Notes: generated from the letters alone by a model not told the origin. A stretch of DNA of 64,000 nt from Kiritimatiellales bacterium (GCA_021734345.1 JAIPJC010000001.1:15734-79733); one strand, 5' to 3'. Positions 1 through 64,000 are shown, counted from the first letter of the stretch. Numbers and translations: made by a program.

Positions 1-1
1 A

Positions 2-757
2 GCGGAATGTGCCACAGACAAACACCGCGTTGAAAATACAACCCCAAAAGCAAGCACGGGCACAGCAGAAAACTATCTTGTCGCGGGCGCGACCACGAAG
101 ATGTACCAAGACCAGATTGCTGCACTCAATACAATTAAAAGTAGTTACCTTAAAAATATTGCACTCTTCGCTGGACTAAAGGCAGCTATTCATAGCTACG
201 CAACAGATACGCTGATTTCGCTAGAGTTTGGTGATGTCGCAGAATCAATTTTTGATCAACTCAGATATGATGTTGATACATTTGTCCGTTCACGCAGCCC
301 AAAGGCAGCTGAAAAGCTTGTTGCCATTTCAGAAAGAATGGCAGAAGGAAACCCGGAAGCATGCGCGGAGGCATTGACGTCTTGTCGTCGACTGTTGATG
401 ACAATTGCAGATTCAGTATCCCCCCCCTCAGAAATTGACTGGACTGATCGCTCAGGAAAAAAGCGAAAGGTTGGAGCGGGTGATTATAAAAACCGGCTTA
501 TTGCCTTTATCGAGTCAAAAATTGTATCCGATGGAACTCGCTCACTTTTGGAAAATGATCTTGAACACCTTTGCTCACGCCTAGATGCAATTTATGACAA
601 GAGCTGCAAAGGTGTTCATGCTGAAATCACGTTTGAGGAGTCTCGCCTCACGATTGTACAAGCATATATTTTTATTGGAGAAGTTGCTCGGGTAGATACA
701 CGAGAAGACCAACAAGGCGATCGAGGGGTACGTGAAAAGGAGGGAGAAGCTGAATAG
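2..757 (+). CDS. 5'-partial hypothetical protein resembling the C-terminal helical part of AbiTii-associated / HEPN-like proteins (possible defence gene)
   Basis: Frame is open from position 2 through the ATG at 101, so the gene starts upstream of the window. Clearly AT-richer than its neighbours. Motifs ALTSCRRLL..IAD, YKNRL and terminal KGVH resemble that family from memory. Confidence 0.45.
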   Translation, partial: AECATDKHRVENTTPKASTGTAENYLVAGATTKMYQDQIAALNTIKSSYLKNIALFAGLKAAIHSYATDTLISLEFGDVAESIFDQLRYDVDTFVRSRSPKAAEKLVAISERMAEGNPEACAEALTSCRRLLMTIADSVSPPSEIDWTDRSGKKRKVGAGDYKNRLIAFIESKIVSDGTRSLLENDLEHLCSRLDAIYDKSCKGVHAEITFEESRLTIVQAYIFIGEVARVDTREDQQGDRGVREKEGEAE

Positions 758-925
758 ATGAGGTGACAATAATTCCCCTTCCCCCTCCCTCATCGCAATC
801 GTTCATCATTTATTCCTTGGGGAATTCCACTGCCATCCCGTTCCTTGTTTGTGTTGAGCGCGTCAGACGAATCCATGCTTCTTCCTTGAACTCCCCTGCC
901 CCCTATGTCCTTATTTCCGGCTTGT

Positions 926-3900
926 ATGGAACAGTCGGAAACCAAGGCAATTTTACAGGAAGTGAAGCAGTCGCTGGACGGGCTGTTGTTGCGGGATCGC
1001 GCGCATTTGAATTCGCTGATGCGGCGGGTACGACAGTGCATCCATGACGGGCAACCGTCGGACAAGCTGGCGGCGAAACTGAAGGATGTACATGTCCAAT
1101 CGCTGGAACGCGCGCAGAAGCGGGCGACGGTTCAGCTTCAACTCGACTATCCCGAAAATCTTCCCATCTCCGGAAAACGCGGCGACATTCAAAAGCTGAT
1201 CGAAGCGAACCAAGTCGTCATTGTGTGCGGCACCACGGGTTCGGGCAAGACGACACAGCTCCCGAAGATCGTGCTGGAGGCCGGCGCGGGCAAGACCGGG
1301 CGGATCGGCGTAACCCAGCCGCGGCGGCTGGCGGCGACGGGCATGGCGCGCCGCGTGGCGGAGGAGATGCAGACCGACTATGGCAAGGGCGTCGGTTGCC
1401 AAGTACGGTTCGACGACCAGACCTGCGACGAAACCATCATCAAGTTCATGACCGACGGCATTCTGCTGGCGGAAACCCAGCGCGACCGCCATCTACTGCA
1501 ATACGACTGCATCATTATCGACGAAGCCCACGAGCGCAGCCTGAACATCGACTTCCTGCTCGGCTACCTCAAGAGCCTGCTGGTGGTTCGCCCCGACCTT
1601 AAAATCGTCATCAGCTCGGCGACGCTCGACGCCAAAAGCTTTTCGGAGTTCTTCAACCACGCACCGGTCATCGAAGTCGAAGGCCGTACCTATCCGGTGG
1701 AGGATTTTTTCCTGCCGCCGGGCCAGGACGAAGAGCTTTCCAACCACATCCTGCGCGCCATGCGCTGGATCACGGACGTCGACGACCGGGGCGACGTGCT
1801 GATCTTCCTGCCGGGCGAGCGCGAAATCCGTGATGCCACCGCCAAGCTCGAAGGCCGGAAGTGGAAGGATACGGAAGTGCTGCCACTGTATGGCCGACTG
1901 AGCATGGCCGAGCAGCAGCGCGTCTTCAAGGTCGGTGGCCGCCGCCGGATCATCCTGGCGACAAACGTCGCCGAAACCTCCATCACCATTCCGGGCATCC
2001 ATTATGTGATCGACTCGGGCCAGGTGCGCCTGAGCCGCTTCAATCCGCGCACGCAGGTGCAGGGCTTGCAGATCGAACAGGTTTCACAGGCCAGCGCGCG
2101 CCAGCGACGCGGGCGTTGCGGCCGCGTGACCGATGGTATCTGCATCTATCTCTACGACAAGGATACGCTCGAAGGCAGCGCGCCCTATACCGATCCCGAA
2201 ATCCGGCGAACCTCGCTCGCCGGCGTCATCCTGCAAATGGATCTGCTTGGCCTGCCGCCCATCGAGCAGTTCCCGTTGATCGACCCGCCCCAACCGGCAT
2301 TGATCCGCGAAGGCTACAAGGCGTTGCAGGACATCGGCGCGATCGACGACGAACACAGGCTGACCAAGATCGGGAAAGAGATCGCCGCGTTTCCGGTCGA
2401 CCCGCATCTGGCGCGCATGATCGTGCAGGCGAGCGACGAAGGCGCGCTGCCGGAAATCCTCATCCTCGTGGCCTTCCTTTCGATCCAGGACGTGCGCGAG
2501 CGGCCGACCGATAAAGCCGACGCCGCCGACCTCGCTCACAAGAAATGGGTCGACCCGAAATCGGATTTCATCACCATTCTCAACCTGTGGAACTTTATCG
2601 AAGCCGAAAAGGGAGCGGGCGCGTCGCACGGCAAGCTGCGCAAGCTCTGCAAAACCAACTTCATCAACTACCGCCGCGTGACGGAGTGGCGGAATCTCTG
2701 GATCGATTTAAAGCAGACGGTGCGGGATATGGGATGGAAACTCCATGTAGACGATGCTTCCAGCTTCGTTGCGCACGCCAAGTCCACCGACCGCTCCAAC
2801 GCAACGAAGCTGGAAGCATCGTCTACACTCTTCCACTACGACCTAGTGCACCGTAGCCTGCTGGCGGGGTTGCCAGCCAATATTGGGATGAAGGGCGAAG
2901 ACCGCGAGTTTACCGCCGCGCGCAACCGCAAGTTTTTCATCTTCCCCGGCTCGGCGCTGTTCAAGAAACCGCCGGAGTGGGTGATGGTGTTTGCACTGGT
3001 GGAAACAACGCGGCTGTACGCGCGCACCGTCGCGGAAATCAAACCGGAGTGGCTGGAGGATGTCGCGCCGCACCTGTGCACGGCGGTCTATAAAAAGCCG
3101 GAGTGGGATGCGGGCAAGGGCTTCGTCTATGCCAAGGAGTCGATCGTTTCGGGCGGCCTAACGCTGCTCGACGGGCGCAACGTGCACTATGGGCCGATCA
3201 ATCCGGAAGAGGCGCGCAAAATATTCATCCGTGAAGCACTCGTTCCGGGCAACCTGACTACGCATGGCGGATGGCTTGCCTTGCATTTGAAGATGCTCGA
3301 CGACATAGCCTCGTTGGAAGAGAAGATCCGCCGCCCCGGCGCCCTGCTCGACACCGACGCCATCTTCGACCACTTCAACCAGCTGCTACCGGCGGACGTC
3401 TATTCCGTCCAGACGCTGGAGCAATGGATCCGCGCCACGAAGGCGCGCATCGCCATGCGGATGAAGGATGCGATGTATGCGCAGTCGACGCCGATTACTC
3501 CGGAGGACTATCCGGACGAGCTGACCTTCCACCACACCGATTTCCATCTGCTCTATACCTTCGATCCCGGCGCGGAGCTCGACGGCATCGCGCTCGTCTG
3601 CCCGACGGACAAGCTGGCCTTCCTGCCGGACTGGGCGCCCGACTGGCTCGTACCGGGCTGGCTGGAGGAAAAGGTCAACCGCCTGCTGCGCACCCTGCCG
3701 AAACACCTGCGCGATGCGATCATGCCCATCGATCAAACATCCGTCCGTTTTGTCCGCTCGACCGGATCGCCCGAAAGGCCGTTGCTGGATGCGTTGTCGC
3801 TTTTCCTGCAAAAGGAATTCAAGCTGCCGGTGGATGCCTCCGATTTCGATGAAGCCGCCCTACCCGCCTTCCTGCGGATGAAGGTGATTGAAACGAAGGA

Positions 3901-4837
3901 CAACCAAATCGTCCACGTACACACCTCGATCTCCGCCGAGCACCGGCTGGCGATCCACCGCACCGGAGCGGAAACAGCCTTCGCCAAGTGGTCGCTACCC
4001 CCGCAAAAGACGTGGCCGGGCGACGTGCTGCCCGAATTCATCACGAGTGCCGACAGCAAGCAGACGCGCGGCTACCCCGCGCTGACGGATGAAGCCGGCT
4101 GTGTGGGCCGGCAGGTTTTCCTGAGCGCGACGGTTGCTAAATACGAACACCGCGCGGGGCTCGTCCGCCTGTTCCGGATCCAGCAGGCCGAGCAGGTGAA
4201 GTATGTCGAGAAACGTCCGCAGCTCACGCCCACGATCCAGCTCACGATGGCGGCGATCGACAGCGGCTTTCTGTCCGACTTTTTCGATGCGGCGATCTTC
4301 GACGCGCTGACCAAGGACGGTGCCGTTGAGATCCGCGACGCCGCCACCTTTGCGGAGCGCGCGGCGGATGCGCGCACCATGCTTTATGAAACTGCGGCGG
4401 AGCAGGCGGAGATCCTGGAAAGCATGCTGGAGCAGCGTGACCGGATTATCGACGCGCTGGAAGGAGTCCCAAGTGAATACGATGCGCGCCACGACATGGA
4501 GATGCAGCTGGCGTTTCTGTTCCGTCCGGGCTTTCTCCAAACCATGGATGTGTTCGGCCGCTATCCGCGCTACCTGAAAGCGTTGCAGATCCGCATCCAG
4601 CGTTTCCGCAACAACCCGCAGACGGATGCACGCAAGATGGAGGAAGTCGAACCGTTCCAAAACCGGCTCAGCGCAAAGCTGATGGAGAGCGACGACATTG
4701 GATCGGCCTACGATCTACTGGAGTTCGCGATGCTGCTCGAAGAGTTCCGCGTCAACCGCTTCGCCCCGGAAATAAACACGCCGCTGAAGGTTTCCTCCCA
4801 GCGGCTCGAAGAAATTTTCCAGTCCTTGGAAGACTAG
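926..4837 (+). CDS. hrpA: ATP-dependent RNA helicase HrpA
   Basis: GTTGSGKTTQ Walker A, TQPRRLAA, DEAH, SAT, TNVAETSITIP, QRRGRCGR and a long HrpA-type C-terminal region (~1300 aa). Start at 926 or 905. Confidence 0.95.
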   Translation: MEQSETKAILQEVKQSLDGLLLRDRAHLNSLMRRVRQCIHDGQPSDKLAAKLKDVHVQSLERAQKRATVQLQLDYPENLPISGKRGDIQKLIEANQVVIVCGTTGSGKTTQLPKIVLEAGAGKTGRIGVTQPRRLAATGMARRVAEEMQTDYGKGVGCQVRFDDQTCDETIIKFMTDGILLAETQRDRHLLQYDCIIIDEAHERSLNIDFLLGYLKSLLVVRPDLKIVISSATLDAKSFSEFFNHAPVIEVEGRTYPVEDFFLPPGQDEELSNHILRAMRWITDVDDRGDVLIFLPGEREIRDATAKLEGRKWKDTEVLPLYGRLSMAEQQRVFKVGGRRRIILATNVAETSITIPGIHYVIDSGQVRLSRFNPRTQVQGLQIEQVSQASARQRRGRCGRVTDGICIYLYDKDTLEGSAPYTDPEIRRTSLAGVILQMDLLGLPPIEQFPLIDPPQPALIREGYKALQDIGAIDDEHRLTKIGKEIAAFPVDPHLARMIVQASDEGALPEILILVAFLSIQDVRERPTDKADAADLAHKKWVDPKSDFITILNLWNFIEAEKGAGASHGKLRKLCKTNFINYRRVTEWRNLWIDLKQTVRDMGWKLHVDDASSFVAHAKSTDRSNATKLEASSTLFHYDLVHRSLLAGLPANIGMKGEDREFTAARNRKFFIFPGSALFKKPPEWVMVFALVETTRLYARTVAEIKPEWLEDVAPHLCTAVYKKPEWDAGKGFVYAKESIVSGGLTLLDGRNVHYGPINPEEARKIFIREALVPGNLTTHGGWLALHLKMLDDIASLEEKIRRPGALLDTDAIFDHFNQLLPADVYSVQTLEQWIRATKARIAMRMKDAMYAQSTPITPEDYPDELTFHHTDFHLLYTFDPGAELDGIALVCPTDKLAFLPDWAPDWLVPGWLEEKVNRLLRTLPKHLRDAIMPIDQTSVRFVRSTGSPERPLLDALSLFLQKEFKLPVDASDFDEAALPAFLRMKVIETKDNQIVHVHTSISAEHRLAIHRTGAETAFAKWSLPPQKTWPGDVLPEFITSADSKQTRGYPALTDEAGCVGRQVFLSATVAKYEHRAGLVRLFRIQQAEQVKYVEKRPQLTPTIQLTMAAIDSGFLSDFFDAAIFDALTKDGAVEIRDAATFAERAADARTMLYETAAEQAEILESMLEQRDRIIDALEGVPSEYDARHDMEMQLAFLFRPGFLQTMDVFGRYPRYLKALQIRIQRFRNNPQTDARKMEEVEPFQNRLSAKLMESDDIGSAYDLLEFAMLLEEFRVNRFAPEINTPLKVSSQRLEEIFQSLED

Positions 4838-5622
4838 AGCTTGCGGATGGTGTTATCGGCCCACTCGTTGCTTTTCTCAATGATCTCGGCAATCGGACCG
4901 GAGAGGACGTAGAGGTGGACCAGCGCAAAAAACGCAAACGCACCAAATTGAACCAGCGCCACGACCACTAGGCCCAACATGGCAAAACGAAGAGCGGGCG
5001 GGCCGGATTTGGCGAGTTTCTTGAAGTGCATGTATTCAAAGCCGCTGACCATCAGGAAGCCGGTGATGAGTGCATAGGCCACGGCGACGATCGCCACGGG
5101 CAGGGCTCCGGGATCCATCCGGTTGAGCAGCAACATCACGGAACAAATGGCCAATGCCGCCGCCGGGGATGGCAAACCCGTGAAGGATGGTTTCGAGGGA
5201 CTATCGGACAGGGCCAACGTGTTGTAGGTAGCCAGGCGCCACATGGTGCAGATTGCATAGAACCCGGCGGCCGACCAGGCGATCCATATTCCCGGCAAAC
5301 CGTAGTCGCTCAGATTAATGGCGAGCTGATGGACCAGAATGGCGGGTGCAACGCCGAAGGAGATCAGGTCCGACAGGGAGTCGAGCTGCATCCCGTGCAG
5401 GCTCTCCGCATGCAGCTTGCGGGCGGCATAGCCGTCGAATACATCGAAGAACATCGCGGCAAAGATCAGCCAAATGGCTATCGCAGGCACCAGCGGTGAT
5501 TCCGTTGCACCGCCCATCAGGTAGAAGATGGCCGACAACCCGCACAGCGCGTTGCAGAGGGTTATGGTGCAGGGAATGAAAGAGAGGTTCCCGTTCCACA
5601 TTCTTAATTTTGCATGTCTCAT
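4834..5622 (-). CDS. pssA: CDP-diacylglycerol--serine O-phosphatidyltransferase
   Basis: CDP-alcohol phosphotransferase motif DVFDGYAARKL..ESLHGMQLDSLSDLISFG and FTGLPSPAA. Directly downstream of psd. Start re-assigned to the ATG at 5622. Confidence 0.88.
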   Translation of the reverse strand: MRHAKLRMWNGNLSFIPCTITLCNALCGLSAIFYLMGGATESPLVPAIAIWLIFAAMFFDVFDGYAARKLHAESLHGMQLDSLSDLISFGVAPAILVHQLAINLSDYGLPGIWIAWSAAGFYAICTMWRLATYNTLALSDSPSKPSFTGLPSPAAALAICSVMLLLNRMDPGALPVAIVAVAYALITGFLMVSGFEYMHFKKLAKSGPPALRFAMLGLVVVALVQFGAFAFFALVHLYVLSGPIAEIIEKSNEWADNTIRKL

Positions 5623-5630
5623 AAATTTTC

Positions 5631-6320
5631 CTACATCCCCATCCGTGCGATCACCGAGGATCCCGACCGGACCTTGTCGCCGACCTTGACGGCAACCTTC
5701 ACCCACGGTTCATTAGGCAGATAAAGCTCCGTCCTCGAACCGAACTTGATCATTCCGTATATCTCGCCTTTGTCAAGCCTTGCCCCCGGCTTAGAATCGC
5801 ACACGATCCGGCGGGCAATCGCCCCCGAAATCTGCCGCACCGCCACCGGGAACGACCGGGTGGAGGCCTGCCCCGTGCCGGCAATCACGAGCGATTCGTT
5901 CTCCTTTGCGCAGAGCGGATTGCGGGCATCAAGGAAGCGGCCTTCCTTGTATTTCCGGTATTCGACCGAAAATGCACACGGAGCCCGGTTCACATGCACA
6001 TCGAGAACCGACAGGAAAATGCCGATCCGGAGCAGCTCCTGCCCTTCGAACAGGTCGATCCCATGATCCCGCACCGGCCCGATATCGCGCACCAATCCAT
6101 CGGCCGGGGAAACCAGCACCTCGTCGCCGGGCGCGATGGTGCGCCGTGGAACCCGGAAAAAGGCCGCGATGGCCAACCACAGCAACCCGGTCAACACCAT
6201 CAGCGCAATTCCGGTCGCTTGGTGGAGGCGAAGCGCCACAAACAGCCACAACCCGCCGAGCAGCAGTGCGATGCACCCGCTACCCAGCCACTCCCGCATT
6301 CCATATCTAGCCAGTTTCAT
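5631..6320 (-). CDS. psd: phosphatidylserine decarboxylase proenzyme
   Basis: FFRVP, VSPADG, IFLSVLDVHVNRAP, KENE, IARRI and the self-cleavage motif FGSRT. Start at MKLARYG (6320). Confidence 0.93.
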   Translation of the reverse strand: MKLARYGMREWLGSGCIALLLGGLWLFVALRLHQATGIALMVLTGLLWLAIAAFFRVPRRTIAPGDEVLVSPADGLVRDIGPVRDHGIDLFEGQELLRIGIFLSVLDVHVNRAPCAFSVEYRKYKEGRFLDARNPLCAKENESLVIAGTGQASTRSFPVAVRQISGAIARRIVCDSKPGARLDKGEIYGMIKFGSRTELYLPNEPWVKVAVKVGDKVRSGSSVIARMGM

Positions 6321-6330
6321 ACGTAGATTC

Positions 6331-6843
6331 CTATGCCCCTTGCAGGCGTTGGGCCTTGCGGTCCCGCCGCAGTTGCCGCTTTTCGCGGTGGCTTCGCACC
6401 AAATAAACAATCACGACGTAGCCGATCATGGCCGAAATCGAGCCGAAAACCAGCCCGCCCACAAAAAAGGATAGGACGATCTCCCCGCCAAATCCCAGCA
6501 AGTTCGCCAGCGTCGGCGTCGCGATAAGGTTTGCCGAAGCCTCGCGCAACGATTCGTAGGAGAAGGAATGGCCCAGCAAGACACTCCCCACGTAGCACTG
6601 GAACGGGTAGATGAACGGGATCGTCAGCGGGTTGCTGACCCAGGTGAACAGCAGTGCCGGCACCTTGGCCGCCTTGAACAACATCGCCAAGGGAAAGGCC
6701 GCCAGCATTTGGAACGAAAGCGGTACGGCGAATCCGGTCAGCAGCCCAATCGCCGCACCGCGCCCAACGCTTTCGGGCGAACCCTTGTGCTTCATCAGCC
6801 GCAAGTAAGTCTGCCTAACATTCTTTTTTGAAAAGTATTCCAT
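6331..6843 (-). CDS. DUF2062-family membrane protein
   Basis: SPESVGRGAAIGL and TWVSNPLTIP motifs plus hydrophobic helices. Confidence 0.8.
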   Translation of the reverse strand: MEYFSKKNVRQTYLRLMKHKGSPESVGRGAAIGLLTGFAVPLSFQMLAAFPLAMLFKAAKVPALLFTWVSNPLTIPFIYPFQCYVGSVLLGHSFSYESLREASANLIATPTLANLLGFGGEIVLSFFVGGLVFGSISAMIGYVVIVYLVRSHREKRQLRRDRKAQRLQGA

Positions 6844-7006
6844 AGACCAAGCCGCATATAGATATCGATTCGACGAAATCAAACAAGCCGAAAAACGCCC
6901 ATTCGGGAAATTACTACGGGCTTTGGATTTCCAAATCATTGGAAAATGCGGCTAAAGCGACCGTTGCGTTTTTCGCCAACGGTTGCGATGGCATTCGGCG
7001 GTCGTT

Positions 7007-7789
7007 TTACCAGATGGTATATCCGCCATCGATCAGGACGTTGACCCCGGTCATGTAGCGGGAACTGTCCGAGGCCAGAAACACAACCAACCCTTCCAGA
7101 TCCTCGGGTTCGCCCGGAATGCCCATCGGCACCATGGACATCTTCGCCGCATAGCCTGCCGGATCCTTTTTCCAGAACCCTTCGACCAGCGGAGTTTTCA
7201 TGTATCCAGGGCTGATGGCGTTGACGGTAATCCCGTGTTTGGCCAGATCGGCGGCAAACGCCTTCGTCAACATCGCAACGCCAGCCTTCGATGCGCAATA
7301 GACGCCGCTCGACCCGTAGGTGTTCTGGTTGACGATGACCGACGACATGGAACCGACATTGATGATCCGGCCCGATCCCTGTTTGATCATCTGCCGCGCC
7401 ACCGCCTGGTTGCTGAGGAACGTTCCTTTGAGATTGATATCGATGATCTTGTTCCAGTCCTTCTCTTCCATGTCCATCATCGGCGTTCCGAGGACCGTCA
7501 CGCCGGCGCTGTTGACCAGGATATCGAGATGACCAAACTCGCGGACACACTCTTCGGTCACCTCGCGGAGGCGGGTTGCGCTGGTGACGTCGACTTGCAG
7601 CGCCAGCGTACGGCGGCCCAACGCCTGAATTTCATCCGCCACAACCGCGGAGCTCTCCTGATTGATATCGGCCACGGCGACATCGGCCCCCGCGCCAGCA
7701 AGAGCCATGGCCATGGCCTTGCCCAACCCCGAAGCCCCGCCCGTCACCATCGCGGTTTTACCGCTTAGACTGAATAGTTTATCGATCAT
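7007..7789 (-). CDS. SDR-family NAD(P)-dependent oxidoreductase (polyol/sugar-acid dehydrogenase-like)
   Basis: TGGASGLG, NSAG, YCASK, NAISPG, DGGY. Confidence 0.9.
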   Translation of the reverse strand: MIDKLFSLSGKTAMVTGGASGLGKAMAMALAGAGADVAVADINQESSAVVADEIQALGRRTLALQVDVTSATRLREVTEECVREFGHLDILVNSAGVTVLGTPMMDMEEKDWNKIIDINLKGTFLSNQAVARQMIKQGSGRIINVGSMSSVIVNQNTYGSSGVYCASKAGVAMLTKAFAADLAKHGITVNAISPGYMKTPLVEGFWKKDPAGYAAKMSMVPMGIPGEPEDLEGLVVFLASDSSRYMTGVNVLIDGGYTIW

Positions 7790-8793
7790 AATTTTCCCGA
7801 CTTGCATGTCCGTTTTAGAAGTTCCCGCGCCTGCGCCGCGATATGCCCGGCCGTGAGTCCGAACCGTTGCATCAGGTAAGCCAGATCACCGACCTCACCG
7901 AATTCATCGGCAATCCCGATCCGCTTCATCGGCGTCGGCAGGTTTTCCGCCAATACATCCGCCACAGCCGACCCCAATCCGTTTATGATCTGGTGGTTCT
8001 CGCAGGTCATGACTGCGCCGGTTTTGGCGGCGTACGCCAGCACCAGCTCGGCATCGAGCGGCTTGACCGTAAGGATGTCGATGACGGCCACCGACAAGCC
8101 GTCCTGCTGCGCAAGCATCTCCGCCGCCTTCAACGCTTCGGGAACCATGAGCGCCCCCAATGCGATAATCGTCAGGTCGTCGCCGTCAACCAGCACCTTG
8201 CCTTTGCCGAGCTCGAACTCTTCCGTATCGGCATAAATATCGACCACCGATTTCCGATGAAGCCGCATGTAGGTGCAACCCTCGTGGCCGGCACTCTTTT
8301 TCATCAGCTTGCGGAGCGATACGTTGTCGCTTGGTTCGAACACAACAAGCCCCGGCACCGTTTTCATAATGCCGAGATCCTCGAAGGTCATGTGCGTGCC
8401 GCCGTTGTAGAGCGCGCTGATGCCGGGATCGCTGCCCACCAGCTTTACGTTGCGCCGCGCATAGTTTGCGGAAATGAAAAACTGGTCGAAGGCGCGTCGG
8501 GCGGCGAAGCAGGCAAAGGTCATGGCAAACGGTATCTTGCCGGTCGAGGACAACCCGGCGGCCGTGCTCACCATGTTTGCTTCCGCCACACCCATGTTGA
8601 ATGTGCGGCCGGGAAATTGTTTGCGGAAGGAGCATGTCCCATGAGCCGTCATCAAGTCGGCATCAAGCAGAACGATGCGCTCATCTTCCGTCGCGAGTGC
8701 GATCAGGGTCTCGGCCAAGGTTGCCCGCATCTCTTTGGGTTTGCTTTCCGACGGGGCCCGTTGCGCCACGGCGACTGCGGTTTGGTTGCTCAT
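7786..8793 (-). CDS. transketolase, C-terminal subunit (split type)
   Basis: MGVAEANM, GGTHMTFEDL, ENHQIINGLGSAV. Overlaps the N-terminal subunit gene. Confidence 0.92.
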   Translation of the reverse strand: MSNQTAVAVAQRAPSESKPKEMRATLAETLIALATEDERIVLLDADLMTAHGTCSFRKQFPGRTFNMGVAEANMVSTAAGLSSTGKIPFAMTFACFAARRAFDQFFISANYARRNVKLVGSDPGISALYNGGTHMTFEDLGIMKTVPGLVVFEPSDNVSLRKLMKKSAGHEGCTYMRLHRKSVVDIYADTEEFELGKGKVLVDGDDLTIIALGALMVPEALKAAEMLAQQDGLSVAVIDILTVKPLDAELVLAYAAKTGAVMTCENHQIINGLGSAVADVLAENLPTPMKRIGIADEFGEVGDLAYLMQRFGLTAGHIAAQARELLKRTCKSGKL

Positions 8794-9620
8794 ATTCCGG
8801 CCTCCCGCAACATTGCGATGGCTTGTTCTGCGGCCTTCGGATCAATGGCCATGTTGTGGCTCTCCACCCTGTTTTCCGCAAAGAAGGCACCTTTGCCTTT
8901 TTTGGTATCGAGGATGATCATCGACGGTCGGGAGGTTTCCGCCTTCGCCCGGTTGATGGCCACATCCATCTCTTCCAAGTCGTGGCCATTGACGCGTTGT
9001 ACGAACCAGCCGAAGGCCACCCATTTGACATTGAGGTCGTCGATGCCCATCACCTCATGCATGAACCCGTCGATTTGCAGTTTGTTGTAATCCGTGAAGG
9101 CGATGAGGTGGTTGAGCTTGAACTGGCTGGCCGCCATCGCCGCTTCCCAGACCTGGCCCTCATTCGTTTCCCCATCGCCGATGATGGCGTACACCTTGCT
9201 CGACCGGCCATCGATGCGGTTGCCCAGGCAAATACCGATGGCCGCGGAGAGGCCCTGCCCGAGCGATCCCGTGGTCATGTCGATGCCCGGCGTCCGGTTC
9301 ATGTCGCAGTGGCTCGGCAAGCGGGTACCGCCCTGGTTCAAGGTATGCAACCAGTCAACCGGGAAGAACCCTTTGAGCGCCAGCGTACTGTAAAGCGCCG
9401 GCCCGGCATGCCCCTTGGAGAGCACCAGCCGATCACGGTCGGGCCTTGTCGGATCGAGCGGATCGACGTCCATGTGCCGGTAATACAGGAGCGTGAGCAC
9501 GTCCACGATCGACAACGAACCACCGAGATGCCCGATGCCAAGATGCGCAATCGCATCGATGGTGAGGATCCGGATATGGTTCGCCGTCTTCTTTAATGGC
9601 GATAGTTCATCGTTGGTCAT
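8790..9620 (-). CDS. transketolase, N-terminal (TPP-binding) subunit
   Basis: GHLGGSLS, DRLVLSKGHA, TGSLGQG, GDGE..EG.VWEA TPP motif. Confidence 0.93.
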   Translation of the reverse strand: MTNDELSPLKKTANHIRILTIDAIAHLGIGHLGGSLSIVDVLTLLYYRHMDVDPLDPTRPDRDRLVLSKGHAGPALYSTLALKGFFPVDWLHTLNQGGTRLPSHCDMNRTPGIDMTTGSLGQGLSAAIGICLGNRIDGRSSKVYAIIGDGETNEGQVWEAAMAASQFKLNHLIAFTDYNKLQIDGFMHEVMGIDDLNVKWVAFGWFVQRVNGHDLEEMDVAINRAKAETSRPSMIILDTKKGKGAFFAENRVESHNMAIDPKAAEQAIAMLREAGI

Positions 9621-9621
9621 A

Positions 9622-10428
9622 TTAGATCTTTTTCGATTCGTACGGTTCGGCGGTTACAAGTTGGCTGCTGGTGCCACCATCGATGACCAGGTTGGCGCCG
9701 GTCATGTAGGTGGATTCATCGCTGATCATGAACACGGCGGCGGACGAGATTTCGGCGCAGGTACCGACGCGGTGCATCGGGATGTTGGAGTTCCAGTGGT
9801 CGTTGCACTCTTGATGGCTGGGTGCCGCATTAAGGATGTCATCCCAAATCTGGGTATGGATCAGGCCGGGGCTCAACACGTTGACCCGGATTTTCCGCGA
9901 CGCAAATTCGATGCCGAGGGATTTGGTCAGGCCGACCATGCCCCACTTGGCCGCATCATACGGTGCCGCGCCCTTGACTGCCGCCATCGTGTGATTGGAA
10001 GCCACGTTGATGATCGATCCACCATCACCGGTCTTCAGCATTTCCAGGATCGCACGGCGGCAGCACAGGTAGGTGCCGCGCAAGTCCACGTTCAGAACGC
10101 GGTCCCAAGCCTCGGGGGTGCATTCTTCAAAGGGACAAACAAAATTCACACCGGCGTTGTTCACCAAGCCGTCAATCCGCCCGTACTTTTTGACCGCGGC
10201 ATCAAACAGCGCCGTGACATCCGCCTCCGATGAAATATCGGTCTGGATGAAGATCGCATCGCCGCCCTTGGCGACAATCGCATCAACCACGCCCTGACCG
10301 GTCGACGCCCGGCGGGAAGCCGCAACGACCTTGGCCCCTTCCAGCGCAAATCGCTCGGCGATATCCTTGCCAATGCCAGATCCAGTTCCGGTGACGACAA
10401 CCACTTTTCCTTGCAGTCTCATATTCAA
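9622..10428 (-). CDS. SDR-family oxidoreductase
   Basis: TGTGSGIG, NNAG, YDAAK, VIDGG. Confidence 0.9.
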   Translation of the reverse strand: MNMRLQGKVVVVTGTGSGIGKDIAERFALEGAKVVAASRRASTGQGVVDAIVAKGGDAIFIQTDISSEADVTALFDAAVKKYGRIDGLVNNAGVNFVCPFEECTPEAWDRVLNVDLRGTYLCCRRAILEMLKTGDGGSIINVASNHTMAAVKGAAPYDAAKWGMVGLTKSLGIEFASRKIRVNVLSPGLIHTQIWDDILNAAPSHQECNDHWNSNIPMHRVGTCAEISSAAVFMISDESTYMTGANLVIDGGTSSQLVTAEPYESKKI

Positions 10429-10460
10429 TCTCCGTTCGTTTTTGTTTTTGTCAGCATCCC

Positions 10461-11645
10461 TTACTGCGCCAGCTTGCTCTCGGCCGGACCAAGATATTCC
10501 GCACCTGTTTCGGTGACGGCAAAGTCGTCTTCCATCCGCAGCCCGCCAACATCCGGCAGGTAGATGCCCGGTTCGATGGTGATGACCATTCCGGTTTCCA
10601 ACAACGTCGTGACGCCCGGCTCAATGATCGGGATCGGTTCGTGGTAGCGGAATCCCAATCCGTGCCCAGTTGAGTGGAAGAACCCATCTTCAAATCCGGC
10701 CTCGCGGATCACCGCCCGCGCGGCCGCATCGATGGACTCCGCGGTCACGCCGGGACGGATCGCCTTGACCGCCGCCGCCTGCGCCCGCATGACCGCTTCG
10801 AAAGCGGCGGACTGTTTGGCGGTCGGAGTTCCGGCAACGCAAACCCTTGTCCGGTCGCACCAGAATCCATCCGCGACCACCGCGAGTTCGAGCATCGCCA
10901 AATCCCCCGGAAGCATTTCCCGTTGGGTAGAGATGAGCATCAGCCGGTACCCGTCGATGGTTTCCGTTTCCCCGGTGCTGACCTGGGCAAAGGCTCGCAC
11001 CCGCTTGGCACCCGCGTAGCCGGTGCCTTGGTTCATGATTACCTGTTCAACCATACTGGCAAGGCCTATGCCCGTTTCGCCGGCACGCACGGCTTGGGCG
11101 AACGCCTGCAATCCGATGGCGGAGATTTCGTTGACGACGCGCAGTCGCGCGAGCTCCATCGGGGTTTTGGTGGCACGAAGCCGATATAAAAGCGGTGTGG
11201 CATCGATGAGCGAAGCACCAGCCGCCACGTCCGCGAGCAGCTCCCGAGTGGGCGCGGCGGGAATGGCCGGCTCGGCGGCATTCCACGGCGGGGCCATGGT
11301 TTCAAAGCTGCCTTCGTATCCGATTTTTTTCGGTTTCCACTGAGCCAGTACGTTTTTCATGGACCGACGCACTTGGTCGAAAAAATCTCCGGACGTAATG
11401 CGACCGAACGGAATGGAGACGATCTCCCCTTGCCACAGTTCGGCAGCGGCCTCTTTTTCGTGGATGCTGGGAAGAATGCACATCGGCGTTCCCTGGCGAG
11501 GGAAAAGCAGGAAGGCGCGACCGGTAAGCGGCCAGTACCCGCTCATGAACACAACATTTTCCGGCAAACGACAGATGAGGCAATCGAGGCCTTCCTTTTC
11601 CATGGCGCTTTGGATGCGCGATATTCTTTCGGTATCGGTTTTCAT
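10461..11645 (-). CDS. M24 (Xaa-Pro peptidase/creatinase-fold) family hydrolase
   Basis: Creatinase-type N-domain, CDRTR, HSTGHGLG..HEP, TIEPG, RMEDD metal-ligand motifs. Confidence 0.85.
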   Translation of the reverse strand: MKTDTERISRIQSAMEKEGLDCLICRLPENVVFMSGYWPLTGRAFLLFPRQGTPMCILPSIHEKEAAAELWQGEIVSIPFGRITSGDFFDQVRRSMKNVLAQWKPKKIGYEGSFETMAPPWNAAEPAIPAAPTRELLADVAAGASLIDATPLLYRLRATKTPMELARLRVVNEISAIGLQAFAQAVRAGETGIGLASMVEQVIMNQGTGYAGAKRVRAFAQVSTGETETIDGYRLMLISTQREMLPGDLAMLELAVVADGFWCDRTRVCVAGTPTAKQSAAFEAVMRAQAAAVKAIRPGVTAESIDAAARAVIREAGFEDGFFHSTGHGLGFRYHEPIPIIEPGVTTLLETGMVITIEPGIYLPDVGGLRMEDDFAVTETGAEYLGPAESKLAQ

Positions 11646-12688
11646 TCTACCAGCAATTCCCTTTTTTTCCGTTTTCCATGTTCAATGAGGCGGATCTTTT
11701 TCCCGTCGAATTTCAGATCGGCCACCCCGCGGTAATCAGCCGGAACGGCGGTCAGGAATGCCGTAAACTTTTTGGTTACCGTTTGCTTGGCATCGATCCA
11801 GTCCATCAACTGGCGGTCGAAGATGGATCCCTTCTTGGCCAGCATCGGGAAAGGCTGGAGCCATCCGGTAGTCCCGAACTCGAGTCCGCGCGCCTTCGGT
11901 TTTCCCCTGACCACATGGCGCCACAGGTTGAGCCAAGGGAAATCCTTGGTTTTCCAGATGTAGCCGATGAGGAGTTGCTTGCCGGGATGGCAGGCGGTCG
12001 CCCAGCCATATTCCTGATCGTCGGCCATGATGTAGGAGGTCACCAACGGCCCGGCATGGTTGGTCATGGTGCGCATGTTGATTTGATAGCCCTTGTATTC
12101 ATATTCCGGCCAGCCCACCATTGGCTCTTCCGGAACCGGCAGGCGGGGTTTGAATTCCTGGGTGAAACCCTTTGCTACCTTGGTATCGACCAAAACAGTT
12201 TCATCCAAAAAGGGAGGTCCGAGGCTGACGTGTTCGATCATGTTGTAGGCTCGTCCGACCGGTTTCGGGTTTGTGATTTTTTCTTCCACATGCAGGATGG
12301 TTCCGCGCAGCTTCATGGTACGCGAAAAGCTCAGCTCGGCGAGCGGCAACTCCACGCCCACGGTGGTGGCGACCTCTTTTTTACCAGTGACCGGTTTCTT
12401 GATAATCTTCCAATGGCTGTGGGGTGCTTCGCCATGGAAGGGCATGCCGTTTTTCATTTCCGCCGCCGTGGGTTTGCACCAGCGATCCAACACCAGGAAG
12501 TGGGCCATTTCGCGTGCATCCAACTGATCCGGCGCAGGATTGTTCCAGGCCAACGGGGTCAAGCCGCAAGCCGGGTGTTCGCGGTCTGTAAGGCTGAAGC
12601 CCACCAAACCGCCGCCGCCCAAATCAAAAACCACCTGGGCCTTGTCGCCATCCAGTACCACTTGTTTTCGTTTCTGTGCCATGCGCAT
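11642..12688 (-). CDS. galactose-mutarotase/aldose-1-epimerase-like protein
   Basis: MPFHGEA, EHVSLG, LNLWR..ARGLEFG pattern typical of mutarotase-fold beta-sandwich proteins. Lies in a sugar operon. Confidence 0.6.
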   Translation of the reverse strand: MRMAQKRKQVVLDGDKAQVVFDLGGGGLVGFSLTDREHPACGLTPLAWNNPAPDQLDAREMAHFLVLDRWCKPTAAEMKNGMPFHGEAPHSHWKIIKKPVTGKKEVATTVGVELPLAELSFSRTMKLRGTILHVEEKITNPKPVGRAYNMIEHVSLGPPFLDETVLVDTKVAKGFTQEFKPRLPVPEEPMVGWPEYEYKGYQINMRTMTNHAGPLVTSYIMADDQEYGWATACHPGKQLLIGYIWKTKDFPWLNLWRHVVRGKPKARGLEFGTTGWLQPFPMLAKKGSIFDRQLMDWIDAKQTVTKKFTAFLTAVPADYRGVADLKFDGKKIRLIEHGKRKKRELLVE

Positions 12689-12710
12689 TGCTCCTGGTTC
12701 GACTGCGTTC

Positions 12711-13907
12711 CTAGATCGCCAAGGTGTAGACGGCTTTTACTCCGCTCCGGTCGAGCGCTGGCCGACCCGCCAACACCCCGTCGGCGGTGAATGCGGTGCG
12801 GGCCACTTCCTCTGTCATGAAATCAATTTCATCGGCCTCGATTTTGACATCCGAAAGGCGGGTGGGCAGTTCGAGGCTTTTCAAGAACGCTTCAAACCGA
12901 TCGATGGCTTCCCGGGCCACTTCTTCCTTGTCGCGCCCGGCGGTTGGGATGGCGAAAATGCGCTCGGCGAATTGCACATAGCGGTCGAGATGATAGCGGT
13001 AGCCATGCTTCATCCACGCCGGCATCATGATTGTGAGGGTTGCGCCGTGGGTAATGTTGTGTTGGGCCGACAGAATATGTCCCAGATGATGCATGGGGGT
13101 GAGCGGGGAAACGCCGCACTGCATCCATCCATTCCAAGCCACCGTGGCGGCCCATTGGATGCTCATGCGCAGGGATTCGTTGCCGGGATCGCGCAGGATT
13201 TTCTGCACCAGTTCCATAATGGTTAGGATGATTCCTTCGTGCAGCCGATCTTGCAACGGCGTGTCGTCGGTGCCGTTGAAGTAGGATTCCATGACATGCG
13301 AAATGGCATCCGCCGCACCGCAAGTCGTTTGGAATTTCGGCAGTCCACAGGTGAGCCGCGGATCGATGATCGAAACGTTCGGATAGAGGATTTCGTGGTA
13401 AATGTAGGATTTCTCGGCCGTCTCGTCGTTGGTCGCAACCGCGATGCAGTTCATTTCGCTACTGGTGGCGGGCAAGGTTGGAATCATCAAGGTTGGCAAG
13501 GATTGTTCCGGGGGAATGGCCACCGCGACGTCGTGGCGGCTATTGAACATCTTCCACAGATCGTGCGGATACAGCACGCCGGCGGCGATGGCCTTGGAGG
13601 CGTCCATCACGCTCCCGCCCCCAACCGCAATCACCAGATCGAGCTTATGTTTTTTGCACAGATCCACCCCTTGGCGAATCTGGCTGAGCATCGGATTGGC
13701 GGTGATGGCATACAGCGTTTCCACCGCCACCCCTTCGTTGCGCAATTGCGTCTGGATGTTTTCGAGCAACGTGTTGAAAAAACTATGTTCCTGATAGGAA
13801 ACGAGCAACGCACGCTTCCCCAGCTTGGCCGCTTCTTTGCCGACCCGCGCGGACTCTCCCAAGCCACAGATCACCCGTACCGGATTGTAATATTCAAACT
13901 TGTCCAT
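12711..13907 (-). CDS. iron-containing alcohol dehydrogenase (BdhA/YqhD-like)
   Basis: VGGGSVMDASK, PTLPATSSE, DAISHVMESY, MHHLGH..HGATL. Confidence 0.92.
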   Translation of the reverse strand: MDKFEYYNPVRVICGLGESARVGKEAAKLGKRALLVSYQEHSFFNTLLENIQTQLRNEGVAVETLYAITANPMLSQIRQGVDLCKKHKLDLVIAVGGGSVMDASKAIAAGVLYPHDLWKMFNSRHDVAVAIPPEQSLPTLMIPTLPATSSEMNCIAVATNDETAEKSYIYHEILYPNVSIIDPRLTCGLPKFQTTCGAADAISHVMESYFNGTDDTPLQDRLHEGIILTIMELVQKILRDPGNESLRMSIQWAATVAWNGWMQCGVSPLTPMHHLGHILSAQHNITHGATLTIMMPAWMKHGYRYHLDRYVQFAERIFAIPTAGRDKEEVAREAIDRFEAFLKSLELPTRLSDVKIEADEIDFMTEEVARTAFTADGVLAGRPALDRSGVKAVYTLAI

Positions 13908-13997
13908 TTATCTCCTTATGATCATCGACTTCTTCCTGTGCAGCCCGCCGCACACGCTTTTCAAATGAGTGAACAAAATTAAAGCGGGAATCAAACG

Positions 13998-14033
13998 GGA
14001 AGGATATACGCGCCGTGATATTTATATATGTAT
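13998..14033 (-). promoter_or_regulatory. 36-bp regulon motif copy A (upstream of the ADH-to-SDR catabolic operon)
   Basis: Minus-strand ATACATATATAAATATCACGGCGCGTATATCCTTCC aligns ungapped with four other copies. Confidence 0.8.
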
Positions 14034-14044
14034 GATTTGGCTCA

Positions 14045-15070
14045 TCAAAGCGTGTTGCCAATAGAGACAACGACAATACCGCAAACCAAAACGAGCAACC
14101 CGCCGTACGACCACCGTCTGGCCTCGGCACCGGCATTTTTCCATTCCCCCGTCATGTATCCCGCAACGTTGCCGATGAGGATGGAGCCGGATTGAAAAAT
14201 GGCAAAGCCGACCGACGTGCCCAAAACGCCCAGCTTCCATCCGCCCAGTCCATAGAAGAACAGGCAGCCGAAGTGCGCGAGGGCCATGACCAAGGCAAAC
14301 ACGAAGTTGCGCAGAGCGGCCTTCACGGCGAAACCCTTCCATGTTTTATTTTTAAACAGCAGGAACGCCGTGTAGCTGATACTCGAAACACCGCCGCCGA
14401 TAAACACCAGCACCCATACCGAAATGCCGCTCAAGAAAACCGGATTGCCGTATTGCTCCACGCAGATGGTGTTGATGTTTCCAAGGGTGCCGCCGATGTG
14501 AAAGGCGAGATTGATGCACGAGGAAAAGAGGCCGGCCAGCAAACAGATGATGACCCCGGTCACCATGGTTTTCTTCTCCATCGTTTTTTCCTTGCCGGTG
14601 TTTTCATGCTTCTCGCGTTTGACCCCGGCCACGCCATTGATGGCGACACCCGCGATGCAGATGAGAATGCCGAGGATGATCGTCTTGCCGCCGGGGGTGT
14701 TGATTTTTTCCAGGTTGCCTAAAAAGAACGGCAGCATGGAACCGACCAGCGCCATGGTTCCCATGGTGATGGCATACCCCAGCGAAAAGCCGATGCGCGT
14801 AAGGCCGACCCCCCACATGCAGAAGCCGATCCCCCACATCGACCCAAAACCGATGACGGCAATCAAAATACCCGTCGGTACCTGACGATAGGTTTCAATC
14901 AGCCCGTTCAAAGCACAGAATCCGAACAGGAGCGGAACCACCCACATGGCCAATAGAAAAAACAAACCCCATGTGTTTTCCCACGCGTAGTCCTTAACAA
15001 AGCGGGCGGGAAAGGCGAAGGTGCCGAGGAAAAACGAAGCCAATAAAACCCAAGCTAATCCGATCATCAT
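14045..15070 (-). CDS. RhaT-family (L-rhamnose/H+ symporter-like) sugar transporter
   Basis: WENTW motif, G..WGIG, ~10 TM helices, C-terminal GEWK signature. Confidence 0.85.
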   Translation of the reverse strand: MMIGLAWVLLASFFLGTFAFPARFVKDYAWENTWGLFFLLAMWVVPLLFGFCALNGLIETYRQVPTGILIAVIGFGSMWGIGFCMWGVGLTRIGFSLGYAITMGTMALVGSMLPFFLGNLEKINTPGGKTIILGILICIAGVAINGVAGVKREKHENTGKEKTMEKKTMVTGVIICLLAGLFSSCINLAFHIGGTLGNINTICVEQYGNPVFLSGISVWVLVFIGGGVSSISYTAFLLFKNKTWKGFAVKAALRNFVFALVMALAHFGCLFFYGLGGWKLGVLGTSVGFAIFQSGSILIGNVAGYMTGEWKNAGAEARRWSYGGLLVLVCGIVVVSIGNTL

Positions 15071-15144
15071 AACGCTTACTCCTTTGTGGTTTGTTGCGAC
15101 ATTTCCCGCTTGGCATCAGCGGGATTGCATTCGTCTCATTAACT

Positions 15145-16545
15145 TCAATTATTGATCACCGTCATTTTGGTTTGAATCATGTCCCGCATGGTATAGCCGA
15201 TGCCGCCGACGCCATAGCCGGAGGCCCGCCGTCCACCAAAAGGCATCCAGTCCGACCGGAATGCGGTGTGGTCGTTGACCATCACCGCGGAAGCGTCGAG
15301 CCGTTTAACCGTATCGAGAGCAACTTTCAGATTTTCCGTATAGACGGCCGCCTGGAAGGCGAACTCCAAGCTATTGGCCCGCTGGATGGCCTCATGCCGG
15401 TTAGCATAGGGATACACACAGACCACTGGACCGAAGACTTCCATCGTCGAGACTTTCGCTTCGGCATCGGGATTAAACAGCACGGTCGGTTGGTACATGG
15501 TATCGCCAATCGGCTGCCCGCCGGTGAGCAACTCGGCACCGCTTGCAACTGCTTCTTCAACCCAGCGGTGAACCCGCTCGACTTCGCGCGGCAAAATCAA
15601 TGGACCGACCTCGGTATCTGCGTCCGTCGCTGCGCCGACCTTGAGTTGCGCGGCACCCGTCGCCAGCCGTTCGGCCAGCCTGCGGGCAATCGACTCGGCA
15701 ACAAATATGCGTTGCACCGAAACGCAGACCTGTCCGGCATGGTAGAACCCGCCTTTAAGCAACGACGGCACCACGCGATTCAGATCGGCGGTTTCGTCCA
15801 CAATCACCGGCGCCACGCCACCATGCTCGAGGGCGCACCGCACTCCCGGCGCCAGTTTGCTGCGCAACGACCAGCCGACTTGGGCGGAGCCAATAAAACT
15901 CATGAATGCCAAGCGGTGATCGGTGGCGAGTTTATCGGCCACGTTGTGCCCGCAAATGATCGGCTGGCACCATCCGTCAGGAAGGCCGGCCTCGGCGAGT
16001 AGTTCGCACAACCGCAGGCAATTCAAGGGCGTGGTTTTGGCCGGTTTAACGATGACCGGACATCCGACCGCAATGGCCGGAACCACCTGATGCACGATCA
16101 GGTTCAGCGGATGGTTGAAGGCGCTGATCGCCAACACCACCCCGATCGGTTCGCAACTGGTAAAAGCGATCCGGCCACGCGTGGCCTTGGTATGCCCCAT
16201 GGGGATTTCTTCGCCGCGCATGACGCGCAGAAGTTCCTTTTCGGCCAACGCAATGCCATCAATCGCACGTGTGACTTCGATCCGGGCATCGGCCAACGGC
16301 TTGCCGCCCTCTTGGGCGATCAACATGGCAAAATCCTCGGCTTCGGCCGCAACCAGCCCGGCGAGTTTTTTTAGAATGGAACTCCGTTGATCATGCTCCA
16401 GCCAGCCGTCCCGATCGCGATAAAGCCGGATCGCCGTCTCCAGCATGTGCTCGGCATCCGCCGCACTGTGCAGCGGCACGGTTTTGATCAAGCTTCCGTC
16501 AAATGGAGATGTTACATCCAGCGTCTCTTTGGGTTTCGTTGTTAT
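15145..16545 (-). CDS. NAD(P)-dependent aldehyde dehydrogenase
   Basis: AFNHPLN, KPA, FIGS, LEHGG, GQVCVS (catalytic Cys), EVFGP, PFGG. Start uncertain (see findings). Confidence 0.9.
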   Translation of the reverse strand: MTTKPKETLDVTSPFDGSLIKTVPLHSAADAEHMLETAIRLYRDRDGWLEHDQRSSILKKLAGLVAAEAEDFAMLIAQEGGKPLADARIEVTRAIDGIALAEKELLRVMRGEEIPMGHTKATRGRIAFTSCEPIGVVLAISAFNHPLNLIVHQVVPAIAVGCPVIVKPAKTTPLNCLRLCELLAEAGLPDGWCQPIICGHNVADKLATDHRLAFMSFIGSAQVGWSLRSKLAPGVRCALEHGGVAPVIVDETADLNRVVPSLLKGGFYHAGQVCVSVQRIFVAESIARRLAERLATGAAQLKVGAATDADTEVGPLILPREVERVHRWVEEAVASGAELLTGGQPIGDTMYQPTVLFNPDAEAKVSTMEVFGPVVCVYPYANRHEAIQRANSLEFAFQAAVYTENLKVALDTVKRLDASAVMVNDHTAFRSDWMPFGGRRASGYGVGGIGYTMRDMIQTKMTVINN

Positions 16546-16641
16546 AATAGCCCCCCTCGTTTTGTTTGGTCCTCGAACCACATGCACCCCATGTGCAAAT
16601 GCTTTCCCATGGAAGAGCAAAATTAAAGCGGGGATCAAACG

Positions 16642-16677
16642 GGATGAATATACGCAGGGTGACATTTTTATATGTCT
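16642..16677 (-). promoter_or_regulatory. 36-bp regulon motif copy B (upstream of ALDH-RhaT)
   Basis: Minus-strand AGACATATAAAAATGTCACCCTGCGTATATTCATCC. The following CGTTTGAT.CCCGCTTTAATTTTG is also shared with copy A. Confidence 0.8.
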
Positions 16678-16702
16678 AATTTGACGCGGGCGCGATGCGG
16701 AA

Positions 16703-17614
16703 TCAGTCTGCCTGTTTCGGATCGAGCGAGGTACCGGATTGACCCATGAACTGCTGGCGCAAACAGGTCGGGGAAGTTCCGGTTTTCCGTTTAACGAGGG
16801 CGGAAAAGTGGTTCTGGTTTTTGAATCCCAGCTCTTCGGAAATTTTTCGGATCGAGAGATCGGTGTTTTTCAGCAACTCAACGGCTTTTTCGATGCGGCG
16901 GTTGAGGTGGTAGTCCGCAGGTGCCTGGCCGGTCTGTTCCTTGAATGTTTTCCGGAACCATGAATAACTGACGTATAAATTTTCGGCCAGCTTCTGGACA
17001 TCGATCGCGGTATATAGATTGTTGTCGATGATGTTCTTCGCCTGGTTCACCACGCCGATGATGTAGTCCCGATTGGGACTGTGCCCCGTACTGCACAGCC
17101 GCTGGCTCAGCTCCTGGGCACCGTTCTTCAGCACCTCGGAAATGCGATTGAAGTTGCGTAGCGGCAGTTGCGAGGAAGGTCCGGTGGTCCAGATTGAGGC
17201 AACAACCTCCCGTGCTTCGTTAAAGACGGGAACCCCGACACAGTGGCACCCTTCGATGTGTTCGGCGACGTCGATCGCGAATCCCTTGGCCATCCCGTGT
17301 TCCAGCTCGGCCTTGAAGTCCTCCACCCCGGTGATGGTGCTGGGCGTGAATGGCTTGAAATCGAGTTTGGCGAGAATCGCATCGCGTTCCGCCGGCGGCA
17401 GGTAGGCCAGCAAAACCTTCCCCGGAGCCGAGGCATGGAGCGGAAACCGGTAGCCCGCATCGATATGGAAGGAAAACCCGGCCAACCCATCGGATGCGGC
17501 GAGCACCACGCCCGTCATCCGATCCTCCGCCAGCGAACCCAAGCCCGTGGTTTCCCCCAGCTTTTCGTTAAGGGAACGCAGGATATCCATCGCTTTAAGG
17601 ACTATTTCTTTCAT
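16703..17614 (-). CDS. transcriptional regulator: IclR-type effector-binding domain fused to a C-terminal AraC-type HTH
   Basis: N-part LGETT..G.RFPLHASAPGKVLLAY..FTPSTI..GCHCVGVPV is the IclR-ED pattern. C-part LAENLYVSYSWFRKTFK..IEKAVELL..ISEELGF....FS...KR.TG.SP is an AraC HTH. Confidence 0.85.
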   Translation of the reverse strand: MKEIVLKAMDILRSLNEKLGETTGLGSLAEDRMTGVVLAASDGLAGFSFHIDAGYRFPLHASAPGKVLLAYLPPAERDAILAKLDFKPFTPSTITGVEDFKAELEHGMAKGFAIDVAEHIEGCHCVGVPVFNEAREVVASIWTTGPSSQLPLRNFNRISEVLKNGAQELSQRLCSTGHSPNRDYIIGVVNQAKNIIDNNLYTAIDVQKLAENLYVSYSWFRKTFKEQTGQAPADYHLNRRIEKAVELLKNTDLSIRKISEELGFKNQNHFSALVKRKTGTSPTCLRQQFMGQSGTSLDPKQAD

Positions 17615-17713
17615 AACCGCCGATATGCTTCGGGTAGTGTGTTGAACCGCAATCCGATTGTGCGTGGACGATAAAGATCCGAATCAAGAAACGCAAGGCC
17701 AACATGTCAATTT

Positions 17714-17749
17714 ATACATATAAATATATCACCCTATATATATCCTTCC
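17714..17749 (+). promoter_or_regulatory. 36-bp regulon motif copy C (divergent region between regulator and PEP-CTERM gene)
   Basis: ATACATATAAATATATCACCCTATATATATCCTTCC. Confidence 0.8.
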
Positions 17750-17852
17750 GCGTTTCATTGGCATAAGCATCTAAACCATCATAAGTAAAAAGCGTTTGTG
17801 CAACGGGGTGCATGGAGGACTTGGTGGAACAAGAAAAAGGAGAAATAAAAAC

Positions 17853-19274
17853 ATGAAAAAAAATGTATGGGGAATCATCGTGTTGGCAATGGGTTCGTGC
17901 CTTGCGGCGCAGGCGGCGGACGGCACCTGGAACCAAGCGGGCTTGGGGAACACCTACTTATGGGCCGAGTCGACAAACTGGAACAGCGGCAGCGTTGCAG
18001 GCGGCATGGATGCGTTCGCGCACTTCGACGCGGTGGATGCGGTGGGGTCGCAATTCATTGATTTGGGAGGCGGCAGCCATACGGTCGGCCACATGAAATT
18101 CACCGACCCCTCCCCGAGTTCCGGCTTTTGGGGGTTCAAGAACGGCACGTTGAACCTGGCCACGTCGTCCGGGCTTCCCGTGATCGAGGTCAGCGATGCG
18201 CTCCGGGATGTGGGCATAGAATCGGATGTCACGCTTGCAGGGAATTTCCAGAAGACCGGCGCCGGCCAGCTGTTCCTGAAAAACCTGGCCGCGAGTTCGG
18301 TGGATATCGCAGGCGGCGAAGTGGTGTACCAGTCCAACGCAAATGGCTTGCTGTTCACGACGCAATCGATCAGCGGCGCGGGCGACCTCAGGTTCATGGG
18401 CCAGGCCGCCGGCTATTTCAGCTTCCGGCCCACCTATGCCGGAACGCACAGCCTCACCGGAAAAACCATTGTCAACCTGGCGACGGGCAGCGCCAACTGG
18501 TACCAGGGTGCGTTGTTTCTCGAGAAGGACAACGTCCTTTCACATGCCTCTGTGCTGGAGATCCAATCCGGCAAGGTCTACATGCGCGCCCAGACCACAA
18601 CCGGCTTGACGGTCGCCGGACTGAAGGGAAACGCCGGCACCTACGTCACGACCGACCAGAGCGGGATCCAGAAGTTGACGGTGGATGTCGCGACCAACCA
18701 AAGCCATACCTATTACGGGGTGATCGGAGCCGATGGCACCACGGCCGGCAAGAACAACGTTTCGTTCACCAAGACCGGCGACGGCACGCAGGTATTGAGC
18801 GGCGCAAACACCTATACGGGCGGCACGACCGTTTCAGGCGGAACCTTGCTGGTCAACGGCGACAACTCCGGCGCGACGGGCGCGATCACGGTGTCCCTTG
18901 CCGCCGCGTTTGGCGGAAACGGAACCGTTGGCGGGGACTTGCATTTCGACAACGGCGCCTTGTTCGCCTTCGATACCAACTCGACGCTGACGGTGAACGG
19001 CAACGTTACGTTCGCCGGCTTCGACATGGCTGATGTATCAGGACTGGATGCGTCGGTGGCCGACGGCAGCTATACGCTGATTTCGGGCAACGTGGACTTC
19101 GCCAACATCTCGAACGTCGGTCTGGCGAACGCCTATGATCTTGGTGGCGGCAAGAGTGCCTATTTCGAGGCGGGCAGCCTCAATCTGGTCGTCATTCCGG
19201 AACCGGCCACGCTGGGCTTGGTGATCGCATTGGGAAGCGGTCTTGTGTGGGTGCGCCGCGTCTTCATGGTTTAG
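17853..19274 (+). CDS. secreted PEP-CTERM protein with autotransporter-associated beta-strand repeats
   Basis: RBS AGGAG, signal peptide, KTGDGTQVLSGANTYTGGTTVSGGTL repeat, C-terminal IPEPATLGL+TM+RR. Confidence 0.9.
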   Translation: MKKNVWGIIVLAMGSCLAAQAADGTWNQAGLGNTYLWAESTNWNSGSVAGGMDAFAHFDAVDAVGSQFIDLGGGSHTVGHMKFTDPSPSSGFWGFKNGTLNLATSSGLPVIEVSDALRDVGIESDVTLAGNFQKTGAGQLFLKNLAASSVDIAGGEVVYQSNANGLLFTTQSISGAGDLRFMGQAAGYFSFRPTYAGTHSLTGKTIVNLATGSANWYQGALFLEKDNVLSHASVLEIQSGKVYMRAQTTTGLTVAGLKGNAGTYVTTDQSGIQKLTVDVATNQSHTYYGVIGADGTTAGKNNVSFTKTGDGTQVLSGANTYTGGTTVSGGTLLVNGDNSGATGAITVSLAAAFGGNGTVGGDLHFDNGALFAFDTNSTLTVNGNVTFAGFDMADVSGLDASVADGSYTLISGNVDFANISNVGLANAYDLGGGKSAYFEAGSLNLVVIPEPATLGLVIALGSGLVWVRRVFMV

Positions 19275-20404
19275 TTCGGTTCGGCAATCAACGAACCATC
19301 CTCGGCGATTGCGCACAAGCAGACGCGAAGGATGGGGTGGCAAATGGAGGAAAGTAAAATGAAGGCAAAACAAAGGGGAAATACAATGAATGCAAGACAA
19401 GGTCCGGGATCGTTCGCGCAGAAGGTGTCCATGTTCTTCCGCATAACGCCGTTCGCAGTGGCGGGTCTGTGTTCCGTGGCTTGCGCCACGGACGGCACCT
19501 GGAACCAGGCGGGTGGTGGCGGCACCTATTTCTGGGCCGATTCGACGAACTGGGTCGGCGGCATCGTCGCGGACGGAACCAATGCGTTCGCGCACTTCGA
19601 CGCGGTGGATGCGGTGTCGTGGCAGTTCATTGATTTGGGAGGCGGCAGCCATACGGTCGGCCACATGAAATTCACCGACCCCACCCCGAGCGGCGGCTTT
19701 TGGGGTCTCAAAAACGGCACGTTGAACCTGGCCACCTCATCCGGGCTTCCCATGATCGAGGTCAGCGATGCGATCCGGGATGTGGGCATAGAAACGAGCG
19801 TCACGCTTGCGGGGGATTTCCAGAAGACCGGTGCCGGCCAGCTGTTCCTGAAGAACCTTGCGCCGGTTTCGGTGGATATCGCGGCAGGCGAGGTGGTGTA
19901 CCAGTCCAACGCAAATGGCTTGCTGTTCACGACGCAATCGATCAGCGGCGCGGGCGACCTCAGGTTCATGGGCCAGGCCGCCGGCTATTTCAGCTTCCGG
20001 CCCACCTATGCCGGAACGCTCAGCCTCACCGGAAAAACCATTGTCAACCTGACGCCGGGCAGCGCCAACTGGTACCAGGGCGCGTTGTTCCTCGAGAAGA
20101 ACGATGTCCTTTCGCATGCCTCGGTGTTGGAAATCCAGTCCGGCAAGGTCTACATGCGCGCCCAGACCACAACCGGCTTGACGGTCGCCGGACTGAAGGG
20201 AAACGCCGGCACCTACGTCACGACCGACCAGAGCGGGATCCAGAAGTTGACGGTGGATGTCGCGACCAACCAGAGCCATACCTATTACGGGGTGATCGGG
20301 GCTGATGGCACCACGGCCGGCAAGAACAACGTTTCGTTCACCAAGACCGGCGCCGGCACGCAGGTATTGAGCGGCACGAACACCTATGCCGGCGGCACGA
20401 CCGT
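17918..20404 (+). repeat. ~915-bp direct duplication (17918-18832 and 19490-20404, offset 1572) encoding the shared passenger domain
   Basis: Long near-identical DNA stretches between the two adjacent genes. Confidence 0.9.
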
Positions 20405-21107
20405 AATGGCCGGCACATTGGTCGGAAATGCCGATTTCGCACTTGGAAGCGGCAGCGTGATGGTCACGAATGGCGCAACATTGGTTCTCGCGAACGGGAT
20501 ATCGAACAACTATCTCGATGATTCGGCCAACCTGGTGCTGGGAGCCTCCTCCACGCTGGAGCTCAACTTCACGGGTGTGGCGGACACCATCGGCACCCTT
20601 TCACTCAACGGAGGGAGCACCACCGTTGCGCCCGGAACCTATACCGCCGCAATGCTTGGCACCCTCGGGGGCGGCATCTACACAGGCACCGGATCACTCA
20701 CGGTGACTGCGGGGGGAGAAAGCAAATACGACTCCTGGGCAAACAGCTGGGGCGTCGAGATCGGCGCTTCCACCAACGACTACGACCAAGACGGACTGTC
20801 CAACATCTATGAATATGGACTGGGCGGCGACCCGACCAATTCCGCCTACCAAGGCATCTCCCCTGTCTTTGGCCTGGTGGACATCGGAGGGACAAACTGG
20901 TTCGAATATGTCCATCCGCAGTTGCACGATCCGGACAGTGGAGTGTCCTACTATCTCGAAATTGCGGATAACCTGCTGGTTCCCGCATGGACGAACACGG
21001 GATATGAAGTCACGGGGACGAACGTTACCGGCAACTCGTTGGATTTCGTTACAAACGTCACCACCACAGTGGCGGGAATGAAGTTCATCCGCCTGATCAT
21101 TGAGTGA
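19386..21107 (+). CDS. secreted beta-strand-repeat protein with a C-terminal D-x-D-x-DG...IRLIIE domain
   Basis: Passenger ~300 aa nearly identical to the 17853 protein. C-terminal half homologous to the 25025 protein. RBS AGGGG before the ATG at 19386. Confidence 0.85.
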   Translation: MNARQGPGSFAQKVSMFFRITPFAVAGLCSVACATDGTWNQAGGGGTYFWADSTNWVGGIVADGTNAFAHFDAVDAVSWQFIDLGGGSHTVGHMKFTDPTPSGGFWGLKNGTLNLATSSGLPMIEVSDAIRDVGIETSVTLAGDFQKTGAGQLFLKNLAPVSVDIAAGEVVYQSNANGLLFTTQSISGAGDLRFMGQAAGYFSFRPTYAGTLSLTGKTIVNLTPGSANWYQGALFLEKNDVLSHASVLEIQSGKVYMRAQTTTGLTVAGLKGNAGTYVTTDQSGIQKLTVDVATNQSHTYYGVIGADGTTAGKNNVSFTKTGAGTQVLSGTNTYAGGTTVMAGTLVGNADFALGSGSVMVTNGATLVLANGISNNYLDDSANLVLGASSTLELNFTGVADTIGTLSLNGGSTTVAPGTYTAAMLGTLGGGIYTGTGSLTVTAGGESKYDSWANSWGVEIGASTNDYDQDGLSNIYEYGLGGDPTNSAYQGISPVFGLVDIGGTNWFEYVHPQLHDPDSGVSYYLEIADNLLVPAWTNTGYEVTGTNVTGNSLDFVTNVTTTVAGMKFIRLIIE

Positions 21108-21227
21108 TTTTACAGATCGTTGCATTAGGGTGCCGCGTGCTTCTTCTGGAGCTAGGATTAGGATGATGTCCCTCCATTACGGCACCCTATTTGCCCGGTG
21201 TTCTGGAGTATAAAAAGGAAGACAACC

Positions 21228-24200
21228 ATGAACACACTTTCAGTATTCCCTGTGATTGCATTTTCAATGATCCTGACTTCTGCACCGGTCGCAGATAGAG
21301 CGGGATTGGTTCCGGGCAGATTCGGGCAGGCGATTGACTTGGCGACCGACAACCGCACCGTGGAAGTGGCAATTCCCGGAGTGCTGACAGAACGGCCCAT
21401 GACGTTCTCGTGTTGGGTGAAGCTTACCAACCTTGACCAGTACAATATCATCATGTCGGTCGCCCCGAAGGACGGGAACCACTGGGAGATCTACACGACT
21501 CCGGGAAGCGGCATGCTTTCGGTGTACATGCCCGCAGTCGGGGATTTCCGGTCTTCCGTGGCATTGCTTCCGGGGCAGTGGCACTTTCTGGCCTTCCGGC
21601 TGTCGACGAATGGTTTTGAACTGTACATGGATGGAGCGCAGGTGCTCACCCGGACCTTCGGGCAGGAGTTGGTGTTTGACGAACAACCGCTGATCCTGGG
21701 CGGCATCATTAACAATACCAGCCTGCATTGCAGCGGGATGATCGATGAACTCGTGATCAGCCGCCGGACGGACAGTCTGGAAGGTTGGGTTCCGACCGCG
21801 CCCGCAGAACCCGATTCCTCCACGCTGGCCATCTTCCACTTCGATGAGGTAGACAACAACGATGTCTCTCCCAATGCCGCGGACGCCGGGTCGCCTATTC
21901 AAGCCACCATCCAAGATGCCTTTTCCATGCCTCCCGGCGACCGCTTTCTGGACGAAGTGGAGGAAGACGCGCGCAATGCCTCCACCCTGCACGGCGATGC
22001 CTCCGTGGAGGCGGAAAGCCTTTTGCCGTCGCACCATGTCGCGGCGGAAGCCTCCGGCATTGCCGTCGCGGCGCAAGCCGCGCCTTCGATCTCGCTCAAC
22101 GGCGATTGGCTACTCAAGGAGAGTGCTTCCTGGAACAAGGCATCGATTGACAACAAGCGTGTGAACGATATCGAAAGCAAAGGCGTTACGGACGGATGGT
22201 TCAAGGAAAGTACAGACCGTTCGGGCTGGCGCCAGGTCGCGGTTCCCACCACGGTACAGAATGCACTGCTCCAGCTGGGCGAGATCGCGAATCCGTTCTA
22301 CGACACCAACACCTACGACGAACTGCGGCAATACGGCCTTCCGCAAGAGCTGCCGTGGAATTTCCGCCACTCCCGCATTGAAATGAACGACTGGTGGTTC
22401 GCGCGGGAGTTCGAACTGCCCGCCGATTGGGATGGGAAACGCATCCAGCTTTCCTTTGACGGACTGGACTACTCCGGATCCGTCTATCTCAACGGCAAGT
22501 TGCTCGGCTTCCATGAAGGCATGTTCGGCGGTCCGGATTTCGATATCGGCAAGGTGGTTCGTTTCGGAACGCCGAATACGCTGGTGGTGCGTGTGGACCG
22601 GGCTCCCGACACCTGGCGTGGCATACTCAAGGGCAGCCCCGGTTTTGGTTGGCATTATGGACACCTGATTTCGCTTGGTATCTGGCGCGGCGTGACGGTC
22701 GGGCAAATTCCCGACACGGACATTTCCACCCCCTATGTGCGCACTCAATCACTGGACAGCGGCCAGGCGGTCCTCATCGTCGAATACGATGTCGTCAACC
22801 ATTCCGCGGAAACACGCTCGATCACCGTGAACGGAACCATCGAAGGGAAGAACTTCCCCTCCGAACCCGTCAACTTCATCAACCAGATCTCCGTCCCTAA
22901 CGGTCGCAGCCACTGGCAGACGGAAGTGACCATCGACCAACCGAAGCCCTGGTGGCCGCTGAACTATGGCGACCAGAATCTCTATGAAGCTCGACTGGCA
23001 GGCGATGCTGCAACAGCCAATACCGTGTTTGGTATCCGCACGGTCGAGATGCGGCCCCTGCGTGGAACGAAAGCCGTCCTGGACTACCGCTGGCAATTCG
23101 TCATCAACGGTGTGCCGATGTTCATCAAGGGCGCGAACTGGTGCTGGAGCGACCCGATGCTGCAGCTCGATCCGGCCAAATACGGACAGATACTCGAGTT
23201 GGCGCGCCGCGCGGGCATCCAGATGTTCAGGGCATGGGGGGGCGGCATCATTGAAACCGACGAATTCTATCGCCAGTGCGATGAAAAAGGACTGATGGTC
23301 TATCAGGAGTTCCCGTATTGCTGGGGACCGCCAAGCTTCCCGATGACCGACGGGGCGGTTCTTGACCAACAGGTCTCCCGTGTTGTCAAGCGCCTGCGCA
23401 ACCATCCCGCTCTCGTCATGTGGGGCGGCGGCAACGAAAACGGAAACTCGCCCGGTGCCGATGAAGGTCTTTTTCTTGTTGGCCGGCGTTGCCGCCAATT
23501 TGATCCGTCCCGACCCTTCCACCGCACCGACCCATGGGGAGGAAACAACCATAATTGGGCTGTTTTTCATGGAGGCGAACCCATAGATAGCGGCATAATG
23601 AATCGTCCATCGCCGTTCTTCGGGGAATTCGGGATTCCCAGTATGCCCAACTGGAACGCCTGTCTGAAGTTTCTACCGGAGAGTAAGCTCAATGTGTGGC
23701 CGCCTGCGCAGGATGACTACGGAGTGATCGCCCATATGAACCAGTTCGGCTATGGCGATCTGGCCAAAACCATGTGCTATGCCGACTATGGATCGATCAC
23801 GAACTGGAGGGACTATATCGAGTATTCCCAAATGGCCCAGGGCGATGAAATCGCCTTCGCGGCAAACGTTCAACGCGCGGGCAGCTACTTCAACAAGAGC
23901 GGCCTGTGGTTCTACAAATTCACCGACCTTTTCCCCGGCCATGCCTGGGCGGTTGTCGGGTTCTACGGACAGCCGAAGCTCTCCTATTACCGCGCGAAGC
24001 AGTTCTACGCACCGCAGGCGGCATTTTCCGTTGCGGAAAAATACGACTGGTTGCCGGGCGAGCCATTCCACGCAGCGCTGCATGTGGGCAATGACAGCGG
24101 AACCCCGCTCTCCGGAGCAATCGCGCGGGCGGTCATCTATGGAAGCGACCTGACCGAACTATGGAGCCAGGAATACGGCGTTCCGGCAATGGGAATCAGC

Positions 24201-24722
24201 AGCCGGGTGGAACTCGACCCCATTGACGTGACGCTTCCGGCAGATAAAACCAACCCGTTCCTGCTGGCCGTCTCGCTCCATGACGCCTCTGGCCGTCAAC
24301 TGTCCGACCAATGGCAGTGGTTCAACTTCCGCGTAAAGAGTGCCGCGATGGAAGAAGTAGAGAAAATCACAGGTGTAGGTTGGCCGCACGACCGCGCTCC
24401 GGAGGCGTTTGATGCCTACGCGAATGTTCCGGAGGCGCGCTTGCTCAACCTGCCCCGCACCGCACTGGAGGTCGGAGTGCAGCGCAGCGGAAACAGCGGT
24501 TCCATTACGGTGAAGAACCTAACCGCGTTACCGGCCTTCAACGTTGTCATCGACGGTTTTCCGCTCGAATATGGTGATTTTCTGGATGACAACAGCTTTT
24601 GCCTTTATCCGCAGGAAGAGCGCACAATCCACTTTGAACTTGCCGCTCCGGAGACACCGTTGGGCGACTTGAGCGTACGGGCATGGAATGCCGATCCGGT
24701 TGCTCCCTCGGCTTTCCATTAA
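21228..24722 (+). CDS. secreted LamG-domain + glycoside hydrolase family 2 (beta-mannosidase-like) protein
   Basis: Signal peptide, LamG module, FDGLDY..HEGMF, WWPLNYG.Q.LY, FIKGANW, RAWGGG, RLRNHPAL..WGGGNE (acid/base) and GEFG (nucleophile). Confidence 0.9.
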   Translation: MNTLSVFPVIAFSMILTSAPVADRAGLVPGRFGQAIDLATDNRTVEVAIPGVLTERPMTFSCWVKLTNLDQYNIIMSVAPKDGNHWEIYTTPGSGMLSVYMPAVGDFRSSVALLPGQWHFLAFRLSTNGFELYMDGAQVLTRTFGQELVFDEQPLILGGIINNTSLHCSGMIDELVISRRTDSLEGWVPTAPAEPDSSTLAIFHFDEVDNNDVSPNAADAGSPIQATIQDAFSMPPGDRFLDEVEEDARNASTLHGDASVEAESLLPSHHVAAEASGIAVAAQAAPSISLNGDWLLKESASWNKASIDNKRVNDIESKGVTDGWFKESTDRSGWRQVAVPTTVQNALLQLGEIANPFYDTNTYDELRQYGLPQELPWNFRHSRIEMNDWWFAREFELPADWDGKRIQLSFDGLDYSGSVYLNGKLLGFHEGMFGGPDFDIGKVVRFGTPNTLVVRVDRAPDTWRGILKGSPGFGWHYGHLISLGIWRGVTVGQIPDTDISTPYVRTQSLDSGQAVLIVEYDVVNHSAETRSITVNGTIEGKNFPSEPVNFINQISVPNGRSHWQTEVTIDQPKPWWPLNYGDQNLYEARLAGDAATANTVFGIRTVEMRPLRGTKAVLDYRWQFVINGVPMFIKGANWCWSDPMLQLDPAKYGQILELARRAGIQMFRAWGGGIIETDEFYRQCDEKGLMVYQEFPYCWGPPSFPMTDGAVLDQQVSRVVKRLRNHPALVMWGGGNENGNSPGADEGLFLVGRRCRQFDPSRPFHRTDPWGGNNHNWAVFHGGEPIDSGIMNRPSPFFGEFGIPSMPNWNACLKFLPESKLNVWPPAQDDYGVIAHMNQFGYGDLAKTMCYADYGSITNWRDYIEYSQMAQGDEIAFAANVQRAGSYFNKSGLWFYKFTDLFPGHAWAVVGFYGQPKLSYYRAKQFYAPQAAFSVAEKYDWLPGEPFHAALHVGNDSGTPLSGAIARAVIYGSDLTELWSQEYGVPAMGISSRVELDPIDVTLPADKTNPFLLAVSLHDASGRQLSDQWQWFNFRVKSAAMEEVEKITGVGWPHDRAPEAFDAYANVPEARLLNLPRTALEVGVQRSGNSGSITVKNLTALPAFNVVIDGFPLEYGDFLDDNSFCLYPQEERTIHFELAAPETPLGDLSVRAWNADPVAPSAFH

Positions 24723-24878
24723 AGGAGTGCAGGATATCCTTCAAGGCTTCTTTATTTCATAACCACCGACCATGCTCCGCGTGCTGGGATGAGCCGCAAT
24801 TGGCTCTGTTACTGGTCATCCAATGTTCGCATACGGCAGAGGTTCAAATTGAAAAACACAATACCGGTATATCATTTT

Positions 24879-24914
24879 GTACATATGAAAATATCACGCC
24901 GCATATATTTTTCC
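24879..24914 (+). promoter_or_regulatory. 36-bp regulon motif copy D
   Basis: GTACATATGAAAATATCACGCCGCATATATTTTTCC. Confidence 0.8.
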
Positions 24915-25024
24915 TGACTACATTGGCGTAACAATCTCGGTTATCTTAGAAAAAAGCGTTTGCGCAAAGGGGTTGTGCGACGCCTTGGTAGAAAACAGCA
25001 GGTTACTAGATAAAAGGGGGGAAA

Positions 25025-26698
25025 ATGAAAGCAAGACAGAGTTCAAGAGAGTTCGCGAAGATCGTTTCCATGATGTTCCGCATAATTCCAGTCGCCGTCG
25101 CCGCACTAGCCTGTCTGCCTGCGTCGGCCGTCACATGGTCTACTTGGAACGGAACCAACAACTGGAGCAACGCGGCCATATGGGCGGGCGGCATTCCGTC
25201 CGGAACGGGCGCGGGCGCGCTGGTTCAATCCGGCATCCTCACGATCGATGGAACAAGCGGCGACCCGAGCGTCAATGCGGTTCTTGTCGGCTGGGTTGGC
25301 AATTCATCCATCCAGATGACCGGCGGCAGCTTGACCGTTACCGGGACCGGAGGCGATCAGTCCCTGTCGGTCGGCGAAACGGCGGGCCGAAAAGGAACAT
25401 TCACCCAATCCAGCGGAACGGTAACAGCGAACGTGTTTTCTCTGGGACGGGCCGGCGGTACCGGTGTCTACAACCTCAATGGCGGCGAACTCCATACGGA
25501 CACCATCTACGGTAATACTGGAAGCGGCACGTTTAATTTCGGTGGTGGCACCCTCGTTACGAGCACGGGGAAACTCACCCTCCAGAACAATGCCGTCGGC
25601 TATTATCCCCTAACGCTGGCCGGTACAAACACCTTTGCCGGCAACGTGCTGATCGGTTCGGGTTTCGTAATGCTTGGAGCCAACAACGCGCTGGGCAGTG
25701 GTGCGCTGAGTTTCAGCGCGGCTCCAGCCGCAGGACGGGCGAGTCTCAATATGAATGGATTCAACCAAACCATCCGTGGCCTGACGGCACCCAGCGCCAC
25801 GCTTACTTACGGCGACATCTACAATCACAAGGGGAAACCCACGTCGACCTTGACGATCAATACGCCAACCAGCGAATCCTACACCAACGCCAACCAGATT
25901 GGCGCGTTGCCCGGCGACTGGTCCAATATCGCTCTCGTCAAGCAGGGTAATGGCACACAGGTTCTTTCCGGAACCAACAACTATACGCATGGGACCACCG
26001 TTGCAGCAGGCACATTGATCGGACAGACGGACCGCGCTTTTGGAATCGGAAACATCGTGGTCGCGAACGGCGCAAAGCTGGTTCTGAAAAATGGAGTGTC
26101 GAACAACTATATCAGTGATCTGGCGAATGTGGTTCTGGGCAGCTCGGCCAGTCTGGCGCTCGACTTCACCGGAACGGCAGACACCATCGACAGCCTTTCG
26201 CTGGATGGCGGCATCACCACCATTACCGCCGGAACCTATACCGCAGCCGCTCTTAGCGGCCTCGGAACCGGAACCTACACGGGCACCGGTTCGCTGACGG
26301 TGACCACCAGTGGCGAAAACGCATGGGCCAATAGCTGGGGCGTCGATATCGGCGCTTCCACCGACGACTACGACCACGATGGACTGCTCAACATCTACGA
26401 ATACGGCTTGGGCGGCAACCCGACCGACAACACCGACCAAGGGGTTTCCCCCACCTTTGGATCCATGATCATGGGCGGCACAAACTACTTCCGCTATATC
26501 CATCCCCAATTGAAAAATCCGAACAGCGGCATCAGCTACCACCTCGAGCTCAATACCAATCTCGTCACGGGCAGCTGGGCCAACGCCGGATATTCGATCC
26601 TGGGCACCAACGTACCGACCGAAGGCACACTCAACTATGTCACCAATATCACCTCCATGGTGGACAGCAAGAAATACATCCGTCTGATCATTGAGTGA
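25025..26698 (+). CDS. secreted beta-strand-repeat protein with a C-terminal D-x-D-x-DG...IRLIIE domain
   Basis: Signal peptide, Gly/Thr-rich beta repeats, KQGNGTQVLSGTNNYTHGTTV, C-terminus DYDHDGLLNIYEYGLGG...KYIRLIIE. Confidence 0.85.
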   Translation: MKARQSSREFAKIVSMMFRIIPVAVAALACLPASAVTWSTWNGTNNWSNAAIWAGGIPSGTGAGALVQSGILTIDGTSGDPSVNAVLVGWVGNSSIQMTGGSLTVTGTGGDQSLSVGETAGRKGTFTQSSGTVTANVFSLGRAGGTGVYNLNGGELHTDTIYGNTGSGTFNFGGGTLVTSTGKLTLQNNAVGYYPLTLAGTNTFAGNVLIGSGFVMLGANNALGSGALSFSAAPAAGRASLNMNGFNQTIRGLTAPSATLTYGDIYNHKGKPTSTLTINTPTSESYTNANQIGALPGDWSNIALVKQGNGTQVLSGTNNYTHGTTVAAGTLIGQTDRAFGIGNIVVANGAKLVLKNGVSNNYISDLANVVLGSSASLALDFTGTADTIDSLSLDGGITTITAGTYTAAALSGLGTGTYTGTGSLTVTTSGENAWANSWGVDIGASTDDYDHDGLLNIYEYGLGGNPTDNTDQGVSPTFGSMIMGGTNYFRYIHPQLKNPNSGISYHLELNTNLVTGSWANAGYSILGTNVPTEGTLNYVTNITSMVDSKKYIRLIIE

Positions 26699-26794
26699 TA
26701 CAGGCATTGTCCTGTCCAACCGCTGGAAAGTTTGGCTTGGGATATTTTTCGGCGACTCTAGTTCGTTGGATGGGAATCAATTTTGTCCCACATT

Positions 26795-26830
26795 GTACAT
26801 ATCAAAATATCAGATTGAATATATTCATCC
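26795..26830 (+). promoter_or_regulatory. 36-bp regulon motif copy E (upstream of the HzsA-like gene)
   Basis: GTACATATCAAAATATCAGATTGAATATATTCATCC. Confidence 0.8.
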
Positions 26831-26980
26831 ATGCGGTGATGGTTTACGCTAGTTTTCATTAATCGGTAAAGAAAAGTTGAAGGTCCATGACTTCCTCCCG
26901 ACCTGTGCAGTTGATCGCGCGATCCGAGGTTTGGAAGTTTTGGATAATCACACCATGGACAACTGAAAAGGATATTCGAA

Positions 26981-29900
26981 ATGCAACTTAAACATCTCAA
27001 ACCACAACTGAACCGCCCTACCCCTTCGTTATTTGCAGTGCTCGTCGCGGCAGCGGTCCTTGTCATTTCCGGTTCCGCCGCTTTCGCGGAGATCGCCACT
27101 TTCGGCAACTCCTACGATTTGACGGGAAACCCGCTGGCGATCCCCGCGAATACCGCCTACGGCAGCTGGCCGCTGACAGTGGAGTGCCGGGTAAAGCTGG
27201 ACCGGCAGGACAAGTACAACATCATCATCGCCAACGAGACCAAGGCGTCGCCACGGCACTGGGAATTCTACACCACACCAAAGAACGGGAACTTCTCTGC
27301 CTACCTGCCCGGTTTCAAGCCAGCCCTATTCGATACCGGTGTTTCCATTGCGGACGGGAAATGGCATGCCTTGGCGATGATTGTGGAAGAGACAAACATT
27401 CGGTTGTTTGTGGATGGCGAGCTGAAAATCAACCAGTCGGTCACCGCACCTTCCGCACCGGCCTTGGGCCAAGGGCTCGCGCTGGGTGCACTGGTCGAGG
27501 GGGGAATGGATTGCGCCGGACAAATCGACGAAGTGCGGATTTCGAAATGCGTAGGACCGATCAGCGGGGTGGCTACGGCGCCATTCATCAAAAACGCCGA
27601 CACGGTCGGGTTGTGGCAGTTTGAAGAAAAGACCGCAAGCGTAGCGAAAGCTGCGCTCAAGCCCGCTACCACCTCGTTGGATATGACACCGACCGGCACA
27701 TCATGCGATTTAACGCTCGGGCCGGCAACGATTCCGCCGAATGCCGCCTACAGCAGCTGGCCGCTGACGGTGGAATGCCGAATCAAACTCATGCCTAAAA
27801 ACACATTCAGCGTCATCATCGCGAACGAGACCAAAGCGTCGCCGCGACACTGGGAACTTTACGCCACACCCGGAAACGGCAACCTCTGCGCCTACCTGCC
27901 CGGTTTCACGCCGTCATCATTCAATACCACCGTTTCCGTTGCGGACGGCCAGTGGCATGCCTTGGCCATGGTTGTGGAAGAGACGCGCGTCCGGCTGTTT
28001 ATGGACGGCAAGCTGATACAGGAGCAAGTGGTTACCGCGCCTTCCACCCCGGCATTGGGCCAGCCACTCAGGCTCGGCGCACTGGTCGAAGGCGGCTTCG
28101 ATTGCACCGGACAGATTGACGAGGTACGGATCTCGAAAGGCGCGCGTCCGGTCAGCGGATTATCGGGTGCGGCGATCACGGATGACGACTCTACCGTGGG
28201 GCTGTGGCAGTTTGAAGACAACACGCCCGGAGTGGCGCGCGATGCGTCCAAATTGAAGAACGATGCAAGACTGCCGCCACCGGATCTCGGATCGCTGTTT
28301 AAAGCCACGCTGGACTTTTCAAAAGGCATGGCCAGCATACCGGTTGATGCGGCTTTCGAGCAAAGACCATTGACCATCGACTGTTGGGTAAAGATACCCC
28401 AAACCACTTCCGACCCACAGGCTGCATTTAGATCCGTATTGCTGTCCTACGGAAATCTGAACGATGTTGCCGATCAGGGGCACTGGAATTTAGTGACGGG
28501 TCCGCGTCCTTGGTTTTCCATGCCGGGCCGATGCGGGATCATCGCCAAAACTCCGATCCAAGACAACAAATGGCACCATCTGGCCTTGGTGCTCGAATCC
28601 AACCAAGCCCGGATTTTCGTGGATGGCATCGAGGAGGCCAAGGGTGATATCCTGCCGGCCGAACCAGCGACAGATTGCCCGTCGTGCGGCTCCGTAAAAA
28701 CCCTGACCATCGGGGGATTGCCCGACGGATTGCGCCGCGTCGCCGGGGAAATGGGTGAACTGCGCATCACCAGCGGCATTCGAATCCCCGTCGGTATATC
28801 GATGCCGCTGCTAGCCGCCGATGACCAGACCTTCGGACTGTGGCGATTCGACTTCAGTGCCAAGAACGACTTTACCGATTTATCAAAATTAAAACGTAAC
28901 GCCCGATTCAATGCGGCCCCCCTTCCTACTCCGACCGATTATCTGGCCCTGCCGAAAAAACCGGATGCAGAACCGTTGCGGAAAGTTGCCGCGACGCTAG
29001 CGACTAAACTGGATTTGAGTTCGGTCAATCCAGCCAACGTGGGCGACGAGGTCTGGCAGCAGTGGCACTTCGATTTCCATGGCTACGGCAAATTCGACTA
29101 TGACCGTGGGCCGTATTATTGGAAACCAAAGGATGTGAACAGCCAGGTCTTCGATACCAACACCCTGATTCTTCCGGAGGATGCCGGCCCCCCCGCCCCA
29201 TTCATCCATGATGACGACACGATCGGGCTATGGAAGTTCGATGAAAAAAAACCGGGCGAGGTCTGCGACTTAACGGCCGGTCCGGTTACGGTCGCAACCG
29301 ATCCCGCCTACAGCAGTTGGCCATTGACCGTGGAATGCCGGGTCAAACTCGACCGGAAAGACAAATACAACATTATCCTCGCCAACGAAACCAAGGCATC
29401 GCCGCGGCACTGGGAACTATTCACGGCACCTGGAAGCGGAAACTTCTCTGCATATCTTCCGGGCTTTAAGCCGGCATCATTCGATGCCGGGGTTTCCGTG
29501 GTGGATGGGCAGTGGCATTCCGTAACGATGATTGTGGAAGCGGCACGCATCCAGTTGTTTGTGGACGGCGAGCTGAAAACGGAACAGGCGGTTGCCGCGC
29601 CTTCCGCTCCGGCCTTGGGTCAAGAGCTCAAGCTGGGCGCACTGGTCGAAGGGGGAATGGATTGCACCGGACAGATTGATGACTTGCGGATTTCAAAATG
29701 CGTTCGATCTTCGGCCCGCGGCGTTCCAGCCGGAACCGTCCTTCGCCAGACCAAGGCCTTGATCGCAAACCTGCGGCAGACGGCTACGAATGATCAACAA
29801 CGCAAGAAACTCGACGCCCTTGCTTCGGATCTGGATAAGGTTGCAACGGCATGGGGCATGGCGTCGGCCGAGAAGAAGCGCGGGATCGACTACTATCTGG

Positions 29901-32881
29901 CAACCTGCATGATCCGGCGTCAGGTCGCGTTTTCCAATCCGTTGCTGGATTTCGATTCGATCCTCTGCGTGGCTCGTGGAACCTTCGCGGGGTCGGCCCG
30001 CTCCAATCCTCAAAATACCGATAAGCAGGGCGGACATTTCACCACCCAGTACTTTGGATTCAATGCCTTGCCCGGCGGCGGGCTGTATATCGTCAATAAT
30101 TGGAAAACCAAACCAAACGTGGTCGACGTCCTTGAAAATTCCGTCGTTCAAAATGGCCGGTTGAAGGGACAAAAACTGGATCATGGAGCCTTCTGCACAC
30201 CCGATCTCTCCTATGACGGCAAGACTATTCTCTTTGCATGGACCGCTAACGCCGACCACACTTGGTCATACTCCCAGGAACGGACATGGCATCTCTTCAA
30301 GGTCAATGTGGACGGCTCCGGGTTGACCCAACTCACCGATGGCGCCTATGACGACTTCAATCCCTGTTGGCTGCCCGACGGCCGGATTGCTTTCATTTCA
30401 GAACGGCGCGGCGGGCATATCCGTTGTTTTGGACAGAATAAGGTGCGCAACTATACATTGTTCAGCATGTGCGACGACGGCACCGACATTATTCCGATCA
30501 GTTATTATGAAACCAGCGAATGGAATCCTTCGGTCAACAACGATGGCATGCTGGTCTACACGCGCTGGGACTACACCGACCGGGAAAACTGCTTGGGATC
30601 GCGGTTCTGGATCAGCGGCCCGGACGGGTCGGATCCGCGGGCGCCGCACGGAAATTATCCGTTGCCCTACGAAACCTTCAAAGGCTACACCCCATGGAAA
30701 GGAACGGCGGATGGAGCACGGGATAGCCGTTCGGGAACCCCGATGGCAGAGATGGGTATCCGGGCTATTCCCGGTTCGCACAAGTATATCTTCACGGGTG
30801 CCCCGCATCACGGAGAAGTCTACGGATCGCTCTGCATCCTCGACCTGCGCATCGAAGATGACAGCCACATGTCCCAAATCAAGCGACTGACCCCGGCCGA
30901 GCCTTTTCCTGAAACGGAAAACAACCTCCGCCATAATTACAAGTACGGCACCCCTTGGCCGCTCAGTGAAGATTTCTATCTATGCAACATCTGGAACAAT
31001 CTCGCCTTGCTGGACCGGTTCGGCAACGAGGAGCTGGTTTGCGATTTGCGATCGATCCCTGATCGTCCGGACGAACGCCTGCGCCTGATCAACCCGATCC
31101 CGTTGCGGGCCCGTCCCCTGCCCCCGGTGATTCCCTCGCGGACCAACCAGGGTGCAGAGGCGCAACCCCGTGCACCCAAGGCGACGGTATCCGTCATGAA
31201 CGTCTACGACTCGGATCTGCCGTTCCCGAAAGACCGGAAAGTCAAATGGCTGCGCGTCGTTCAGAACATCCTCAAAACCAACCATGTCATGGGCGGCCCG
31301 ATGATCGGCTACGAACGGGAAAACACACCGCGCATCCCGCTCGGCATCGTGCCGGTTGAGGAAGATGGCAGCGTGTACTTCGAGGCACCTATCGCCAAGG
31401 AGCTGATTCTACAACCACTGGATGAAAACTACATGGCCATCCAGTCCATGCGCACGGTGGCCTTTGTGCATCCGGGCGAACAGCTCTCCTGCCAAGGCTG
31501 CCACGAACCGAACAACCAGTCGCCTTCGCTCGCAAGTCCGCCGCTGGCCATGAAACGGTCGCCGTCCAAGCTCCAGGCGGAAATCGGACCGATCGAACCC
31601 ATTAGCTACTACCGCCAGATCAAGCCGATCTTCGACAACAACTGCGTGGGCTGCCACAAGGAGAAGGGCAAAGGCCCGACCGACATGAGCTACGAAGCTC
31701 TTAAGGAGGACACCTTCTGGTTCGCCGGTGCCATGTTGTTCAACATGACCACTCCGTACAGCGGCATCCACGGCGGATCGCGCGCGATTCCCGGCCGCTT
31801 TGGTGCCGCGTACTGCAACATTGGCCGGGCCTTGATGGATGACACGCACCGCGGCGTGGTCAGCGCGGAAGATCGCCACAAGATCATCGTCTGGCTCGAC
31901 TGCAACTCGCTGCGCCTCAGCGCCTATATTCGCGAAGGCGAACAGATGCAAGGCAAGCTGGTTTGGCCGACGCTTGATGTCGACCCCGCCAACCCGCAGG
32001 GCATCGAAGGAACCGAACCGGGGTTGAAACACAACTTCTGGCACGAGAACCTGTACGGGCCGCATGCGCTCCTCGGCACCAGCCATGAGTTGCAGAAAAT
32101 CTATCTGATGAACGCCAAGGGCGAAATCGTATGGGACTACCCGGCGGTCAATCCGCAGGATGTCTGGATGCTGCCCAACGGCAACATTCTCATGACCTGG
32201 ATACATGGCGTAAAAGAAGTGACGAGGGACAAGCAGGTGGTCTGGGAATTCACGGTTGAAGCCCCGAACGAAGTGCCGACCTGCCAGCCGCTGCCGAATG
32301 GCAATGTATTGATCGGCATCGTCGGCCAGTGCCGCTTAATTGAAGTCGACAAGAGCGGGAAGATCATCCATGAAATCCAGCTGGCGACCTCGGTGAAAGC
32401 GCCGCACGCCCAGTTCCGCATGTGCCGCCAGACTCCGGAAGGAACCTATCTGGTTCCGTTCACGGCGGAAGGCGCCGTGTGGGAATACAGCCACGACGGC
32501 CAGATCCTGCGCGAGTTCCCGCGCCAAAGCTCGCCGTTGTGCGCGGTTCGGCTGCCGGACGGCAATACGCTGATCACCGCTGATCACCGCGTCACCGAGT
32601 ATGATAAAAACAACGGCATCGTGTGGCAGATGACTCCTGAAGACGTGCCCGACATTAATCTGGGTGTTCTGGCTGGCGTACAGCGTTTATCCAATGGCAA
32701 CACGCTGGTCTGCAATTGGAATGCAGAACCCGCGGGCAACAAGTCCGGCTCCCACATCTTCGAACTGACGACGGACAAGCGGGTTGTTTGGCAGGTGGAT
32801 ACCAATACGATCGGCAAGGTAGCGCAATGCCAGCTGCTGACGGACGACCTCATGCCTCGCAATGAGGATAATTGGCGGTAA
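26981..32881 (+). CDS. secreted multidomain protein: 4 LamG modules + hydrazine-synthase-alpha-like core (TolB-like propeller, middle domain, 2 CxxCH) + C-terminal beta-propeller
   Basis: PDLSYDGKTILF, QLTDGAYDDFNPCWLPDGRIAFISER, VYTRWDY, LGIVPVEEDGSVYFEAP..LQPLD..AIQSMR...HPGEQLSCQGCH and CVGCH. Repeated LPNGN(I/T)L blades at the C-terminus. Confidence 0.8.
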   Translation: MQLKHLKPQLNRPTPSLFAVLVAAAVLVISGSAAFAEIATFGNSYDLTGNPLAIPANTAYGSWPLTVECRVKLDRQDKYNIIIANETKASPRHWEFYTTPKNGNFSAYLPGFKPALFDTGVSIADGKWHALAMIVEETNIRLFVDGELKINQSVTAPSAPALGQGLALGALVEGGMDCAGQIDEVRISKCVGPISGVATAPFIKNADTVGLWQFEEKTASVAKAALKPATTSLDMTPTGTSCDLTLGPATIPPNAAYSSWPLTVECRIKLMPKNTFSVIIANETKASPRHWELYATPGNGNLCAYLPGFTPSSFNTTVSVADGQWHALAMVVEETRVRLFMDGKLIQEQVVTAPSTPALGQPLRLGALVEGGFDCTGQIDEVRISKGARPVSGLSGAAITDDDSTVGLWQFEDNTPGVARDASKLKNDARLPPPDLGSLFKATLDFSKGMASIPVDAAFEQRPLTIDCWVKIPQTTSDPQAAFRSVLLSYGNLNDVADQGHWNLVTGPRPWFSMPGRCGIIAKTPIQDNKWHHLALVLESNQARIFVDGIEEAKGDILPAEPATDCPSCGSVKTLTIGGLPDGLRRVAGEMGELRITSGIRIPVGISMPLLAADDQTFGLWRFDFSAKNDFTDLSKLKRNARFNAAPLPTPTDYLALPKKPDAEPLRKVAATLATKLDLSSVNPANVGDEVWQQWHFDFHGYGKFDYDRGPYYWKPKDVNSQVFDTNTLILPEDAGPPAPFIHDDDTIGLWKFDEKKPGEVCDLTAGPVTVATDPAYSSWPLTVECRVKLDRKDKYNIILANETKASPRHWELFTAPGSGNFSAYLPGFKPASFDAGVSVVDGQWHSVTMIVEAARIQLFVDGELKTEQAVAAPSAPALGQELKLGALVEGGMDCTGQIDDLRISKCVRSSARGVPAGTVLRQTKALIANLRQTATNDQQRKKLDALASDLDKVATAWGMASAEKKRGIDYYLATCMIRRQVAFSNPLLDFDSILCVARGTFAGSARSNPQNTDKQGGHFTTQYFGFNALPGGGLYIVNNWKTKPNVVDVLENSVVQNGRLKGQKLDHGAFCTPDLSYDGKTILFAWTANADHTWSYSQERTWHLFKVNVDGSGLTQLTDGAYDDFNPCWLPDGRIAFISERRGGHIRCFGQNKVRNYTLFSMCDDGTDIIPISYYETSEWNPSVNNDGMLVYTRWDYTDRENCLGSRFWISGPDGSDPRAPHGNYPLPYETFKGYTPWKGTADGARDSRSGTPMAEMGIRAIPGSHKYIFTGAPHHGEVYGSLCILDLRIEDDSHMSQIKRLTPAEPFPETENNLRHNYKYGTPWPLSEDFYLCNIWNNLALLDRFGNEELVCDLRSIPDRPDERLRLINPIPLRARPLPPVIPSRTNQGAEAQPRAPKATVSVMNVYDSDLPFPKDRKVKWLRVVQNILKTNHVMGGPMIGYERENTPRIPLGIVPVEEDGSVYFEAPIAKELILQPLDENYMAIQSMRTVAFVHPGEQLSCQGCHEPNNQSPSLASPPLAMKRSPSKLQAEIGPIEPISYYRQIKPIFDNNCVGCHKEKGKGPTDMSYEALKEDTFWFAGAMLFNMTTPYSGIHGGSRAIPGRFGAAYCNIGRALMDDTHRGVVSAEDRHKIIVWLDCNSLRLSAYIREGEQMQGKLVWPTLDVDPANPQGIEGTEPGLKHNFWHENLYGPHALLGTSHELQKIYLMNAKGEIVWDYPAVNPQDVWMLPNGNILMTWIHGVKEVTRDKQVVWEFTVEAPNEVPTCQPLPNGNVLIGIVGQCRLIEVDKSGKIIHEIQLATSVKAPHAQFRMCRQTPEGTYLVPFTAEGAVWEYSHDGQILREFPRQSSPLCAVRLPDGNTLITADHRVTEYDKNNGIVWQMTPEDVPDINLGVLAGVQRLSNGNTLVCNWNAEPAGNKSGSHIFELTTDKRVVWQVDTNTIGKVAQCQLLTDDLMPRNEDNWR

Positions 32882-34698
32882 TGCGAAAACAAGCATCCAT
32901 CATGATGGTGATAGCGGCACTCTGCGGCGTCTGCGCCGCGGAGTACCTATCGCCGTCCGATATGCAACTGATCGACGGAGGGAAAATCCTGTTGATCACG
33001 GAGGACACCGGCAAGCGGCTTGACCTGTTCGACACCGCCGCCGGAAAGATCCTCCGCTCCATCGCACTGCCAGACCGCCCACACGGACTGGCCTGTTCGG
33101 CGGATGGTGGCACCGCCTACTTCGCAACGGGCGAAGGCGAAGGGTTGTTGAATGTATTGGAGCTGGCTTCCGGAAAAATCGTGCATCGGATCCCGGTCGG
33201 CCATGGTCCGATGGCGCCCGTGTTGTCCCCCGACGGTAAGACGCTGTATGTCTGCAACCGCTTTGACAACTCGGTTGGGTTTGTTGATTTAATCACGCAA
33301 CGGCAGACGCGGACGGTCGCCGTGACCCGCGAACCGGTTGCGGCCACGTTGACGCCCGACGGTCGTCTCCTGTTTGTGGCCAACCACCTGCCCGACGGCC
33401 CCGCCAACGTCGACTACGTGGCGTCAAAGATTTCCGTCATCGACACCGCCAAAGGTGAGCTGGTTAAAAACATCAAACTGGTCACCGGGTCGGAAGGGTT
33501 GCGCGGCATGTGCATGTCGGCCGATGGACAGTTCGTCTACGTAACACATTTGATGGCCCGCTTCCAAATTCCAACCACCAAGCTGGACCGCGGCTGGGTC
33601 AATACCGACGCCCTTAGCATTATCCGGGTCGCCGATCTCAAATTGCTCTACACCGTATTGCTCGACGATGTAGATCGGGGCTTTGCCAATCCATGGGGAG
33701 TGGCGATTTCCAGCGATGGCAAACAACTCTGCGTCGGCTCGGCCGGCAATAATGAACTCTGCCTAATCGATCTTCCGGCACTGACCGCCAAAGTCGATGC
33801 GGCGGTGAAGGCCATGGGAGCCAATGCCGAATCCATGCATCTGAACGCCCACAACGACCTCGCCATGCTGGTCGACGTTCGGCAGCGCATTCCATTGCAA
33901 GGCATCGGCGCGCGCGCCGTGTTGATGCACAACGAACGCATCTATATTGCCGAATATTTTTCCGATAGCCTGGGGCAAGTCACGTTGCAGGACGGCCAGA
34001 TAAAATCCGTCGAATCGTTCCCGCTGGGACCGGTCGTGCCGCTGACGCCGGAGCGCCAGGGCGAGATCCTGTTCAACGACGCCCGCATGTGCTACCAGAA
34101 CTGGCTGAGCTGTGCCAGCTGCCACCCGGATGCCCGCACGGATGCACTCAACTGGGATCTGTTGAACGACGGCATCGGCAACCCGAAGAACGTCAAATCC
34201 ATGCTGCTGACGCACCAGACGCCGCCTACCACTTGGCTGGGCATCCGGCCCGACGCAGAAGTTTCCGTACGCTCCGGCATCCGGCATATCCAGTTTGTGG
34301 TGCGCCCCGAAGCAGACGCCGTGGCCATCGATGCCTACCTGAAAAGCCTGAAGCAGACACCCAGTCCATGGCTGGTTGACGGCAAGCTGTCCGAGTCCGC
34401 CGCGCGCGGAAAAAAAACATTTGAAACCATCGGTTGCGCCCAATGCCACCCCGCCCCGCTCTATACCGACCTCCGGCAATACAACGTCGGCACCGGCACC
34501 GGGCCGGATGCAGACCAGTCCTTCGATGTGCCTTCCTTGCGCGAAGTCTGGCGCACCGCACCATATCTGCACGACGGACGTGCGGCCACCATGCGCGACC
34601 TTTTGCAACAGCAGGGACATGCCGCAATCCTGGATAAAACATCAAAGCTGAACGACCAGCAACTCCAGGAGCTGGAAGCCTATATCCTCTCGCTCTGA
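32881..34698 (+). CDS. secreted YVTN-type beta-propeller fused to a di-heme cytochrome c peroxidase/MauG-like domain (HzsB+HzsC-like architecture)
   Basis: VG..P...SPDGK.LYV.N propeller blades, CASCH, CAQCH, PSLREVWRTAPYLHDG. ATG overlaps the upstream stop (TAATG). Confidence 0.85.
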   Translation: MRKQASIMMVIAALCGVCAAEYLSPSDMQLIDGGKILLITEDTGKRLDLFDTAAGKILRSIALPDRPHGLACSADGGTAYFATGEGEGLLNVLELASGKIVHRIPVGHGPMAPVLSPDGKTLYVCNRFDNSVGFVDLITQRQTRTVAVTREPVAATLTPDGRLLFVANHLPDGPANVDYVASKISVIDTAKGELVKNIKLVTGSEGLRGMCMSADGQFVYVTHLMARFQIPTTKLDRGWVNTDALSIIRVADLKLLYTVLLDDVDRGFANPWGVAISSDGKQLCVGSAGNNELCLIDLPALTAKVDAAVKAMGANAESMHLNAHNDLAMLVDVRQRIPLQGIGARAVLMHNERIYIAEYFSDSLGQVTLQDGQIKSVESFPLGPVVPLTPERQGEILFNDARMCYQNWLSCASCHPDARTDALNWDLLNDGIGNPKNVKSMLLTHQTPPTTWLGIRPDAEVSVRSGIRHIQFVVRPEADAVAIDAYLKSLKQTPSPWLVDGKLSESAARGKKTFETIGCAQCHPAPLYTDLRQYNVGTGTGPDADQSFDVPSLREVWRTAPYLHDGRAATMRDLLQQQGHAAILDKTSKLNDQQLQELEAYILSL

Positions 34699-34729
34699 TC
34701 TATTGGAAGCAGGATGTTCCCTGTACGAC

Positions 34730-36079
34730 CTACAGCCGACTGAACTCTTCCCAACCTTTACGCGGAGGAGGACCGGCAAGCAACTCGCCGGCCAGCGTGT
34801 TGTTTGTGATTTGCCTTGTTTCGCGATCGAATTCGAGCGTTCCTCCCACCCGTTGCGAGATGCATCCAAGAACCAGCATTTGCGACAATGGACCCGCTAT
34901 TTCAAACGGAGAACGCGCCTGTTCGTCGCCCCGGCAGGCAAGCAGGAAGTTTTCGTAGTGATTGGAGTTTTTACCAAAATCCCTCGGAATCGCTCCGGCC
35001 TCAAGCAGTGCCCGCATTTTTTCATACGGGATGATCTGCAGGGGATCACTGTGGTTATTGCCTTGGAAAACGATTTCCTTGCTGTAGATAAACTTTCCGG
35101 GTTGGTTCACCTTCCTTCCGGCAAACTCTTCCGGGATGGGTGGAAGGTTTTTCGCGCCATCGTACCAGTCGATGTCCATTGCCGGCATTTCGCCACGCGC
35201 TGGAAATTGGAAATTGATGGTCGAGGCCATCGGATAGATGAATGTGTTGGGGCCGTCGAGTTGTTTGGCGCTGATTGAAGAAGGCAGACCCAGTTCGAGA
35301 AATTGATGGATGGTGTCGAGAATATGCGCACCCCAGTCGCCAAAGCATCCCGTGCCGAAGTCGTACCATCCACGCCAGTTACCATAGTGCAGTTTTTCGC
35401 TGTAATCGTGCGGCTGGGCGGTTCCGAGCCAAACATCCCAATCCAAGGTTTCCGGTTTTATTTCACCGGTTGGGAATCCCTTCACATCGCCCCACGCATG
35501 CCAACGGCGATTCAAGTTCATGTAGGCGTCGACGTGGATCACATCCTTGATGATTCCCGCGTCCTTCCACGCCTTGAACTGAAAATAGTTGGTTCCCGAA
35601 TGTCCCTGGTTGCCCATCTGCGTGACGACCTTGTATGCCTTGGCCGCCGCCATCATCAGCTCGATTTCCTGGAAGGTGCGCGCCATCGGCTTTTCAACAT
35701 AGACATGCTTGCCGAGCGCCATAGCCAACATGGCAACGGGGAAATGGGAATGGTCGGGCACGCAAACAACGACAGCGTCAATCTCCTTGGCCATTTTGTC
35801 GAACATTACCCGGAAGTCTTTGAATTTCCGGACTCCGGGAAACAGGACTTCAATGGCGGAAGTGCCTTTACTGCCGATATCGACATCGCAAAGGGCAACA
35901 ATATTGGCGAGTCCTGTTTGTTCAAAAGATTTGACCAGTCCCGTGCCGCGCCCACCGTTGCCGACGCAGGCCAAATTCACCTTGCCATTCGCTCCCAGCG
36001 CCCGTCCGGGAAAAAACGAGCCAGCGGTTGCCGCGGCGGAGAAAATCGCCATTTGTCTACGTGATACCGGAATGGTCAT
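34730..36079 (-). CDS. Gfo/Idh/MocA-family oxidoreductase, probable Tat substrate
   Basis: SRRQ twin-arginine-like leader, VGNGGRG, PDHSH, HVYVEKP, QMGNQ, GDWGAHILD. Confidence 0.9.
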   Translation of the reverse strand: MTIPVSRRQMAIFSAAATAGSFFPGRALGANGKVNLACVGNGGRGTGLVKSFEQTGLANIVALCDVDIGSKGTSAIEVLFPGVRKFKDFRVMFDKMAKEIDAVVVCVPDHSHFPVAMLAMALGKHVYVEKPMARTFQEIELMMAAAKAYKVVTQMGNQGHSGTNYFQFKAWKDAGIIKDVIHVDAYMNLNRRWHAWGDVKGFPTGEIKPETLDWDVWLGTAQPHDYSEKLHYGNWRGWYDFGTGCFGDWGAHILDTIHQFLELGLPSSISAKQLDGPNTFIYPMASTINFQFPARGEMPAMDIDWYDGAKNLPPIPEEFAGRKVNQPGKFIYSKEIVFQGNNHSDPLQIIPYEKMRALLEAGAIPRDFGKNSNHYENFLLACRGDEQARSPFEIAGPLSQMLVLGCISQRVGGTLEFDRETRQITNNTLAGELLAGPPPRKGWEEFSRL

Positions 36080-36216
36080 TTTTTCATCTCCAAAAGCCGG
36101 AAAGCCCGATCCGGTGTTTGTTCATTCGACGAAACACAAAGCAGCTTTTCGACATTGCCATACCAATCTTTTTCGGGAACCCTGAATTCGATAGTAATAC
36201 GACGAGGATGCGCCCC

Positions 36217-36855
36217 ATGGAAAAGACAATGATAGCCGCCCTGTTTTTCGCGACCGTTTCCGCTTTTTCCGCCAGCGAGACGAAGGACGCATCATGGACC
36301 AGCCTGTTCGACGGAAAAACGCTCGATGGCTGGGAAAACCCCTACGGCTGGGGCGAAGCCAAAGTGGTCGATGGCGAAATCCAACTCGTTGCCGACAAAA
36401 AGTTTTTCCTCTGCACCGACAGAATCTACACCAACTTTATCTTCGAGGCCGAAATCAAGATGCCCGAAGGCAAATCCAACTCCGGGTTCATGTTCCGCTG
36501 CCACGTCGAGCCCAACAAGGTCTACGGCTACCAGGCTGAAGTCGACACGGATGACCGCGCCTGGTCGGGCGGGCTCTATGACGAAGGTCGCCGCCAATGG
36601 CTCAACCCGCTCAAGCCCGTCGACTCCCCCTCCGCCGACGCCTTCCGCGAAAAAACCAAAGGCTCCTTCAAGCGCAACGACTGGAATACATACAAAATCA
36701 AAGCCGAAGGCCCCCATCTCCAGATCTGGGTAAACAACATCCTCTGCACCGACTACACCGACGACATGGATGCCGCAGGCTATATCGCCATCCAGCACCA
36801 CGGCGAAAAAGGCCAGATCTACAAGTTCCGCAACCTTCGCATCAAAGAACTTTGA
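36217..36855 (+). CDS. DUF1080 (3-keto-disaccharide hydrolase/hydratase) family protein
   Basis: Signal peptide, LFDGKTLDGW, NSGFMFR, YQAEV, WN.Y.I, IAIQHH, FRNLRIKEL. Confidence 0.9.
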   Translation: MEKTMIAALFFATVSAFSASETKDASWTSLFDGKTLDGWENPYGWGEAKVVDGEIQLVADKKFFLCTDRIYTNFIFEAEIKMPEGKSNSGFMFRCHVEPNKVYGYQAEVDTDDRAWSGGLYDEGRRQWLNPLKPVDSPSADAFREKTKGSFKRNDWNTYKIKAEGPHLQIWVNNILCTDYTDDMDAAGYIAIQHHGEKGQIYKFRNLRIKEL

Positions 36856-36929
36856 CGAACAACCGTTATCCCTGATTTCCAATCATTGGGAACTTGTGCC
36901 CTGCAACCCGAATCCATACGCTCCGGGGC

Positions 36930-37862
36930 ATGTTTATCCTTAACAGCATCGCCCCGATTTTCTTGTTGATCGCCCTCGGCAAACTCTTGCAGAAGATCGG
37001 TTTTTTGCCCGATTCGTTTTTCAAGGGCCTCAACCGCCTCGTGTTCTGGATTGCGCTACCCGCCCTATTGATCAGCCGCATCGGGACCGCCAACATCGAC
37101 TTCCCAACCGTTTCGCAAATCATCCTGCTGTTCACTACCGGAACCCTGTTGAGTCTCGCGCTTGCGGGGATCGTTGCGCGGTGGATGCGGTTGCCTACTG
37201 AAAAGAAGGGATCGTTCATCCAAGGATCGTTCCGTGGCAACGGGGCGTTTGTTGGATTGCCTGTCATCATCTACACATGGGGAGCTCTCGATCCGCGCGC
37301 CGAAACACTGGGAACCGTCATCCTCGCGCCGGTCGTGATCCTCTTCAACATTCTCGGCGTGACCGTGCTGTTGCACTACAGCCGCCGCAAAACCAGCGTG
37401 GCCGAATCGTTGCAAACTTTCGTATCCCAGCTCTTCAAAAATCCGTTGCTCATTGGATGCGTAGTCGGGCTCGGGTTGAATCTATCGGGGATGTCCCTGC
37501 CGCTACTGGTATCCCGTCCGCTCGACGCGCTCGGTCAGGCCGCACTGCCCTTGATCCTGATGAGCATCGGGGCTTCGCTGGAGTTCGAACGGTTGCGTGG
37601 TGCAGCCTCGCCAACCTTGATTGCATCCCTGATCAAAGTAGTGGTTGCACCATCGCTGGGATTTCTGTTGGCCGGACTGTTCAACCTGGACCATACCGAA
37701 CGGATGATCGCGATCTTCTACCTCGCCTGCCCCGCCGCCGGCATGTCGTACGTCATGGCCGAAGTGATGGGAAACGATGGTCAGTTGGCTGGGAGGATCG
37801 TGGCACTCAGCACCCTGCTCGCCGCCATCACGCTGCCGATCATCATTGCGCTCGGCGTCTGA
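36930..37862 (+). CDS. AEC (auxin efflux carrier) family transporter
   Basis: LNRLVFWIALPAL, FRGN..FVGLP, KNPLLI, ~10 TM helices. Confidence 0.88.
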   Translation: MFILNSIAPIFLLIALGKLLQKIGFLPDSFFKGLNRLVFWIALPALLISRIGTANIDFPTVSQIILLFTTGTLLSLALAGIVARWMRLPTEKKGSFIQGSFRGNGAFVGLPVIIYTWGALDPRAETLGTVILAPVVILFNILGVTVLLHYSRRKTSVAESLQTFVSQLFKNPLLIGCVVGLGLNLSGMSLPLLVSRPLDALGQAALPLILMSIGASLEFERLRGAASPTLIASLIKVVVAPSLGFLLAGLFNLDHTERMIAIFYLACPAAGMSYVMAEVMGNDGQLAGRIVALSTLLAAITLPIIIALGV

Positions 37863-37863
37863 A

Positions 37864-39546
37864 TCACCAGCGGTAGGTCAGGCCCGAGTCGATGTAGAGT
37901 GCCTGTACCGAAGTGCCAAAGCTTTCGGAAACCTGCACATTGGCACTCCATTTTCTAGAGATCAGCCAGTCGACCAGCAACGACGCATCCGATAGGTCAA
38001 GGGAATCCACTCCGCCGTTTTCATCGTACGTTCGGAAGCCCACCGAGGGCTGGAACGACAGGCGGGACTGCATCACGGGGAAGTAGCCATAGAGGCGTAC
38101 GCCGTATCCCTTGGAGTAGCTGCTTTCCATATTGTACACGGTCATGGACAGACTACTGTTCTTGAGATCGAAGAAACCACGGCGAGTGATGCCCAACCGC
38201 CAAAGCGGCGTCATGCTGTAGTTTTCGCCTTCGAGGAATGACACCTCCTCGTCGAAAGTCAGGTTTCCGGGAACGCGTTGTGCGCTGCCAATCGAATAGC
38301 GCCAGTAGCCATCGTCCAGCGGCAGGGAATTGGTCGGCGCGGCGTAGACGGCGCGTTCGGCGGCGGTGTCGGGTTGCTGGTAGTGGTCGACTCCGGTGCG
38401 AAAGCTCAGCACCTTGTTGACGGGCGCATTGGCATGCAGGTTCAACCGGGTCAGCGAAGCCCCGTCGCGCTCCTCGGCACCACCGGCGTCGATATCGACT
38501 TCGCTGGAGGAATAGAGGTTCAAATGCGGACCAAGCGTCGCCGTCTGGTCGAGCAGCACCGCGAGCCGGTCGAAGCTCCCTTGATAGGCCGAGCCAAGCA
38601 CGCCGAGCGTTCCGGAGTAGTAGAGTCGTTGCATCTCGCCAGCCTGGAATGTTCCATACGCCACCGCGGTGGGCTCGTCGGTTGTGAACTCCAGATCGTA
38701 GCGATCCGGCTTCAGGCCCGCCATTCCACCCACTCGTACGTTCTTATTGAGGACAACCTCGGCCTGGGCACCATCCAGATAGCCAACCGATGGCAGTTCC
38801 AAGGGAAGGAAACGGCCGGCACGCACAAAGCTTCCACCATCGAATCTACGGAACAGGCTCAATTGCCGCAGATCGAGCCTCGGCTCCTGATAGTATCGGC
38901 TATTGCTCAATCCATCCCCGCTCCGATAGGACAGGTTGGCGTTCCAATCCACCGCCCAAGGCGTACCGTTGATGCGTTCCAAACTACCCGCCGTGCCGAC
39001 GCGGCTCAGGGAATAATCGGCGAGCTGCTCCTGCTCCATTTGCAGCGATTGACGCATCCAGATACGTCCATGGAAAATATTGGAGGGATCGTTGACGTTG
39101 ACCGACCGTTCCCGCATCGGTGCCAGCAACGGAACAAACGGCTCGGTTGCGGCGTCCGGGTTCTTCAGGGTGGAAGAGGATGACGCAGGCTTCTCCGTTA
39201 CGGCAGCCTCTTCCACATCGAACACGACCTTATCACCCACTTGCGGCACCTCGCCCTGCCACACGGTCAGCACTTGGAGCAAGGCCGAACTACCCGAAAC
39301 CGTGGAGACTTGCACCGTGCCGATCATCGCCTCGCCGCGCAAAATCCGTCCGCGGGTTCCCGAAGTCAACCCGGCCGCGCGGCCCACGTCCACATACACG
39401 CCGTCGACGGTCCGTTGCACGATGCTCGCTTCTACCTGCCGCGTTTCGGAACGGACCGTCCCGGCACAGACCAACACGAGCACGATCAACGCGATGCACC
39501 ATCTACCCCGCAAACTGGAACGTTGGTTCAACATAATCATCCTCAT
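37864..39546 (-). CDS. probable outer-membrane beta-barrel (porin) with a small N-terminal beta domain
   Basis: Signal peptide, alternating amphipathic beta strands over ~400 aa, terminal aromatic GLTYRW. ATGA-coupled to the 31-heme gene. Confidence 0.7.
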   Translation of the reverse strand: MRMIMLNQRSSLRGRWCIALIVLVLVCAGTVRSETRQVEASIVQRTVDGVYVDVGRAAGLTSGTRGRILRGEAMIGTVQVSTVSGSSALLQVLTVWQGEVPQVGDKVVFDVEEAAVTEKPASSSSTLKNPDAATEPFVPLLAPMRERSVNVNDPSNIFHGRIWMRQSLQMEQEQLADYSLSRVGTAGSLERINGTPWAVDWNANLSYRSGDGLSNSRYYQEPRLDLRQLSLFRRFDGGSFVRAGRFLPLELPSVGYLDGAQAEVVLNKNVRVGGMAGLKPDRYDLEFTTDEPTAVAYGTFQAGEMQRLYYSGTLGVLGSAYQGSFDRLAVLLDQTATLGPHLNLYSSSEVDIDAGGAEERDGASLTRLNLHANAPVNKVLSFRTGVDHYQQPDTAAERAVYAAPTNSLPLDDGYWRYSIGSAQRVPGNLTFDEEVSFLEGENYSMTPLWRLGITRRGFFDLKNSSLSMTVYNMESSYSKGYGVRLYGYFPVMQSRLSFQPSVGFRTYDENGGVDSLDLSDASLLVDWLISRKWSANVQVSESFGTSVQALYIDSGLTYRW

Positions 39547-41834
39547 TCCCTGCCGTTGGGATGGCACCGGTAGCATGCAGCGGAGTCGTAGGTGTAGTTG
39601 CTTACGCCGCTGTGGTGCGAATCCGTGTTGGATTTGGAATGGCAACTATTCAAGCACGTGAAGGTGGAGGTGCTTCCTCCCAGATGGCAGGTCGTGCAAC
39701 TTACATTGTGGTTTCCGGTCAAGGGGAATTGGTGATTGAACGTCGCACCCAGCCACGTCGTCGTGGTGTGGCATCCCAGGCAGTCATGCGAGAAACCCGA
39801 CGAGACATGGTTCGGAGCACTTTGGTAGTTGCTCTGATGGCAGGAATAGCAATCCGAAGGAATGGTTCCGACCGTGCCGGACTTATGGCATTGCACGCAG
39901 TCCAATCCACTGTGCCCAGCCGTCAGCGGGAAGAAGCTGTGGTCAATCGTGGCGCCAGGCCAACCGGAAGTTGTGTGGCATTGCAGGCAATCATGCGAGA
40001 AGCCCGCCGAGAGATGGTTCGGAGCGCTTTGGTAGTTGCTCTGGTGGCAGGAATAGCAATCCGAAGGAATGGTTCCGACATTGCCGGACGTGTGGCATTG
40101 CACGCAGTCCAGCCCGCTGTGCCCGGCCGTCAGCGGGAAGAAGCTGTGGTCAATAATGGCGCCGTCCCAACCTGTCATCTTGTGGCACTGTAGGCAATCG
40201 TGCGAGAAATTCGATGCGACATGGCTCGGCGCGCTTTGGTAGTTGCCCTGGTGGCAGGAATAGCAATCCGAAGGAATGGTCCCGACCGTGCCGGACGTGT
40301 GGCATTGCACGCAGTCCAATCCATTGTGCCCGGCCGTTAGCGGGAAGAAGCTGTGGTCGATCGTGGCACCGGTCCAACTGGACATCGTGTGGCATTGCAG
40401 GCAATCCAGCGAGAAGTGCGATGCCGCGTGGTTCGGTGCGCTTTGATAGTTGCTCTGGTGGCAGGAGTAGCAATCCGAAGGAATGGTTCCGACATTGCCG
40501 GACGTGTGGCATTGCGTGCAGTCCAGCCCGCTGTGCCCGGCCGTCAGCGGGAAGAAGCTATGATCGACAATGGCATTCTCCCAACCCGCCGTGCTGTGGC
40601 ACCGCTGGCACTCCACCGAGAAGCCTGACGAGACGTGGTTCGGGGCGGTCTGGTACTTGTCGTTATGGCAGGAGTTGCAGTCCGAAGGTACGGATCCGAG
40701 GCTTCCGGACGTGTGGCATTGCGAGCAACTCAGCCCGCTGTGCCCAGCCGTCAAGGGGAAGGCGGCCGTGTGGCTGAAGTTGACCTGATCCCAGTTGTTG
40801 ACCGTGTGGCATTGCAAGCAATCCGTCGGGAAGCCCGACGCAACATGACTCGGTGCAGCCTGGTAATCAGGCTGATGGCAGGAATTGCAATCCGGAGTCA
40901 AGGATTCATAGTTGCCGGGGACATGGCATTGCGTGCAGTCCAATCCAGTATGACCGCCATTCAACGGGAAAAAGCTGTGGTTGAAGTTGGCTTGATCCCA
41001 TCCGTTGATGGTGTGGCACTGCTGGCAATCCGTCCAGCCGTTTGCCACATGGTTCGGGGCGTTCAGATATTTGTCGTTATGGCAGGATTGGCAGTCGGAA
41101 GGAATGGGTTCGAACGTTCCCGTGGTATGGCATGCCACGCAAGCCACACCGCTATGCTCGCCGCTCAAGGGGAAAAAGCTGTGGTTGAAATTGGCCTGGT
41201 CCCATCCAGCCTGCGAATGGCATTGCTGGCATTCCGTCGAGAACCCCGTGTGGTTCGGGGCGCTGTTGTAGTCCTTCTGGTGGCAGGAATAGCATTGGGT
41301 CGGTGCGCCCATGTAGAAATTCACGGGAGCGCGGGGATGGCAGCTTTCGCATGCGGTCACCGCATGGATGCCGATCAACGGGAAGCGGGTGCCCGCGTGT
41401 TCGGCCACCAACCCCTGCGGCCGCCAGTTCATTTGCGAATGGCATTGATCACAGGAGAGTCCCAGGCTTCCGGCGTGCGGATCCACGTGGCAACCGGAGC
41501 ATCCCCGCGCCACATAGGCTTCAACCGGGCCGCGGTCGTTGTGGCACCGCAGGCAGGCAGCGTCCGCATGTGCGCCTTCAAGTGGATAGCCGGTCTCCTT
41601 TTCGTGGTCGTAGGAAAAATCCTTCTTCAGCACGCTCCAACTCTCAGGCACGTGGCACAGGCTGCAATCGCCCGGAAAGGTTTTATGGGGCACCATGGGT
41701 CCCCACTTCTTGCTCCATCCCTGCGGCGGCACGATAAAGTGGCAACTCGCCATCAGCACAACCAGGCCGGCCAGCAACAGCGAGGGCAGAAACGGCACCA
41801 TCCGCTTCAACGTTCTAGGGATATTTGAGTCCAT
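39543..41834 (-). CDS. multiheme c-type cytochrome lipoprotein (30 CxxCH + 1 CxxxCH)
   Basis: Start MDSNIP (41834), lipobox-like LMASC, heme motifs counted manually, tandem triheme repeats. Confidence 0.92.
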   Translation of the reverse strand: MDSNIPRTLKRMVPFLPSLLLAGLVVLMASCHFIVPPQGWSKKWGPMVPHKTFPGDCSLCHVPESWSVLKKDFSYDHEKETGYPLEGAHADAACLRCHNDRGPVEAYVARGCSGCHVDPHAGSLGLSCDQCHSQMNWRPQGLVAEHAGTRFPLIGIHAVTACESCHPRAPVNFYMGAPTQCYSCHQKDYNSAPNHTGFSTECQQCHSQAGWDQANFNHSFFPLSGEHSGVACVACHTTGTFEPIPSDCQSCHNDKYLNAPNHVANGWTDCQQCHTINGWDQANFNHSFFPLNGGHTGLDCTQCHVPGNYESLTPDCNSCHQPDYQAAPSHVASGFPTDCLQCHTVNNWDQVNFSHTAAFPLTAGHSGLSCSQCHTSGSLGSVPSDCNSCHNDKYQTAPNHVSSGFSVECQRCHSTAGWENAIVDHSFFPLTAGHSGLDCTQCHTSGNVGTIPSDCYSCHQSNYQSAPNHAASHFSLDCLQCHTMSSWTGATIDHSFFPLTAGHNGLDCVQCHTSGTVGTIPSDCYSCHQGNYQSAPSHVASNFSHDCLQCHKMTGWDGAIIDHSFFPLTAGHSGLDCVQCHTSGNVGTIPSDCYSCHQSNYQSAPNHLSAGFSHDCLQCHTTSGWPGATIDHSFFPLTAGHSGLDCVQCHKSGTVGTIPSDCYSCHQSNYQSAPNHVSSGFSHDCLGCHTTTTWLGATFNHQFPLTGNHNVSCTTCHLGGSTSTFTCLNSCHSKSNTDSHHSGVSNYTYDSAACYRCHPNGRE
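39730..41190 (-). repeat. coding tandem repeat, ~207-bp (69-aa) triheme unit, about 7 copies
   Basis: GAAGAAGC anchors at 39930, 40137, 40344 and 40551. Unit HSFFPLTAGH.GLDC.QCH...DCYSCH...PNH...DC..CH. Confidence 0.9.
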
Positions 41835-43557
41835 GGCAATCCTTGCATTGTTTTCCGAGAGGTTTGTACTGAACCACCGTCTTGTTTTCCGGCACCGCGA
41901 CGGTCGGATGGCACTTGGCGCAGGCCACCTTTGCATGCACACCGTCGAGGGCGAAGCCCGACTGGCTGTTGTGGTCGAACCCCATGGCGCGCCAACTGTC
42001 GGTCGAAGTGTGGCAGCTTTGGCACTGAGACTCGCCGTTCGCAGACGCGAACTGGCCGCGATGCACATCCTGATGGCAGTCGGCGCACGTCTTCGAGGCA
42101 CCCTTGTAGCGAACCACCCCGTCGTCTGCCGGGCGGTGGCACTGCTGGCACTCGGCACGGGCATGCCCACCGGTCAGTGGATATTTGGCGAGGCGGGCAT
42201 GGTCGTAGGGTCGGATAATGAAGGTCTCAGTGCCGGCGGTATGGCAAACCGTGCAATCGTTCTGCGCGAGCTCAGCCACAAACTGGGTGCCATGCGGATC
42301 GGTGTGGCACTGCTTGCATGCGGTGGTGGTTCCCGCGAATTGCACCACGTCGGAGTCCGCCGGCTTACGGTGGCAGGCCATGCACGGTACGGCGCCGTGC
42401 GCCCCTTGCAACGGATATTTTTTCGCATGCTGCGCGAGGCTGAATCGATGCGGCTTGAACTCGAGTGGTGTATGGCAATCCTGGCAACCGATATAGCGCC
42501 CGGCAAACTGGCCTTCATGAATATCCTTGTGGCATCCCTGGCAGCTGCCCGGCTGACGCAGATAGTCCGGACTTGCCGGGTCAGGATATTTCTCGGCGAA
42601 GGGGAGGTCGGGCGTATGGCACTTGGCGCAGTCCACCTTTTGGTGGGGGGCGATCAACGGGAAGCCGGTCAAGGCATGTTTCTCCGGCGACAACGGCGCC
42701 GTCTGTTCGTTCCAATGCTTGGCCGTTTCACTATGGCAATCCAGGCATTGGTTGCCAAAGGGCGCGCGATGGGGTGTGGCGTGGCATTCCGCGCAGGTCT
42801 TCCCTTTCACTTTTCCAAAGGCCAGTTTCCTCAAGGCTTCCTGTTCCGGCAGGACGGCCGGCGCTTCCGGAATAACATGGCAACCGTTGCAAGCCACCCG
42901 TTCATGCGGCCCTTCGAGCTTGAAGTGTTTTGAATGGTCGAAGTTGACGGCTGGCCGGAAGGTATCCTGGCTATGGCATTCCTGGCACTTTTGGGATAGC
43001 CCGCCCGAGTGGACATCCTTGTGGCACTGGACGCAATCCTGCGACAGGCCGAGGAAGGTGTGTTCCCGCTCAAACTTTTCGAACTTGGGCAAGGTGACCG
43101 GCCCGGAATATTCCGTGCGGTGGCACTTTTCGCAAGCCAGCGGATCGTGGCGGCCATACAGGTCGAATGCGGCGATGTGGGGATGGCTGAATCCATTGGT
43201 TCCGGTGGTGCCCCATGATTGCCGGTTGACGAGTTCGAAGTCCGCGCCCAAATGTTCGGAATGGCAGGTTTGGCAACCCGGCGATCCTTCTTTCTTCAAC
43301 AGGTAGGGATGGAATCCTTCACCGGTTGCAAGTTGGTTCCGTATCTCTGCATGGCAGGAAAGGCATCCCGTATCGAAACCCCCTTCATTATGGCATTGGG
43401 CGCAGCCGGACAAGCGGTTCAGTTGCTTGATCTGCGCGTGCGGTGCCGCCAATGGGCCGGGCATGGGCTGCCGAAGCGCCAGATATCCGGCAATCGCCAA
43501 AACGGCCAATGTGCCGACGACCAGCAGCGTCCGGGGATGGAGGAGTATGTTTTTCAT
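41815..43557 (-). CDS. multiheme c-type cytochrome (20 CxxCH) with an N-terminal membrane anchor/signal
   Basis: Start MKNILL (43557, ATGA overlap), 20 CxxCH counted, H..F.L.G.H..C..CH triheme-like units. Confidence 0.92.
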   Translation of the reverse strand: MKNILLHPRTLLVVGTLAVLAIAGYLALRQPMPGPLAAPHAQIKQLNRLSGCAQCHNEGGFDTGCLSCHAEIRNQLATGEGFHPYLLKKEGSPGCQTCHSEHLGADFELVNRQSWGTTGTNGFSHPHIAAFDLYGRHDPLACEKCHRTEYSGPVTLPKFEKFEREHTFLGLSQDCVQCHKDVHSGGLSQKCQECHSQDTFRPAVNFDHSKHFKLEGPHERVACNGCHVIPEAPAVLPEQEALRKLAFGKVKGKTCAECHATPHRAPFGNQCLDCHSETAKHWNEQTAPLSPEKHALTGFPLIAPHQKVDCAKCHTPDLPFAEKYPDPASPDYLRQPGSCQGCHKDIHEGQFAGRYIGCQDCHTPLEFKPHRFSLAQHAKKYPLQGAHGAVPCMACHRKPADSDVVQFAGTTTACKQCHTDPHGTQFVAELAQNDCTVCHTAGTETFIIRPYDHARLAKYPLTGGHARAECQQCHRPADDGVVRYKGASKTCADCHQDVHRGQFASANGESQCQSCHTSTDSWRAMGFDHNSQSGFALDGVHAKVACAKCHPTVAVPENKTVVQYKPLGKQCKDCHGLKYP

Positions 43558-44441
43558 GACTGGATGATCCACAGGCTTCCAAACCGGAATGCCAGAAGAA
43601 TGTGGAAGCCCACCACAAGAAACAACACCACGGCCAGCCAGCGGTGGAAGAAGCGCCAAGCCCCCATCAGTTCGCGCAGCTCATGGTAGCGCACCAGCCA
43701 TTGGCGCTCCCGGCAGAGCTTGTGCAGCAGGTCGTGGATCTCCTTGGATTTGGCGGAATCGGCCTGCTTCTCGCTCATGCGTTTCTGCAACTGGTGGAAT
43801 TGGCGATGGGCTTCGCGATCCCCCTGCAGCATATGGCGCAAGGCCGACAGAATTCCAACTTTCCCGTTTTCCTCCGCATCCGTGCTGGATTCGTATTTCA
43901 AACTGGTTGGATCCACGCCCAACACTTCCAGCGCTTCGCGGTATTCCACCAGCCGGCGGCGAACCTCGCCGATCTCCAACTCCCGGCCGTGATAGGAGCG
44001 TGGCACGTGGATGTAGATATAGCGCCCCATGACGCCCGTCGCGACGACGATGAACATGGCGATCAGCGCCAGCTTTCCCAAGGAACTCGAAGGAGCAAAC
44101 GCCGTATGCAGCACGATCAGGCTGGGTCCCAGCAGTCCGGTCAGCACATGGAAGTTCATCCACTTGCGCAACGAACCTAGCCATGCAATGGAAATGAGCC
44201 GCTTGCGAACCAAATACGTCAGGTTGAGCAGCATCAGCGCTGTGCCGGCCAATCCGATAGACAGTCCAACACTGCCGGATGAGCGCAAGGCTGCATGGCG
44301 CACGTCGAAGGGGCGTTCAGCCGGCGACAAGCCATAATACGACCAATGGAACGCCAGATAGCCTGCAAGGCCGAACGCCAGCCCTATGCCTAGAAGGAGG
44401 GCCATGCTGGTTGGCTGCGGTTTGGAAGCGGAGTCCATCAT
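43554..44441 (-). CDS. polytopic inner-membrane protein, ferric-reductase/cytochrome-b-like
   Basis: About five TM helices with four His in membrane segments (WMNFHVLTG, IVLHT, WRFFHRW, VGFHIL). Confidence 0.7.
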   Translation of the reverse strand: MMDSASKPQPTSMALLLGIGLAFGLAGYLAFHWSYYGLSPAERPFDVRHAALRSSGSVGLSIGLAGTALMLLNLTYLVRKRLISIAWLGSLRKWMNFHVLTGLLGPSLIVLHTAFAPSSSLGKLALIAMFIVVATGVMGRYIYIHVPRSYHGRELEIGEVRRRLVEYREALEVLGVDPTSLKYESSTDAEENGKVGILSALRHMLQGDREAHRQFHQLQKRMSEKQADSAKSKEIHDLLHKLCRERQWLVRYHELRELMGAWRFFHRWLAVVLFLVVGFHILLAFRFGSLWIIQS

Positions 44442-45790
44442 CAGACCGCCTTCAGTAATTCGGAAGCGCTATTTTCATGGGGCGTCTCGCCATGGAAGCG
44501 GATGCCGCAACTACGCAGCAAGGGATAGGGAGGTTCGCCGCCAGCCAGAACAAACACATAGTCGTTGGGCAGGTTTATTTCCTGCGGTTCCGAATCGGCA
44601 TCGATGACCAAGTTGACTTGGTCGGCTTCGATGCGGCCGACACCGGAAGAGAAATAGGCTTTGATGCGGCCATCGGCCAAATAGCGTCCGATGCGTTCTT
44701 CGTTGCGGGGCTTCAAACGGAAGAAACCGGACTTGCGATACGACAATACCACCTCGTTGCCGGATTGCTCGGCCAAGGCCATGGCTGTTTCCACGGCACT
44801 ATCCCCTCCCCCTACAACTAGGATGCGCTGTCCCATGTAGGTGGCGGCATCGACCAACTGGTAGAGTACCTTCTCTGATTCTTCGCCGGGTACGTTCAAT
44901 TTCCGTGGAGTACCGCGCCGACCCAGAGCCAGCAGGACGAACCGCGATTCAACCGGTCCCGCCGTGGTTTGGGAAACAAAATAATGGCCACGGTGCTCGA
45001 CCGTAGTCAGGCCCACACCTGTCTGAATCTTGACTCCATGGGTTTCGATCACTTCATCCCAAATCGCAACAAGCTCTTCCTTCACGTATTGCGTCTTCTT
45101 CAAATACCCATGGAGAGGAAGCTGCATCGGCTGGGTCATGGCCAGCTTGCGACGCGGATATTTGCGCACACTGCCCCCCGCGTCGTCCTGGCTAATGGTT
45201 GCATACGTCAGGTTGCATTCGATGGCTTTCAACGACGCCGCGATTCCCGCCGGGCCCGCCCCGACAATCAGCACATCGACCATGCCATCGAACCGGTTGG
45301 ACAACCCCGACACGCGGCGGGCGATCGCCTCCACCGCTTTCACCCCGTCCTCGACCGCATTCCTGATCAGGGCGATCCCGCTCAATTCACCCGCGATGAA
45401 CAACCCCGGAACGGATGTTTCCAGATCGTCGGAAAGCACTGGGATATCGGTCCGGGTGGAAAGGTCTCCCAAACCAACCTTGAGTGCACCGACCGGACAG
45501 GCGATTTCGCAGTGCGAGTGTCCCACGCAGCGGGAGGCATGTATGACATGCGCGATGCCGTCGACAAGTCCGATGACGCCCGATTCGGGGCACGCCGCAA
45601 TACAGCTTCCACAACCAATGCACTGGAGAGGATCGATATGGGGATGTTGCGTCAGCCCCTTATTGGTTCCGCGCGTGCGGGAATCCCGGATGTCCGCAAT
45701 GGTTTGCTCGGTCAACCGGCGATGTATCGCCCGTTGCCATAGCCCCAAGAAAACAAGCAAGCCCCCCAATATAGTAAGCGTCCAAAACAT
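44441..45790 (-). CDS. membrane-anchored ferredoxin-domain + thioredoxin-reductase-like FAD/NAD(P)H oxidoreductase
   Basis: N-terminal TM, CIGCGSCIAACP and CVGHSHCEIACP, VGAGPAG (FAD), VVGGGDSA + SYRK (NADPH-type). No redox CxxC in the flavin domain. Confidence 0.88.
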   Translation of the reverse strand: MFWTLTILGGLLVFLGLWQRAIHRRLTEQTIADIRDSRTRGTNKGLTQHPHIDPLQCIGCGSCIAACPESGVIGLVDGIAHVIHASRCVGHSHCEIACPVGALKVGLGDLSTRTDIPVLSDDLETSVPGLFIAGELSGIALIRNAVEDGVKAVEAIARRVSGLSNRFDGMVDVLIVGAGPAGIAASLKAIECNLTYATISQDDAGGSVRKYPRRKLAMTQPMQLPLHGYLKKTQYVKEELVAIWDEVIETHGVKIQTGVGLTTVEHRGHYFVSQTTAGPVESRFVLLALGRRGTPRKLNVPGEESEKVLYQLVDAATYMGQRILVVGGGDSAVETAMALAEQSGNEVVLSYRKSGFFRLKPRNEERIGRYLADGRIKAYFSSGVGRIEADQVNLVIDADSEPQEINLPNDYVFVLAGGEPPYPLLRSCGIRFHGETPHENSASELLKAV

Positions 45791-45991
45791 GGTAGTTTAT
45801 CTCAATCCGAACCCTCATTGCCAATCTACGCAAAAAACATACCAACTCTTTTCTTAAATACGAATCCGAATACCTATTAATACCCTTACTCAACTCTGCG
45901 GAGTTTGCCAGCTAATAAATGCCAATTCTGGCAATATGAACTTTGCTCCTTGTTGCCATGCAGCTTATTATTGGCGCAATTGGGCATTGAA

Positions 45992-46633
45992 ATGATCATA
46001 TACGACAACATCTCCATCCGGATCCACCGGCAGGAACTCTTCAAAAAAGTATCGATCCACCTTGCAGCGGGCGACAAGTTTGTCCTATGCGGAGCTTCGG
46101 GAAGTGGAAAAAGCTCGTTGCTCAAATGCACGGTCGGGGCGCTTCCGATCTCGGAAGGATCAATTCATGTCGCCGGTATGGAGCTTTCGGCCTCCACTGT
46201 TTCCGAAATCCGCGCGCGCGTTGCGTTTATCGGTCAGGAACCCGTACTGGGCGCGGCCACCGTGCGCGAGGCTGTTTTGCTCCCCTTTTCCTTCAAAACG
46301 CATCGCCACCATTCACCGGACGAAGCACGCATACAGGAACTTGCAGGGCGCCTTCACCTTCCCATGGATATCCTCGCCAAGCCCTGCGCCCGGATCTCCG
46401 GCGGGGAAAAACAGCGCATCGCCTTGCTCCGCGCGCTGTTGCTCGACAAGACTATTTTCCTCGCCGACGAGGTCACCTCCGCGCTCGATCCCGAGAGCAA
46501 GCAGGCCGTCATGGCCGAACTCTTTCGTCCGGAGATCACCCTGCTTTCCGTCTCGCACGATCCGGAGTGGGTCGGTGCCTGCAACCACATCGTCGAAGTT
46601 GCCGATGGCCAACTCAAGGAGAAGACTGGATGA
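45992..46633 (+). CDS. ABC transporter ATP-binding protein (FetA/YbbL-like)
   Basis: GASGSGKS, ISGGEKQR, DEVTSALD, SHD. Confidence 0.85.
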   Translation: MIIYDNISIRIHRQELFKKVSIHLAAGDKFVLCGASGSGKSSLLKCTVGALPISEGSIHVAGMELSASTVSEIRARVAFIGQEPVLGAATVREAVLLPFSFKTHRHHSPDEARIQELAGRLHLPMDILAKPCARISGGEKQRIALLRALLLDKTIFLADEVTSALDPESKQAVMAELFRPEITLLSVSHDPEWVGACNHIVEVADGQLKEKTG

Positions 46634-47421
46634 CCGCCGACCTTTCCATTCCGGCCATGCTGGCGATGTACGCGCTCATGCTGGTTCCTCTGGCGATTTC
46701 CTTCCATCTCCAGCTCGGAATCGTCCGTGAAACATTGCTGTCGCTGGTCCGCATGACCATCCAATTGCTGCTTGTCGGGCTATACCTCAAATACATCTTC
46801 CAGCTCAACAACCTCTTGGTCAGCCTCTTGTGGCTTGTCGTCATGCTGGTCGTCGCAAACGTCAGTATTCTCAACAAGGCCGGACTCAAGCGCCGCCTAT
46901 TTTTCTGGCGTTCACTGGCCGGGGTGGCCGCCAGCACCATGCTCGCCAGCGGCTGGTTCATTCTCGTCGCCATCCGTCCCGATCCTATCTACGACGCGCG
47001 CTACCTGATTCCAATCACGGGCATGATTCTAGGGAATTGTCTACGCGGAAACGTGCTGAGCCTAGAACGATTCTATAGCGGCATTCGCAAAAATGAGAAT
47101 GAGTTTGTGACCTATCTGCTACTCGGCGCCTCTCTTCGCGAAGCCGTCCGCCCCTATCTGCGCGACGCCGTCAAGGCTTCCATCAATCCCTCGATCGCCA
47201 CCATGGCCACCATGGGCATCGTCTCCCTGCCAGGCATGATGACCGGCCAGATCCTCGGCGGCGCAATGCCCATCACCGCCATCAAATACCAGATCGGCAT
47301 CATGATCTGCATCTTCGTTGCCATGGCGGTCGCCGCGTTGATGAACATCCTGCTTAGTCTGCCCATCGCCTTCGACGACCACCAACGACTGCGTCCGGAT
47401 ATTTTTTGCAACAAAACATAG
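46630..47421 (+). CDS. ABC permease, UPF0014 (FetB/YbbM-like)
   Basis: RMTIQL, IPITGMILGN, VSLPGMMTGQILGG, AIKYQI. ATGA-coupled. Confidence 0.88.
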   Translation: MTADLSIPAMLAMYALMLVPLAISFHLQLGIVRETLLSLVRMTIQLLLVGLYLKYIFQLNNLLVSLLWLVVMLVVANVSILNKAGLKRRLFFWRSLAGVAASTMLASGWFILVAIRPDPIYDARYLIPITGMILGNCLRGNVLSLERFYSGIRKNENEFVTYLLLGASLREAVRPYLRDAVKASINPSIATMATMGIVSLPGMMTGQILGGAMPITAIKYQIGIMICIFVAMAVAALMNILLSLPIAFDDHQRLRPDIFCNKT

Positions 47422-47457
47422 TGCGCCCAGTTATATTCCCGCCCTTGGAGAATCCTT

Positions 47458-48237
47458 ATGAAAAAACATGTCCCGCTCATAATCGCAGTGTTCAGCATTT
47501 TGATTGCATTGGCCGCATCTTCAACGGCCGTAAAGGCCACCAGGCAGAAGCGCCTCGCCGTGTACGAAAACGCCGCCCTGCGCCAGCAGATCGCCGAACT
47601 CAAAACCCGTACCAGCCGCAGGCGGACGAGTCCGACCGAACAGGCCCGAAACATTCCGTCCAACCCAGACAACACAAACGCTCTGGTCACCCTGCAATCA
47701 ATCGCCGGCGAAGATGCGCAGCCGCCGGATCGGCCGCCACGCGAAACCTTCGAAGAGCGCATTGCGCGAATGAAGGCGGAAGAGCCAGAAGGCTACGCCG
47801 AGATGGTAAAGCGTCGCGAAGAACGCCAGCAAGCTATGAAATACGACATGGCCACGCGCGCGGCCACCATCATGGATATCGACACCACCAAGATGAACGA
47901 TACCGAACGGGCCGCCCACGACCAGCTCGTTCTGCAAATGGGTTCCATCTGGGAATTGATGGCTCAGGTGCAGAACCCGGAAGGAGGCGCCAACCGCGAA
48001 ACGATGGGCGAGCTCTTCAACCAGATCAGGGACGCCCGGCCCCTGATGGATCAGGAACGCGCCACCATGTTCAGGGTGCTCGGCTCGGAAATGGGCTACG
48101 AAGGCCAGGCCGCGCAGGATTTCGCCACCCAAATCGAATCCATCATCTCCGCCACCACCATCCAGATGCCGCGTGGCGGCGGCCCCGGCGGTTCCGGCGG
48201 GCGTGGCGGACCCGGTGGCGGACGTCAACCGGAGTAA
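47458..48237 (+). CDS. hypothetical N-terminally anchored helical protein with a Gly-rich tail
   Basis: RBS GGAG, hydrophobic N-terminus, coiled-coil-like body. Confidence 0.7.
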   Translation: MKKHVPLIIAVFSILIALAASSTAVKATRQKRLAVYENAALRQQIAELKTRTSRRRTSPTEQARNIPSNPDNTNALVTLQSIAGEDAQPPDRPPRETFEERIARMKAEEPEGYAEMVKRREERQQAMKYDMATRAATIMDIDTTKMNDTERAAHDQLVLQMGSIWELMAQVQNPEGGANRETMGELFNQIRDARPLMDQERATMFRVLGSEMGYEGQAAQDFATQIESIISATTIQMPRGGGPGGSGGRGGPGGGRQPE

Positions 48238-48332
48238 TCGTCACGCTATTTTATTCCTTGCCCTGCCAACCGGGATGAGTAGTCTGTTGGCAGACAGGAG
48301 GCGAAGCGCCTCGCAAAATTAAAGGAGTGAAT

Positions 48333-48737
48333 ATGAAAAGATCCATCGCAGTCCTATTCATTGTCGCCGGGTGCACGTCCTCGTACGGCCAGTTTTTTTC
48401 AGACGCCGAGAAGGCCGCCCAGAACAAGGATCAATCTGTCGTGAAAAACTCGTTGCCCGAGGCTGAACAAAAAGCGATTTTCATCGAACTGTGCACTGCG
48501 GAAGAAACGGCCACCGAAAAGGGGATGCAGATGTATTCAATACAAATCATCCAAACCCCGGAAAAACGGCAGGCCCAGCAGGAGAAAGCCGAACAAACCA
48601 AATCCACGCTCTTCCAGCTCTATAAGGAGGAGATCGCCAAGCAACACAACATTACTCTGGAATATCTAGCCGCAATAGCGGCTTCCGGCAAAGAAAAACA
48701 ATGGCCGGAAAAACCAGAAACCCCGGCTTCCAACTAG
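48333..48737 (+). CDS. hypothetical secreted protein
   Basis: RBS AAGGAG, signal-peptide-like N-terminus. Confidence 0.65.
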   Translation: MKRSIAVLFIVAGCTSSYGQFFSDAEKAAQNKDQSVVKNSLPEAEQKAIFIELCTAEETATEKGMQMYSIQIIQTPEKRQAQQEKAEQTKSTLFQLYKEEIAKQHNITLEYLAAIAASGKEKQWPEKPETPASN

Positions 48738-48759
48738 GCCCAATCCAAACCGGCGGTCC

Positions 48760-48794
48760 GGGCGGGTGCCAGCAACAGGCGCCCGTTCTTTTTT
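48760..48794 (+). terminator. probable intrinsic terminator
   Basis: GGGCGGGTGCC/GGCGCCCGTTC stem (with G-U pairs) followed by a T6 tract. Confidence 0.5.
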
Positions 48795-48870
48795 CCGGTT
48801 GCAATCCTTTCCTCCTTTGGCACAATGCCGCCTTTTATTCTAAACGGTTTTCAAAGGAAGGATTAATCCA

Positions 48871-49956
48871 ATGTCTAAAACGTATAAAATCACGCTGTTG
48901 CCAGGTGACGGAATCGGCCCAGAGGTCATCGCCGAAGCGGTCAAAGTACTCGATGCGGTAGCGAAGAAGAGCGGCTTCGGTCTCGCATACACCACGCAGA
49001 ACGCCGGCGGTGCGGCGATCGATGCACACAACGACCCCATGCCCGACTCGGTTGTCGCAACCTGCAAGGCTTCCGATGCGGTACTGCTCGGAGCGGTCGG
49101 CGGCCCCAAGTGGGACCACCTCACCGGCGCGTTGCGCCCGGAAAGCGGCCTGCTCAAAATCCGCAAGGAATTGGGCGCATTCGCCAACCTGCGTCCCGTC
49201 ACCGTTCCGGCATCGCTGGCGGAGAATTCCCCGCTGCGCCCGGAGGCCGTTTCCGGCCTCGATCTCTTTACCGTCCGCGAACTGACCGGCGGCATCTACT
49301 TCGGCCAACCCGTCGGCGAAGAAGGCGAAGGCGACGACAAAAAGGCATGGAACACCATGGTCTACTCTGTCGGCGAAATCAAACGCGTCGCGCGCGTCGC
49401 CTTCGAATGGGCGCGCAAACGCCGCAACAAGGTAACGAGCGTCGACAAGGCCAACGTGCTGGCGGTTTCCAGACTTTGGCGGGACACCGTCAAGGCGCTG
49501 CACGAGGCGGAATATTCCGATGTCCAGCTCGACCACATGTATGTCGACAACGCCGCCATGCAAATGGTCATCAACCCGCGCCAGTTCGACGTCATCCTGA
49601 CCGGAAACCTATTCGGCGACATCCTGTCGGACGCCTCCGCCACACTGGGCGGATCGCTCGGGCTGCTCCCTTCGGCATCGGTCGGCGGCCCCGTCGGGTT
49701 GTTCGAACCAGTGCATGGCTCCGCGCCGGATATTGCCGGACAAGGCAAGGCCAACCCGCTGGCGATGATCCTGTCGGTCGCGATGATGCTCGACACCCTT
49801 GACGAAAGCAACGCCGCCAACGCCATCCGTGCCGGTGTCGGGAAAGTGCTGGATGCCGGCTACCGTTCCGGCGACCTGTGGCGCAAGGGCAACACGCTGG
49901 CCTCCACCACCGAACTCGGCGACTTCGTCCGCGACGCTGCCGTTGCCGCGCTTTAA
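48871..49956 (+). CDS. leuB: 3-isopropylmalate dehydrogenase
   Basis: GDGIGPEV, VRELTGGIYFG, VDKANV, NLFGDILSD, EPVHGSAPDIAG. Confidence 0.96.
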   Translation: MSKTYKITLLPGDGIGPEVIAEAVKVLDAVAKKSGFGLAYTTQNAGGAAIDAHNDPMPDSVVATCKASDAVLLGAVGGPKWDHLTGALRPESGLLKIRKELGAFANLRPVTVPASLAENSPLRPEAVSGLDLFTVRELTGGIYFGQPVGEEGEGDDKKAWNTMVYSVGEIKRVARVAFEWARKRRNKVTSVDKANVLAVSRLWRDTVKALHEAEYSDVQLDHMYVDNAAMQMVINPRQFDVILTGNLFGDILSDASATLGGSLGLLPSASVGGPVGLFEPVHGSAPDIAGQGKANPLAMILSVAMMLDTLDESNAANAIRAGVGKVLDAGYRSGDLWRKGNTLASTTELGDFVRDAAVAAL

Positions 49957-49975
49957 CCCGCGCATTCAAAACAAA

Positions 49976-50003
49976 AAAGTCCCCACACGAATGCGGGGAC
50001 TTT
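49976..50003. terminator. bidirectional intrinsic terminator between convergent genes
   Basis: AAAGTCCCC...GGGGACTTT hairpin flanked by A/T tracts. Confidence 0.75.
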
Positions 50004-50027
50004 GTCATCTGCTAAACCCGAACGGAT

Positions 50028-50351
50028 TTATTCGGCAGATTCGTTGGCTTTTTTCTTACCTTCGCCAGGCTTCTTGCCTTCGCCAGGTTTCTTTTTGGGT
50101 TGCGGTTTTTCGTCGGCACTCAGTTTTCCGTCGCCGTTTTTATCCAGCTGGGCAAATTTGGCTTCAACTTTGGCCTGATCGAATGCAGTACCTTTGGTTT
50201 CGGCCATTTTCTTCTGTTGGGCAATAAACTGTTCCTTGGTTACGTCTCCACCTTTGCCTTTGCCTTCGCCCTTTTTCTTGCCTTCGCCCTCAGCGGCCTG
50301 AACTGCTGCGGCCAGGCATACAATCATCGCCATCACAAACCACTTCTTCAT
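50028..50351 (-). CDS. small secreted Lys/Gly-rich EF-hand protein
   Basis: Signal peptide MKKWFV..AVQA, loop DKNGDGKLSADE. Confidence 0.75.
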   Translation of the reverse strand: MKKWFVMAMIVCLAAAVQAAEGEGKKKGEGKGKGGDVTKEQFIAQQKKMAETKGTAFDQAKVEAKFAQLDKNGDGKLSADEKPQPKKKPGEGKKPGEGKKKANESAE

Positions 50352-50480
50352 AATTATCCTCCGACCTATGTGTTTTTTGGTTCCCAGCCGCTTCCCAATC
50401 CCAATCATGGAACAGCCCAGGAACTACCAATAAGACGGAATAGGCCTAAATTTGTTGGACATCAAGATGGAAAATTTAAT

Positions 50481-51281
50481 TTACCTTTGCGGGCGATAGT
50501 ATTGCATGGCTTCGGGCAGGTATCCGCGCAATTTCCGGATGCGCGTTTCATCGGAAGGATGCGTACTCAGGAATTCGGGAGGCGCGCCGGAGCCTCCCGC
50601 CGCCATGCGCTGCCAGGAGCCGACGGCGGCGTTCGGATCATAGCCCGCCATGGCCATGAAAATCAGTCCCATGTGATCGGCTTCGCTTTCATGAAGCCGG
50701 GAAAACGGCAGAATGCCGCCGACTTGGCTTCCGAGCCCATAGACCTGCAAGATAGCGTCGTGGTAGTCGGAATCCTTCGAAAGAAACGATGTCAAATAGC
50801 CCCCGCCCTGCTGGATCATCTGGTGGCTGACGCGCTCGGCCCCGTGCCCGGCAATCGCATGGGCCACCTCGTGCCCCATCACCACCGCGATACCGGCTTC
50901 ATCCTGCGTATAGGGTAGAATTCCCGTGTAGAAGGCCACTTTTCCGCCGGGCATGCACCAGGCGTTCGGCTCGTTCTTCTCGATCAGGTTGAACTCCCAT
51001 TCGAATCCTTTGAGCTGTTCCGGATGGCCTTGGTCGCGGAAGTATTGCTCCACCGCGGCGGCAATCCGCTGTCCAACCCGCCGCACCTGTTCGGTCTGCT
51101 GCCGGTTGGTCGAAAGCGGCCCTTCGGCAACCACCCCGCGGTAGCTGGTCGCGCTTTGCGCAATCATCTGTTCGGATGGAACCAGCAGAACCTGCTTTCT
51201 TCCAGTGATTGGAACCGTTGAACAGCCCGACGCCACAACCACCACTACCAGCAAAACGAGTGTCTGAATCGATCTTTTCAT
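50481..51281 (-). CDS. M48-family zinc metallopeptidase lipoprotein
   Basis: Lipobox ASGC, PNAWCMPGGK, HEVAH, E.EAD, FLSTHP. Confidence 0.92.
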   Translation of the reverse strand: MKRSIQTLVLLVVVVVASGCSTVPITGRKQVLLVPSEQMIAQSATSYRGVVAEGPLSTNRQQTEQVRRVGQRIAAAVEQYFRDQGHPEQLKGFEWEFNLIEKNEPNAWCMPGGKVAFYTGILPYTQDEAGIAVVMGHEVAHAIAGHGAERVSHQMIQQGGGYLTSFLSKDSDYHDAILQVYGLGSQVGGILPFSRLHESEADHMGLIFMAMAGYDPNAAVGSWQRMAAGGSGAPPEFLSTHPSDETRIRKLRGYLPEAMQYYRPQR

Positions 51282-51308
51282 GGGAAACCTCCCGCGCCGG
51301 CAAATGTT

Positions 51309-52529
51309 CTAATCCAGCGTGTTGACCAGCAGGCCGGAGCGGAGTTTGGGTTCGAACCAGGTGCTTTTCGGGGGCATCAGCATACCGGCGTCGGCCACGG
51401 AAAAGAGCTGCTCCATCGAAGTCGGATACATGGAAAATGCCAGCACGGCGCGTCCGTCGTCGACCCACTTTTCAAGTTCCTTGGTTCCCTTGATCCCGCC
51501 GATAAAATCGATGTCGTTGCTTTCGCGCGGATCGGCAATGCCGAGGATCGGAGCCAGCACATCGTTCTGCAAAATGCTGACGTCGAGGGTGGCTACCGGA
51601 TCGGTGGCGTCCGGCCAATGCTTCGGGGTCAGCGTGCTCCACGTCCCCTTCATGTACATGCAGATTTCGCCGGCCTTCCGGGGTTTGGCAATGCCGTTTG
51701 GTTCCACCGCAAACTTGGATTCCAATGCCTGGAAAAATTCGTTTTCGGTTCCCGGCAGCGCGAGGATGACGCGGTTGTAGGCCATGATCTTCAGTTCGCT
51801 TTCAGGGAACAGCACGGCGAGAAAATAGTTGTACGGCTCTTCGCCGGTATGGTTTGGGTTGGCCGCGCGGCGCATCTGCGCCACCTTGACCGCGCTGGCC
51901 GAACGGTGGTGGCCGTCCGCCACGTAGGTTGCCGGGATTTTGGCAAAGGCTTTTTCGAGCACGGACGGATCCGCGAACTTCCAAACCGTATGGGTCACGC
52001 CGTCAACCGCAGTGAACTTGTAGAGCGGTTCGGTCGCCTTCACCGCATCGACGACATGGTTGATTTTCTTGCTGTCGCGGTAGGCCAGGAACACCGGACC
52101 CGTGTTGGCATTCTGCGTATCGACATAGCGGATGCGGTCCTCTTCCTTCACGCGGCGCGTCTTTTCGTGGATCTTGATCTTGCCGGTTTCGTAGTCCTCG
52201 ACGTGGCAGGTTGCGACGATGCCGAACTGGACATGGTCGCCCATCTGTTGGCTATAGAGGTAGAGCGACGGCTCGGTTTCGCGCACCAGCACACCATCGT
52301 CCATCAGCCGTTTCAGATTGGCCTTGGCCTGCGCGTAGACCGCATCGCTATACGGATTGGTGCCTTCCGGCAGATCGATCTCCGCCCGCACCACATGCAG
52401 GAAACTGTCGACATTGCCGGCCGCCAGCTCCGCCGCCTGCACCGTGTCCACCACGTCGTACGGAACCGACGCCACCATCGCCACCTTGTCCGCCACCGGA
52501 CGCCACGCCTTGAATGCCTTGATTTTCAT
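51309..52529 (-). CDS. DUF1015-family protein
   Basis: PYDV, IHEKT, VADGHHR, MPPKSTWFEPKLRSGL. Confidence 0.92.
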   Translation of the reverse strand: MKIKAFKAWRPVADKVAMVASVPYDVVDTVQAAELAAGNVDSFLHVVRAEIDLPEGTNPYSDAVYAQAKANLKRLMDDGVLVRETEPSLYLYSQQMGDHVQFGIVATCHVEDYETGKIKIHEKTRRVKEEDRIRYVDTQNANTGPVFLAYRDSKKINHVVDAVKATEPLYKFTAVDGVTHTVWKFADPSVLEKAFAKIPATYVADGHHRSASAVKVAQMRRAANPNHTGEEPYNYFLAVLFPESELKIMAYNRVILALPGTENEFFQALESKFAVEPNGIAKPRKAGEICMYMKGTWSTLTPKHWPDATDPVATLDVSILQNDVLAPILGIADPRESNDIDFIGGIKGTKELEKWVDDGRAVLAFSMYPTSMEQLFSVADAGMLMPPKSTWFEPKLRSGLLVNTLD

Positions 52530-52657
52530 GAACTCCTCTAGGTTGGGTTGAAATTGAAACGACGCACTCTAATGCGCCCCTTGGGAAAAAGTCAAAATAC
52601 TCCGGGAAAAACCTACCGGGAAAGCCGCATCCCGCCATGGACCAGATGCCCGCTCCC

Positions 52658-52733
52658 GTGGCATGGGCATCTTGCCCATGATTCCGCACCGCCATTCCCG
52701 GATGCGACAGAACGGGGTCGCCGACCCCATCTA
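52658..52733. repeat. cluster of REP-like palindromes
   Basis: GTGGCATGGGCATCTTGCCCATG (52658-52680) and minus-strand GTAG-ATGGGGTCGGCGACCCCGTT (52733-52710). Confidence 0.55.
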
Positions 52734-52808
52734 CAGCCGAGTAGCCCTCTGTTTACACCCTGAATCGAATACGCCGGTTTTGATCTCCCATGTGCTACAC
52801 TTGGAATG

Positions 52809-53891
52809 CTACTGCACGTCGTCGAGGCGGGCGGCTTCCTGCTGGCGGATGGCTTCTTCGTGGATGGATTGCATCAACTGCAGGACAAAGTCCTCCGAAA
52901 GCTCAAGGCTTGAGCCGCGCCGTATGCGGTCGTTCAGGATTTCCTGCCAGCGCTGCGGCTGGAGGGTGGAGACATGCTGCTCGGTTTTGAGCCGCCCCAT
53001 GGCGCGCACAACCTCCATGCGCTGGCCGAGCAGTTCCATCAATTGGCCATCTATCTCATCGACGTCTTCGCGCAACGCGCTGAGGCTGTTTTGGAATGCG
53101 GGGCTATCGCTTTTTTCGTGCGGCAGGTCGAGCTTTTCAACCATCGCGAGAAACTGGTCCGGCGTGAGCTGTTGCGCGGCGTCGCTGAGCGCACGCGGCG
53201 GATCGGGGTGCACTTCGACCATCAGGCCGTCGAACAGCAGATCCATCGCCTCCTGGGCCACGGCCGGAATCAGATCCGCCTTGCCGCAGATATGGCTGGG
53301 ATCGCAGAGGAGCGGAATGGACGGCATCAGGCGCTTGAGTTCGATCGGCATCTTCCAGTTGGGCGCATTGCGATAGCGCATTTCGAGTGATGAGCTGACC
53401 CCGCGATGGATCGCACCCAGCTTCACGAGTCCCGCGTTGGCCAGCCGCTCGATCGCCCCGATCCATAGGCCGATGTCGGCGGTCATCGGATTTTTTACCA
53501 GAACGGGGATGTCGGTGCCCTTGAGCGCATCGGCAATGGCCTGCACTGAAAACGGGTTGGTCGAGGTTCGGGCACCAATCCACAGGATATCCACGCCATG
53601 TTCAAGGCAGGCTTCCACATGGGCGGGTTCGGCCACTTCCGTGCCGATCTTCAGCCCGGTTTCGCGCCGGGCGATATCCAGCCAATCCAGCCCTTTCAGG
53701 CCAACGCCTTCGAAGCTGCCGGGCCGGGTACGCGGCTTCCAGATTCCGGCGCGCATAAATCCCACGCCGTGCCCGGCCAGCGCCCGCGCCGTCGCCAGCA
53801 CCTGCTCCGGACTTTCCACACTGCACGGCCCCGCCGCCAGAAAAATCCGGCCAACTGGAAAACCCCATTCCTTGAACACGGCTTCATTCAT
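52809..53891 (-). CDS. bifunctional DAHP synthase (class I-beta) / chorismate mutase
   Basis: [36 protein letters not shown] and a C-terminal CM domain [12 protein letters not shown]. Confidence 0.9.
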
Positions 53892-54052
53892 ACCTAATTC
53901 CCCGATACCTTTAAAACGGTACGCATTCTCCCACCTTTCGCCGGTTATCGCAATCAAACGCTACCTGAATACGGGGCTTGGCGCATCATCCGCAATCCAT
54001 CGGGCTTGGTCGCTCTTTCATGTTTTTTTCCACAGGTTGGCCGCCGGTGTCG

Positions 54053-54081
54053 TTGACATTGCCGGGGGGTTGGATAAGAAT
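54053..54081 (+). promoter_or_regulatory. putative sigma70-type promoter of recA
   Basis: TTGACA-17 nt-AAGAAT upstream of RBS AAGGAG. Confidence 0.45.
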
Positions 54082-54129
54082 GCCGCACTTGTTTTTCAAC
54101 CCCGGTATCGCAACGAAGGAGAAATCGAC

Positions 54130-55155
54130 ATGGCCGCAAAAAAAGAGACTACCACCGACAAAGCAACCGCCCTTAGCGCCGTAGTGGCGCAGATCCAGAA
54201 GCAATATGGCGAGGGATCGATCGTCAAGCTCGGCGATGCCAGCGCCAACCGTCACGTCGAATCCATCTCGACGGGCGCGCTCACGCTGGACATCGCCCTG
54301 GGAATCGGCGGACTGCCCCGCGGTCGCATTGTTGAGATCTTCGGCCCGGAATCGTCGGGCAAAACCACGCTGGTTTCCCACGTGATCGCCAACGCCCAGA
54401 AGGCTGGCGGCATGGCGGCCTTCATCGATACCGAACACGCGCTCGATCCGGGCTATGCCAAGAAGATCGGCGTCGACATCGACAACCTGCTCGTTTCCCA
54501 ACCCGACTCCGGCGAAGAAGCCTTGAACATTTGCGAAGCGCTCGTGAAGAGCAACTCGCTCGACGTGGTGGTAGTCGACTCCGTCGCCGCACTCGCTCCC
54601 CGGGCCGAACTCGAAGGCGAAATGGGCCAGTCGCACGTCGGCCTACAGGCGCGATTAATGTCGCAGGCGCTGCGCAAGCTGGTATCCGCCATCAATCATT
54701 CAAGCTGCATCGTTATCTTCACCAACCAGATCCGCGAAAAGGTCGGCGTCATGTTCGGCAGCCCGGAAACCACGCCCGGCGGCCGCGCGCTCAAGTTCTA
54801 CGCCTCCGTCCGCCTCGACATCCGCCGCATCGGCCAGCTCAAGGATTCGGCCGGTGTCGTCTATGGAAACCAGACCCGCGTCAAGGTCGTGAAGAACAAA
54901 GTCGCCGCGCCGTTCACCCAGGCCGAGTTCGACATCCTCTACGCCGAAGGCATTTCCTACACCGGCTCCGTGATCGACGCCGCCATCAACGCCGGCATCG
55001 TCGAGAAAAAAGGCTCCTGGCTTTCGATGGACGGAACCCAGCTCGGCCAAGGCCGCGACGCCGCCGTAAAAGTCCTGAAGGAAGACAAGGAACTCTGCGC
55101 CGCCGTCATCAAACGCATCTACGCCGCCCGCGACGAAGCCGCCAGCAAGGCATAG
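54130..55155 (+). CDS. recA: recombinase RecA
   Basis: [36 protein letters not shown]. True start MAAKK at 54130. Confidence 0.98.
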
Positions 55156-55215
55156 TCGGGATATTTGTTTCCCAAGTGATTGACCGACAGCGCATTCAGG
55201 TGGCACTTTAACCCC

Positions 55216-55449
55216 ATGAGCATAACCGTTGAACAACTTGTTTCCGAGGCATTGGGTATGCCCGTACCCATCCGCGCCTTCTTGGCTGAACGGATTATCG
55301 AAAGTCTCGATGTGGCGGATGCGCCAACCGGGCTTTCACCCGAGTGGAAAACGGAAATCGAAAGACGATGCCGGGAAGTCGACGAAGGAACCATCGCATT
55401 GATCGATGCCGACGAGGTTTTCAAGAAAGCATACGCCAGACTGTCATGA
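55216..55449 (+). CDS. addiction-module antitoxin (TIGR02574-like)
   Basis: 77 aa, RA.LA..IIESLD..W..EIERR. ATGA-coupled to the toxin. Confidence 0.8.
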   Translation: MSITVEQLVSEALGMPVPIRAFLAERIIESLDVADAPTGLSPEWKTEIERRCREVDEGTIALIDADEVFKKAYARLS

Positions 55450-55748
55450 TCCCCGTCAGGTTCCATCCCGAGGCGAACACCGAAATGATGGAAGCTGCGC
55501 AATTCTACGAATCTCAACAGACGGATTTGGGGAAGCATTTTTTATCTTCGGTACAGGCCGCGCTGAACCAGGTTCAAATCAACCCTCTTTTATATCCGGC
55601 CGCTCACCTTGATGTAAGACGCTGCATCACGAAGACCTTCCCGTTCAGCGTACTGTATCGCATCGCCCCGGATCAGATCATTGTCATGGCGGTAATGCAT
55701 CAAAGACGACAGCCCGATTACTGGAAAAGACGAAAGAATGAAATATAA
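55446..55748 (+). CDS. RelE/ParE-family toxin
   Basis: FHPEA..E..EA..FYE..LG..F, FPFSVLY, AVMHQRR.PDYW. Confidence 0.85.
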   Translation: MIPVRFHPEANTEMMEAAQFYESQQTDLGKHFLSSVQAALNQVQINPLLYPAAHLDVRRCITKTFPFSVLYRIAPDQIIVMAVMHQRRQPDYWKRRKNEI

Positions 55749-55816
55749 AATAAGAGCAGCAACGAAGCCGCCAAATGATTAAATAATCGGACTGACACCG
55801 GTACGGACCTCATTTC

Positions 55817-56803
55817 ATGTTGACCGAAGTTAATTACACAAAACCAACTGTTCTTGTACTAGGCGCAGGTGCGAGCAAGCCTTATGGCTTCCCTCTTGGC
55901 CTAGAGCTTAAGGCGCAAATACTTCAACACCTTGAGAATCCAGGCAGAAATGATGCTCGTAGCTCTATTTCGATTGCAGGCTTTGGCGATGATTTGGTAA
56001 AAGACTTTTTTGAGTCATTTAAGTACACTCAGCACAAGACGCTAGATGCTTTTCTAGAGCACAAGAAATGTTTCCGAGAATTGGGCTCGTATTTGATAGC
56101 ACACGCAATTTTGCCAAATGAAAACCCAGATAGGCTGTTTCCGGGTCATGACTGGTATTTAGATTTTTACAATTATCTTGAATTCCACAATGTAGATAGG
56201 AAATTTTTTGAACTTAGTATTGTTACGTTCAATTATGATCGATCATTCGAACATTTTATGACGAAGGCGATTGATTATAATGTACAACATGAGCTTGTTG
56301 AACTGGCACATTCCAACAGGGAAAAGATCAAAATCGTTCATGCACACGGTTCGTTCGGCGAATATACGACAATTCCTTTTGGCATGACCAAACCCGACGA
56401 TTCTGAAGAGTTTCATGCTGCGACTAGAAATATAAAAATTGTCTCCGATAACCTTGTAAATTCCCCTACTTTCACAATGGCGAGAGAACTCATTAATGAA
56501 GCAGGAAATATTGTGTTTCTCGGATTTGGATATAATGCGGCAACAATGACTTCGCTATTTGACGGGATAGAGATTTCGGACAAGAATATCTTCGGGACAA
56601 GCTACGGGCTGGATCCCGACATTCGCAAATGGCTAGACGAGATGTTCCCTGCAACTATAAGTCTAGGAGGTTTCAAAATGGATTGCGCTCAGTTTATGAA
56701 GGCTATAGGTCTAGGAATTCGAGATCCTGAGCCACAACCAAATTATTTGAAACGCCGTCAAACCAGCCCAAGGATCAATAAAAACTGGGCTACTGATATT
56801 TAA
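55817..56803 (+). CDS. SIR2-like domain protein (possible anti-phage NADase)
   Basis: LGAGAS..YGFP, VTFNYD, HAHGS, FLGFGY. AT-rich relative to flanks. Confidence 0.7.
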   Translation: MLTEVNYTKPTVLVLGAGASKPYGFPLGLELKAQILQHLENPGRNDARSSISIAGFGDDLVKDFFESFKYTQHKTLDAFLEHKKCFRELGSYLIAHAILPNENPDRLFPGHDWYLDFYNYLEFHNVDRKFFELSIVTFNYDRSFEHFMTKAIDYNVQHELVELAHSNREKIKIVHAHGSFGEYTTIPFGMTKPDDSEEFHAATRNIKIVSDNLVNSPTFTMARELINEAGNIVFLGFGYNAATMTSLFDGIEISDKNIFGTSYGLDPDIRKWLDEMFPATISLGGFKMDCAQFMKAIGLGIRDPEPQPNYLKRRQTSPRINKNWATDI

Positions 56804-56827
56804 TAAAAAGGTCACCCATTAGAGAAT

Positions 56828-56886
56828 GGGGTCAGTCCTTTGATATTTGTATCTGACAAAAACACCAAGATCAAAGGACTGACCCC
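56828..56886. repeat. palindromic REP/MITE-like element, copy 1
   Basis: GGGGTCAGTCCTTTGAT / ATCAAAGGACTGACCCC perfect 17-bp arms with a 25-nt loop. Confidence 0.85.
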
Positions 56887-56958
56887 TCTTCTAGACACCC
56901 CTGCATTGAAGGAACACATCGATTCGTTCGGCAAGGTGTTGTTTGATCGGAGAAGCAC

Positions 56959-57849
56959 ATGAATAGGTTGAAGTTCCATGTCCTGATTGGCTCGCTGGCT
57001 TTGCTTGCGGCGCAGGCGACTGCAATCGCGGCAACCCCGGCGGAACCTGCCGTCGAACCGACGCCCGCCGATGTGCAGGCGGTGAAAGCGTATGTCCACG
57101 AGGAATGGCCGGGCACCATCCGCACCACCCATGAGCTGACATCGCCAAAGGAAATCCCGCTGCCTGCCCCGTTCACGGTTCCTACGACGGACAAGATATT
57201 CCACAACTTTTTCTATTGGGATACCTATTTCACCAGCATCGGCCTGGTACGCGACGGGCAGGCGCAGACGGCGTGCGACAATGCCGAGAACATGATGTAT
57301 CTCATCGAACAGCTTGGGTTTGTCCCGAACTCCAACACGACCAACCGCGACAACCGCAGCCAGCCGCCGGTGGCGGCACTGCAGGTGGAGCTTTGCATGC
57401 CGTACCAGACCGGTCGCGCATGGCGGTTGCGCGCCTACACCGCGCTGGAGCAGGAATATGCGTTCTGGATGACGTTCCGCTCGTTTCCGGACGGCCTAAA
57501 CCATTACGGCAGCCACGCCACGCCGAACCAGTTGAAAGCCTTCGGCGAGGCCATCCGTCCGCGTCTTCCCACCATGCCCGAAGAACCGGTGGCCCGCGTG
57601 CGGTTTACATTACATGCGCTGGCGGTGGCGGAAAGCGGCTGGGACTTTACGCCACGGTGGGAAGACCGCTGCCCCGAGTTTGCGCCGGTGGATTTGAACA
57701 GCCTGCTGTTCGCGACGGAACGGGTGGAAGCCGAGCTGGCCAAGGCACTGGGCAACGGTCAGGAAGCGAAGTGGCAGGCGCGCATGCAACACCGGCTTGA
57801 AACCATGCGCCGCCTGATGTGGAACCCGGTAAAGGGGTCAGTCCTTTGA
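56959..57849 (+). pseudogene. truncated trehalase (GH37) copy
   Basis: About 94% aa identical to the downstream copy up to MWNP, then reads into the palindromic element and stops. Lacks the C-terminal catalytic region. Confidence 0.85.
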
Positions 57850-57893
57850 TATTTGTATCTGACAAAAACACCAAGATCAAAGGACTGACCCCT
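57833..57893. repeat. palindromic REP/MITE-like element, copy 2
   Basis: 18-bp arms, loop identical to copy 1. Confidence 0.85.
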
Positions 57894-57941
57894 CTTCCAT
57901 ATCGATTCGTTCGGCAAGGTATTGTTTGATCGGAGAAGCAC

Positions 57942-59276
57942 ATGAATAGGTTGAAGTTCCATGTCCTGACTGGCTCGCTGGTTTTGCTCGTGTCGCAAGC
58001 GACCGCAATCGCGGCAACCCCGGCGGAACCTGCCGTCGAACCGATGCCCGCCGATGTGCAGGCTGTGAAAGCATATATCCACGAGGGATGGCCGGGCACC
58101 ATCCGCACGACCCATGAGCTAACGTCGCCAAAGGAAATCCCGCTGCCTGCCCCGTTCACGGTTCCGACGCCGGACAAGCTGTTCCATAACTTTTTCTATT
58201 GGGATACCTATTTCACCAGCCTGGGACTGGTACGCGACGGGCAGGCGCAGACGGCGTGCGACAATGCCGAGAACATGATGTATCTCATCGAACAGCTTGG
58301 GTTTGTGCCGAACTCCAACACGACCAACCGCGACAACCGCAGCCAGCCGCCGGTGGCGGCGCTGCAGGTGGAGCTTTGCATGCCATACCAGACCGGCCGT
58401 GAATGGCGGGAGCGCGCCTACAACGCGCTGGAGCAGGAATATGCGTTCTGGATGACGTTCCGCTCGTTTCCGGACGGCCTAAACCATTACGGCAGCCACG
58501 CCACGCCGAACCAGTTGAAAGCCTTCGGCGAAGCGATCCGTCCGCGTCTTCCCACCATACCCGCAGAACCGGTGGCCCGTGGACGGTTTACATTACATGC
58601 GCTGGCGGTGGCGGAAAGCGGCTGGGACTTTACGCCCCGGTGGGAAGACCGCTGCCCCGAGTTTGCGGCGGTGGATTTGAACAGCCTGCTGTTCACGACG
58701 GAGCGGGTGGAAGCCGAGCTGGCCAAGGCACTGGGCAACGGTCAGGAAGCGAAGTGGCAGGCGCGCATGCAGCACCGGCTTGAAACGATGCGCCGCCTGA
58801 TGTGGAACCCGGAAAAAGGGATCTTCGTGGATTATGACGAAACCAACCGGCGCGCTTCTTCGTTCGTTAGCGCGGCAAGCTTTTTCCCGCTGTTCTGCGG
58901 GGTTGCCGATCAGGATGAAGCGAAGAAGAGCGCGGCGGCTCTGCTGTCCGATCTCGAAACCCTTTACGGCATCAATACCGCCGTGGCGGGGCCGCGCGAC
59001 CAGACGTACCAGTGGGACAGCCCGAACTTGTGGCCGCCGTTGCAATGGGTGGCGGTGAAAGGCTTGTTGGACGCAGGACGTCGGGACGACGCCGTCCGGC
59101 TGGCTCGGAAATATGTGGCAACGGTGACGCGCAACTTCAACGCCACGCATCAGTTGTGGGAAAAGTACAATGCAACCACCGGCGGAATCGATGTGAACGA
59201 CGAATATAAAATGCCGCCGATGATAGGCTGGACCGCGGGCGTGTTCCTCGCCTGCTGCGAAGTCGCCGGGTACTAG
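57942..59276 (+). CDS. secreted alpha,alpha-trehalase (GH37)
   Basis: YWDTYF, RSQPP, AESGWDF..RW, VDLNSL, QWDSPN.WPPLQW, WEKY, GWT. Signal peptide present. Confidence 0.9.
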   Translation: MNRLKFHVLTGSLVLLVSQATAIAATPAEPAVEPMPADVQAVKAYIHEGWPGTIRTTHELTSPKEIPLPAPFTVPTPDKLFHNFFYWDTYFTSLGLVRDGQAQTACDNAENMMYLIEQLGFVPNSNTTNRDNRSQPPVAALQVELCMPYQTGREWRERAYNALEQEYAFWMTFRSFPDGLNHYGSHATPNQLKAFGEAIRPRLPTIPAEPVARGRFTLHALAVAESGWDFTPRWEDRCPEFAAVDLNSLLFTTERVEAELAKALGNGQEAKWQARMQHRLETMRRLMWNPEKGIFVDYDETNRRASSFVSAASFFPLFCGVADQDEAKKSAAALLSDLETLYGINTAVAGPRDQTYQWDSPNLWPPLQWVAVKGLLDAGRRDDAVRLARKYVATVTRNFNATHQLWEKYNATTGGIDVNDEYKMPPMIGWTAGVFLACCEVAGY

Positions 59277-59385
59277 GAACACCGCTGTCTTGAGAGGGAA
59301 AATGAGAGATCCAAATCCTGCCATCCGATTGAAGAAACCGTTCCTGCTTGTTTTGAAAAGGGGTTCCTTGAGGTTTGCACCGAAA

Positions 59386-59420
59386 AAAAACACCAAGATC
59401 AAAGGACTGACCCCTCTTCC
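59386..59420. repeat. palindromic element copy 3 (right half only)
   Basis: AAAAACACCAAGATCAAAGGACTGACCCCTCTTCC. Left arm degenerate. Confidence 0.8.
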
Positions 59421-59421
59421 C

Positions 59422-60375
59422 ATGCATCGGAGGTTGTTGACCGCAAAGGCGCCAAGACGCGATGGTTTCTGTTCTTTGCGTCTTGGCGTCTTGGCGGTCT
59501 TTCCCTTTTTGCTGTTTGGTTGCAAACCTGATGGACAGGCGGAATTTCCGCCGTTCGACGGGCGGCGGGCGTTCGCGGAAGTCGAGGCGCTGGTCAAAAT
59601 CACCCCGCGCGATGCGGGAACCGCCAACGCCCGGAAAGCGGCGGAGCATATCCGCCAGCGGCTGGAAAGCTTCGGCGTGGCGGCGGAGATCGACACCTTC
59701 AATGACAAAACCCCGGACGGGGAACAAACCTTCCACAACGTGGTGGGCCGGATTCCAGGAAAGACGGACAAATGGATCATCCTCGGCTCGCATTTCGACA
59801 CGATGCCGGGCATTAAAAACTTCCAAGGAGCGAACGACGGCGGCTCCAGCACGGGCGTACTGCTGGAACTCGCACGCATGCTGGCCGGCCAGCGACCCAG
59901 AGTTGGAATCATCTTCGCCTTCTTCGATGGCGAGGAAGGCATTGCCGACTACGGCCCGAACGACGGCCTGCACGGCAGCCGCCACCTGGCCACCACATTG
60001 GTGGAAACGGGCAAGGTCAAGACGATCCAGTCCATGGTGCTGCTCGATATGGTTGGCGACAAGGACCTGCATTTCACCATTCCCTTCAATAGCTCTCGCA
60101 CGCTCGTTAAGGAAGTGCTCGATGCCGCCCATGCCGCCGGGCACCGTGATCGCTTCACGCTTTCGCTCGGCATGGTCATCACCGACGACCACCAGCCGTT
60201 CCTCGACGCGGGCGTGCCAGCCATCGACCTGATTGACTTCCGGTTTGGGTCGGCACCGGGGCTAAACGACTATTGGCATACCGATGCCGACAACCTGGAA
60301 AACATCGGCTCCCAAAGCCTGGAAACCACCGGCAATATTCTCCTTAAACTACTGGAGCAAACGGCTCTCGATTAA
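59422..60375 (+). CDS. M28-family peptidase / glutaminyl-cyclase-like lipoprotein
   Basis: Lipobox LFGC, SHFDT, GANDGGS, FDGEE, LDMVG, DDH.PF, WHT..D. Confidence 0.88.
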   Translation: MHRRLLTAKAPRRDGFCSLRLGVLAVFPFLLFGCKPDGQAEFPPFDGRRAFAEVEALVKITPRDAGTANARKAAEHIRQRLESFGVAAEIDTFNDKTPDGEQTFHNVVGRIPGKTDKWIILGSHFDTMPGIKNFQGANDGGSSTGVLLELARMLAGQRPRVGIIFAFFDGEEGIADYGPNDGLHGSRHLATTLVETGKVKTIQSMVLLDMVGDKDLHFTIPFNSSRTLVKEVLDAAHAAGHRDRFTLSLGMVITDDHQPFLDAGVPAIDLIDFRFGSAPGLNDYWHTDADNLENIGSQSLETTGNILLKLLEQTALD

Positions 60376-60488
60376 TAAACCGACCATTCCAATTACCTAT
60401 TAGCTGTTTTTGGATAAACGGGCTTGCAAGGCATATCCTTTTAACTAAACTGGCCGCTCATTTTTTATCGAAAACCCGGAGAACAATC

Positions 60489-61100
60489 ATGGCTGAAGAA
60501 CTGAAGCATTTGATCGAACAGATTCAGAAAGAAGGCGTTGAGAAAGCCGAAGAACAGGCAAACACCATTATTTCCCAGGCCAAGGACAAGGCCGCAAAAA
60601 TCATCAAGGAAGCCGAACAAAAAGCGCACGACGCATTGCTGAAAGCCAAGAACGAATCGGAAGCCTTTGCGGAACGCTCCGTCAAAACCCTCGAACAGGC
60701 CGCCCGCGACTTGTTGATCACGGTTGGCCAAGGCTGCGAAAAAGTGGTCATGGCGGTACTCGGCAAGGAAGTCGACGGCGCCCTCTCCGCCGAGCTGCTT
60801 CAGAAAATGATCCTGAACGTGACCGCACAGGACAAGGGCGGCGTGATCGAACTGAGCGTGAGCGACGCCGACAAGGCCGCCCTCGCCGCATTCTGTGCCG
60901 CGCAAGCCAAGAAAGACGGCAAGGAAATCGCGTTGAACTCCGATTCGGAAATCCTCAGCGGCTTCAAAGTAGGTTTCAAGGACAAGAACGTCTATCTGGA
61001 CTTCACCGGCGATGCGGTGGCGAACGCCCTCGGATCCTTCCTCCGTCCGGAACTCGCGAAAACCGTCAGCGGCATTGCCCGCGAACAAATCAAAGCCTAA
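60489..61100 (+). CDS. V/A-type ATP synthase subunit E
   Basis: Coiled-coil N-terminus (IQKEGVEKAEEQA), GFKVG..DFT. First gene of the operon. Confidence 0.85.
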   Translation: MAEELKHLIEQIQKEGVEKAEEQANTIISQAKDKAAKIIKEAEQKAHDALLKAKNESEAFAERSVKTLEQAARDLLITVGQGCEKVVMAVLGKEVDGALSAELLQKMILNVTAQDKGGVIELSVSDADKAALAAFCAAQAKKDGKEIALNSDSEILSGFKVGFKDKNVYLDFTGDAVANALGSFLRPELAKTVSGIAREQIKA

Positions 61101-61107
61101 GCGATCC

Positions 61108-61650
61108 ATGGCCTACTATTCCCTCATAGCCAGCCTACCTAGCGTTCAAATCGGGGACGAACCGCCCTTCTCCACCGAAGGGTACGTTGATGCTTGCTCG
61201 CAGTGGGTGACCGGACGCGAAGCGGAAATCCTGCGCAAGGTCCTGCTCGACGCGCCCGATATTGCACCATGCCCGCTCTGCGAAGCGTGGAACAACATCG
61301 AAACCCAGTTGCGCAACGCGGTCGTGCGCCAACGCGCCCACAAGCTGGGCGTCGATGCCAAGGAATATCTCCAACCGCACGACGGGTTCAGCGGCACCAT
61401 CGAAGCCATGGTTACCGATGCGTTCACCCGCAACGACCCGGTTGAACTCGAACAGGAACTTGATCGCGCCCGCTGGCAAATGGCGGAGGAACTGATCGGA
61501 CTGGATCCCTTCGCCTTCGAGAAGGTCTTGGCCTATGGAATCCAGTTGAAGATCGTCGAGCGGTGGAACCGCATGGATGTGCATACCGGCAAGGAAAAGC
61601 TCGAGGCTGTCATTGTCGCAAATACGGAAAAAGAGGAACCCACGGAATAA
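61108..61650 (+). CDS. DUF2764 protein (V-ATPase operon; subunit C-like)
   Basis: YYSLIASLP, LD.ARW, F.FEKVLAY..QL...ERW. Lies between subunits E and A. Confidence 0.8.
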   Translation: MAYYSLIASLPSVQIGDEPPFSTEGYVDACSQWVTGREAEILRKVLLDAPDIAPCPLCEAWNNIETQLRNAVVRQRAHKLGVDAKEYLQPHDGFSGTIEAMVTDAFTRNDPVELEQELDRARWQMAEELIGLDPFAFEKVLAYGIQLKIVERWNRMDVHTGKEKLEAVIVANTEKEEPTE

Positions 61651-61695
61651 GATCTCCGGGGTTCATGTTTTTATTGGGATAGAGGATATAGAATT

Positions 61696-63432
61696 ATGAG
61701 CGAAAACATTGGAAAAATCGTTGGGGTGAACGGCAACCTGCTGAAGGTTGAGTTCAATATGCCCGTCATCCAGAACGAGGTGGCCTATGCCTGCGTCGGC
61801 GACCTTAGACTAAAGGCGGAAGTGATCCGCGTCCGCGGCAACAACGCCGAACTGCAGGTATTCGAAAGCACCACCGGCGTAAAGGTCGGCGACCCGGTTG
61901 AATTCACCGGCGACCTGCTTTCCGTTGAACTCGGGCCGGGACTCCTGACCCAGGTTTTTGATGGATTGCAAAATCCGCTGCCGGCCCTGGCCGAACAATG
62001 CGGCTTCTTCCTCCAGCGCGGAACCTATCTCAAGGCGTTGCCCCGCGATGTCAAGTGGGCATACACCCCGGCACTCAAAGTTGGCGACGTCGTCGTGGCC
62101 GGCGACACGATCGGCACCATTCCGGAAGGCCTGTTCGCCCACCGCGTCATGGTTCCTTTCAAGCTGCGCGGCAAATGGACGGTTGATAAGGCCGCCCCGG
62201 CCGGCGATTACACCGTCGAGGAAACCGTCGCCGTGCTGAAGGACGAAAAGGGCAACACCGCCGATGCCAAAATCATGCAGATCTGGCCCGTTAAAATGCC
62301 GATCAAATGCTACGCCGAGCGCTTGCGCCCGACCGAATCGATGGCGACCAAGCTCCGCACCATCGATACCTTCTTCCCCGTTGCCAAAGGCGGCACCTTC
62401 TGCGTTCCAGGTCCGTTCGGTGCGGGTAAAACCGTGTTGCAACAGATCATGTCGCGCAACGCCGAAGTCGACGTCGTAATCATCGCGGCCTGCGGCGAGC
62501 GCGCCGGCGAGGTGGTGGAAACACTCCGTGAATTTCCGGAACTGACCGACCCGCGCACCGGCAAAAGCCTGATGGAACGCACGATCATCATTTGCAACAC
62601 CAGCTCCATGCCGGTGGGCGCCCGCGGAGCTTCGGTGTACACCGGCGTGACGCTGGCGGAATACTACCGCCAAATGGGACTCCACGTCCTCCTGCTGGCC
62701 GACTCCACTTCCCGCTGGGCGCAGGCGCTGCGGGAAATGTCCGGCCGCCTGGAGGAAATCCCCGGCGAAGAAGCCTTCCCGGCCTATCTCGAATCGGTTA
62801 TCGCCGCCTTCTACGAACGCGGCGGCGTGGTTCGCCTCAACAACGGAACCACCGGATCCGTCACCATCGGCGGAACGGTTTCCCCGGCCGGCGGCAACTT
62901 TGAAGAACCGGTGACGCAGGCGACCCTGAAGGTGGTTGGCGCATTCCACGGCCTGTCCCGTTCCCGCTCCGATGCCCGCCGCTACCCCGCCATCGACCCG
63001 CTCGACAGCTGGAGCAAATACCCCAGCGTCGTGGACCAGGACAACGTGGCGACCGCCCGCAAACTGCTGCGCGACGGCAACGAAGTCGGACAGATGATGA
63101 AGGTGGTCGGCGAAGAAGGCACTTCGATCGACAATTTCGTGGTCTACCTCAAGTCCGAATATGTGGACGCCACCTACTTGCAGCAGAACGCCTTCGACGA
63201 GGTCGACTCTTCGAACTCCGTCGAGCGCCAGGAATATGTTTTTGGCAAGCTGCTGGGGATGTTGAAGACCAAGCTGAAGTTCGCCAGCAAGGACGACGCA
63301 CGCAGCTTCTTCCACAAGCTTACCCAGGCATGCCGCGACTGGAACAGCAACGCGTTCCAATCGGCTGAATTTAAACAAACAGAAGAGCAGATGGGAAAGA
63401 TGCTCGCGGAGGTTTCGGATTATGCAGAATAA
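61696..63432 (+). CDS. atpA: V/A-type ATP synthase subunit A
   Basis: [39 protein letters not shown]. Confidence 0.95.
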
Positions 63433-64000
63433 AGTCTACCACCGGATCGAACAGATTACCGGCAGCGTCATCGTGGTCAAGGCCGACGGTGTAATCAACG
63501 GCGAACTGGCGCAAGTCGAGGCCGCCCATGGCATGTCGCTCGCACAGGTGATCCGCCTGGAAAATGAAAACGTCTACCTGCAGGTCTTCGCGGGCGGGCG
63601 CGGTGTCAGTACCGACACCAAGGTTCGCTTCCTCGGCCGCACCATGCAGGTTCCCTTCTCGGAAAACCTGCTCGGCCGCATTTTTACCGGCTCCGGCGTA
63701 CCGCGCGACAAGGGCCCGGCCATCACCGAAAACATGATCGAGATCGGCGGACCGTCCGTCAATCCGGCCAAGCGCATCATTCCGCGCAACATGGTGCGTA
63801 CCGGCATCCCGATGATCGACCTGTTCAACACGCTGGTCGAATCGCAGAAGCTTCCGATCTTTTCGGTGGCGGGCGAACCCTACAACGAGCTGCTCGCGCA
63901 GATCGCCTTGCAGGCCGAAGTCGACGTGATCGTCCTCGGCGGCATGGGCTTGAAGCACGACGACTACCTCTTCTTCCGCGACAAGCTGGACGAAAGCGGC
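63422..64000 (+). CDS. atpB: V/A-type ATP synthase subunit B (3'-partial)
   Basis: ATG at 63422 reads [57 protein letters not shown]. Runs off the window. Confidence 0.92.

Follow-up and report, generated by a model that had tools for sequence, protein, structure and literature searches.

The PCC3 porin-cytochrome c gene cluster is a four-gene arrangement in Proteobacteria, which was predicted bioinformatically by He, Barco, Emerson and Roden in 2017 (PMC5566968) and was found anew in the pangenome of the Gallionellaceae (PMC9900912). Its conserved inner membrane protein (IMP) comprises approximately 300 amino acids and 5 transmembrane helices, with WX3HX13H motifs on helices 3 and 5 and an SGXXG motif on helix 4 (PMC5566968). 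The periplasmic cytochrome contains approximately 21 hemes (21, 24 or 27 in Gallionellaceae), and the 'extracellular' cytochrome is very heme-rich and built of repeats, with a median of 34 hemes. PCC3 clusters are widespread and serve as candidate markers of iron oxidation; their components are untested, and the system as a whole is so far only a genome-based prediction whose function still awaits a test (bioRxiv 10.1101/2025.02.27.639646).

We analyzed a stretch of 64,000 nucleotides (the window) from a Kiritimatiellales bacterium (GCA_021734345.1 JAIPJC010000001.1:15734-79733), in which positions 37864-45790 of the minus strand carry five open reading frames (ORFs), all of them coupled. A preliminary description of this DNA had recognized these five ORFs, all of which are present, and had taken their architecture to be uncharacterized. 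On that second point it has to be revised, as its core of IMP, ~20-heme cytochrome, giant cytochrome and porin is that of PCC3 (PMC5566968, PMC9900912). The best explanation of the locus is a PVC-lineage version of PCC3 placed in one operon with a conserved flavoprotein partner, designated OXR. The features, in gene order, are as follows.

44441..45790, minus strand: OXR; N-terminal membrane helix, two-cluster ferredoxin domain and a predicted FAD/NAD(P)H flavoprotein of thioredoxin-reductase fold
43554..44441, minus strand: IMP; 295 aa, 5 helices, putative diheme cytochrome b, equivalent to the PCC3 'conserved inner membrane protein'
41815..43557, minus strand: 20-heme c-type cytochrome; 20 CXXCH, Cytochrome_C7 and c3 families, counterpart of the PCC3 periplasmic 21-heme cytochrome
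39543..41834, minus strand: 31-heme lipoprotein cytochrome; 30 CXXCH and 1 CX3CH, counterpart of the PCC3 'extracellular' multiheme cytochrome
39766..40761, minus strand: tandem array within the 31-heme gene; 4.8 copies of a 207-bp unit coding for 69 aa and three hemes, 82% matches (Tandem Repeats Finder)
37864..39546, minus strand: outer-membrane protein; behind its signal peptide, a small N-terminal beta domain and a disordered linker lead into a predicted 22-strand beta-barrel

The gene couplings described beforehand were borne out at every junction. The OXR stop overlaps the IMP start in a TGATG at 44441, the IMP stop overlaps the start of the 20-heme gene in an ATGA at 43554-43557, and the 31-heme and barrel genes are linked by a further ATGA at 39543-39546. 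The two cytochrome genes have 20 bp in common (41815-41834) if the second starts at Met113 of its long ORF; within the longest ORFs, the true starts are likely to be 43557 (gene 3), 41834 (gene 4) and 39546 (gene 5). The heme motifs of genes 3 and 4 sum to 51 (20 and 31), in agreement with the earlier estimate of about 51 c-type hemes.

From IMP to barrel, the gene order is the same as in the proteobacterial loci that we fetched. The IMP has five hydrophobic segments within its 295 aa and carries WMNFH at residue 94 and WRFFH at residue 262, whereas its helix-4 motif reads TGVMG, with T replacing the S of SGXXG. A profile of the IMP family matched frames of ~300 aa in Gammaproteobacteria loci at E values of 1e-20 to 1e-32; these loci were assigned to PCC3 by their layout (IMP, 21/24-heme cytochrome, 15-69-heme cytochrome, barrel), and their identity with the published PCC3 hosts is unconfirmed. 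The inner cytochrome, with 20 CXXCH motifs where PCC3 has ~21 hemes, is related to the proteobacterial 21-heme proteins at BLAST E values of 1e-50 to 1e-70 and ~30% identity, and its PVC homologues contain 17-26 hemes. It retains an N-terminal hydrophobic helix, which is probably an inner-membrane anchor, whereas the PCC3 protein has a cleavable signal peptide. Homologues of the 20-heme protein keep this helix followed by a P-G-P-L-x3-H-A motif, and the proteobacterial 21-heme proteins carry the kindred M-P-G-x-V/L-x3-H-A, so that P-G-x-L/V-x3-H-A ahead of the first heme is common to both groups. The giant cytochrome is repeat-built like its PCC3 counterpart, its 31 motifs including the 69-aa triheme tandem repeat, and differs in being a lipoprotein: its signal peptide ends in Cys (LMAS-C), and homologues with 7 to 28 hemes keep the Cys at the same position, followed by W-G-P-L-V-P-H.

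The fifth protein had been proposed to be a beta-barrel, which is supported by its AlphaFold2 model (pLDDT 84), with 22 predicted strands across residues 157-559. Outer-membrane barrels matched the model at Z 15-18 (Foldseek, VIA-align), 22-strand TonB-dependent transporters among them. The protein has no family in Pfam or NCBIfam, and its 72 homologues come almost entirely from Planctomycetota MAGs. At 560 aa it is shorter than the ~690-1000-aa frames of the proteobacterial loci, in which an HMM of the PVC barrel family gave no match at E<0.01; the only feature in common with the proteobacterial barrels is a C-terminal G-Y/T-R-W motif, the barrel-sized frame after the proteobacterial cytochromes ending in ..GYRWDF and the barrel here in ..GLTYRW. 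In gene content the locus departs by OXR, which is missing from the published four-gene model and lies inside the operon here. In a literature search of incomplete coverage, we found no paper on PCC3 in Planctomycetota, on Pontiella with extracellular electron transfer, or linking an OXR-type flavoprotein to porin-cytochrome clusters. He et al. 2017 (mSphere, PMC5615132) describe verrucomicrobial porin-cytochrome clusters with 8-heme periplasmic cytochromes, which were set aside as a distinct system.

The locus also shares with MtrCAB of Shewanella and with OmaB-OmbB-OmcB and Ext of Geobacter the adjacency of a periplasmic multiheme cytochrome, a barrel and a lipoprotein outer cytochrome, together with presumed electron transfer through the outer membrane. 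By contrast, its cytochromes carry two to three times as many hemes, both scored 43 bits against the cut-off of 192 for TIGR03508, the model of the decaheme MtrA/DmsE family found in MtrCAB, MtoAB and PioAB, and the barrel model has 22 strands where an MtrB-type porin has 26. MtrB was not among the matches listed for the barrel model (best 50 each of Foldseek and VIA-align). The inner-membrane partner likewise differs, being neither a NapC/NirT- nor a CbcL-type quinol dehydrogenase, and none of the five cluster proteins matched NapC/NirT in Pfam. The cluster itself, as the preliminary description had it, is free of CymA/ImcH/CbcL-type proteins. Another contig of the genome, however, encodes a NapC/NirT-like protein as well as a CbcL-like one, in which multiheme c is joined to a b561-type domain.

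OXR has the domains of a membrane-anchored Fe-S and flavin oxidoreductase, as previously suggested: Pfam assigned Pyr_redox_3 (1e-38) and Fer4 families, and a single hydrophobic helix lies at the N-terminus, followed by basic residues, so that most of the protein is predicted to lie in the cytoplasm. Of its two Fe-S motifs, the first reads CxxCxxCxxxCP and the second C-x2-H-x2-C-x3-CP. The flavoprotein part contains GAGPAG, GGGDSA and an invariant SYR, and the redox CxxC is absent from its thioredoxin-reductase-fold part. NAD(P)H is the proposed donor, and the motifs point to NADPH in particular. The physiological donor or acceptor might alternatively be a thiol or ferredoxin in place of NAD(P)H, the nearest kin being disulfide reductases of the YpdA/TrxR type, which were the closest NCBIfam models at scores far under the cut-off.

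The IMP carries two WX3HX13H motifs (W94/H98/H112 and W262/H266/H280), with TGVMG at residue 135 on helix 4. None of these four His and two Trp varies among 30 homologues, and the family shows weak Pfam matches to DUF4405 (18/30), Ferric_reduct (11/30, E<=0.01) and Ni_hydr_CYTB (10/30), which is in keeping with the His-bearing, cytochrome-b-like membrane protein that had been described. The IMP of this locus reached 17.5 bits against Ni_hydr_CYTB (cut-off 30.1) and had no PF01794 match in Pfam. Its AlphaFold2 model (pLDDT 82.7) retrieved nothing from the PDB at E<=0.001 with Foldseek; a wide VIA-align search listed generic helical bundles at Z<=10.8, with NOX, MsrQ and cytochrome b not among the matches listed. 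As the model has no recognizable solved relative, the diheme-b assignment is drawn from the motifs and the sub-threshold Pfam matches. The basic stretch after the OXR helix, together with the basic TM2-TM3 loop and the charged, 124-aa TM4-TM5 loop of the IMP, would place OXR and His98/His266 on the cytoplasmic side. A predicted complex of OXR, IMP and two hemes, which scored 0.28 against a mark of 0.32, is counted neither for nor against the pairing.

To the search for synteny that had been called for, dozens of loci responded. OXR is clustered with PCC3 genes in ~38 loci of Planctomycetota and Verrucomicrobiota, ~30 of which have the colinear order OXR, IMP, 17-26-heme cytochrome, 7-28-heme cytochrome and barrel; five further loci have OXR downstream of the barrel, and a single one has it on the opposite strand. 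One truncated remnant locus has its flank present and OXR absent, and another, cut downstream, was left out of the OXR presence call. In at least 5 loci, OXR and IMP form one ORF. Within the IMP superfamily (3660 cluster representatives), ~17 of the best 150 representatives of the family reach 730-850 aa, the IMP forming their C-terminal part; of ten such long forms sampled, eight bear Pyr_redox_3 N-terminal to the IMP part, half of these also with Fer4 and the other 4 apparently partial. These natural fusions suggest that OXR and IMP work as one unit, and their order, OXR then IMP, is consistent with the cytoplasmic placement predicted above. An IMP relative was also detected in 62/400 sampled Gammaproteobacteria genomes, and an OXR homologue (38-47% identity, E about 1e-100) adjoins the IMP in 15/20 of the fetched Gammaproteobacteria loci of PCC3 layout, mostly in divergent transcription. 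One further locus from a 'Gammaproteobacteria' MAG was set aside, consisting of a C-terminal IMP fragment alone, without the last His and without cytochromes.

In the reading that we favor by a modest measure, OXR and IMP constitute a NOX-like entry module, through which electrons would run from NAD(P)H via FAD, Fe-S and two b-hemes into the 51-heme chain and on to an acceptor outside. OXR, tethered to the cytoplasmic face of the membrane, would take hydride from NAD(P)H onto FAD, and its two Fe-S clusters would hand single electrons to the cytoplasmic-side b-heme of the IMP (His98/His266). After crossing the membrane to the outer b-heme (His112/His280), electrons would pass to the inner-membrane-anchored 20-heme cytochrome, which appears long enough to span the periplasm and would contact the 31-heme lipoprotein at or within the 22-strand barrel. 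Fe(III)/Mn(IV) minerals, humic quinones or a partner cell could, for example, be the final acceptor, and a fermenter would thus rid itself of reducing equivalents, with OXR-IMP resembling a split NADPH oxidase or ferric reductase. Electrons leaving NAD(P)H (-320 mV) for the outside flow downhill, and the membrane potential aids them. The binding of cofactors, NAD(P)H as donor, the outward direction, the bypass of quinones, the exposure at the surface and the acceptor are the parts of this reading that we infer; the path from cytoplasm to outer membrane that the preliminary description had traced fits the products, the gene order and the predicted topology.

The proposed module resembles NOX/FRE and MsrQ-Fre in conducting electrons from NAD(P)H through flavin and two stacked b-hemes to an acceptor across the membrane, in having His pairs 13 residues apart on two helices, and in occurring in both split and fused forms. 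It differs in its flavoprotein, which combines a thioredoxin-reductase fold with a two-cluster ferredoxin instead of being FNR-type and which stands N-terminal to the membrane part in the fusions; in its membrane protein, which has 5 helices and only sub-threshold Ferric_reduct matches; and in its acceptor, a cytochrome c chain as opposed to oxygen, an Fe(III) chelate or MsrP. The locus does not belong to the NOX/ferric reductase (FRD) superfamily, and the resemblance is one of mechanism rather than of membership. A functional parallel is the flavin-based extracellular electron transfer of Listeria, a monoderm, which uses Ndh2, DMK, EetA/EetB and PplA, a dedicated quinone and flavinylated proteins. 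There, too, a dedicated NAD(P)H-oxidizing enzyme sends fermentative reducing power to extracellular acceptors, although that pathway has neither cytochromes nor a barrel.

The published PCC3 model would assign the IMP a different role, as a quinol/quinone-active cytochrome b tying the chain to the menaquinone pool, and OXR would then be an accessory enzyme, acting for example in local reduction of the quinone pool or in the upkeep or regulation of the complex, rather than an obligate entry point. We regard this as unlikely, though a serious contender. He et al. proposed quinone coupling from the resemblance of the IMP to cytochrome b subunits (PMC5566968), and the weak matches of the IMP family include Ni_hydr_CYTB, a quinone-reactive family. 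The genome encodes MqnA/D, indicating menaquinone synthesis by the futalosine route, along with a NuoD homologue and cytochrome bd; MenA was not found in it, yet the presence of MqnA/D rules out any argument for quinone independence from a lack of quinones. With the CbcL-like and NapC/NirT-like genes, these genes indicate that quinol could also feed periplasmic cytochromes. By contrast, no quinone site is recognizable, and the recurrent OXR-IMP fusions and the adjacency in two phyla are predicted by a direct redox partnership and are awkward for an accessory enzyme.

It is improbable, in our estimation, that the conduit runs inward, with Fe(II), reduced humics, a cathode or a partner cell supplying electrons with which OXR reduces NAD(P)+ or a cytoplasmic acceptor. 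Multiheme chains are in principle reversible, PCC3 was originally recorded in Fe(II) oxidizers, for which inward flow was assumed, it is common in Fe(II)-oxidizing Gallionellaceae and Leptothrix, and the IMP gene of one PCC3 copy of Sideroxydans CL21 is upregulated during iron oxidation. Reduction of NAD(P)+ (-320 mV) by Fe(II) or humics would, however, be uphill, inward electrons would oppose the membrane potential, and no proton-coupling element is evident in the 5-helix diheme protein; moreover, Pontiella are anaerobic sugar fermenters in need of electron sinks rather than donors. It is just as hard to credit that the chain stays internal, as a periplasmic electron store or a reductase for oxygen, peroxide or an oxidized envelope component (a periplasmic or cell-surface substrate), with the barrel a transport or anchoring protein instead of a heme sheath: the barrel model does resemble 22-strand transporters with an N-terminal domain, and bacterial FRD-type proteins such as MsrQ do supply periplasmic repair enzymes, but 51 hemes far exceed the needs of a periplasmic relay, and translational coupling ties the barrel gene to that of the lipoprotein cytochrome, with which it is also co-conserved in almost every locus, a hallmark of porin-cytochrome conduits.

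Returning to the entry module fed by NAD(P)H, we tentatively extend it to PCC3 at large, a generalization that is plausible without being the expected outcome: OXR and IMP might be the general quinone-independent entry of PCC3 in Planctomycetota, Verrucomicrobiota/Kiritimatiellia and Proteobacteria, and PCC3 mainly an NAD(P)H-driven exporter of electrons and not an Fe(II) oxidase. If so, PCC3 genes as markers of iron oxidation would need rereading, and anaerobic polysaccharide fermenters such as Pontiella would gain a respiratory-like electron sink. Beyond the published model, the OXR gene within the operon may mean that the wire is fed from the cytoplasm, and this partner, sometimes fused, offers a concrete and falsifiable mechanism for PCC3. 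Were the mechanism right, extracellular electron transfer would have a route around the quinone pool, and reduction of minerals and humics would extend to fermentative PVC bacteria of anoxic lake water. The split, divergently encoded and fused forms of OXR-IMP all fall within the scope of the general reading.

The host is a Pontiella-like bacterium of lake water, in whose genome one cytochrome c assembly gene was found. Comparison with a Pontiella MAG showed leuB (84% DNA identity) and one neighbor in common, synteny being otherwise gone, and no clean empty insertion site could be defined in this pair. The cluster copy of the host groups with the Planctomycetota versions, apart from other Pontiella copies (AU p 0.0002), and was probably acquired by gene transfer; the window offers an example of PCC3 in a Pontiella-like genome that is compact, wholly contained in one operon and apparently transferred.

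Open reading frame inspection of the window showed that the five minus-strand genes claimed in the preliminary description are all present as described, and the tight coupling reported for them was borne out at the junctions. The stop codon of OXR, the Fe-S/FAD flavoprotein, and the start codon of IMP, the five-helix membrane protein, share one base (TGATG at 44441), and an ATGA at 43554-43557 combines the IMP stop with the start of the 20-heme cytochrome gene. The two cytochrome genes overlap by 20 bp (41815-41834), and a second ATGA (39543-39546) forms the junction of the 31-heme gene with the barrel gene. The longest open reading frames were too long for three of the genes, which were delimited by their coupled starts as follows.

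41815-43557, minus strand: 20-heme cytochrome gene (coupled start)
39543-41834, minus strand: 31-heme cytochrome gene (coupled start)
37864-39546, minus strand: barrel gene (coupled start)

In the operon region, no promoter- or terminator-like signals rose above shuffled sequence. Divergent from OXR, at 46087-47421 on the plus strand, lies a gene with a UPF0014 domain (PF03649, E 1e-74). The domain is that of YbbM/FetB-type proteins, a family of putative iron-export permeases, and the gene may be linked to iron handling.

The heme total proposed earlier holds: the first cytochrome has 20 CXXCH motifs, and the second has 30 CXXCH together with one CX3CH. The 20-heme protein retains an N-terminal helix, after which comes a conserved P-G-P-L-x3-H-A. 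The 31-heme protein carries a signal peptide up to a conserved Cys, followed by W-G-P-L-V-P-H; within its gene, a 207-bp unit is repeated in tandem 4.8 times. The barrel protein had no family match in Pfam or NCBIfam. Its AF2 model (pLDDT 84) shows a 22-strand barrel preceded by a small beta domain and a disordered linker; the model resembles outer-membrane barrels, including 22-strand TonB-dependent transporters (Z 15-18), which supports the predicted beta-barrel assignment.

The five-gene cluster is a genuine feature, conserved and well organized. Database searches gave 72 relatives for the barrel family, almost all of them in Planctomycetota MAGs, and the IMP alignment matched 46 loci from species-representative genomes, the majority Planctomycetota and five Pontiella/Verrucomicrobiota. 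The synteny search across genomes found the five genes together in many loci, confirming their co-conservation, in the order OXR, IMP, 17-26-heme cytochrome, 7-28-heme cytochrome and barrel (colinear in about 30 loci); OXR follows the barrel in five loci and lies on the opposite strand in one. One Planctomycetota locus (L024:9983-11726) has the appearance of a cluster remnant: the flank is present, OXR and the barrel are absent, IMP lacks ~83 residues at its N-terminus, and a cytochrome with 11 hemes matches the C-terminal half of 20-heme family members. The sequence of locus L036 ends downstream and gives no basis for judging its OXR. Three PVC-type IMP fragments, without cytochromes, were also seen at or near contig ends in a 'Gammaproteobacteria' MAG (L049/G001), and may represent bin contamination or a decayed copy.

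The architecture had initially been considered to lack a characterized example; this did not stand, as its core matches a predicted, known kind, the porin-cytochrome cluster PCC3, defined in Fe(II) oxidizers and other Proteobacteria (PMC5566968). PCC3 consists of a porin, two multiheme cytochromes and an IMP. Of the cytochromes, the one labelled 'extracellular' has a median of 34 hemes and the periplasmic one a median of 21; the IMP measures ~300 aa and is marked by five helices, by WX3HX13H twice and by SGXXG on helix 4. 'Four component genes', in Proteobacteria only, are given in the supplement (PMC5566968). The resemblance of this IMP to ferric-reductase domains was noticed, yet it was depicted as a quinone-active cytochrome b (PMC5566968). 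Later work found PCC3 to be widespread, its function still being predicted (PMC9900912; bioRxiv 10.1101/2025.02.27.639646). The IMP of the window agrees with this description: it has 295 aa and five hydrophobic segments, with WX3HX13H on helices 3 and 5 and TGVMG on helix 4.

An IMP profile matched 62 of 400 Gammaproteobacteria genomes. Twenty of the matching loci were fetched and have the layout published for PCC3: an IMP of ~300 aa comes with one cytochrome of 21 or 24 hemes, another of 15-69 hemes, and a frame of 690-1000 aa that ends in ..GYRWDF. In 15 of the 20, IMP is adjoined, usually divergently, by an OXR homologue (38-47% identity, E about 1e-100). The conservation of OXR beside IMP in PVC and Gammaproteobacteria loci thus makes the flavoprotein a conserved PCC3 partner in at least two phyla, a statement we did not find in the literature searched. 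The PCC3 core is of a known, predicted kind; what the present cluster adds is a flavoprotein input that is encoded in the operon and in some cases fused. Proteobacterial loci additionally encode a conserved 665-950-aa Sel1/ankyrin repeat protein, after OXR in L071, L075-L078 and L082-L084 (e.g. L077:11865-13859) and before it in L080, with no counterpart seen in PVC operons.

OXR (449 aa) has a single hydrophobic helix at the N-terminus with basic residues behind it, a two-cluster ferredoxin domain and a C-terminal flavoprotein of thioredoxin-reductase fold, with both dinucleotide motifs, an invariant S-Y-R past the second and no redox CxxC. It fell far below every NCBIfam cut-off and therefore belongs to no named enzyme family. 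In its second Fe-S motif, C-x2-H-x2-C-x3-CP (residues 87-98; window 45497-45532), His replaces the second Cys; this His is the majority residue among homologues but not invariant, with Val in one fused homologue. The motif suggests a His-ligated 4Fe-4S or a 3Fe-4S cluster adjoining the membrane partner.

Across 30 IMP homologues, W94, H98, H112, W262, H266 and H280 were invariant. The positive-inside rule predicts a cytoplasmic location for the N-terminus, the loop between TM2 and TM3 and the 124-aa charged helical TM4-TM5 loop, a topology that would place H98/H266 near the inner membrane face and H112/H280 near the outer face, the predicted geometry of a dihaem transmembrane relay. Pfam matches among the 30 members were weak but consistent (DUF4405 in 18, Ferric_reduct in 11, Ni_hydr_CYTB in 10). 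The AF2 model was confident (pLDDT 82.7), and fold searches with it found no solved structural relative. Many Planctomycetota IMPs (e.g. P0113, P0139, P0160 and P0174 in alignment A1) bear a 100-200-aa acidic, proline-rich N-terminal extension with a conserved P-I/V-V-I/L-L-P-D-D motif; the window IMP has no such extension.

In five loci, OXR and IMP form one open frame (757-921 codons stop to stop) with OXR N-terminal. An exhaustive profile search yielded 3660 IMP-family cluster representatives, 393 of them at E<=1e-30, and about 17 among the best 150 were long forms (730-850 aa) with a C-terminal IMP. Pyr_redox_3 preceded IMP in eight of ten long forms tested, four of which also had Fer4; the remaining four look partial. 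One 838-aa protein, P0320, joins part of a flavoprotein, IMP and a cytochrome c7-type region in one frame, which may reflect either a triple fusion or a gene-calling error.

Three observations speak for OXR and IMP being direct partners: they occur fused, they are neighbours in two phyla, and their topologies match. The model with the best support is a NOX-like input in split form, in which electrons would pass from NAD(P)H to FAD and two Fe-S clusters, then through the inner and outer b-haems of IMP to the cytochrome c chain and barrel. Outward flow would be favored on thermodynamic grounds.

The DNA derives from lake-water metagenomes. The window LeuB shares 94% identity with that of a MAG titled Pontiella sp., versus 36-42% with Planctomycetota LeuB, which marks the host as a Pontiella-like bacterium of the Kiritimatiellia. 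Among 401 sampled genomes of the host phylum, the barrel profile matched strongly only in the window's own genome and one of the same genus; five further rows were marginal partial matches (about 25-28 bits), and seven other genomes of the genus gave no match. Versions in other Pontiella/Verrucomicrobiota MAGs showed 44-54% identity in OXR and IMP and 35-38% in the barrel. In the OXR+IMP tree these formed their own well-supported clade, with the window copy among Planctomycetota rows. Forcing them into one clade with the window copy was rejected (log-likelihood 113.5 lower, AU p 0.0002), for a group set by taxonomy and a test run after the tree had been seen. This placement and rejection argue for independent acquisition of the window copy; flank comparison with a Pontiella MAG (G002) revealed no empty site. 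This copy also adds an example from a fermentative PVC lineage, which it apparently reached by transfer.

As to the putative quinone independence of the conduit, the window's own genome, an 85%-complete MAG in which no haem-copper oxidase was found, holds MqnA/D, a NuoD homologue and cytochrome bd. Its contig C29 carries a second multiheme island, which looks like a quinol-linked electron-transfer locus.

Features of the second multiheme island (all within L088:1-13536, the contig C29 locus)
CbcL-like 11-heme cytochrome fused to a b561-type Ni_hydr_CYTB domain
NapC/NirT-like 6-heme protein
Cytochrome truncated at the contig end, with 19 or more hemes
9-heme protein with TSP3 repeats
457-aa protein belonging to no family, beside a 12-heme cytochrome
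hemA
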